In this document: positions 1 through 41,008 of the stretch, piece by piece
Position numbering within the stretch: the stretch's first letter is position 1
Layout: each line of letters begins with the position of its first letter
NCBI GenBank assembly: GCA_019358935.1
Contig: JAHHIK010000074.1
Span: forward strand, 1-41,008
Length of the DNA stretch: 41,008 bases
From: Tolypothrix carrinoi HA7290-LM1
GTDB taxonomy: Bacteria; Cyanobacteriota; Cyanobacteriia; Cyanobacteriales; Nostocaceae
Direction of reading: 5' to 3'
The notes under the pieces: generated by a model
What the model saw: the letters and a program-made list of their open reading frames with translations, nothing else
What the model was told of the DNA's origin: nothing
Databases searched by the model: none
Translations under genes and position numbers: made by a program

Positions 1-127
1 TGGTTTCAACGAAAATATCGCAGGCTTGTTGTTCGATGGGAACGAATTTCCGCCTGCTTTAATGCTTTACTTTCTCTAGCCACAGTTCACATTTGGATTA
101 ATAGAATTTTATTAGTGGGATAGGTTC
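1..127 (+). mobile_element. IS5-family insertion sequence, right end (transposase C-terminus 1..123 plus terminal repeat)
   Basis: Frame 1 reads [40 protein letters not shown], the typical IS5-family C-terminal 'RRLxxRWER' motif. It ends in ...GTGGGATAGGTTC, which interrupts the kinase on the minus strand. Confidence 0.8.
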
Positions 128-3016
128 TTGAAACGTTTCTGCGTCGATGGCTGGTGCAACATTTTTATAAACTATTTCTTGCCGAAGAACTAATTTTTCT
201 TGGTTGACATCAGATGTTTCAATAGCTGAAGTGAAATCAGATTGCCGCAAGCGTTTGTAATTTTCCAAAGATTGGATCAGAGCCTCAACTCGAATCGGTT
301 TGCTGATATAATCATTCATGCCGGCGCTGAGGCACTGTTCCTTATCGCCCTGCATCGCATGAGCGGTTGTAGCAATAATCCAAGGTCTCGCGCACTGCGA
401 CCATTCCTCACATATCCGCCGCGTCGCTTCTAGTCCGTCCATTTCCGGCATTTGCACATCCATGAAAACTAGATCGTAAGATTGGCGACGCAAAGCTGCC
501 AGTGCTTCAAGTCCATTATTCGCGACATCGGCACGGTAGCCCAACCGCTGTAACATTTGTAGCGCTACCTTCTGATTTAAAGCAATGTCCTCTACCAGCA
601 GAATGCGTAACGGCAACTCTTGGCTGAAACGCGAATTAAATATTGGTGCTGAGAACGGCAAAGGTAGCACACAAATTCGTTGCCTGCATAACAGACGAAT
701 TAATACATCGTACAAATGCGATTGCCGAATAGGTTTACTTAGAACGGCTATAAATTCAGCTTTTGCGCCAAGTTCTTTCTGTGTTATTTTACCAACAGAA
801 CTCAGTATTACCAACGGCATTTCTTCACACCCTGGTAGAGAATGGATGCGTTCTGCCAAACTTAAACCATCCATCTGGGACATGTGCATATCCAAAACCG
901 CAATATCAAATTGCTCTTGTGATGTAATAAATTCCAAAGCTTGCAAACCCGACTTAGCCGCTTGGACAATCATGCCCCAGTTATAAGCTTGTAAAGCAAT
1001 AATTTGGCGATTAATGGCGCTGTCATCTACCACTAGTAGCCGTTTGCCAACTAAATTTGATTGAAGACCTTGAAGGTCAACCATTTCTGAGAAAGCCGAC
1101 TCAGCTACGAGGGTGAAATAAAATGTAGATCCGATGTCAACGCAGCTTTCTACCCACATCCAACCGCCCATCATTTTGCTCAAGCGCTTGCTAATTGCTA
1201 AACCCAATCCAGTACCGCCATAGCGACGAGTCGTGGAAGCATCAACTTGACTAAAAGGCTTAAATAGTCGCTTTATCTGTTCTTTGGGAATGCCAATACC
1301 AGTATCCCTGACCGCAAATTGAATTTCATAATAGGTAGACTTATTGCAGAAGTCAGGTGAAAGGCTAAAAGGCAGCCAGTCGCTTGGGCAAGTCTCCGTA
1401 TGAGTGGGAACTGCCGTTAAAGGGTAAAGGTTTTTCTTATTCCTTTCCCCCTCTTCAATTAGTTTTCCTGTCACAGAAACAACGATTTCGCCAACTTCTG
1501 TAAATTTAATTGCATTACTGAGTAAATTCACTAAAATTTGCCGCAATCGCGTATTATCTCCGACAATAGCGATGGGAGTTTGCGGATCGATCAGGTACGC
1601 TAAATCTAAGCTTTTAGCAGCTGCTTGAGGAGCTAATAAATCTAAAGCTTCTTCTATGCAACTCCGCAGGTTAAAAGGATGTTTTTCTAAGTCCAACTTG
1701 CCAGACTCAATTTTGGAAAAGTCTAAAATATCGTTGATCACGGCAAGCAAAACATCGCTGCTGCTGCGAATAGTTTCTACAAAGTCTTGTTGTTGGGGAG
1801 TAAGTTCCATATCCAGCAACAGCCCAGTCATGCCAATTACCGCATTCATTGGGGTACGAATTTCGTGACTCATCATCGCTAAAAATTCGCTTTTGGCTCG
1901 GTTAGCAGCTTCAGCTTCTCGTGTTGCTTGTTCTAAGGCGAGATTTTTGACGGTGAGTTCTTGACGTTGTTTGGTTTCTTGTTCTAAGAGATTCGCTTGA
2001 GCAAGAGCGATTCCGACTTGGGCAGCAACAGATTCCAGTAGCTCAATTTCATCGCTTGTCCAAGAGCGAAAGCGATCGCACTGATGCAATGCAATCAACC
2101 CATTTGGTTCCCCTTGGTAGGATGTCCGAATTGCTAAGGTCGATTTCAAATTAATTTGGCGACAGATGGATTCTACAGGTTTTAACAGAGGTTCACTATA
2201 AACATCTGGGGAAACAAGCGCCAAGTCTTGAGCTAACAACTTCTCCAGATAAGGATTGTCGATAACAGGAAGTTCCAAACCAAGCAGTGATATATAGCCT
2301 GGTTCTAAATACTCAGCCATAACCTTAATATGAGGAATCGGCGTAGAAATATATTCATGAATAGCACAGCGATTAACACCAAACGTTTGACCAATTTGGA
2401 TTGCAGTGGTCTGAAAAATTTCTTTGGCACTTAGGCTTTGGCGAATTTCTTGGGTAATTTGTTTGAGTAGTAAAGTACGTTGAAATTGTTGTTGGAGGGC
2501 TGTTTGTGTTTGATGGCGCTCAATTTCGCTGCCAAGCCATTGCGCCATCAACTTTAAAAGTTCTTTGTCTGACGATTTGAATGGTTTATATCGTCGGGAG
2601 CGTGACCAGAAGCAGAGGGTGCAATAAAGTTTACCTGCCACTAATACTCGTGTGCCGATGTAGGACTCTATTCTCAACTTCAAGTATGCTGGGTGGTTTT
2701 GCCAACATGAAATATTGTGACGATCTACAGTTAAGGGTTCGTCAGTGTTTAAAATTTGCGAGCAAAAAGTTTGTTTGAGGTCAAAAGTATCTCCGCAAGC
2801 TAGAGAATTGTTTGGCGATCGCGCCATGATTATTTCATAGCTCGTGCTTTCAATTCGCGCCAAAATCCCAAAATCCAAATCAAATGTTCGACATCCCATT
2901 GCTAACAGTCTTTGGATGCGTTGCTCAAAATTTCGGCTGCGATCTGCTGCTACTTCATAAAGCGATCGTACCGATGCTTCATTTTCTCGCAGTTCCGCTT
3001 CGACTCGTTTCCGCTT
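98..3016 (-). pseudogene. Hybrid sensor histidine kinase (GAF-GAF-HisKA-HATPase-REC-REC), 3'-truncated by IS5 and disconnected from its N-terminus
   Basis: H-box [16 protein letters not shown] boxes ([25 protein letters not shown]) and two receiver domains are present. The frame is open from 3016 ([13 protein letters not shown]...). The last residues EPIPLIKFY come from IS sequence. Confidence 0.85.
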
Positions 3017-3602
3017 TTAACGATTTAACTTTAAAAATACCAACAATAAAGCCATCATTGTTTTGCTCAGTACGCAAAGAAAAGTAAATATAAAATCCCT
3101 TACCTCCTTGAACTAAATTTATTGACTGAGTAATAATTATCTTTTGACTTGTAAGGGCATCTAAAATAGCTTTTCGTTGCGAATCAGCTCTCAAATTCAA
3201 ATTTTTTTCGGCTGACTTACCTGCTACAGGTACAACCCAGCGGACATGGTATGAAGAATCTCCCCACTCTATCGCTTGGAAACCACTGTAATGTCTGATG
3301 AAATACTTTGCATCGGCTTCCCACTCTTGCCTAGTATTACCAGTACGAATTGAAGAGCGATTTGCCATCCGCTCTAGTACTTGAACACGAGTTTTTAACT
3401 GTGCTGTAATTTCCGTTTTGACAGCAGATGATTGCTGTTCAATGAGTTGCTCAATTTGCTCTTTCTCTTTAGCAATCAATCCCTGCCAAAGTAAAATAGT
3501 TATAAGTGAAGTACCAATTGCAATTATAATTGGTAACTTTCCTGGCATCGGTTGTTTAATACAAAGTTTTAACCAGGAATAATATCTATTTTGTTGAGTC
3601 AC
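2979..3602 (-). pseudogene. N-terminal TM + CHASE-like sensor fragment of the same kinase
   Basis: A TM helix is followed by a CHASE-like periplasmic region (EWEADA, GFQAIEW, SINLVQGGKGF, GFIVGIF). It runs out of frame into the kinase coiled coil at ~3017. Confidence 0.7.
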
Positions 3603-3826
3603 TTGTTCATCTTTATCTGTAAAAATAACTGGGCACGTTCAAACCTAATTATGTCCGCCGCGAACATCCACGGCAGACGAATTATATTAAGGCCTACTTA
3701 TCTATATAAAGTCTCATATTATTCAACTAATTAGATATCGTATAATTGCGGAAAGTTCATAAATAATTAATAATAAATACTGATTTATCTTTACAAAAAT
3801 TTAAATATCACCAATAGTATAGACTT

Positions 3827-3949
3827 TGCTTTTGATAGATAATTTAGATTCGTAGTATACGTAGGGTGCGTTAGCGAAGCATAACACACCCTACGTGTAT
3901 TTCAAAAATCAAATATTAGTGCTTTTGATAGATAATTTAGATTCGTAGT
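3827..3949. repeat. 30-bp direct repeat flanking a GTAG-type palindromic (REP/MITE-like) unit
   Basis: TGCTTTTGATAGATAATTTAGATTCGTAGT occurs at 3827-3856 and 3920-3949. Between them is the palindrome CGTAGGGTG...CACCCTACG. Confidence 0.8.
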
Positions 3950-4049
3950 GAGCGCTTTAGCGCTCAAAATGCCAATCTTCTCCTCGTTCCCTGCTCGAAG
4001 AGCAAAAAACGAGGTGTGAACGTCTCTACATAAACGTAAGAGATGCACT

Positions 4050-4673
4050 TTAATCAGCAAGCTGCTGATACCTTTGCTGAATATCCTCAATCGTAAACAC
4101 CGCTTCAAACTTCAACCCCACCGACTGATAAAACTCAGCACCACCCTGTAAGCGATCTATCAGTGAAATTACTTGATTAACGGTATAACCTGCATCTCTA
4201 AGTCGTTCCACTGCTTTCATCGCCGATCGCCCTGTAGTCACCACATCTTCCAACACCACTACTGTTGCATTCTCTGGCAAAGTGGGACCTTCAATATATG
4301 CTTTTGTGCCGTGTCCTTTAGCTTCTTTGCGAATAATTAAAGCGGGTATTGGTCGATTTTCATACGCAGAAACCACGCTAACTGCTGTGACAATTGGATC
4401 TGCACCCAATGTCAAACCAGCTACAGCTTGCGTATTTTCTGGTAGTCGGGATAGAAGAATGCGACCAATAGCCAAAGCACCTTGAGGATTAAGTGTTACC
4501 TGCTTCCCATTGATGTAATAAGAACTCGCTTGCCCAGAAGAAAGTATAAAATCACCTTCTTGATAGGCAAGTCGGCAAAATAAATTCAGCAACTTTTGGT
4601 GCAGAATATTCAAATCGGCAGTAGATGCCCACAAGTCAGACTGGGTAAAGGTTTCAGCTTGATAATTCATCAC
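4050..4673 (-). CDS. pyrE: Orotate phosphoribosyltransferase
   Basis: LSSGQASSYYIN, IIRKEAKGHG and PRPP-binding VVVLEDVVTTG motifs. Confidence 0.95.
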   Translation of the reverse strand: MMNYQAETFTQSDLWASTADLNILHQKLLNLFCRLAYQEGDFILSSGQASSYYINGKQVTLNPQGALAIGRILLSRLPENTQAVAGLTLGADPIVTAVSVVSAYENRPIPALIIRKEAKGHGTKAYIEGPTLPENATVVVLEDVVTTGRSAMKAVERLRDAGYTVNQVISLIDRLQGGAEFYQSVGLKFEAVFTIEDIQQRYQQLAD

Positions 4674-4772
4674 AATACATTAAAAGTTGTGCTACACCAA
4701 AGGTTGAACTCATCAAAGTTCTGAAATTAAGCATAAGTTAAGATTCGCCCATCATATTGAGGAGTAATAAAT

Positions 4773-5204
4773 ATGGGTATAAAATTTCAAGCTCTTGGCG
4801 GTTTATTAGTGCTGCTAGCTGCGAGTATTAGCATCCCAGCTTTTGCCGATGACAAGGGGACAACTAATTATGAAACACCGAATGAAGTATTTGATCGAGC
4901 TTTCTTTAAAAACGATCGCAATTTCTACGGCAACAACACTTTTAGACGGCAAATAGACTGGCTGGTAGGACCTGGTTCGTTGTTCCGCAATTCCTTCCCG
5001 GAAAGTGAAATAGCGCGTGATGCTGAATTGGTTAACGTTGTCTATCGCGACGTTCTCAATCAGCAAGTTGGCAACGATCCATATATTCGCACGCCAGATT
5101 TACCCAATCCTTATAATACATCGTTAATGATGTCTCCTCGCTTAAACTCCAACAAGCTCAAAACCGGCACTGAATTTAGGTTTGATACTGTACCACCTCG
5201 CTAA
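4773..5204 (+). CDS. Hypothetical secreted protein
   Basis: RBS GAGGAG, signal peptide ending AFA, followed by a hairpin. Confidence 0.8.
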   Translation: MGIKFQALGGLLVLLAASISIPAFADDKGTTNYETPNEVFDRAFFKNDRNFYGNNTFRRQIDWLVGPGSLFRNSFPESEIARDAELVNVVYRDVLNQQVGNDPYIRTPDLPNPYNTSLMMSPRLNSNKLKTGTEFRFDTVPPR

Positions 5205-5221
5205 AATACCGCTACGCTAAA

Positions 5222-5250
5222 TCAATAGTCATGAAAATCATGACTATTGA
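5222..5250. terminator. Hairpin, probable terminator
   Basis: Perfect inverted repeat TCAATAGTCATGA-AAA-TCATGACTATTGA just after the stop codon. Confidence 0.6.
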
Positions 5251-5267
5251 CCAAAGTCCAAAATTAT

Positions 5268-5424
5268 TGGCGTTGTATATTTTCGGGATAATTTTGTGAT
5301 ATGTGTCAAAATTTGAACGTATTGTAGAGACGTTCCACCGGAACGTCTCTACGATTCATGCGGAACGTCTCTACGATTCATGCGGAACGTCTCTACAATT
5401 CATCCCACGGTTATGCAATGCCAA
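5268..5424. mobile_element. MITE/REPIN-like element with GTAGAGACGTTC palindrome and internal 22-bp triplication
   Basis: Ends are TTGGCGTTGTATA...TATGCAATGCCAA. CGGAACGTCTCTACGATTCATG occurs about 3 times (5339-5403). A homologous copy lies inverted at ~20215-20343. Confidence 0.7.
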
Positions 5425-5440
5425 ATTTATCATGATTCAA

Positions 5441-5513
5441 TGCGCCCTACTGGAATCGAACCAGTCTGAAAGCGAATTATGAGCTCGCTGCCTCCCCAAT
5501 CGGCCAAAGGCGC
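5441..5513 (-). tRNA. tRNA with CAT anticodon, probably tRNA-Ile2 (lysidine type)
   Basis: Cloverleaf with GCGCCTT/AGGGCGC acceptor stem, GCGAG-CTCATAA-TTCGC anticodon arm and GGTTCGATTCC T-arm. The C4-G69/C5-G68 pairs and the D-arm resemble cyanobacterial Ile2. CCA is not encoded. Confidence 0.9.
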
Positions 5514-5770
5514 TTATTTAAGTTTGAGATTGCTATGAGTTCTTAGCCCTATTACTAATTTTAGCGTTAGGTAGCAACCTCACGACTCGATTTTAGCATG
5601 AGTTCACAGAGGAGTGAACCCTCTACAATAGTTTAGCAGATTTTATACTACATAATTTGACACTGAAATAGGGCAGACTAATATTGATTAAGTCTTTTAA
5701 AGATTGAGGTACACAGCTTCAATCATTTCACATAAATAGACTATCATTCTTTGGCAATAGCTTCTTGGCA

Positions 5771-6466
5771 ATGAAATTAAATTCCACTGTACTTCTGACG
5801 TTGATTTTATTAACCCTAATGTTGGGAGCAGGTTCTGTAAGCGCGTTTTGGGGCTTTACTTTGGGGAGTTCCGCACTTAAGGGTGTAACAACCCCAGATG
5901 GTCGTCCTACAACAAAATTCGCCAGCAGTAAGGCAAACAGCGCCCAACATCAAGCGGTAACGTTATTAAGAGAGGAAGAAATCCTCAAAATTGTTAAGTC
6001 CCGGATTGAGGGTAAGAGCAAGGCTGCTAAAGCTAAAAAGTCTGATGACGAGGACGAAGAAAATACCAGCAAGCCAAAACCTCAGGAAACACCGACTGAA
6101 GTCGAAGAAAAACCCCAAGCCGGATTTCCCATCGCTGCTGAAAGCGAGAAAGTAACAATTTCTGTACAATCTGCTCGCTACTCTGGCGGTGATTTGCTAC
6201 TTCGCGTGAAAATGCAGAATAAAGGAGCCGATTCCGTGCGCTTTTTATACAGTTTTTTGGATGTCACTGATGACAAAGGACGAACTTTAAGCGCCAGTAC
6301 CGAAGGCTTGCCAGCAGAATTGCCTGCAAATGGACCGACATTTTCTGGTACAGTGAGTATTCCTACGCCTTTGCTTGATGATGTAAAGCGCATCTCACTT
6401 GCCTTGACTGATTATCCCGATCAAAAATTGAAACTGGAAGTGCCAAATATTCCTGTGGAAAGGTAG
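5771..6466 (+). CDS. Hypothetical membrane-anchored protein
   Basis: N-terminal hydrophobic helix, acidic linker and beta-rich C-terminal domain. Confidence 0.8.
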   Translation: MKLNSTVLLTLILLTLMLGAGSVSAFWGFTLGSSALKGVTTPDGRPTTKFASSKANSAQHQAVTLLREEEILKIVKSRIEGKSKAAKAKKSDDEDEENTSKPKPQETPTEVEEKPQAGFPIAAESEKVTISVQSARYSGGDLLLRVKMQNKGADSVRFLYSFLDVTDDKGRTLSASTEGLPAELPANGPTFSGTVSIPTPLLDDVKRISLALTDYPDQKLKLEVPNIPVER

Positions 6467-6723
6467 GGCATTGGGGATTGGGTAATGGGTAATGGGTAAT
6501 GGGTAATGGGTAATGGGTAATGGGCATTGGGCATTGGGCAATGGGCATTGGGCATTGGGCAATGGGCATTGGGCATTGGGCATTGCGAATTGAGAATCGG
6601 ATAAATTCTTCCTTGTCTTTTTGTCTCCTTGCCCCATGCCCCATGACGGCAGATGCTCCACTTGGGGAGACCCCAAGACCGCACTGCCTCCCCCATGCCC
6701 GATGCCCGATGCCCAATGCCCAT
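6466..6723. repeat. STRR heptamer hairpin array (TGGGTAA/TGGGCAT ... ATGCCCC) with embedded 47-nt small dispersed repeat
   Basis: Tandem heptamers with a G-rich arm followed by a complementary C-rich arm. The 47-nt element is at 6645-6691. Confidence 0.9.
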
Positions 6724-6812
6724 TTTGGTCGTAAACAATCAACAACTAACCACTAACAATCGCTAATCTCAAGATTATCTTTCTAAATAGGAGCGTCAGT
6801 TGTACACGGGCT

Positions 6813-8177
6813 TTGGCGGTGATTGGTTTTCCTAGTTTAAGTTTGACAGATGTGGGGCTGCGATTGTTGTCAGTGCTGCTGCTGATAGCCATCAATGCTT
6901 TTTTTGTAACAGCCGAGTTTTCGATTGTGACAGTGAGACGATCGCGCATTCAGCAACTAGTCGAAGCTGGTGACATTCAAGCGATCGCTGTGGAAATGTT
7001 GCAACGTAGTATAGATAGATTGCTATCTACTACTCAGTTAGGCATTACTTTGTCTAGCTTGGCGTTGGGTTGGATTGGCGAAAGTACAATTGTCGGGTTG
7101 GTAGGTTCATGGCTGGAATCATTGCCTTTACCTATGGGGACGAGTGTTTTTATCGCTCATTCCCTATCAATCCCGATCGCCTTTTTCTTAATCGCTTATC
7201 TACAAATTACTTTAGGGGAACTATGTCCCAAATCGATAGCCATGCTGTACTCAGAACAGCTAGCGCGGTTTTTGGGACCTTCAGTAAAAGCGATCGTTAG
7301 ATTTTTCAGCCCCTTTATCTGGATTCTCAACCAATCAACTCGCGCCATCGTGCGATTGTTTGGCATTCAGTATACAGGACAAAGCTGGCTACCACCTGTT
7401 ACCTCAAAAGAACTGCAACTTATTATCTCTACAGAACAAGAATCTACTGGTTTGCAGCTTTCAGAGCGAGAATTGCTGAATAATGTGTTTGAATTTGGTG
7501 ATGTAACAGCACAATTGGTGATGGTTCCCCGCACCAGCATTATAGCTTTGCCCAAAGATGCCACCTTCAACAGATTGCTGACTGAAATGGTAGCGACTGG
7601 TCACTCTCGCTATCCTGTCATCGGCGAATCTTTAGACGATATTCGCGGCATTATCTATTTTAAAGATTTGGCACAACCTTTAGCTACTAACAAGCTGACA
7701 TTACAGACACATATCCAGCCTTGGATGCGTCCTGCGCGGTTTGTCCCAGAACATATGCCATTAAGTGAATTATTGCCCCGGATGCAACAAGAGAAACCAG
7801 CAATGGCGATCGTCGTGAATGAATTTGGCGGTACTGTGGGACTAGTAACCATTCAAGATGTCATTGCCGAAATTATCGGCGACGCAGACGAAGCCGAAAG
7901 TAGCGACGACTTGTTAATCAAGATGTTAGATGAACAGACATATTTGGTGCAAGCGCAAATCAACTTAGAAGACTTTAACGAAGTCTTGCACTTCAATTTG
8001 CCTTTAACTAAAAAATATCAGACATTAGGTGGCTTTGTACTCTACCAATTGCAGAAAATTCCCTCTATGGGGGAAACCTTCAATTATAACAATCTAGAGT
8101 TTACCGTCATGTCCGTCACCGGACCACGCCTGCACCAAATCCAAGTGCGACGCCTTGAGGAGGAGAGGGGGGGATGA
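6813..8177 (+). CDS. HlyC/CorC (CNNM-CBS-CorC) family transporter
   Basis: NAFFVTAEFS, TQLGITLSSLALG, GELCPK, CBS pair (MVPRT, GHSRYPV, NEFGGTVG) and C-terminal TLGGF. Confidence 0.92.
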   Translation: MAVIGFPSLSLTDVGLRLLSVLLLIAINAFFVTAEFSIVTVRRSRIQQLVEAGDIQAIAVEMLQRSIDRLLSTTQLGITLSSLALGWIGESTIVGLVGSWLESLPLPMGTSVFIAHSLSIPIAFFLIAYLQITLGELCPKSIAMLYSEQLARFLGPSVKAIVRFFSPFIWILNQSTRAIVRLFGIQYTGQSWLPPVTSKELQLIISTEQESTGLQLSERELLNNVFEFGDVTAQLVMVPRTSIIALPKDATFNRLLTEMVATGHSRYPVIGESLDDIRGIIYFKDLAQPLATNKLTLQTHIQPWMRPARFVPEHMPLSELLPRMQQEKPAMAIVVNEFGGTVGLVTIQDVIAEIIGDADEAESSDDLLIKMLDEQTYLVQAQINLEDFNEVLHFNLPLTKKYQTLGGFVLYQLQKIPSMGETFNYNNLEFTVMSVTGPRLHQIQVRRLEEERGG

Positions 8178-8397
8178 GGGAGAGGGGGGCAGGGGGGGCA
8201 GGGGGGGCAGGGGGAGCAGGGGGAGTTAAAATTACCAATGCCCCATGCCCCATGCCCCATGCCCCATGACGGCAGATGCCTCAACGGAGGGAACCTCCGC
8301 ACGGCACTGCCTCCCCAATGCCCAATGCCCCATGACGGCAGATGCCTCAACGGAGGGAACCTCCGCACGGCACTGCCTCCCCAATGCCCAATTCCCT
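8162..8397. repeat. G-rich/C-rich tandem repeat hairpin with two identical 47-nt elements (8268-8314, 8334-8380)
   Basis: GGGGCAGGG units followed by ATGCCCC heptamers. GACGGCAGATGCCTCAACGGAGGGAACCTCCGCACGGCACTGCCTCC is duplicated. Confidence 0.9.
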
Positions 8398-8399
8398 AC

Positions 8400-9074
8400 T
8401 CAACATACAAAGACTGGATCGACGATTCCCAATTCGGCAAAAGCCGCGAGACGCAAGCGGCAAGAATCGCACACTCCGCAAGCTTTATCACCACCGGCGT
8501 AGCAAGACCAAGTTAATTCCCACGGTACGCCCAATTTCTTGCCAAGTTGGATAATTTCGGTTTTTTTCAGGTTAATTAGGGGCGATTCAATCGTAATTGC
8601 TTGCCCAAGACGCCCTTGTTTTGTTCCTAAACGAAAGACTTGTTGCATCGCTTGGATGTAATCGGGGCGACAATCAGGATATCCAGAATAATCTAAAGCA
8701 TTAACGCCAATGTAAACGCGATCGCCACCGATAATTTCCGCGTAGGCGAGGGCAAAGCTTAAAAATATTGTATTGCGAGCCGGAACATAAGTGACAGGAA
8801 TATCTTCTGACATTTGAGCGAATGTACGCTCTTGGGGTAAATCAATCGCGTCGTCTGTAAGTGCCGAACCGCCCCATTGCCGTAAGTCAAATTTTACCAC
8901 TTGATGTTCTACCACTCCAGCTTGTTGAGCGACTAACAGCGCTGACTGTAACTCTCGTCGGTGTCGCTGCTGGTAATCAAAGGATATGGCGTGACACTCA
9001 CAACCATCAGCTTTGGCTTGATAGAGAATTGTGGAAGAATCTAATCCTCCAGACAACAGAATTACAGCTTTCAT
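8400..9074 (-). CDS. queC: 7-cyano-7-deazaguanine synthase
   Basis: SGGLDS, TYVPARN, YPDCRP, TWSCY and CGVCDSC motifs. Confidence 0.96.
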   Translation of the reverse strand: MKAVILLSGGLDSSTILYQAKADGCECHAISFDYQQRHRRELQSALLVAQQAGVVEHQVVKFDLRQWGGSALTDDAIDLPQERTFAQMSEDIPVTYVPARNTIFLSFALAYAEIIGGDRVYIGVNALDYSGYPDCRPDYIQAMQQVFRLGTKQGRLGQAITIESPLINLKKTEIIQLGKKLGVPWELTWSCYAGGDKACGVCDSCRLRLAAFAELGIVDPVFVC

Positions 9075-9714
9075 CTGAGTTTTAGTTTTTGATTTGATTT
9101 GTCAACATGCCACAAACAGAGGTTGCAAAGTGTCTTTAGCGTGCTCTATACGAAACAAGAGAGTGGCAAGTCGCCTTAAATAAGGGAATTGCATCAATCG
9201 AAGCCAAAACGTGGCACGATGACTTAAACAAGCCGCTCTGGGTTTCTGCCGGATTTTGGAGATTATTCAATGAAAATAATTTAAGTGTATAAGCGATCGC
9301 AATTTCAAATGAAACTCTTCTTGTTGAAAATCCTCTAAGTAGTATATTTTTTAGGTTTTGTAATTTTACTGACAATAAAGTGAAGAATTTTAACTTGTCT
9401 TCAATCAATATTGATCCCGGTAAGTAATTGCCTAAATGCAGAGCGAGAAAGTAACCCTTATTTCTTACTTAATTTTTCAAGTTAATAAAAAGACATATTA
9501 GGTTTTGTGTAAAGCGCAAAAAAACTAATCGCTCAAAACTAAATATACAAAACAAACTTAGATTGCGGGAACTCACAACAAACTTTGAAATTCTTCATAA
9601 ATAGAACCTCTATGTTACCATCTGGATGGTTTTAGACGGCTCATGACTAGCAATCAAGTATAAACGCCAACGCTCGAAGCGTCTTTAGATTTGGTGGTTG
9701 AGGAGAAAATAGTA

Positions 9715-10797
9715 GTGCAAAATAGCATGTCAGTGGCAGAATTGAATCCATATATACAACGAAACCAGCCACGACCGATCCGCATAGGCGTGATTGGGGT
9801 GGGTAATATGGGACAACATCACACGCGTGTACTCAGTTCAATGAAAGACGTTGAACTGGTGGGGGTGTCAGATATTAATGTTGAGCGAGGGTTAGAAACC
9901 GCCAGTAAATATAAGGTGCGTTTCTTTGAAGATTACTGTGACTTACTGCCTCATGTAGATGCAGTTTGTGTCGCGGTTCCCACCCGCTTGCATTATGCCG
10001 TCGGCATCAACTGTCTTTTGGCAGGAATTCATGTTTTGATGGAAAAGCCGATCGCCGCGAGCATTTCTGAGGCAGAATCCTTAGTAAATGCCGCTGCTGA
10101 ATCTCAATGTATCCTGCAAGTAGGTCACATTGAGCGCTTTAGTCCAGCTTTCCAAGAATTGAGCAAAGTGCTGAAAACAGAGGAAGTGCTGGCTCTAGAA
10201 GCTCACCGCATGAATCCTTACTCAGACCGGGCAAACGATGTGTCAGTTGTGTTGGATCTGATGATCCACGACATTGACCTACTTTTAGAATTAGCCGCAT
10301 CCCCAGTAGTGAAGTTGACGGCTAGTGGTAGTCGCGCCCAAGACTCTGGCTATTTAGATTATGTCACAGCTACCTTGGGGTTTGCTAATGGCATTGTCGC
10401 TACCCTCACAGCCAGCAAAATCACTCACCGTAAAATTCGCCGCATTTCTGCTCATTGCAAAAACTCGTTTACAGAAGCAGATTTTCTTAAAAATGAAATT
10501 TTGATTCATCGGCACAGTATTGCCAATTCAATGATGGATCATCGACAAGTCTTTTACAAGCAGGATGGTTTAATAGAACAAGTCTACACCAGTAATATTG
10601 ATAAGCTCGGTGCAGAATTAGAGCATTTTGTCAACTGCGTACATGGTGGCAATCAACCTTCAGTTGGTGGCGAACAAGCGCTAAAAGCTCTCAGATTAGC
10701 AAGTTTAATTGAACAAATGGCTTTGGAAGATAAAGTTTGGAATCCATTAGAGTGGCAATCTGAACATTTGGTGCAATCATTGTCTCCTACAGTTTAA
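9715..10797 (+). CDS. Gfo/Idh/MocA family oxidoreductase
   Basis: GVIGVGNMG Rossmann motif, HVLMEKP and DLMIHD. GTG start follows GAGGAG. Confidence 0.9.
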   Translation: MQNSMSVAELNPYIQRNQPRPIRIGVIGVGNMGQHHTRVLSSMKDVELVGVSDINVERGLETASKYKVRFFEDYCDLLPHVDAVCVAVPTRLHYAVGINCLLAGIHVLMEKPIAASISEAESLVNAAAESQCILQVGHIERFSPAFQELSKVLKTEEVLALEAHRMNPYSDRANDVSVVLDLMIHDIDLLLELAASPVVKLTASGSRAQDSGYLDYVTATLGFANGIVATLTASKITHRKIRRISAHCKNSFTEADFLKNEILIHRHSIANSMMDHRQVFYKQDGLIEQVYTSNIDKLGAELEHFVNCVHGGNQPSVGGEQALKALRLASLIEQMALEDKVWNPLEWQSEHLVQSLSPTV

Positions 10798-10852
10798 AAG
10801 GTAAAAGGTAAAAGGTAAAAGATAGAAATAACTTTTACCTTTTACTTTTTTT
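10796..10852 (+). terminator. AAAAGGT heptamer hairpin with U-tract
   Basis: (AAAAGGT)3 ... CTTTTACCTTTTACTTTTTTT immediately after the stop codon. Confidence 0.6.
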
Positions 10853-10998
10853 TGCCTTCGTGTTTTAAGGCGGAAAGTGCAAATTTTATTGCCGCATCAA
10901 AATATTTAAACTCTGAAAAAATAAAATTATCAATTATTAATAAATATTAAGTTTAATTTAGCAATTAAACTGTTGTAGTAATTTTAGGAGTTGACTTC

Positions 10999-11613
10999 AT
11001 GGGAGATTGGATCAAAAATACGATTGAATCCCTAGGTTACTTGGGAATAGCGGCGCTGATGTTTGTGGAAAATCTCTTTCCCCCAATACCTTCAGAACTA
11101 ATCATGCCACTGGCGGGATATAGTGCGAATCTACCAGGAGCAAAACTCAACGTTATTGGCGTGTTTTTTGCGGGGCTATGTGGTTCTGTATTGGGAGCAT
11201 TAGTTTGGTACTACCCAGGCAAATTTTTGGGCGAAGAGCGTTTGAAAGCTTTGGCTGACAAGTATGGCAAGTGGATAACTGTATCTAGCAAAGATATCAC
11301 TAAGGCAAAACGCTGGTTTGATAGGCAAGGTAGCAAAGCGGTGTTGATTGGTCGCCTTGTGCCGGGAGTCCGCACATTAATTTCTGTGCCCGCAGGAATT
11401 AGCAATATGCCGTTGTTGCCTTTCCTATTTTACACAACTTTGGGTAGCGCTGCTTGGGTAGGTTTGCTAACATACTCTGGATACGTGTTGGGTAGTCAGT
11501 ACGAACTTGTGGACAAGTACCTTGCGCCTGTATCTAAAATCGTGCTTGGGTGTCTTGCTCTGGCATTTATTTTTTGGGTAGTCAAGCGCAAGCGAAAAAA
11601 CAGGAGAAAATGA
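10999..11613 (+). CDS. DedA family membrane protein
   Basis: ENLFPPIPSE and GRLVPGVRTLISVPAG motifs. Confidence 0.93.
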   Translation: MGDWIKNTIESLGYLGIAALMFVENLFPPIPSELIMPLAGYSANLPGAKLNVIGVFFAGLCGSVLGALVWYYPGKFLGEERLKALADKYGKWITVSSKDITKAKRWFDRQGSKAVLIGRLVPGVRTLISVPAGISNMPLLPFLFYTTLGSAAWVGLLTYSGYVLGSQYELVDKYLAPVSKIVLGCLALAFIFWVVKRKRKNRRK

Positions 11614-11821
11614 CAACAAGAGCGCTAATTGTGTAATAGCAAGCGTGAAGAGTGCCAAAAATTCGCCTACATTATCCTAAATAATGTTAACTTTTTTAAC
11701 GCATTAAGTAATTCTTGGCGTATTTCTGGCGACACCAAACGCAAGCAAAAGTTTCTGCTTGACGCATTTTTGTAAGATGAGCATGATAACTTTTAAAGCT
11801 AAGTAAAGACTAGGAGCTTTC

Positions 11822-12979
11822 ATGACAGACCAACCTTCCGCCGCTACTCCAATGAATGCCGCTGCTATCCCCATGAATAGAGTGTCGGCATCTACCCCGC
11901 TAAATGCTGCTAATAATGTTCCCAAGCCAGGTATAGGTATGGTTACAGGGAAAGCGATTCTTAGTGTTGATTTAGGTAGAACTTCCACCAAGACTTGTGT
12001 AAGTCGCGAACCGAACAATGTGATGTTCGTACCCGCTAACGTCAAGCAAATGACTATGGAACAAGTGCGTGGAGGCGTTTTTGAGGCACGCGCTACTGAC
12101 CCGTTAATGGATCTGTGGCTGGAATATCAAGGTAATGGCTATGCTGTTGGTCAACTAGCAGCAGATTTTGGAGCAAATCTCGGAGTCGGTCAATCTAAGG
12201 TTGAAGATGCACTGGTAAAAGTTTTGGCTTGTGCCGGCTACTTCAAGCTGAAAGATGAAATCTCAGTTATTCTCGGTCTGCCTTTTCTTTCTTTAGAGCA
12301 ATTTGAAAAAGAAAAAGCACAACTGATCAGTCAGGTAGGTGGTCCCCATGTGATGAACTTCCGAGGGGAATCTGTGAACCTGAATGTTAGCAAGGTTTGG
12401 GTAATGCCAGAAGGCTATGGCAGTCTTTTATGGTGTGAAGCTCAACCGAAAAAAGGACCGGGTGTTCCAGATTTTACCAAAGTTTCGGTGGCGATCGTCG
12501 ATATCGGACATCAAACTATCGATTGTTTAATGGTGGATAACTTCCGTTTCGCTCGCGGTGCTTCTAAGAGCGAAGACTTTGCGATGAGCAAGTTTTATGA
12601 AATAGTCGCCAAAGAGATTGAAGGAGCGGATAGTCAGTCTCTAGCGTTAATTTCGGCTGTGAACAAGCCCAAAGGCGATCGCTTTTATCGTCCTAGAGGT
12701 TCTAGCAAGCCTACGAATCTCGATGATTTTCTCCCCAACCTGACAGAGCAGTTTTCTCGTCAGATATGCGATCGCGTGCTAGCATGGCTGCCAGAACGTG
12801 TTACTGATGTGATTCTCACAGGCGGTGGTGGTGAGTTTTTCTGGGAAGATATGCAACGACTGCTCAAAGAAGCAAAGATTAATGCCCACCTAGCTGCTCC
12901 CTCTCGCCAAGCTAACGCTTTGGGGCAGTATATTTATGGAGAAGCACAGATTTCTTCCAGTCGCTCCGCTAGGGCTTAA
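11822..12979 (+). CDS. Chromosomal ParM/StbA-family actin-like ATPase (CorM-like)
   Basis: Actin-fold motifs VDLGRTSTK, VMPEGYG, VDIGHQT and LTGGGG. Confidence 0.88.
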   Translation: MTDQPSAATPMNAAAIPMNRVSASTPLNAANNVPKPGIGMVTGKAILSVDLGRTSTKTCVSREPNNVMFVPANVKQMTMEQVRGGVFEARATDPLMDLWLEYQGNGYAVGQLAADFGANLGVGQSKVEDALVKVLACAGYFKLKDEISVILGLPFLSLEQFEKEKAQLISQVGGPHVMNFRGESVNLNVSKVWVMPEGYGSLLWCEAQPKKGPGVPDFTKVSVAIVDIGHQTIDCLMVDNFRFARGASKSEDFAMSKFYEIVAKEIEGADSQSLALISAVNKPKGDRFYRPRGSSKPTNLDDFLPNLTEQFSRQICDRVLAWLPERVTDVILTGGGGEFFWEDMQRLLKEAKINAHLAAPSRQANALGQYIYGEAQISSSRSARA

Positions 12980-12984
12980 AACTG

Positions 12985-13494
<510 letters not shown>

Positions 13495-13535
13495 AGAGTC
13501 ATCAGGCTGTTGAGCAGAAAATGCTCTAAATAAAC

Positions 13536-13576
13536 ATCCTTAATAGTCATGGCTATTAAGGATTGTTAATTTTTTT
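13536..13576 (+). terminator. Intrinsic terminator of the parMR-like operon
   Basis: ATCCTTAATAG...CTATTAAGGAT stem followed by a T-rich run. Confidence 0.6.
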
Positions 13577-13679
13577 AGATAAAAATTATAGTTTTGCGTG
13601 GTTACGGGTGGTCAGATTCGGTGACAACTTTTACGAAGTTACCGAATCTTGCGAGAAGTTAGATACAAAAAAACATGTT

Positions 13680-13730
13680 TGTAGTAAGCACTCTTCGTGC
13701 TTAAATACAGCGCTTAAGCGTTGACTACAA
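13680..13730. repeat. GTAG-type REP doublet (GTAGTAAGCAC family)
   Basis: TGTAGTAAGCACTCTTCGTGCTTA...GACTACAA, with a related inverted copy at 19084-19132. Confidence 0.7.
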
Positions 13731-13892
13731 CATTGTGCTTTCTTTGTAGTGGGAACTTTTAGGAACACATTCACTCACTTTTGTGTCCTAATTGACTAGG
13801 GTTAACAGTACTTTTTTATATACTTAATTGTTTTTTTACATAAAAGCATGTATAAATGCTAGAATCCACAGTTGGAAAGTTAGGATACCTCA

Positions 13893-15332
13893 ATGCCAGT
13901 TCTAGCTAGCGAAATCAAGTTTGGTACAGACGGCTGGCGGGGCGTGATTGGTGATGAATTCACCTTTGAACGCCTCGCCTTAGTCGCACCAATTGCAGCG
14001 CAAGTATTATTTAACACGTATAATTCAACGGTGAATAGCCGGACAATTATTGTCGGTTACGATCGCCGATTTATGGCGGAAGATTTCGCCCGTGCTGTTG
14101 CTGATAGTGTCACGAAGATCGGATTTGATGTATTATTAAGCGAAACCTTTGCCCCAACTCCGGCTTTTAGCTGGGCGGCAAAACAACTCAATGCGTTGGG
14201 TGCGCTGGTAATTACAGCAAGTCATAATCCGGGAAAATATTTGGGCTTAAAAGTCAAGGGGGCTTTTGGGGGATCGGTACCGCCAGAAGTAACCCATGAG
14301 ATAGAAGCGCTTTTGTCTCAAGGAGTGCAAACTGCTGCAACTCCAGGCAAAATCGAAATGTTCAACCCTTGGGGCAGTTATTGTCAAGGGCTAGAAGGCA
14401 AAGTTGATATTGCCAAGATTCGAGAGGCGATAAATTCAGGTAAACTGACGGTATTCGCCGATGTGATGCATGGAGCTGCATCTGGTGGATTGGCGATGCT
14501 GCTAGGGGATCAAGTAAAAGAAATAAATAGCGATCGCGATCCGCTTTTTGGTGGTGGTGCCCCAGAACCGTTACCCAAATACATGAAGCGTCTATTTGAA
14601 GTGATGAAGACGCACCGCGAAACTAATCAAGGTTTGACGGTAGGATTAGTATTTGATGGAGATTGCGATCGCATCGCCAGTGTAGATGGTGAAGGTAACT
14701 TCCTCAGTTCACAAGTATTAATCCCGATATTAATCGACCACCTAACCTTAAGGCGCGGTTTTAAAGGTGAAATAGTCAAAACTGTTAGTGGTTCTGACTT
14801 AATTCCCCGCGTTGCCGCACTGCACAAGTTATCAATATTTGAAACAGCAGTTGGTTACAAATACATCGCCGATCGCATGTTAGTATCGCAAGTATTATTA
14901 GGCGGTGAAGAATCAGGCGGAATTGGCTATGGTAGCCACATTCCCGAACGCGATGCACTGCTATCAGCATTGTACGTACTAGAGGCAATTGTTGAATCAA
15001 AACTGGATTTAGGCGATTATTATCGTCATTTGCAAGAGCAAGCTGGTTTTGATTCAGCATACGATCGCATTGATTTACCTCTAGCAAGTATGGATGTGCG
15101 ATCGCGTCTTTTGCAACAATTGGAAAAAGAACCTTTAACAGAAATTGCCGGACTTGCAGTAATTGATTGTCAAACAATTGACGGCTACAAGTTCCGTTTA
15201 GCTGATAATAGTTGGTTGATGATTCGTTTTAGCGGAACTGAACCAGTTTTACGCTTATACTGCGAAGCGCCAACACTCGAACAAGTGCATCAAACTTTGG
15301 CTTGGGCGAAAGATTGGGCAAATTCCGTTTAA
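13893..15332 (+). CDS. Phosphoglucomutase/phosphomannomutase family protein
   Basis: FGTDGWRG, TASHNP, FDGDCDR, GGEESGG and RFSGTEP motifs. Confidence 0.95.
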   Translation: MPVLASEIKFGTDGWRGVIGDEFTFERLALVAPIAAQVLFNTYNSTVNSRTIIVGYDRRFMAEDFARAVADSVTKIGFDVLLSETFAPTPAFSWAAKQLNALGALVITASHNPGKYLGLKVKGAFGGSVPPEVTHEIEALLSQGVQTAATPGKIEMFNPWGSYCQGLEGKVDIAKIREAINSGKLTVFADVMHGAASGGLAMLLGDQVKEINSDRDPLFGGGAPEPLPKYMKRLFEVMKTHRETNQGLTVGLVFDGDCDRIASVDGEGNFLSSQVLIPILIDHLTLRRGFKGEIVKTVSGSDLIPRVAALHKLSIFETAVGYKYIADRMLVSQVLLGGEESGGIGYGSHIPERDALLSALYVLEAIVESKLDLGDYYRHLQEQAGFDSAYDRIDLPLASMDVRSRLLQQLEKEPLTEIAGLAVIDCQTIDGYKFRLADNSWLMIRFSGTEPVLRLYCEAPTLEQVHQTLAWAKDWANSV

Positions 15333-15377
15333 CAAAGTGTAGTAGCATAGACATATTTGTCTATGCTTTCACTAATT

Positions 15378-15480
15378 TAGGACTTACGCACTCCTTCATG
15401 GAAAAACGAACCGCGTTCGCCCCTGGCGTCTCCGAAGGAGAAGAAATAAGAGTTTGAGAGGTCTAACAGCGTAAGTCGTA
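15378..15480. mobile_element. MITE with TAGGACTTACGC-type terminal inverted repeats
   Basis: TAGGACTTACGC ... GCGTAAGTCGTA, with an internal small hairpin repeat CGCCCCTGGCGTCTCCGAAGGAGA. Confidence 0.7.
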
Positions 15481-15544
15481 CAATTGTTAGTTTAGTTTGC
15501 GAACAGGGAATCCTAAAGCAAACACCAGCTTGGGAGTAATTATT

Positions 15545-16129
15545 ATGGAGTTAAACAACTTCAGCCTCAGTATTTCACCAGGAACTGAATTATCTGGAGG
15601 TTATGTACAGCTAGAACATAACACCCAGTACAAGGTAGTTTTGGCTAACAAGCGTGCTATGCGTTGTGATGCCAAGCTCGAAATTGATGGCAAGCATGTG
15701 GGAACGTGGCGACTTGAAGAGTATGATTCAATTGTGCTAGAACGTCCGGCTCATGATACCGGACGATTCACGTTTTATAAGTTGGGAAGTGCTGAGGCTG
15801 CCAAAGCTGGTATTAATAAAGAGGATGCAAATATCGGCTTAGTCAAAGTTACCTTTACTCCAGAACATCAAGTTCAAACACGGACATCACCTGGTTACAG
15901 TTCACCTTCTGTAACGAGAGGTTCAATGTCAGAAGGTACAACACGTTCCTTTAGTGCTGGTGGTACGGGATTATCTGGTGAGAGTAAGCAGCAATTCAGC
16001 AATGCGACTGCTATTGATTACGATTATTCACAAGCTACTGTAATTCACCTGCGATTAGTAGCAAGAGCTGACGAACCCCGTCCTTTGACACCGTTATCGA
16101 ATCCAGTACCCCCACCGATTCACTTGTAG
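15545..16129 (+). CDS. Hypothetical beta-rich protein
   Basis: RBS GGGAG before the ATG; 194-aa ORF ending 10 bp upstream of rdgB. Confidence 0.75.
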   Translation: MELNNFSLSISPGTELSGGYVQLEHNTQYKVVLANKRAMRCDAKLEIDGKHVGTWRLEEYDSIVLERPAHDTGRFTFYKLGSAEAAKAGINKEDANIGLVKVTFTPEHQVQTRTSPGYSSPSVTRGSMSEGTTRSFSAGGTGLSGESKQQFSNATAIDYDYSQATVIHLRLVARADEPRPLTPLSNPVPPPIHL

Positions 16130-16139
16130 AAAAACGACG

Positions 16140-16763
16140 ATGACAAGACTTGTGGTTGCAACCTCAAATCCAGGTAAGTTGCGGGAAATGCAAGCTTACC
16201 TGGCTGATTTAGGTTGGGAATTGACCTTAAAACCTGAAGAATTGGAAGTTGAGGAGACAGGGGACACCTTTGCTGCAAACGCTTGTTTAAAAGCCTCTCA
16301 GGTGGCTAATTCGACAGGAAATTGGGCGATCGCCGATGACTCTGGTTTGCAAATTGATGCCCTTGGTGGCGCACCCGGAGTGTATTCTGCACGTTATGGC
16401 AAAACTGACTCTGAACGCATTGCCAGGGTATTGAGAGAATTGAAGGACGAACCGAATCGACAAGCGCAATTTGTGTGTGCAGTAGCGATCGCAAGTCCAG
16501 ATGGAGCGATCGCCCCTGGCGATGGCTCCGCCAACGCGCTACAATCTGAAGGTGTTTGTCGTGGCGAAATTCTCTCTTCTCCCCGTGGTAATGGTGGTTT
16601 CGGCTACGACCCAATTTTTTATGTTCCAGAAAAACAATTAACCTTTGCGGAGATGACACCAGACTTGAAACGGTCAATTAGTCATCGAGGCAAAGCAATT
16701 GAGGCTTTACTTCCGCAACTAAAGAAAGTTAGGAGGCGCGGAGTTATGAGTTATGAGTTATGA
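16140..16763 (+). CDS. rdgB: RdgB/HAM1 non-canonical purine NTP pyrophosphatase
   Basis: ATSNPGKLRE, ADDSGL, GFGYDPIF and SHRG motifs. It has an 8-aa insertion and a C-terminus that runs into STRR. Confidence 0.94.
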   Translation: MTRLVVATSNPGKLREMQAYLADLGWELTLKPEELEVEETGDTFAANACLKASQVANSTGNWAIADDSGLQIDALGGAPGVYSARYGKTDSERIARVLRELKDEPNRQAQFVCAVAIASPDGAIAPGDGSANALQSEGVCRGEILSSPRGNGGFGYDPIFYVPEKQLTFAEMTPDLKRSISHRGKAIEALLPQLKKVRRRGVMSYEL

Positions 16764-16948
16764 GTTATGAGTTATGAGTTATGAGTTAAGAATTAGGAGT
16801 TAAGAATTAGGAGTTATGAGTTATGAGTTATGAATTTTAATTTTTAACTCCTACTCCTAACTTCTAACTCCTCACTCCTAACTTCTAAATCCTCACTCCT
16901 AACTCCTCACTCCTCACTCCTAACTCTTAATTCCTAACTCCTAACTTT
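16740..16948. repeat. STRR hairpin array (TTATGAG / CTCCTAA) between convergent rdgB and glnB
   Basis: Tandem heptamers with complementary arms around an AT-rich loop. Confidence 0.9.
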
Positions 16949-16949
16949 T

Positions 16950-17300
<351 letters not shown>

Positions 17301-17481
17301 TTACTTCTAATAGCTTCGTTTATCTATCTAAGCAGATCATCTATCTAACGCTTAAAAAAGCAGCTCTCTTGATTTTTATCCTCAAATTAGCATTTTTTCG
17401 GTATTTTTCGTCATAAAAAGGAAAATTGTCCATTTTTGAGCAGTTTTGCGGAGATATTCAACAGAGTAGATTTAAGCTATT

Positions 17482-18066
17482 TTACCGAGTTTGATGCTCA
17501 AAAAACGGACGTACAATTACATACCCAACGCCAAAAGCTGTAAGTATGATTAATAAAATGGCAATGACTAACGACCAAGCACTGAATTGTTTCGGCTCTG
17601 GTTCACTATCGGGATAATAGCGTACATCTTCCTCTTCTATGAAAACTGGTTCGGGTATTGGGGGAGAGAAGTCTGAACTGCCGAAACCGTCAGGCACATT
17701 TTCTGGGACTGCGGGTGAATAAAGACGAGAAACCTGCTGTTGTGGTACTTGATTTACGGGATGTCTGGTTTGACTTTTTAAATCGCCATTCGCGTGAGGA
17801 ATTTGGTTATGCTTAGTCGCAGGTGAGGTATGAACCAAATTTTGCAGGTGTGAAAAAGACTGAACAACTTTGGTAATTTCTTGTCGGAGTAGTTGATTTT
17901 CCTGCACTAATTGTTTATTTTGGGCGGTGAGTGCATCTAACATTGCCTCTGCTGCTTGCAATTCTCCTGCCAAATCTCGGTATACAGATAGTGGTACAGA
18001 GGGAGAATAGGCTTTAGGGTTTGCTGTAGATGTATCACTGGGAATAGAACCTGTGCTTGTTCGCAT
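17482..18066 (-). CDS. Hypothetical coiled-coil protein with C-terminal TM anchor
   Basis: PSVPLSVYRDLA + coiled coil; C-terminal hydrophobic helix. Confidence 0.8.
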   Translation of the reverse strand: MRTSTGSIPSDTSTANPKAYSPSVPLSVYRDLAGELQAAEAMLDALTAQNKQLVQENQLLRQEITKVVQSFSHLQNLVHTSPATKHNQIPHANGDLKSQTRHPVNQVPQQQVSRLYSPAVPENVPDGFGSSDFSPPIPEPVFIEEEDVRYYPDSEPEPKQFSAWSLVIAILLIILTAFGVGYVIVRPFFEHQTR

Positions 18067-18249
18067 CGGTAGTTTAGTATCAAAAATGAATGTAATTAGA
18101 TTATTCGGAACTGCTATCAGAAAGAGTCAGCCCGGAAACTATGCCCAAGAATAATAGAAAAATGCCCACAAGAGCAAAGAATTTTTCTTTACATTTTTTA
18201 ATGAAGGACATACGCAAAGTGGGGAGGCTGGGGAAGATGAGGGAATTTG

Positions 18250-19071
18250 TTAATTTTTTAACAATGGGAAAAAATGTCCTACAGGACCTTGCCCTTTGCC
18301 TATATCTAAAGCGTGAGATAGTGCAGTAGTAAGGTAATTTTTTGCTTGTTGCACCGCTGCGAACAAGTCTTTTCCCATTGCTAGATTAGCAGCGATCGCC
18401 GCCGATAAAGTACAACCAGTACCGTGGGTATTTTCTGTATCAACTTGCAAAGTTGATAAAGTTTCCAGATTTTGCCCATCAAAGTAGATATCAACACCTC
18501 GCAAATTCTCTTTCATCCCTCCACCCTTAACTAAAACAGCTTTCGCCCTCAATTCGCGATGAATGATTTGCGCTGCTGCTTTCATCTCATCCAGGGTGTT
18601 AATCTCTAAGTTAGTTAAAATCTGTGCTTCATAGCGATTTGGCGTGACAATTATCGCTTTGGGGATGAGAAGATGGCTTATAGTCTGCACGGCATCATCA
18701 GAAATCAATTGCGCCCCGGTGCGTGATACCATTACAGGATCGACTACTAAGTTATCGATTTGTAAAGTTTCTACTTCTTGGGCAACAGCGGCAATGATTT
18801 CCTGGTTAAGTAACATTCCCGTTTTCGCTGCTTGCACGCCAATATCTTCAACTACGGCGTGAATTTGGGCGATAACAGCTTCTTTTGGCATTGCATCAAC
18901 CCGTGCCACTCCTACAGTATTCTGTGCTGTAACGCAGGTAATTGCGCTAGTACCGTGGACGCAGTGAAAAGCAAAGGTGCGTAAATCAGCTTGAATTCCT
19001 GCACCTCCACCGCTATCTGAACCAGCGATGGTTAATGCAACAGGTGTTTTGGATGTTGTTTGGGTGTTCAT
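18250..19071 (-). CDS. thiD: Hydroxymethylpyrimidine/phosphomethylpyrimidine kinase
   Basis: TIAGSDSGGGAGIQAD, VVDPVM and THGTGCT motifs. Confidence 0.96.
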   Translation of the reverse strand: MNTQTTSKTPVALTIAGSDSGGGAGIQADLRTFAFHCVHGTSAITCVTAQNTVGVARVDAMPKEAVIAQIHAVVEDIGVQAAKTGMLLNQEIIAAVAQEVETLQIDNLVVDPVMVSRTGAQLISDDAVQTISHLLIPKAIIVTPNRYEAQILTNLEINTLDEMKAAAQIIHRELRAKAVLVKGGGMKENLRGVDIYFDGQNLETLSTLQVDTENTHGTGCTLSAAIAANLAMGKDLFAAVQQAKNYLTTALSHALDIGKGQGPVGHFFPLLKN

Positions 19072-19222
19072 AATGCAGGAATTGTAGTAAGCAGTTTAGT
19101 GCTTATTTTAAGCACGAAGAGTGCTTACTACGAAAGAAGTTTATAGCTGATTTCAGCTGGCAAAATGTTAAGGGAAACTGTAACTTACTTGTGCTGTCCC
19201 AATTATCAGGAAATATTAGCTA

Positions 19223-20146
19223 ATGCCTTACTTGACATCAGTCGGCGAAATTCGTTCTCTTGTTGCCGAATATACCAATAGCCCAACTTTATGGATAGAT
19301 ACAGAAGTAGCTGATTATAAAAGTAAAAAACCGAGATTATCGCTGATTCAGGTATTAGATGATGCCAAAGATATGAGTGGCGATCGCGTTTACCTTTTGG
19401 ATGTATTAAATCAACCCGATATCGTCGCTGACTTTATTAGCCAAATTATGCTAAATCCTTCTATTGAAAAAGTCTTTCACAATGCTAGCTATGATTTAAA
19501 ACTTCTTGGTAATAAAAAAGCTAAAAATATTACTTGTACTTTAGAAATGGCAAAAAAAATTCCTTACTATATATTGCCATTATCCAACTATCAACTCAAA
19601 ACTTTAGCTGTGGAACTTTGTAACTTTAACAATATTGACAAACAAGAACAAAGTAGCAATTGGGGCAAACGACCCCTAAGCGAAGAACAAATAGAATATG
19701 CTTATTTGGACTGCATTTATCTTGCTCAAGTTCACAAACGTTTGATAGAATTAAGTCAAGAAATTAGCCCTGACCCAGCAAAAGAAGATTTAATATCACT
19801 CGCAGCTAGATATCAGCAGGTTGAGCAAGAATCTAAACTGGTAAATTCCGAGTTTGAACATCTGCAAGAACGAGTTAAACAAGCGATGCAAGCTCATAAG
19901 TTATCGGAAACCTCAGATTTTAAACTTACTAGCTACGAACGGGAAACTGTGAAAGTGCCGTTTAGAGAACTGGTAAAGCTAGTACAAACTGAAGGTATTA
20001 ATTTAGATTTTCCCATTACACTGACGAAGAAACTAAAGACAGATTTAGGAGAAAATATCGAACAATTATCTGTAGATGCAGAAAAAACAACTTCATGGCG
20101 ATTGACTCCTAAAAGCCAGATGGATGATATTGAGGAGGAATTTTAA
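19223..20146 (+). CDS. RNase D-like DEDD 3'-5' exonuclease with C-terminal coiled-coil domain
   Basis: WIDTE, KVFHNASYD and SNWGKRPLSEEQIEYAYLD motifs. Confidence 0.85.
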   Translation: MPYLTSVGEIRSLVAEYTNSPTLWIDTEVADYKSKKPRLSLIQVLDDAKDMSGDRVYLLDVLNQPDIVADFISQIMLNPSIEKVFHNASYDLKLLGNKKAKNITCTLEMAKKIPYYILPLSNYQLKTLAVELCNFNNIDKQEQSSNWGKRPLSEEQIEYAYLDCIYLAQVHKRLIELSQEISPDPAKEDLISLAARYQQVEQESKLVNSEFEHLQERVKQAMQAHKLSETSDFKLTSYERETVKVPFRELVKLVQTEGINLDFPITLTKKLKTDLGENIEQLSVDAEKTTSWRLTPKSQMDDIEEEF

Positions 20147-20149
20147 TTT

Positions 20150-20190
20150 AGATTCCCGACTTCTCGCTGAAAGTTGGGAATCTGGTTTTT
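20150..20190 (+). terminator. Hairpin/terminator
   Basis: AGATTCCCGACTT...AAGTTGGGAATCT followed by a T-run. Confidence 0.6.
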
Positions 20191-20214
20191 CAGTATAAGC
20201 AACAACATGAAACA

Positions 20215-20343
20215 TTGGTACTTGCTACAGAAAATACCATTTTTATGAAAATAATCGTAGAGACGTTCCGGACCGAACGTCTCTACAAAACGTTGAATTT
20301 TTGACGTGTATCAGAAAATTATCCCGGAAATATGCAACGTCTA
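20215..20343. mobile_element. Second, inverted copy of the 5268 MITE/REPIN-like element
   Basis: The reverse complement of ~20255-20343 aligns with 5268-5356, including the GTAGAGACGTTC...GAACGTCTCTAC palindrome. Confidence 0.7.
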
Positions 20344-20486
20344 ATCCTTAATTAAAGCTATTAAATATGAGGAAAGCCTGTCAATTGACTTTGCACCTCA
20401 TGGAAAAATTAGTATTATTTTTTAGTTGAAGTAATTAGATTTTGGTACTAATTTCATCCGGGCGTAATAGCGGTTTATAGTAAATT

Positions 20487-21326
20487 ATGATGGGGTTATT
20501 TGAGCAAAAGTGGACAGGGGTTGGAAAAGCATTTGCCATCGCTATGCTTAGTGCATTTATCGCAACTGCAATTATTTCCTGTGGTAACAACAAAAGTGTA
20601 TTGGTAACAGAAATAAAAATGAGTCCTCCAAACCGTCGAATTGGTACAGCATCGAAAGCTGGGGACTTTTATATTCAGGGGCAAAGTCAGCATGTAAAAG
20701 GAGACTCACAAGCAGCGATCGCATCTTTTACGCAAGCGATTAACCTTAATCCTAACTATGCCGAAGCTTACAATAGCCGAGGACTTGCTTACTTTGATTT
20801 GGGCAATAAACAGGGAGCGATCGCTGATTATAACGAAGCGATTCGTATCAATCCCAACTTTGCCGAACCGTATAATAACCGAGGAAACGCTCGTGCTTCT
20901 CAGGGAGACAGCAACAACGCGATCGCCGATTACACCGAAGCGATTCGGATTAATTCTAACTATGCTGAAGCTTACAATAACCGGGGAAATGCTCGTTCAG
21001 CCATGAAAGACATAAATGGAGCGATTGATGATTTCGATCAAGCGATTCTCCTTGATTCTAGATATGCCATAGCTTACAATAACCGGGGTAACGCCCGTGC
21101 TGCCAACGGAGATCCTCAAGCAGCGATCGCCGATTATAACGAAGCGATTCGCCTCAATCCCAACTTTGCCCCAGCTTACAACAACCGAGGCAACGCCCGC
21201 GCTGCAAATAACGACAAACAAGGAGCAAAAGCCGACTTGCAACGCGCTGCAACTATTTTTGAGCGAGAAAACAATCGAGAATTATACCAAGAAGTAATGA
21301 ACAATCTCAAAGAATTGGGGCAGTAG
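20487..21326 (+). CDS. TPR-repeat lipoprotein
   Basis: Lipobox-like AIISC and about 6 TPRs (AYNNRGNAR...AIADYNEAIRLNP). Confidence 0.9.
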   Translation: MMGLFEQKWTGVGKAFAIAMLSAFIATAIISCGNNKSVLVTEIKMSPPNRRIGTASKAGDFYIQGQSQHVKGDSQAAIASFTQAINLNPNYAEAYNSRGLAYFDLGNKQGAIADYNEAIRINPNFAEPYNNRGNARASQGDSNNAIADYTEAIRINSNYAEAYNNRGNARSAMKDINGAIDDFDQAILLDSRYAIAYNNRGNARAANGDPQAAIADYNEAIRLNPNFAPAYNNRGNARAANNDKQGAKADLQRAATIFERENNRELYQEVMNNLKELGQ

Positions 21327-21348
21327 AAGAAAGAATCATTTAGGAGTA

Positions 21349-23004
21349 TCAATCTTCAAGAACAGGAGTGCGGAGGTTTTCTATTAAAAGTTGAATTTCT
21401 GCTGGAGGAGGAGGAGTCAAGCGAGAAACTACCAAAGTCACAGCTAGGTTGATTAACATACCCAAGGTGCCAATTCCTTCTGGAGAAACTCCAAAAAACC
21501 AAGGTTCCACACCCGCAAACTTGACGCTGACGATGTAAATTATTGTGAAAATTAAACCGCTCAACATACCAGCGATCGCCCCATAAGAATTGGTGCGCTT
21601 GTCGAAAATTCCCAAGAAAATCACTGGAAAGAAGCTAGCAGCCGCCAAACCGAAAGCAAAAGCCACCACCTCACTGACAAATCCTGGCGGATTTACCCCA
21701 AAGTAGCCGGCAAGAACAAGGGAAAAACCTACCATGACGCGCCCAACAAACACCCGTTTTTCTTCTGAAGCTGTTGAATCTATCATACGGTAGTAGACAT
21801 CATGGGCGATAGAACTAGAAATTACTAGTAACAGACCTGATGCCGTAGACAAAGCAGCCGCCAATCCACCAGCTGCTACCAACGCAATCACCCAAGGAGC
21901 GAGTTTCGCCACTTCTGGGGTAGAAAGCACAATAATATCTCGGTCAATTTTAATTTCGTTGGTGTCTTTATTTGGAGTTAACTGAAGACGCCCATCCTTA
22001 TTTTTGTCATCAAAGGCTAGCAGTTCTGTTTTTTCCCATTTTCTCGCCCAGTCTAGCTGCTGCACTTCGGCAAGCGTATGATTGTGCAGAGAATCGATTA
22101 AGTTGTAGCGGGCAAACATCGAGAGTGCAGGAGCCGTAGTATAAAGAATAGCAATGAACAACAGCGCCCAACCAGCAGAGTAGCGTGCCGCACGTACACT
22201 CGGTACGGTGTAAAATCGGACGATAATATGGGGCAAGCCAGCAGTACCTACCATCAACGCAATCGTGGTGAACAGCACATCGAGCATCGACTTGTTGACA
22301 AATGGCTGAGTATACTCAGAAAACCCCAAGTCAACCTGGATTTTATTCAGCTTGTCGGCAACATCACTAAAGGTAAATGCCAGTTGGGGAACAAAATTAC
22401 CTGTAAGTAACCAGGCGATCGCTATAGCCGGAATTAAGTAAGCAAAAATCAAAACACAGTACTGTGCGACTTGCGTCCAGGTGATGCCTTTCATACCTCC
22501 CAGCACCGAAAAAAACCCGACAATCACCATGCCGATAATCACACCTGTATTAATATCTACTTGTAAGAAGCGACTGAAAACAATTCCTACGCCTCGCATT
22601 TGTCCAGCAACGTAGGTAAGAGAAATGAAAATTGCTGCAATTACTGCTACCAAACGAGCGACATTCGAGTAATAGCGATCGCCGACGAAATCCGGCACCG
22701 TATACTTGCCAAATTTCCGCAAATATGGAGCCAAAAGCAATGCTAACAGCACATATCCACCAGTCCAGCCCATCAGATAAATAGAACCGTCGTAGCCCAA
22801 AAAAGAAATCAGTCCTGCCATTGAAATAAACGAGGCTGCGGACATCCAATCAGCAGCAGTCGCTGCACCATTAGCGATTGAAGGTATACCTTGACCGGCA
22901 ACAAAAAAATCTTTAGTATCTCTGACTCGTGATTGCCAACCTATGTAAATATAGATGATAAAGGAGAGTCCAACTAACAAAATCGTCCAAATTTCAACTG
23001 ACAC
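21349..23004 (-). CDS. Sodium:solute symporter, ActP-like cation/acetate symporter
   Basis: ADWMSAASF, GKYTVPDF, GGMKGITWTQ and GTAGLPH motifs. Confidence 0.92.
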   Translation of the reverse strand: MSVEIWTILLVGLSFIIYIYIGWQSRVRDTKDFFVAGQGIPSIANGAATAADWMSAASFISMAGLISFLGYDGSIYLMGWTGGYVLLALLLAPYLRKFGKYTVPDFVGDRYYSNVARLVAVIAAIFISLTYVAGQMRGVGIVFSRFLQVDINTGVIIGMVIVGFFSVLGGMKGITWTQVAQYCVLIFAYLIPAIAIAWLLTGNFVPQLAFTFSDVADKLNKIQVDLGFSEYTQPFVNKSMLDVLFTTIALMVGTAGLPHIIVRFYTVPSVRAARYSAGWALLFIAILYTTAPALSMFARYNLIDSLHNHTLAEVQQLDWARKWEKTELLAFDDKNKDGRLQLTPNKDTNEIKIDRDIIVLSTPEVAKLAPWVIALVAAGGLAAALSTASGLLLVISSSIAHDVYYRMIDSTASEEKRVFVGRVMVGFSLVLAGYFGVNPPGFVSEVVAFAFGLAAASFFPVIFLGIFDKRTNSYGAIAGMLSGLIFTIIYIVSVKFAGVEPWFFGVSPEGIGTLGMLINLAVTLVVSRLTPPPPAEIQLLIENLRTPVLED

Positions 23005-23013
23005 AGATTTTCC

Positions 23014-23268
23014 TCACTTCTTGATATTATACTTGCGGTCTAGCTTATCCATTTGAAAGGCATAAATGAAAATTAATGCCACAAATATCAAAATTGATCC
23101 TTGCTGTGCCATCCAAAAACCAAAAGGTACACCAAAAAAGCGGATTGCATTTAATGGTTGAACCAACAAAATACTAAAAACTAAGGAAACCAATGCCCAG
23201 ACAATTAAAAGATTACGGATTAAAGCAGTATTAGCACGCCAATAAGACCGACGCTGATGTTCATCCAT
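23014..23268 (-). CDS. SSS-associated small membrane subunit (DUF4212 type)
   Basis: YWRAN...GFWMAQQGSI, two TM helices, directly upstream of the symporter. Confidence 0.88.
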   Translation of the reverse strand: MDEHQRRSYWRANTALIRNLLIVWALVSLVFSILLVQPLNAIRFFGVPFGFWMAQQGSILIFVALIFIYAFQMDKLDRKYNIKK

Positions 23269-23929
23269 TGTTTTTTCTCGTAAGTGCATCATAAACGAAA
23301 ATGACATAAATCATCACGCAACAATCATGTCTTGCGTTGCGTAAGAAGATTAGGTCAGATTTTCTCATTGAATAGCAATAATTTCAAATTTTCTTCAGAA
23401 TTCTTAGTTAATTTGCTGATTGTCTGGCGTTGCTGCTTGAAATGATAGGCGATAAAGCCCAACCTCACATAGAATTGGCATCAAATTCACTACAAAAATT
23501 GAAAATATGTTTTACACATACATCAATATTTTCATATTTTTACTACTTTAATAAATCATAATACTCGTATTAATACTTATAAGCAAGGAAATTTTTAATT
23601 AGAAAATTGTCTAAAAAAGTTATCAAATATACTAAATATTACAGTGGTAATTATTGTGAACAGCTGCGTAATATGTGTATTCATATACACATAGACAATC
23701 ACCGTTAAAAAGGTAAATTATGATACTTATTTGTATTTTTTACAGGTTCAGAGTCGGGATAGCTGCAATAAGGCGATCGCCTGAATCAGCACGAATCAAA
23801 GCCACAACTACATCAGGTAAAGCTGCTTGCAAGAAAAAGCTTAGATAAATAATGTATCAATTTTGTGTCAAGATGGAAAGGTTGCGACTGTTATTTATTA
23901 GTTAATATTTCTTCACGCTTATGGGTGTG

Positions 23930-24279
23930 GAAATGCCCCTTTTTTAGTTCATTATTTGGTTTACTGCTTTTGCTATAGGCGATCGCCTGCGAATCGCGTC
24001 AATATAATTACCATCATCTCCTCAACTCTTTAACAACAATTCCCCAAAAAACGTTTAAGTTTGGCGATTTGCTTATTGGCTTTGGGATATCTGGTGGCGA
24101 TCGGCTACGATATCTTGGGCTTTAGTTATATTGGACGTACTCTTGCGGCGAAAAAGATAGCTTTTACTAACTTTATAAGTTCTGTTTTTAGCAATACTAT
24201 CGGTTTTGCTTTAGTCACAGGTAGTGCTATCGGTTATCGATTTTACACAAGTTCGGGAGTTTCGTCTGCGGCAGTATAG
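23930..24279 (+). pseudogene. Remnant of lysylphosphatidylglycerol-synthase TM (UPF0104/MprF N-terminal-like) gene
   Basis: GYDILGFSYIG...SNTIGFALVTGSAIGYRFY resembles this family. The upstream portion is broken by stops/frameshifts and the C-terminal part is missing. Confidence 0.65.
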
Positions 24280-24472
24280 CATATCGCGCAGTTTAGTATT
24301 TCTTACCTTTGGTAGTAGCCGCAGGGTTACTGGGGTTGTATTAACTAAAGTACGGGAGAAAAATCATCAACAAAATGTAAAGTTTAGCTTTTGTGTGTCA
24401 GCTGATTCTGATAACTTAGTTACATAGCTTAATTTACAATGCCTTCAAAGCTTCTTTATTAATTATTTTATT

Positions 24473-26407
24473 ATGGCGCTTATAGTTCAGAAATACGGTG
24501 GCAGTTCAGTCGGTTCAGTTGAACGTATTCAAGCTGTGGCACAGCGCGTATACAAAACTGTGAAAGCCGGAAATTCTGTTGTTGTCGTGGTTTCAGCAAT
24601 GGGTAAAACCACCGATGGACTTGTCAAACTAGCGCACGAAATATCAAAAAATCCCAACCGTCGGGAAATGGATATGCTACTTTCGACAGGTGAGCAAGTA
24701 TCCATCGCCGTGGTAAGTATGGCATTGGATGAACTCGGACAGCCAGCGATTTCTCTCACCGGGGCGCAAGTAGGAATTGTTACCGAAGCCGAACACACCC
24801 GCGCCCGAATTTTGGATATCAAAACCGATCGCCTAAAACGCCACCTCCAAGAAGGCAAAGTAGTTGTTGTAGCCGGATTTCAAGGCATATCCAGCTTGGA
24901 AGAATGGGAAATTACAACTTTGGGGCGTGGCGGTTCCGACACTTCAGCAGTAGCTTTGGCAGCAGCATTACGAGCAGATTTTTGTGAAATTTATACAGAT
25001 GTGCCAGGTATTTTAACTACAGACCCGCGTTTAGTTCCTGAGGCACAGTTGATGGAGGAAATTACCTCAGATGAAATGTTGGAACTTGCCAGCTTAGGCG
25101 CAAAAGTGCTGCATCCCCGTGCTGTGGAAATTGCCCGCAATTACGGCGTTCCCCTCGTGGTACGCTCAAGCTGGACAGATCAACCGGGTACTTGGGTAAC
25201 TTCCCCTAAACCACAAGAGCGATCGCTTCTGAATTTAGAAATTGCCCGTCAGGTCGATAATGTTCAATTCGATACCGAACAAGCAAAAGTAGCTTTATTG
25301 CGCGTACCAGATAAACCAGGCGTGGCAGCGCGGTTATTTGGAGAAATTGCCCGTCAAAATGTCGATGTAGACTTGATTATTCAGTCAATACACGAAGGCA
25401 ATACAAATGACATCGCCTTTACCGTAACAACGCCGATATTGAAGCGTGCGGAAGCCGTAGCAGCAGCGATCGCCCCAGCACTGCGAAGTCAAAATGGTGC
25501 ATCGACAGAAGCCGAAGTCATGGTACAGCAGCAAATCGCCAAAATCAGCATTTCCGGGGCAGGAATGATTGGGCGTCCCGGCGTCGCGGCTCAAATGTTC
25601 ATCACGCTAGCGGAAGCTGGCGTTAACATCCAGATGATATCTACTAGCGAAGTGAAAGTAAGTTGCGTAGTTGACACCGCACAATGCGATCGCGCTGTTG
25701 CCGCACTTCGGGAGGTGTTTGAGATAGAGGATGAGGAGACAGGGGGACAGGGAGACAAGGAGACAAGGGGACAAGGGGGACTCCTTGGAGGACAAGGAGG
25801 ACAAGGAAGACAAGGAGGAATTTCTTCCTTATCCTCCCCCTCTCCCTTGTCTCCCTTGTCCCCCCCCTCCCCCCCTCTCCCCCTCCCCCTCTCCCCCCAT
25901 CCCCCCGTCCGAGGTGTCGCTTTAGACATGAACCAAGCGCGTCTGGCAATTCGTCAACTACCAGATCGTCCGGGGATGGCAGCGAAGTTGTTCGGACTAT
26001 TAGCGCAGCACAATATTAGTGTAGATATGATTATCCAATCTCAGCGCTGCCGGGTAGTTGATGGTGTTCCCAGACGAGATATAGCCTTCACCGTTGCGAG
26101 GATGGATGGAGAAGCGGCAAAGAAAATGCTGCAACAAGCAGCGTCAGAATTTGGCTGGGGTGAAATTGTTTTGGATAATGCGATCGCCAAAGTGAGTATT
26201 GTTGGTGCAGGTATGGTGGGACAACCAGGAGTTGCAGCGAAAATGTTTGAGGCGATCGCCCTTCACCAAATTAACATTCAAATGATTGCCACCTCAGAAA
26301 TTAAAATTAGCTGTGTCGTCGATCAAGAACAAGGTGTTAAAGCTTTGCAAGTTATCCACGCTGCCTTTGGACTTGCAGGAAGCGAAAAATTCGTAGTGCC
26401 GGCGTAA
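24473..26407 (+). CDS. lysC: Aspartate kinase with four ACT domains and an in-frame repeat insertion
   Basis: [18 protein letters not shown] and YTDVPG motifs plus ACT repeats. Confidence 0.96.
25727..25900. repeat. In-frame G-rich/C-rich repeat hairpin in lysC
   Basis: GGACAAGGA-type units followed by CCCTCTCC units. It encodes a G/Q-rich then S/P-rich linker. Confidence 0.85.
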
Positions 26408-26440
26408 TTTTAGCAGGGAAATAAATTATCACCAACCGTC

Positions 26441-26470
26441 GTAGAGACTTTCCGGCGTCACGTCTCTACA
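26441..26470. repeat. GTAGAGAC REP palindrome
   Basis: GTAGAGAC...GTCTCTAC, the same family as 5324, 20258 and 40169. Confidence 0.7.
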
Positions 26471-26631
26471 AGGTGCAATGTTTTTATTACTATTAATTTA
26501 ACGGGCATAATATGACACAAAAGCGATAAGATATTCCTAAATATCACACAAATTAAAAAACCGTGGCTGCTGAGAGCTAACCACGGTGGAAAAATGTATT
26601 TAATTATCTAATTTCCAATACCTACACTTAA

Positions 26632-27360
26632 TTAATCGCGGCTATTAACGGCAATTAGCAACCGCAAGATAAAGACGAACAAATTGATGTAGGTAAGGTA
26701 CATCGACAAAGCCGCAGGCAGATATTGCTCATCGCTGTAGGTGCGCGGCAAGATGTAGAAATCAACTACAGATGCACCAACAAATAAAAGCACACCCAGC
26801 CCGGAAATGGCAATTTCTAACCAATTTGGCGTGTAAACACCGAACAACGACAACCCGAATTGTGCTAGGCAAACAACCACCAAGGCAATAACGCCTAAAC
26901 TGATAGTTTTAGTCAAAGCCATGCCGTCTGAGTCAGAGAGATTTGAACCGACTTGACGGGCGGCAATAAAGGTGATACCACAACCAAGGGCTGCTATACC
27001 GATTCCTTGAATGCCAACTCCTTCGGTTCTCAAGGCGAGATAAATCAAGCCACTAAGGGTATACCCCGATAGGAGGCTGTAGGTGGCTAGCAAGGGCAGC
27101 GCAACGGCTTTGTTGCCTTTTTCAGCAACGTTTTGGGCAACAAAGAACAGAATTAATTCCAGGATAACCGCACCAATTACGGTAGGCATGAATAGTCCGG
27201 GGTTGGTACGGATGACTCCCAAACCACCGTAAGCTGCCAGTGCCGTTAAGACCAGTCCACCACCAACGTAGGGAAGGGCATTGGCAATTACATTTGGACC
27301 GATGAGCGCTTGATTTTTAGCCTCACGGAAAGCGTTACGAAAATTGCTGGTATTGCTCAT
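26632..27360 (-). CDS. Bax inhibitor-1/YccA family membrane protein
   Basis: Seven TM segments and C-terminal ALSMYLTYINLF. Confidence 0.88.
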   Translation of the reverse strand: MSNTSNFRNAFREAKNQALIGPNVIANALPYVGGGLVLTALAAYGGLGVIRTNPGLFMPTVIGAVILELILFFVAQNVAEKGNKAVALPLLATYSLLSGYTLSGLIYLALRTEGVGIQGIGIAALGCGITFIAARQVGSNLSDSDGMALTKTISLGVIALVVVCLAQFGLSLFGVYTPNWLEIAISGLGVLLFVGASVVDFYILPRTYSDEQYLPAALSMYLTYINLFVFILRLLIAVNSRD

Positions 27361-27667
27361 ATTTCACAACTAATTTTTTAGAAAAACAGTGCTGCTTCCT
27401 TCTATTTTGAACCATATCAAGAGAGCTATGTGATTTCACAAATGGGGGAATTCCTCACTTGATTTATATCAAGTCAAAATAGCCGGAAACAGATAGCGGC
27501 GCAAAACATATGCGTGTAAATACTGATGCCTAAAGTTAGACCCCTCACAAGTTCAGTATAACGACGATGGTTTATTCAGCCCCATCTAAGGAAAATAATT
27601 ACAGCTTTGATGAAAATTTACGCAACTCCAATTTTTCAGAAAAAGGAGTTACTAGAAAGGAATTTAT

Positions 27668-28450
27668 ATGGTAGCATGTCAGTCCTCTCTGCGGTCTGAT
27701 GGTATCGAGTTATTGCACTTATACCACCAGAATCCTTCTATTAAACTTCGTAATCAACTTGTACAGTTACATACTGGCTTAGTGCGTAAGATGGCTCATA
27801 AATTCAGCCATCAATGTAATGAACCTTATGAAGATTTAGAACAAATCGGTTATTTCGGTTTAATCAGGGCAATTGAGCGATTCGATCCCAGTCAAGGATA
27901 TGCTTTTAGTTCGTTTGCTGTGCCCTACATTCGTGGAGAAATGCTGCACTTTTTGCGCGATCGCAGTACTCTATTAAAGATACCCCGTCGCTGGCAAGAA
28001 CTCTACAATGAAGGACAAAAAGTCCGCAAGGAATTATCAATATCTTTAGGTCGTCCTCCGAAAGATTCGGAAATTGCCAACATACTCAAAGTATCTGTCC
28101 AAGAATGGCAAGAAACTAAATTAGCGGCTCAAAATCGGCTGCCTTTGAGCTTAGATGCTACCGCAGTTCACTATGTTGATTGCCAAATAACTTTAGGTGA
28201 AGCGCTTCCCTGTCCCCGTTCTACGGCTTTTCAACAACTAGAAGAAGAACGCCAACAACTGCAAGGGGCAATAAATATGTTAGAAGAAAAGCCCCGCTTG
28301 GCTGTTGAATTAGTCTTTTTAAAAGAACTTTCTCGCAAAGATGCCGCCAAGAAAATCGGCACTAGTCCAATGACAGTAACGCGATATCTCCAAAAGGGAG
28401 TTCAGGATTTAATGTGTTTCTTACAACCAGCAATTGCGACTGGATCTTGA
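27668..28450 (+). CDS. sigJ: Group 3 (SigF/SigJ-type) RNA polymerase sigma factor, likely SigJ
   Basis: RNQLV, EDLEQIGYFGLIRAIERFDP, FSSFAVPYIRGEM and a region-4 HTH. The sigJ assignment rests on recalled similarity and synteny and is unverified. Confidence 0.75.
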   Translation: MVACQSSLRSDGIELLHLYHQNPSIKLRNQLVQLHTGLVRKMAHKFSHQCNEPYEDLEQIGYFGLIRAIERFDPSQGYAFSSFAVPYIRGEMLHFLRDRSTLLKIPRRWQELYNEGQKVRKELSISLGRPPKDSEIANILKVSVQEWQETKLAAQNRLPLSLDATAVHYVDCQITLGEALPCPRSTAFQQLEEERQQLQGAINMLEEKPRLAVELVFLKELSRKDAAKKIGTSPMTVTRYLQKGVQDLMCFLQPAIATGS

Positions 28451-28470
28451 TGTTTTTATTAGGAAGCAGA

Positions 28471-28524
28471 GGAGATGAGGGAGATGAGGGAGATGAGGGA
28501 GATAGGGGAGATGGGAGAGATGAG
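28471..28524 (+). repeat. Six GGAGATGAG-type 9-mer units (left arm)
   Basis: Three perfect and three degenerate units; the last contains the ATG of the next gene. Confidence 0.9.
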
Positions 28525-28936
28525 TAGAAAAATTATTAAAGACCATAAGGATTTAGAAGTTTATAAAATGGCTTTTGATTCAGCCATGAAGATTTTTGAA
28601 ATATCTAAACAGTTCCCAATAGAGGAGCGTTACTCACTAACTGATCAGATTCGTAGGTCTGACGCTCGAAGACTCGCTAACGCTTCGCTATCACGTTCAA
28701 TTTGTGCTAATTTTGCTGAGGGATGGCGTAAAAGAAGATATCAAGCTGCCTTTGTAGCTAAATTGAGTGACTGTGAAGCAGAATCAGCGGAAACTCAAAC
28801 TTGGATTGAGTTCGCTGTAAAGTGCAAATACATGGATGTTGAAATCGGTCGAGAACTCTATGGTACATACAACCAAGTTTTAAGCGGTTTAGTACACATA
28901 ATTAACAACCCGTCACCTTGGCTAATTAAGCGTTAA
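28520..28936 (+). CDS. Four helix bundle protein (23S rRNA IVP/TIGR02436/Avd-like family)
   Basis: HKDLEVYK, FPIEERYSLTDQIRRS..SRSICANFAEG and ETQTWIE motifs, with a 10-aa insertion. Confidence 0.9.
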   Translation: MSRKIIKDHKDLEVYKMAFDSAMKIFEISKQFPIEERYSLTDQIRRSDARRLANASLSRSICANFAEGWRKRRYQAAFVAKLSDCEAESAETQTWIEFAVKCKYMDVEIGRELYGTYNQVLSGLVHIINNPSPWLIKR

Positions 28937-29027
28937 CCTCCCCCTCATCTCCCTCATCTCCCTCATCTCCACGCCAGTCGCCTCAACGGAGGGAACCTCC
29001 GCACAGCGCTGGCTCCTCATCCCCCCA
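28937..29027. repeat. CTCATCTCC x3 (right arm, complement of left arm) plus 46-nt small dispersed repeat
   Basis: Perfect units at 28944-28970; element at 28971-29016. Confidence 0.9.
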
Positions 29028-29033
29028 CTTTAC

Positions 29034-31169
29034 TTATCTAGACTTTAAATCTGCGATCGCTCCTTTTGTCATAGCAGCAATGGCTTTATCAGTCGCTTTC
29101 GGCAAATGATAATATTTACCTCCTGAAGTATGAGCTAATTCCTTGGCAAAGCCAGTGGAAACAAATTTACTTTCAGTATCAATCATCAATAACTGCATCC
29201 CCAAAGCACGCATTCTGGCGGCAATTTCTAATAATTCCGCTTTGATATCCGGCTTTTCTCCAGGTTCTTGAGGTTCCCCTAAAGAACGAGATAAGGGAAT
29301 ATTCCCACGTCCATCAGTTATCGCTACAATCACAACTTGTCCAATATCTCCACTCATTTGAGCATTCAACCCAACCCGCACAGCTTGACTTAAACCATGC
29401 GCTAACGGTGAACCACCACCACAAGGTAATCTTTCCAAACGGTTACGCGCTAAGGCAATAGAGCGGGTTGGAGGCAATAATACCTCAGCTTGTTCCCCCC
29501 GGAAGGGAATCAACGCCACTTGGTCGCGGTTTTGATAAGCTTCTGTTAAAAGTTGCATTACCGCACCTTTAGCTGACTGCATCCGGTTCAGTGCCATTGA
29601 CCCAGAAGCATCGACTACAAATATTACCAACGCCCCGGCTTTACGTACCAACCGCTTCGACCGAATATCTGCCTGTTCGACAAATACCCGCTTTTGTGGG
29701 GAGTGGGGAGTGGGGGAGAGGGGGGGAGTGGGAGAGGGGGAGAGGGGGGGAGTGGGAGAGGGGGAGGACAAGGAAGAAATTCCCCCTTGTCCCCCATGTC
29801 CCCCATGTCCCCCAGTCCCCGTGTCTCCGTGTCTCCCACACCTCTCCCGGCGTGCCTTTTGATACGGTGCAGCGGCTCTCAGGGTGGCATCTACGGCGAT
29901 GCGTCGCACTTTTCCTTTGGGTATCATCGGCTTAATGTAGCGTCCCCGGTCTTCAGACAGAATTAAGCTGCGACTGCCAGATTTACCCATGCGCTGTGCC
30001 ATTTGAGCAAAATAAAGCACGCTGGGATCGAGAATTACACCTTCGGGATCAAAGATGAATTCTTCGGGAATGCTGGGTGGTTCTTGTTGTTCTTGTTCTT
30101 CTTGTTCGTCTTCTTCCTCTTCTTGTTCGGACTCGTCTTGATTTTCTGGTGGTGGGGGTGGTGGAGGGGGTGGAGGTGGTTGTTGTTCGGGTGGTGTCTG
30201 CAACACCGTTGCTCGTGGTACAATTACTAGCTCCACTGCACGGCGTAAATCTTCGGCATTTACTGTGGTGCGTCCATCCAAAGCCGCAGATGCTTTAGCT
30301 ACGCGCATGGCGAATAATTCGGCGCGATGTCCTTGGACTGCCCCACGAATTGCTTCATCTACGAGGTAGGCGATTTGTTCGTGGGTGATGCTTGTATCTT
30401 TGAGCCATTCCCGTGCGAGGAGGATTTGAGTTTTCAGGTTATCGATGTCTTCGTTGTATTGCTGAAGAAATTCTTGGGGAGATTTAGAATAGGCGATCGC
30501 TTGTTCTACGGCTTCGACTCTTTGATCTAATCCGAGTACGCCGTCAGCCGAAAGTGCGATCGCTATTCTATCAAGCAAATGTTCTCGCAGCGCTCCTTCT
30601 TCTGGGTTATAAGTCGCAATAAACAGCGGTTTGCTCGGATGCTGAAAACTAATACCTTCCCGCTCTATTCGGTTGCGTCCGTCAGATAATACTGTTAAAA
30701 GCTGGTTGCTGATTTGGTCATCTAATAAATTAATTTCATCCACATACAGCACACCTCGGTTAGCTGCTGCGAGCAAACCTGGCTGAAATACCGTTTCCCC
30801 TTGTTTTACCGACTGTTCCACATCCACAGAACCCAAAAGTCGGTCTTCAGTCACTCCTAGAGGAATTTGCACAAAGGGTGCGGGGATGATTTCGGTTTCT
30901 ATTGTCTCTTCAGCTTCTGAGCGAAGCTTATCATCCCATTCTTCTGGGCGATTGGGATCGCAATTGCTCAATCCACCTTTAACTATTTCAATCGGTGGAA
31001 TTAGAGCATGGATAGCACGAGCCATCACAGATTTTGCCGTACCGCGACGACCTGCGATCGCTACTCCTCCTAACTCCGGATCGACCGCAGCTAGCAGCAA
31101 CGCTAGTTTAATTGCTTCTTGACCGACGACAGCAGTCAGCGGAAAGGCAGTAATTGTAGGCGCAGGCAT
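29034..31169 (-). CDS. chlD: Magnesium chelatase subunit D
   Basis: AAA+ domain ([16 protein letters not shown]), Pro/acidic linker and vWA MIDAS DASGSM. Confidence 0.96.
29696..29840. repeat. In-frame G-rich/C-rich repeat hairpin in chlD
   Basis: Encodes [34 protein letters not shown]... and shares a 38-nt core with the lysC insertion. Confidence 0.85.
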
Positions 31170-31267
31170 GATTTGCACATTTTAGCTTGTCTCGGCTTTT
31201 AGCATATCAATTTCTGGCACATTTATAATAAGTCTTATCTTGCAAGTTTCTTTTAGGAGCAAAATGT

Positions 31268-31864
31268 ATGAGTATCGCTCAGGCTAAACGCTTCACACTA
31301 GATGAATACCACAAACTCGCAGAATTAGGCTTTTTCCATGAAGAGGAGCGAATTGAATTAATCAATGGAGAAATTATTCAAATGGTAGCCAAAGGTAAAC
31401 CGCACGAAACTTGTTTGCGAAAATTGTGGAAAGAACTCCCAAAATTGGTAGGAGATAGAGCCACTCTACAATCTCAAGCCCCGATTATTATACCACCTCA
31501 GAGCGAACCAGAACCGGATTTTGCTCTTCTTAAAAATCGTGATGATGACTATCTTTCTGGTCATCCTCAACCTGCTGATGTCCTTCTGGTAATGGAAGTT
31601 TCAGATTCTTCTTTGGATTACGATCAAGATGTAAAAATACCTCTTTATGCTCAAGCTGGTATTTCTGATTATTGGATATTTAATTTATTTGATAATTATC
31701 TGGAATGTTACAGTGAACCGTATCAGAATCATCAAGGTAAGTATGGCTATTTGAATAAGCGGATTATCTTACCCAACCAAGTAATAGCGCTGCCTTGTTT
31801 TCCTGATTTATCTATTGATTTAGGCAAAGTATTCCCGCCAAAGGTGAGTTTTTCAGGTTTGTGA
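31268..31864 (+). CDS. Uma2 family (DUF820) PD-(D/E)XK endonuclease-like protein
   Basis: RIELING, EPEPD, EVSDSSL and KIPLYAQAGISDYWI motifs. Confidence 0.92.
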   Translation: MSIAQAKRFTLDEYHKLAELGFFHEEERIELINGEIIQMVAKGKPHETCLRKLWKELPKLVGDRATLQSQAPIIIPPQSEPEPDFALLKNRDDDYLSGHPQPADVLLVMEVSDSSLDYDQDVKIPLYAQAGISDYWIFNLFDNYLECYSEPYQNHQGKYGYLNKRIILPNQVIALPCFPDLSIDLGKVFPPKVSFSGL

Positions 31865-31930
31865 ATGTCAGGCGATCGCGAAGTGACTCCGTAGGAGTAT
31901 CGCTTTTACAATTATTCACAAATAAGGGTA

Positions 31931-31959
31931 TTGACAGATACTTGAGCCTGTGCAATTCT
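31931..31959 (+). promoter_or_regulatory. Putative sigma70-type promoter of the hairpin-NYN transcript
   Basis: Perfect TTGACA at 31931, then 17 bp to a weak AATTCT preceded by TG. Confidence 0.4.
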
Positions 31960-31984
31960 ATATCTAGACAGCATAATATCCGCA

Positions 31985-32279
31985 TTCTAAAGCGCAGATT
32001 TTTTTGTATTGTCTCAGCCGCAGGATTCCTAGTTTTCTGCCAAATTTCGGGTCATCCCGTTTGCTGAATATTCAGCCTGATGTCAGGTCAAGTCATTGAC
32101 ATTGATATTCAGTGGGAAGGCAAGATATTTTGATGAATGTTCAGGAAATGGGTTGACTCGGAGTTTGGCAGAAAGCCAGGATTCCTACGGCTGAGACTAG
32201 AATAAAAAATGTGCATGTAGAGAGTTTGGTGTCAGGTATTTACTCATAGAGTTATGAATACTTGCACAAAGCTCTGCTA
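31985..32279 (+). ncRNA. Putative structured RNA / 5' leader: long dsRNA hairpin plus second hairpin
   Basis: 32011-32074 pairs ungapped with 32134-32197 (53 WC, 6 G-U, 5 mismatches). A second stem lies at 32221-32275. Confidence 0.65.
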
Positions 32280-32340
32280 TGGCTAGATGCGTAATTTATT
32301 GATGCTGTCGAGTAAAAATCATAATTCTTTAGGTAAGAAT

Positions 32341-33090
32341 ATGCCTCGACAAACAAGCCCGCAAAAACCATCAATTTCGATTTATTGCGATTTTCAGAAT
32401 GTCTATTCAATTCAAAAGCTAGTGAGTTTATTGCTGGCTTTTGCTAAATCAAAAGGGCGTTTGATTAGCACCAAATTATATTACAATTCACTTTGTAAGA
32501 ACCAGGCTTCTGTAAAAGATAATCTTAATAATTTTGGGATTAGCTTGATTGATGTTCCCTGTCCTCTAAAGAACAGTGCTGACAATCAATTGATAGCTGA
32601 CTGTATTGAGGATATTAACAGTAATCAATCTCCAGACATATTTATTCTTGTATCAGGAGATGGGGACTTTGTAAATTTGGTTCGGATTCTGCAAAAGTTG
32701 GGTAAAAAGGTAATAATCTTTGCTCAACAAGGTAATGTAAAACAAAAGCTGAAAGAGCTTGCGGATGAATTTTACTTTGTAGACAAGTTACCTAATTTAG
32801 TTAAAGAAAATACTCAGCCTCAAACTACTTGTATTGAGTTTCAGATTCATTACAATGAAGCTATAAAGTACCTGATAAAAGCTGTAAAAACTGCGTTAAG
32901 TCAAGGCAAGCAGGCAGGATTTGCTTACATTGACAACTTGATGCGTCAGCTTTGTCCTCACTATCGGGGAGTTTCCTCTATACGTACACCTGATGGAAAG
33001 AAATTTTCACGCTTTATTAAGTTTGTTGATGCTGCTGTGAAAGAAGGGAAAGTGCGAATGCAAAATCAGGAGTTGCTTTTAATAGAGTAA
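32341..33090 (+). CDS. NYN (LabA/DUF88, PIN-like) RNase with C-terminal OST-HTH/LOTUS-like domain
   Basis: IYCDFQN, KNSADNQL, LVSGDGDF and LKELADEF, with acidic residues intact. An alternative start exists at 32287. Confidence 0.88.
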   Translation: MPRQTSPQKPSISIYCDFQNVYSIQKLVSLLLAFAKSKGRLISTKLYYNSLCKNQASVKDNLNNFGISLIDVPCPLKNSADNQLIADCIEDINSNQSPDIFILVSGDGDFVNLVRILQKLGKKVIIFAQQGNVKQKLKELADEFYFVDKLPNLVKENTQPQTTCIEFQIHYNEAIKYLIKAVKTALSQGKQAGFAYIDNLMRQLCPHYRGVSSIRTPDGKKFSRFIKFVDAAVKEGKVRMQNQELLLIE

Positions 33091-33141
33091 TATAAATTGG
33101 CAGCCTGAAGTTGTTTCCCGGAAATACACTATAGCTTTTAT

Positions 33142-33173
33142 AAACCCAGTTTATTTAAACAACTGGGTTTTTT
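33142..33173 (+). terminator. Intrinsic terminator-like hairpin between NYN and rnc
   Basis: AAACCCAGTT-9 nt-AACTGGGTTT followed by TTT. Confidence 0.65.
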
Positions 33174-33240
33174 CAAGTTCATCGGTATTTGCAATTTTAC
33201 AGCCTTCAATTTTGAACACAATAATACTTGGAAGATTTCC

Positions 33241-33966
33241 ATGCAATTAAGTTCCGCAAACGAAAACGAGATAAAAATGCACCAACTTCTGACATTTCGT
33301 GATGAAAAACTTTTACGCAAAGCGTTGACACACCGTTCTTATGTTCATGAAAACCCAGGAGAAGGGGAACATAACGAACGCTTAGAATTTCTCGGTGATG
33401 CTTTGCTAAACTTCTTAAGTGGCGAATATCTTTATCGGCATCACCCAGAAAGGGGAGAAGATGAATTAACTCGTCGTCGTTCAGCATTAGTAGATGAAAA
33501 GCAATTAGCAAAGTTCGCTATCGAAGTAGGTTTAGACTTCAGGATGCGGTTGGGAAAAGGTGCAATTCGAGATGGAGGCTTTCAAAATCAGAATTTGCTT
33601 AGTAGTACTTTTGAAGCAGTTATTGCTGCGTATTATTTAGATAATAATTCAGATATTGAAGCAGTTCGCGCTATTGTTGAGCCGTTATTTGATTCTGTAC
33701 CTGAAAATATTGTAGTATCTCGCTCAAATGTAGACTCAAAAAATCGTCTTCAGGAATGGGTACAACGCAATGTGACTTCAAATCCCCCTAAATATGAGGC
33801 AGTTCAAATAGGTGGTTTGTCTCACGCACCAGAGTATCTCGCCAAAGTGTTTGTGAATGAAAAAGAGTTTGGACAAGGTAAAGGACGCAATAAAAAAGAT
33901 GCTGAAAAAGCTGCTGCTGAAGATGCGCTAGCTAAGTTGAAAAAACAAGGTTTGTTGTTAAGTTGA
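33241..33966 (+). CDS. rnc: Ribonuclease III (paralog) with dsRBD
   Basis: ALTHRS, NERLEFLGDA signature, and dsRBD SKNRLQE...GKGRNKKDAEKAAA. The start may be 33277. Confidence 0.93.
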   Translation: MQLSSANENEIKMHQLLTFRDEKLLRKALTHRSYVHENPGEGEHNERLEFLGDALLNFLSGEYLYRHHPERGEDELTRRRSALVDEKQLAKFAIEVGLDFRMRLGKGAIRDGGFQNQNLLSSTFEAVIAAYYLDNNSDIEAVRAIVEPLFDSVPENIVVSRSNVDSKNRLQEWVQRNVTSNPPKYEAVQIGGLSHAPEYLAKVFVNEKEFGQGKGRNKKDAEKAAAEDALAKLKKQGLLLS

Positions 33967-33967
33967 A

Positions 33968-35158
33968 TTATGATTTGACTTGCAAAGGCAAAATAACAGT
34001 AAAAGTAGAACCAACTCCTACTTGTGAATGTAGCTTAATTTCGCCTTGCAATAGTTTCACCAGTCGCGAAACGATCGCTAACCCCAAACCAGTGCTTTCA
34101 GGAAGGTAAGATTTATCGCTCAAAGCTACGCGAAAATAAGACTCAAATATCTGGGTTTGGTCTTCTTCAAGAATACCAATTCCGGTATCTGTGATTGCGA
34201 TCGCCCATTTATCATTCTCCCACATTTGACAGGTTATCTTAATCTTGCCTGTCTCTGTGTAGCGAATCGCATTACTTACCAGATTTGTGACAATTTGCTG
34301 TAATCGTAACGAATCTGTTACAACTTCATGAGGAGCGCGATCGCAATCTACCTCCATGTGTAAATTTTTATTACGCGCTAAAGGCTCTAACATTTCACAT
34401 ACATCGTTAATTAATTTATCGACATTGATAGATGCTGGGTGCAATTTCATTTGTCCAGCTTCATAACGAGAAAGTTCTAGTGCATCATTAATTAAGTGTA
34501 GTAATTTTCTCCCACTAGTTAACACACGTTCAATGTGATCTAAATTATTAACATTATCTTTTACCTCTGTCTTTTGTCGTTGTAAACGCAAAAACAAATC
34601 CGAGTAGCCTATAATTGAAGTCAGAGGAGTTTTTAATTCATGCGCTAAATGTGACAAATTGTCTTGATTTGCGCGAACTAAGCGACTCAGTTCTTGATTG
34701 TTGAGAGTTAACTGATTTTGCAGTTGCTCTAGTTCTGATAATCGCTGTTCGGTATAGCTTTGAAAACAGCGACCGATCGCTTCATCTAATACTATATTAA
34801 TTAACCGCACTGTCCGCATTACTTCTGATGTTGATGCTTGCAGTAATTGTGGCTCTAAAATCGAAAATATTACCTGACGCAGTATCCTATATTCTCGTGC
34901 AATTTCCGCAGCACTAAAGCCTTGTTCTGCTCTCAGACTACCATGATGCAAACTCGCATCAACTATTGGCTGAATTTCACTATTTTGAGATTCCGAAAGT
35001 ACAGTTGCTAACGCCGAGAGGACATGACCGATATGATTTTCTATCCCTTTTCGAGATAAGTCGTTAGCACTTTCAATCTTGTTGTCTTGGCGAACGGCTT
35101 CCACCCAGTTTACTATAATCGTGTCTGTTTTTTCAAGCAAAAATTCACTCAAATCCAT
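33968..35158 (-). CDS. Cytoplasmic histidine kinase with RsbRD_N-like globin-fold N-terminus
   Basis: HGSLRAEQGF...EY motif, LAHELKTPL, NLVSNAIRYT and TGLGLAIV. Confidence 0.9.
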   Translation of the reverse strand: MDLSEFLLEKTDTIIVNWVEAVRQDNKIESANDLSRKGIENHIGHVLSALATVLSESQNSEIQPIVDASLHHGSLRAEQGFSAAEIAREYRILRQVIFSILEPQLLQASTSEVMRTVRLINIVLDEAIGRCFQSYTEQRLSELEQLQNQLTLNNQELSRLVRANQDNLSHLAHELKTPLTSIIGYSDLFLRLQRQKTEVKDNVNNLDHIERVLTSGRKLLHLINDALELSRYEAGQMKLHPASINVDKLINDVCEMLEPLARNKNLHMEVDCDRAPHEVVTDSLRLQQIVTNLVSNAIRYTETGKIKITCQMWENDKWAIAITDTGIGILEEDQTQIFESYFRVALSDKSYLPESTGLGLAIVSRLVKLLQGEIKLHSQVGVGSTFTVILPLQVKS

Positions 35159-35399
35159 TATGGTAGCTTCGGCAAAGAATAAATGAATAAGCTGATAAAT
35201 ACTTATATATAATTATTTTAGCGATCGCCCTCTTGACTTTTTAGCATTTTTTGGATAATTCATCTGTCCCAAGACATAATATTCTCATTTATCTTGTTTA
35301 TTTTATATCGGAATTAGAGAAAATATTTCATTAAAAAATCTTAATATAAATATATTTACCAACTAACCATGTTAAACTCTCTATTAAACTTGAGTAAGT

Positions 35400-35635
35400 C
35401 AGCTTAATCTAGCAAATTTCATTACCATTACAGTTTAGGTGTGAGATGCTAGAGCGGAGGAACCACATTTTGGGGCGTATTTTATAGAAAGTTAAGAGTG
35501 AGGAGTGAAGAGTGAGGAGTTTTGAACTCAGAACTCATAACTATAACTCATAACTCATAACTCATAACTCATAACTTTCTTAAGAAGGGCATTTCTCAGC
35601 CCTAGCCCGTCAGCTAACTTCGTAGGCATTGAGAA
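35400..35635 (+). ncRNA. c-di-AMP (ydaO-yuaA) riboswitch with STRR expansion
   Basis: GCTTAATCTAGC..GCTAGAGCGGAGGAACCA..TGGGG and CCCGTCAGCTAACTTCGTAGGC cores; TTCTCA/TGAGAA pseudoknot. Confidence 0.88.
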
Positions 35636-35744
35636 GAGACTGAAGAGGCAATCAACATTATGTATAATGTTATGACCTCATCAGTATCCAAGGCTGGTGC
35701 TGCTCAGATTTTTTGTACCTGTACTTAAATCTGTTGAGGTTGGA

Positions 35745-36596
35745 ATGATATTTCAATTAAATTTGGCTGCTATTGTAGCAGTTGCAGGACAGGCTGTTTG
35801 GAAACAGGCAAAACCTGTGATTCTCAAAGATGTAATTCTATTACCTATCCTTGGGTTTTTGGGGATAATCTTATTGTGGTGGGTTATCGCCCTTGCCAAC
35901 CATGAATTGATGCCCACCCCCCCAGAGGCATTAGCAGCGAATATGGACTATATTTTAAATCCTTTTTACCAACGCGGACCGGGCAACTTAGGAATAGGTT
36001 GGTTATTGCTAGCAAGTCTGCGTCGGGTAATACTTGGCTTTTTATTAGGTGCGGTAGTGGCAATTCCTCTGGGTTTTCTGATTGGCATGTCCAAATCGGC
36101 AATGTTAGCTTTTAATCCGATAATTCAGATTTTTAAACCCGTATCGCCTCTAGCTTGGTTGCCTATAGCCTTAGCCATATTCAACTTAGCAGATCCGTCA
36201 GCTATTTTTGTTATTTTCATAACTTCATTATGGCCCACAATTATTAACACCGCTTTAGGAGTTTCTAGCGTTTCTCAAGATTATTTAGACGTAGCGCGGG
36301 TGTTAGAAATGCCTCGTTGGAGACGGATTACAAAAATTATCTTGCCCGCCAGTTTGCCGTATATTTTTACAGGTTTGCGAATTAGTTTAGGGATTGCTTG
36401 GCTAGTAATTGTTGCTGTAGAAATGCTCACAGGTGGTATTGGTATCGGCTTTTTTGTCTGGGATGAATGGAGCCGTTTAAATTTGAGTTCAGTATTTTTA
36501 GCCGTGTTCGTAATTGGCATAACTGGGCTACTACTTGACTTCGCCGTGGGCAAAATTCAACAATTAGTAACTCGCCGCCCAACAACTTCAAATTAG
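35745..36596 (+). CDS. NrtB/CmpB-like ABC permease
   Basis: SLRRV, KPVSPLAWLP, WPTIINTA and GLRISLGIAW motifs. Confidence 0.92.
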   Translation: MIFQLNLAAIVAVAGQAVWKQAKPVILKDVILLPILGFLGIILLWWVIALANHELMPTPPEALAANMDYILNPFYQRGPGNLGIGWLLLASLRRVILGFLLGAVVAIPLGFLIGMSKSAMLAFNPIIQIFKPVSPLAWLPIALAIFNLADPSAIFVIFITSLWPTIINTALGVSSVSQDYLDVARVLEMPRWRRITKIILPASLPYIFTGLRISLGIAWLVIVAVEMLTGGIGIGFFVWDEWSRLNLSSVFLAVFVIGITGLLLDFAVGKIQQLVTRRPTTSN

Positions 36597-36600
36597 AAAA

Positions 36601-36766
36601 TGGGTAATGGGTAATAGGTAATGGGGAATGGGTAATGGGGAATTTTTGCACTCATTAATTACCAATGCCCAATTACCAATGCCCTATGCCCAATGACGGC
36701 AGGTGCTTCAAGTCGGCAGAGCCGCCCAACGCACTGCCTCCCCTATGCCCAATGCCCAATTACCAA
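36601..36766. repeat. STRR hairpin (TGGGTAA/TTACCAA) with embedded 47-nt element (36695-36741)
   Basis: Intercistronic heptamer arrays with complementary arms. Confidence 0.88.
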
Positions 36767-36785
36767 TCATCGGTGAAAATGACGT

Positions 36786-38222
36786 ATGAGTAACACCGAC
36801 AATAACAACTTGACTCGACGAGACTTTATATTAGGAATGGGAGCAACGACAGCGGGACTGGTGCTGTCATCGTGTGCAATTTCAGGCGATCGCTCTGCCA
36901 AAGGATTGACTGAAGAAGCTTTAGCTATTAAACCAATAGTTAGATCCCAAGACTTAGAAAAACCGGATATCACGGTTGGTTATGTTCCCGTTAATGATTG
37001 TGCGCCATTTGCGATCGCCTGGAAAAAAGGCTTCTTCCGCAAGTATGGCTTGAACGTCAAACTCAACCGCGAAGCTAGTTGGGCAACCTCCCGCGACGGT
37101 CTAATTTTTGGTCGCCTTGATGCCTCACCCGTAGTATCCGGTGCCGTCACCAACGCCAGAATCGGTGCAGAAGGCGCACGCCACGCCCCTCTGTGTGCGG
37201 CAATGACCATTCATCACCACGGCAACGCCATGACCATGAACAAAGCCATGTGGGATTTTGGGCTGCGTCCGTGGTACGAGTACAACGGCGATTTAGAAGC
37301 ATTTGGCAAACAGTTTCGGGCATACTTTGACAGCCAACCGCCAGAAGGCAAAGTTTGGGCAGTAGTTCTGAGTTCCTCTATTTACGAATATTTTGTGCGT
37401 TACGTATCCGCTGCCGCAGGTGTCGATCCGCTCAAGGAGTTTCGCGTCATCATTGTTCCACCTCCGCAGATGGTGACAAATGTGCGAATTGGCGCAATGC
37501 AAGCTTACATGGTTGCGGAACCTTGGAATACACGAGCAATTACTGGTAACGAAGGTGTCGGCTTTACCTTTGCTCAAGGCAAAGAAGTTTGGCTGGGACA
37601 CCCAGATCGACTGTTGGGGGTGATGCAATCTTTCATCGACAAATACCCAAAAACCTATCGTTCTCTGGTGAAAGCGATGATTGAAGCTTGCCAATATTGC
37701 AGCAAACCGGAAAACCGCCAAGAAGTTGCCGAACTGATTACAGATCGCTCGTTTACAGGTGCAAAACCGAAAAAGAAAGGTGCGGCGATCGCTAAATTTA
37801 CAGGTCCGGCAATTCTCGGCAACTATAACTATGGCGGATTTGATGGCAAAGACCGTACCATCAAAGCTGCCGACACCACCATTTTTTATGATATTCCAGA
37901 CAACCTTCCCAAACAGCCTGGAGAACACTCGACATTCTTATGGCGATCCAGAAGTGTTTGGTTAATGACACAAGCAGCACGTTGGGGACAAATTAAGGAA
38001 TTTCCCAAAAATGCTGATAAACTGGCTCAACAAGGCTGGAGAGCTGATTTATATCGGGAAATAGCCGCAGAAATGGGTATCGATAGTCCCAAGGATGATT
38101 ACAAAGTGGAACCTCCATCCGTATTCATCGACAAAAAAGGCTTTGACCCTAGCGATCCTGTGGGCTATCTCAATAGTTTTGAGATTAGGGCAAATGCACC
38201 TACCCGTTTTTATATGAGTTAA
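36786..38222 (+). CDS. NrtA/CmpA-family substrate-binding lipoprotein
   Basis: Tat motif TRRDFI, lipobox LSSC, GYVPVNDCAP, VPPPQMV and AEPW. Confidence 0.92.
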   Translation: MSNTDNNNLTRRDFILGMGATTAGLVLSSCAISGDRSAKGLTEEALAIKPIVRSQDLEKPDITVGYVPVNDCAPFAIAWKKGFFRKYGLNVKLNREASWATSRDGLIFGRLDASPVVSGAVTNARIGAEGARHAPLCAAMTIHHHGNAMTMNKAMWDFGLRPWYEYNGDLEAFGKQFRAYFDSQPPEGKVWAVVLSSSIYEYFVRYVSAAAGVDPLKEFRVIIVPPPQMVTNVRIGAMQAYMVAEPWNTRAITGNEGVGFTFAQGKEVWLGHPDRLLGVMQSFIDKYPKTYRSLVKAMIEACQYCSKPENRQEVAELITDRSFTGAKPKKKGAAIAKFTGPAILGNYNYGGFDGKDRTIKAADTTIFYDIPDNLPKQPGEHSTFLWRSRSVWLMTQAARWGQIKEFPKNADKLAQQGWRADLYREIAAEMGIDSPKDDYKVEPPSVFIDKKGFDPSDPVGYLNSFEIRANAPTRFYMS

Positions 38223-38263
38223 AAAATCACTCTTCATCAGAATTATTTCAGGAGTTTCTCAAG

Positions 38264-39100
38264 ATGAAATCTACCTCTTTTTCTGAGGATAACTACAATA
38301 TCGCCACGCCTGACACTGGATTTTTAGAAATTGAAAATTTAGTCAAAGCTTATCCCACACCAGAAGGTAAAAAATTTGTCGTTCTAGATAATGTGAATCT
38401 CAGTATTGGCGAAAACGAATATGTTTCTATAATTGGTCACTCTGGTTGTGGTAAATCAACACTAATAAAAATAGTAGCTGGTTTAGAAAAAGCAACTTCC
38501 GGCTCAGTCCGGCTTGATGGTAAACAAATTAACAAGCCGGGAGCGGAAAGAATGATGGTGTTTCAAAACTACTCGTTACTACCTTGGTTAACGGTGCGAG
38601 AAAACATCCGTTTAGCTGTGGATGAAGTGTTAAAAAATGCATCTCGTCCTGAGAAAATTAGCATTGTTAACGAGCATCTGGCAATGGTAAATTTAACAGC
38701 AGCGGCTGACAAATATCCTGATGAAATTTCTGGAGGTATGAAACAGCGTGTTGGTATTGCCAGAGCGATCGCCATTCGTCCGAAAATGTTGCTTATGGAT
38801 GAACCTTTTGGAGCGTTAGATGCTTTAACTCGTGGAAAATTGCAGCGTCAGGTATTAGATATCTGGGAAAACCACAGACAAGCGGTAATGATGATTACTC
38901 ATGATGTAGATGAAGCGATTTATATGAGCGATCGCATTGTCTTAATGACCAACGGTCCTGCGGCTAATATCGGGGAAATATTAAAAGTTCCTTTTGAACA
39001 TCCACGCGATCGTGCAGCCATGCGAAACTCAAAAGAATACTTTGAACTTCGCAACCACGCACTAAACTTCTTAGATCGCTATTTTACTCAAGACGAGTAA
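38264..39100 (+). CDS. NrtD/CmpD-like ABC ATPase
   Basis: GHSGCGKS, ISGGMKQR, MDEPFGALD and ITHD motifs. Confidence 0.94.
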   Translation: MKSTSFSEDNYNIATPDTGFLEIENLVKAYPTPEGKKFVVLDNVNLSIGENEYVSIIGHSGCGKSTLIKIVAGLEKATSGSVRLDGKQINKPGAERMMVFQNYSLLPWLTVRENIRLAVDEVLKNASRPEKISIVNEHLAMVNLTAAADKYPDEISGGMKQRVGIARAIAIRPKMLLMDEPFGALDALTRGKLQRQVLDIWENHRQAVMMITHDVDEAIYMSDRIVLMTNGPAANIGEILKVPFEHPRDRAAMRNSKEYFELRNHALNFLDRYFTQDE

Positions 39101-39126
39101 AATACACTATCATTTATCGTAGTGGG

Positions 39127-39309
39127 TAGCCTAATTCAAATTCACCAAACCTAGATTTGAAGCGGAGGAACCATCTTGTGGGGCGTATCTCATATCAAGT
39201 GAAGAGTTATGAGTTAAGAGTGAGTAATTTTTACTATTTAATTCGTAATTCTTAGAGAAAGACACCTTCCAGTCTTAGCCCGTCAGCTAACTCCGTCGGC
39301 AATGGAAGG
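39127..39309 (+). ncRNA. Second c-di-AMP (ydaO-yuaA) riboswitch
   Basis: GCCTAATTCAAAT..ATTTGAAGCGGAGGAACCA..TGGGG and CCCGTCAGCTAACTCCGTCGGC cores; CCTTCCA/TGGAAGG pseudoknot. Confidence 0.88.
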
Positions 39310-39492
39310 AACCCCCAAAACTTTGGCTTTTATAGCAGTTGTTATTGGGGTTTCCTTAAACATAAAGATGAATAACAAAGGATGAAAGATATAAAAATCT
39401 ACCTCTTAAGTTGTAGTTCATCCTTTACACTTCAGCCTTTAGTTACCCTGCTTCTCGTTCATCGTTCATTTTAGTAGAGAGAAGTTAAAACT

Positions 39493-40149
39493 GTGAAAAT
39501 CAAGCCAATGTTAGTTCGTTTGCAAAGCGCAATAGGTCGTGATGACTTAATTGAGCAAATGGTATTGCTATCACCAAAAACATCTTGTACTGAAAAAGCT
39601 CAACCAGCAAAATCAATTAACTTAATCGTTGGCTACAACAGTTCTCCCAACAGCCATACCGCGCTAGATATTGCTTTTTGGATTGCCCATCAAACACGTT
39701 TAGCCACTAACGTACAAGTTATAGTTCAAGCTGTTTATGTAGTAGAAGAAAATCAAAAAAATCAGTATTTAGATGTCTTTCATTCCGAAATAGACGAGCC
39801 TTCTTTGGCATGTCCGGTTAACTATGCATCCAAGTCTACTACATCCGTCTTATCTGAACCTCAACTCACATCAAACGCACTTTCTTTAGAAACGAAATTG
39901 ACAGACAACCTCACACAAGCAGACCGAATTCTTTGGCAAGCACGCAGTTTGGCTGAAGAATGGCAGGGTTCTTTCAAAGCTCATTTGCGGTTTGGTTGCG
40001 TTGCTGAAGAACTTCAAAAAGTAGTTAAATTAGAAGCTGCTGATATCCTGTTTCTGGGTTGTAAGTCTATAAATCATCCGATTATCCAGACACTAGATTC
40101 TGATTTTCCCTGCGTTGTTCTGGGTATTCCCAATTCTATAAACATTTAA
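39493..40149 (+). CDS. Universal stress protein-like
   Basis: LIVGYNSSPNSHTALDIA ... G.VAEEL...ADILFLG ... PCVVL (UspA fold). Confidence 0.82.
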   Translation: MKIKPMLVRLQSAIGRDDLIEQMVLLSPKTSCTEKAQPAKSINLIVGYNSSPNSHTALDIAFWIAHQTRLATNVQVIVQAVYVVEENQKNQYLDVFHSEIDEPSLACPVNYASKSTTSVLSEPQLTSNALSLETKLTDNLTQADRILWQARSLAEEWQGSFKAHLRFGCVAEELQKVVKLEAADILFLGCKSINHPIIQTLDSDFPCVVLGIPNSINI

Positions 40150-40168
40150 TTCAAATGTTCGATTAACA

Positions 40169-40195
40169 GTAGAGACGTTCCGTTGGAACGTCTCT
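40169..40195. repeat. GTAGAGAC REP palindrome
   Basis: GTAGAGACGTTCCGTTGGAACGTCTCT. Confidence 0.7.
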
Positions 40196-40623
40196 TTCGA
40201 TAAATTAGGCATTTCATAACTTCAAAAAGCCACCTATAATCATACCGTTTCTGCAAATGTTCGCACGAAATCATCCCTCCTTGCCTCCCAATGCATCCGG
40301 GGGTATAGGATATGAAAAGTCGCACAGATACAGAATTGGTTAATGGTGGTTTTTTTATCTTAACAAGTTGAAAAAAGACTTAACAAAACTTTTCTCGGAA
40401 AAAATCTTTACAAAAATTATATTTTTATTAATTATTTTAACGTCCAAACAGATATATTTCTCTCTTTAGGGAGATGCTATCACCTATTTAATTTACGAAT
40501 TTTAACTAACAGAATTATATATAAATCATAGTGTAAATATTATAAATATCTTAGTAAAATGTGTGCTAGAACACTAAAAGAAAAAGAGATTCAAAACCCA
40601 AAATAAATTAAGGGATTAAAGGT

Positions 40624-40890
40624 ATGAAGCCGCAGGAAGAATACATTGCTCATTATAATTCCGAACCAGGGCAAGCATCGTCAATCCAAGATATTAACAA
40701 ATCTCAATTTAATAATCTCAGCGAAATTAATAGCTTAGATAAAGTTAGAGATATTCTTTTTGGTAATCAGATGCGGGAAGTTGAAAGAAAATTTGCCCGC
40801 TTAGAAGAACGTCTGATTAAAGAGTGTACTAACTTACGAGATGAAAATAGAAAACGTTTAGACTCCTTAGAAAGCTATTTTAAAACGTAA
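40624..40890 (+). pseudogene. Coiled-coil hypothetical protein truncated by IS66 insertion
   Basis: SLDKVRDILFG + coiled coil; the TAA stop is supplied by the IS end GTAAGG. Confidence 0.7.
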
Positions 40891-41008
40891 GGATTCAGGT
40901 CAGGGGTATTGACAAGTGTGACATCTCAGGCGGAATATCACAATTATGGAAAAAGACCTGCCTGTGAAACTAGACCGTGAAACGCTTCTCCAGTTGGCTC
41001 CGGAAGAA
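40887..41008 (+). mobile_element. IS66-family element, left end with transposase N-terminus (40946..>41008)
   Basis: GTAA-starting terminus GTAAGGATTCAG, internal TTGACA, and ORF MEKDLPVKLDRETLLQLAPEE running off the window. Confidence 0.7.

Follow-up and report, generated by a model that had tools for sequence, protein, structure and literature searches.

The window, the 41,008-nucleotide stretch of Tolypothrix carrinoi HA7290-LM1 DNA analysed here, carries on its forward strand a gene for an NYN RNase that is followed by an RNase III gene (rnc), both downstream of a predicted promoter and a long structured leader. A Uma2 gene is also among the genes of this region. The features of the locus are the following, in window coordinates:

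31931..31959, + strand: predicted sigma70-type promoter (TTGACA, 17 nt, extended -10 TG-n-AATTCT), predicted +1 near 31965-31967
31967..31990, + strand: 5' strand of the closing helix P0 from the MFE fold, with predicted pairing to 32283-32310 that competes with the hairpin over the ribosome-binding site (RBS)
32011..32197, + strand: P1, a rod hairpin of 64 bp whose 59-nt loop is structured, from pairing and from covariation in 46 leaders
32011..32016, + strand: left strand of the basal helix, GUCUCA, near-invariant, predicted RNase III cut between U32014 and C32015
32192..32197, + strand: right strand of the basal helix, UGAGAC, predicted cut between G32195 and A32196
~32217..32291, + strand: second leader hairpin P2, a fold prediction, variable in sequence and missing in some orthologs
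32302..32340, + strand: translation-start region, in orthologs with hairpin P3 (UGUCCAG/CUGGACA) over the presumed ribosome-binding site
32341..33090, + strand: NYN (LabA/DUF88-type) RNase with a C-terminal winged-helix, OST-HTH-like tail (PF01936, E 4e-27)
33142..33175, + strand: terminator-like hairpin and U-tract between cargo and rnc
33241..33966, + strand: RNase III with dsRBD (rnc; TIGR02191 above cut-off, plus dsrm), with a family-conserved Met at 33277

The NYN gene, which the original prediction called intact, is confirmed by its PF01936 match, and the residues D17, D81, D107 and D109 are invariant in all 30 aligned sequences. The predicted fold of its product resembles the NYN folds of VPA0982 and MARF1, and an in-frame ATG lies upstream of the annotated start, at 32287. 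The OST-HTH/LOTUS identity that had been proposed for the tail can be taken as a lead only: the top ESM-Atlas matches were OST-HTH (score 0.87) and the tail forms a helix-helix-helix-beta-hairpin in the AlphaFold model, but no Pfam match was obtained.

The downstream gene was correctly recognised as RNase III, given its TIGR02191 and dsrm matches. It is one of two full-length RNase III genes in the genome, the second being located on another contig (C17). The clade of the locus enzyme has Ser at the position of the paralog's active-site Asp, with the motif SST[FL]EA in 134 of 138 matches. In Drosha, this position of the first RNase III domain is occupied by Asn, and by this analogy catalytic activity of the Ser-bearing clade, including the locus enzyme, is plausible; given the Ser, the paralog could also be the actual cutter. 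Sequence comparison did not establish the locus enzyme as an ortholog of Alr0280 or A2542, and the published activities of these two proteins are therefore context only. The terminator-like hairpin preceding rnc may be REP-like, because similar hairpins occur elsewhere in the genome, and a further terminator of the ACCGC type, seen in orthologs, is present here only in degenerate form.

The TTGACA box at 31931 was borne out as part of the predicted promoter, whose extended -10 element is TG-C-AATTCT at 31951-31959; a simple promoter scan missed it because the -10 is non-consensus. TTGAC is present in all 46 aligned leaders, a count that is partly circular as these leaders were picked with a profile of the promoter region, and a NANNNT -10 at 17-18 nt spacing, mostly with TG, is found in 42 of them.

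Anatomy and copy number of the leader

P1 is the core of a structured 5' leader of about 375 nt, which runs from about 31966 to the start codon. Positions 32011-32074 pair without gaps to 32134-32197, and recounting gave exactly the 53 Watson-Crick pairs, 6 G-U pairs and 5 mismatches reported before; the minus strand of the hairpin likewise has only 2 G-U pairs, two of the five mismatches being A-C. The 396-nt region from the predicted start has a folding z-score of -15.6 on the plus strand and -9.9 on the minus strand, and none of 100 shuffled sequences folded as well as the leader.

The closing helix P0 comprises 19 pairs, with 87% of its cells paired in the leader alignment, and its covariation is no better than that of shuffles (107 of 500 shuffles were as high). 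The fold model points to this helix, to a partner at 32283-32310 and to competition with P3, with which P0 has UGUC bases in common. Hairpin P3 itself covaries in the orthologs, with compensatory changes in four of its six pairs (0 of 500 shuffles as high), and is lost in the Tolypothrix genome, where its predicted pairing amounts to 0.1 bp.

The hairpin, first described as unrelated to the repeat families of the window, has no second copy of either arm or of the loop in the 7.96-Mb genome (best other match 25 nt, E 0.002). No leader direct-repeat family was found among those listed for this DNA, and a covariance-model search matched the leader to no Rfam family. The single copy, the orthologous position and the covariation speak against a MITE or REP element, and the hairpin is instead a dedicated, conserved RNA element tied to the NYN-rnc locus. 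A search of the same genome for other hairpins closed by GUCUCA/UGAGAC returned 11 rows, of which the five inspected were coding sequence, a MITE-like repeat or a short unrelated hairpin. Counts of the motif pattern GTCTCA-N110-140-TGAGAC in 21 genomes were at chance level and uninformative.

Conservation of the leader and exchange of the cargo gene

Orthologous loci carry a long stem upstream of NYN in all 47 cases with enough upstream DNA, and rnc follows NYN in all 48 NYN loci (4 of them duplicates). In the 201 genomes of the family a match to NYN was found in 64, some of the matches being partial or paralogous, and RNase III in 200. The alignment of 46 leaders comprises the promoter, a conserved 5' end, P1, the variable P2 and the RBS hairpin P3. 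P1 together with the basal and closing helices shows compensatory changes in 47 of 76 pairs, a value reached by none of 500 shuffles, and in slid controls for P1 the paired share drops from 88% to 32-45%. Fixed columns of the alignment hold 255 G-U against 162 A-C combinations; kinship among the leaders inflates both this measure and the covariation.

To extend the comparison, 100 further regions around rnc or cargo genes were fetched, 60 within the family and 40 mostly from other families, chosen by score and not randomly. The element had been regarded as specific to the NYN/OST-HTH gene, which could not be upheld: the leader is likewise found upstream of an HNH protein of 78 aa, of NYNs lacking the tail, of a HEPN-RNase III fusion and, in a single case, of a RelE-type toxin-antidote pair. 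In NYN-free loci the unit of promoter, hairpin and RBS often stands before an HNH protein of 73-86 aa, a NYN that lacks the tail and belongs to another subfamily, or a HEPN(Swt1)-RNase III fusion, two of these fusions (L051 and L055) having a short leader hairpin.

Defined as a stem score of at least 30 within 2.1 kb upstream of rnc, a long stem was found in 72 of 75 NYN loci and all 14 HNH loci, in none of 13 HEPN-fusion loci, in 4 of 36 loci without assigned cargo and in 13 of 150 random genome windows, counts that are not independent, given the manual selection of the loci by score and their common ancestry. Eight of the 36 loci turned out to contain remnants of NYN or HNH, the RelE pair or a contig end, and of the other 28, which are cargo-free, one (L157) has a long stem and another (L091) a short motif-bearing hairpin, in both cases directly before rnc. 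Since 11 of the 13 HEPN-RNase III fusions have no leader hairpin, a nuclease can occupy the slot without the leader. Among 22 loci with HNH homologs, one of them too short, the long stem is present in 12 of 13 with rnc and in 1 of 8 without it; one locus (L167) combines the hairpin and HNH with no rnc within the 6 kb fetched.

The leaders of an HNH locus (L085) and a NYN locus (L007) are 97.9% identical over 290 nt and their RNase III proteins are sisters (support 98), which shows that one cargo replaced another while the promoter and hairpin stayed in place. On a quick IQ-TREE phylogeny of 138 RNase III rows, from which 10 duplicate, truncated or frame-broken loci were omitted, the starred branches force at least 6 HNH and at least 5 HEPN-fusion changes. 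The leader tracks the cargo slot, not NYN as such. The 27 loci on viral contigs that hold distant relatives of HNH or NYN include none with rnc or a leader match, and for the locus PADLOC returned no more than a partial LabA-like NYN model.

The basal helix as a candidate cleavage site

Of 93 long stems, 80 retain the basal helix GUCUCA/UGAGAC with no more than one mismatch, and several other stems carry the compensatory variants GUCGCA/UGCGAC and GUCUUA/UAAGAC. Across families the remaining stem sequence is unrelated, and stems range from about 45 to 340 nt in length. The double cut predicted at this helix would leave a 2-nt 3' overhang, which is described as a hallmark of RNase III in the part consulted of PMC11780869, and would excise a hairpin of 181 nt (32015-32195).

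RNA data were available as assembled contigs on the ortholog L035 (word share at most 0.11), and such contigs cannot show ends or levels. In this ortholog, contig 21 of RNA run X5 aligns from position 2147 to 2326; a loose end resembling an adapter precedes this interval, and a single letter beyond it is unaligned. As C2147 pairs with G2324, the contig ends equal a double cut GUCU^CA / UGAG^AC with a 2-nt 3' overhang, and they translate to 32014/32015 and 32195/32196 at the Tolypothrix locus. The processing of the hairpin by RNase III, as originally proposed, thus finds a fit in the overhang, but one that comes from a single assembled contig of a related organism, and it amounts to a weak hint of an RNase III-type double cut at the basal helix. 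In runs X6 and X14 the contigs start 5-30 nt past the predicted start site and run unbroken through the leader and across the predicted right-hand cut. The promoter is crossed by a contig of X9 that is possibly DNA, and by contigs of X1, X2 and X12, which represent DNA or read-through and were not counted. X2 contigs also cross the NYN-rnc gap, and the X2 contigs of 180 nt were not counted because they are probably strain bubbles.

An excised hairpin of about 180 nt could itself be a stable trans-acting RNA, either a type III-like antitoxin or decoy that binds the cargo nuclease or a buffer of RNase III. The hairpin contig of X5 has a depth of 114 against 3.8-4.7 on rnc contigs, although such depths cannot rank genes; the stem far exceeds the approximately 22 bp that RNase III needs, and the NYN tail is OST-HTH-like. 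A trans-acting role is nevertheless improbable, because one leader type serves the unrelated folds of NYN, HNH and HEPN as well as tail-less NYNs, the stem is free in sequence and in length, and repeats like those of type III antitoxin arrays are absent. In particular, an RNA antitoxin specific to NYN, one of the roles first suggested, is not supported for a leader that NYN, HNH and HEPN cargos share.

The rod shape, the Drosha-like basal cut, the variable stem sequence and the neighbouring nuclease also recall a guide or pre-miRNA-like precursor that RNase III would dice into small RNAs directing the nuclease. This part of the original prediction lost its ground when a search for trans targets found no match of the leader in 50,697 phage or 72,556 plasmid records (E <= 1) or at any other site of its own genome. 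The stems are moreover inherited vertically and the cargos have no known guide-binding domain, which makes guide function the least probable of the readings considered.

Possible mode of action and related systems

The anatomy of the leader, its covariation and linkage, the swapping of cargos and the conserved basal helix all come directly from the analysis. The reading that fits them best, with a chance somewhat above even, is that RNase III cuts the basal helix and so silences the message of the swappable nuclease, which would be released when RNase III is inhibited or saturated. RNase III would cut GUCUCA/UGAGAC on both strands, and the 49-nt 5' fragment would then be degraded, as in the E. 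coli pnp leader, with loss of P0. Once P0 is gone, the RBS hairpin P3 would close over the cargo start, and the 5'-monophosphate end of the cut message would attract RNase E/J. The cargo nuclease is presumed to be toxic, and the trigger would be a drop in free RNase III, caused for example by abundant phage or antisense double-stranded RNA. The rnc gene would probably be expressed from its own promoter behind the terminator, with only partial read-through from the leader.

Structure predictions gave a median RBS accessibility of 0.19 for intact leaders and 0.03-0.04 for 3' fragments, a small modelled shift whose direction would be that the intact leader is on and the cut leader off. P0 without covariation beyond shuffles, the smallness of this shift and the loss of P3 in the Tolypothrix genome speak against silencing. 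The opposite is conceivable, with an intact leader that is translationally inert and RNase III freeing the start site, so that a second nuclease would be coupled to RNase III activity. Leaders activated by RNase III exist, as in adhE and the T7 early mRNAs, and after a basal cut the 5' fragment could still hold P0. However, in most of the 46 orthologs the predicted P3 closes more fully in the 3' fragments than in the intact leader, and activation is very unlikely.

A terminator-like hairpin and U-tract was found in the 170 nt preceding rnc at 49 of 75 NYN loci, 5 of 14 HNH loci, 3 of 36 loci without assigned cargo and none of the shuffles. At some of the loci, words resembling a -10 element lie roughly 45 nt upstream of rnc, which only suggests an independent rnc promoter. 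These observations bear on the feedback operator of the original prediction, that is, plain autoregulation of the rncO type, in which leader, cargo and rnc form one transcript through which RNase III limits itself and the nucleases are RNA-decay passengers in an insertion hotspot. Such a leader is known for E. coli rnc according to extracts of PMC3867540 and PMC3997798. At L157 and L091 the hairpin is retained immediately upstream of rnc, RNA contigs span the NYN-rnc gap, and no terminator was called in 26 of 75 NYN and 9 of 14 HNH loci. Yet the long stem is absent in 27 of the 28 cargo-free loci examined despite the near-universal presence of rnc (200 of 201 genomes), the hairpin accompanies HNH at L167 where rnc is absent from the fetched 6 kb, the RBS hairpin P3 is retained for the cargo gene, and every cargo is a nuclease or toxin-like. 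Autoregulation is a serious rival, though on the whole an unlikely one, and the evidence leans towards cis control acting on the cargo nuclease, as against control confined to rnc.

A more far-reaching version of cargo silencing, possible but doubtful, is a guard system, in which RNase III would be the host factor under watch and the hairpin, whatever the cargo, would sense free RNase III; a flood of double-stranded RNA from phages or mobile elements, or a block of RNase III, would then unleash the nuclease occupying the slot, be it NYN, HNH, HEPN or RelE. In E. coli, RNase III acting on rncO is titrated by abundant substrates, and phage transcripts are rich in RNase III sites, as stated in extracts of PMC3867540. 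If the guard reading is true, the locus would represent bacterial sensing of double-stranded RNA load or of RNase III inhibition, a dsRNA-triggered RNase response built from an RNA switch and parallel in logic to OAS-RNase L. It would also explain why two RNase III genes are kept. The corresponding prediction is that only strains lacking an active leader-cargo unit would tolerate the deletion of rnc.

Among known systems, the best reading by analogy is that the cassette would be a form of RNase III-cleaved leader in its mode of action and would resemble the type V GhoST system in its logic. With rncO and the E. coli pnp leader, as far as extracts of PMC3867540 and PMC3997798 describe them, it would share a hairpin in the 5' leader whose two strands are both cleaved by RNase III (here a predicted event), decay of the downstream message and relief by titration. 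Here too a long hairpin lies in a 5' leader upstream of rnc, with a cargo gene intervening in nearly all loci. In contrast to rncO and pnp, the stem spans at least 60 bp and has a fixed basal helix, an exchangeable nuclease takes the place of the first gene, usually with a terminator-like site before rnc, and cargo-free rnc loci mostly have no leader.

In the GhoST system, as outlined in a portion of PMC3997798, an adjacent endoribonuclease silences a toxin by cutting its mRNA, the logic that is proposed here, and a nuclease with an intact motif and putative toxicity indeed adjoins RNase III. However, the 'antitoxin' would be a general RNase III that is kept in nearly all relatives, its target would be the cis leader hairpin, and the putative toxin is an enzyme that varies. 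The cassette is not a member of type V, because RNase III, in 200 of 201 genomes against 64 of 201 with a NYN match, is no dedicated, co-occurring partner; nor is it of type III, because it has no repeats and its cargos are unrelated. The type I toxins of B. subtilis prophages, whose message is kept off by RNase III according to an extract of PMC10989914, would follow the same logic, but the duplex here is intramolecular, no antisense RNA gene or small membrane peptide was seen, and the cargo is an enzyme. Tha was rejected as an analog, as RNase III was excluded there (PMC11087260).

The same protein parts are known from a cyanobacterial HEPN(Swt1-like)-RNase III-dsRBD fusion and from NYN-OST-HTH proteins, which the available passages of PMC3710099 and PMC5499597 predict to be two-headed RNases or stand-alone RNA-degradation systems; these passages mention no RNA leader, nor do they present NYN, HNH and HEPN as interchangeable occupants of one slot. 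Papers on cyanobacterial RNase III, as far as their consulted parts go, treat antisense-duplex decay and plasmid copy control rather than a leader, and their enzymes are not tied to the present clade by sequence (PMC10989914, PMC5829567, PMC13283749, PMC11288750). No RNase III entry was found in the supplement of a Nodularia dRNA-seq study. The RNA element and its cassette are real, conserved and undescribed: no description of the leader-cassette was found in the literature searched, although dRNA-seq start-site tables may already list the transcript.

Defence hotspots may combine a fixed regulator with variable cargo, as with the WYL repressors BrxR and CapW. As in these hotspots, a constant control element here precedes exchangeable nuclease effectors, but the control would be post-transcriptional, through an RNA hairpin and RNase III. 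The locus adds an RNA family absent from Rfam, with a cut site that is predicted precisely, and brings together three nuclease families with separate annotations in a single regulatory slot next to the second RNase III of cyanobacteria. The leader could also serve as a portable RNase III-responsive switch.

Sequences flanking the leader and the NYN gene

A short palindromic element containing HIP1 is located between the Uma2 gene and the predicted promoter (window 31872-31907); comparison with the organism's own genome revealed about 25 similar copies, and the element is unrelated to the leader. At window 32287-32340, an upstream ATG lies within the conserved 3' strand of P0, the closing helix of the leader, in frame with NYN. 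The NYN frame from this ATG is kept in some orthologs, while others have a short or shifted frame. Among the loci compared, L141 and L159 carry a leader stem enlarged to about 340 nt with an unaltered basal helix (GUCUCA/UGAGAC), and in L081 a second partial copy, comprising the RBS region and a truncated NYN, is found about 2 kb 3' of rnc, the RNase III gene.

Gene arrangements and toxin-like pairs beside rnc

In L169 and L170 a divergent RNase III is joined directly to NYN as a fusion. A second RNase III gene stands in tandem with a HEPN-RNase III fusion in L165, L166 and L136, the order in L166 being hairpin, HNH, HEPN-RNase III and RNase III. A gene of about 200 aa, for which no Pfam match was found, recurs in L054, L058, L062, L063, L086 and L088 as the immediate 5' neighbour either of a HEPN-RNase III fusion that lacks the leader or of rnc.

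Type II toxin-antitoxin-like pairs, PIN-like as judged by eye and RelE-type by computation, are inserted immediately 5' of rnc in L135, L143, L066 and L156, so this exchangeable nuclease slot draws RNase toxins generally.

Other inverted repeats

A MITE-like inverted repeat, imperfect and long (about 300 nt), occurs elsewhere in the genome (G000:C9:95496-95729), near a pair that is ParE/ParD-like by eye. In the window, at 28471-28970, inverted repeat arms of 32 nt, at 28471 and 28939, flank a gene encoding 153 aa, presumably of the four-helix-bundle type.
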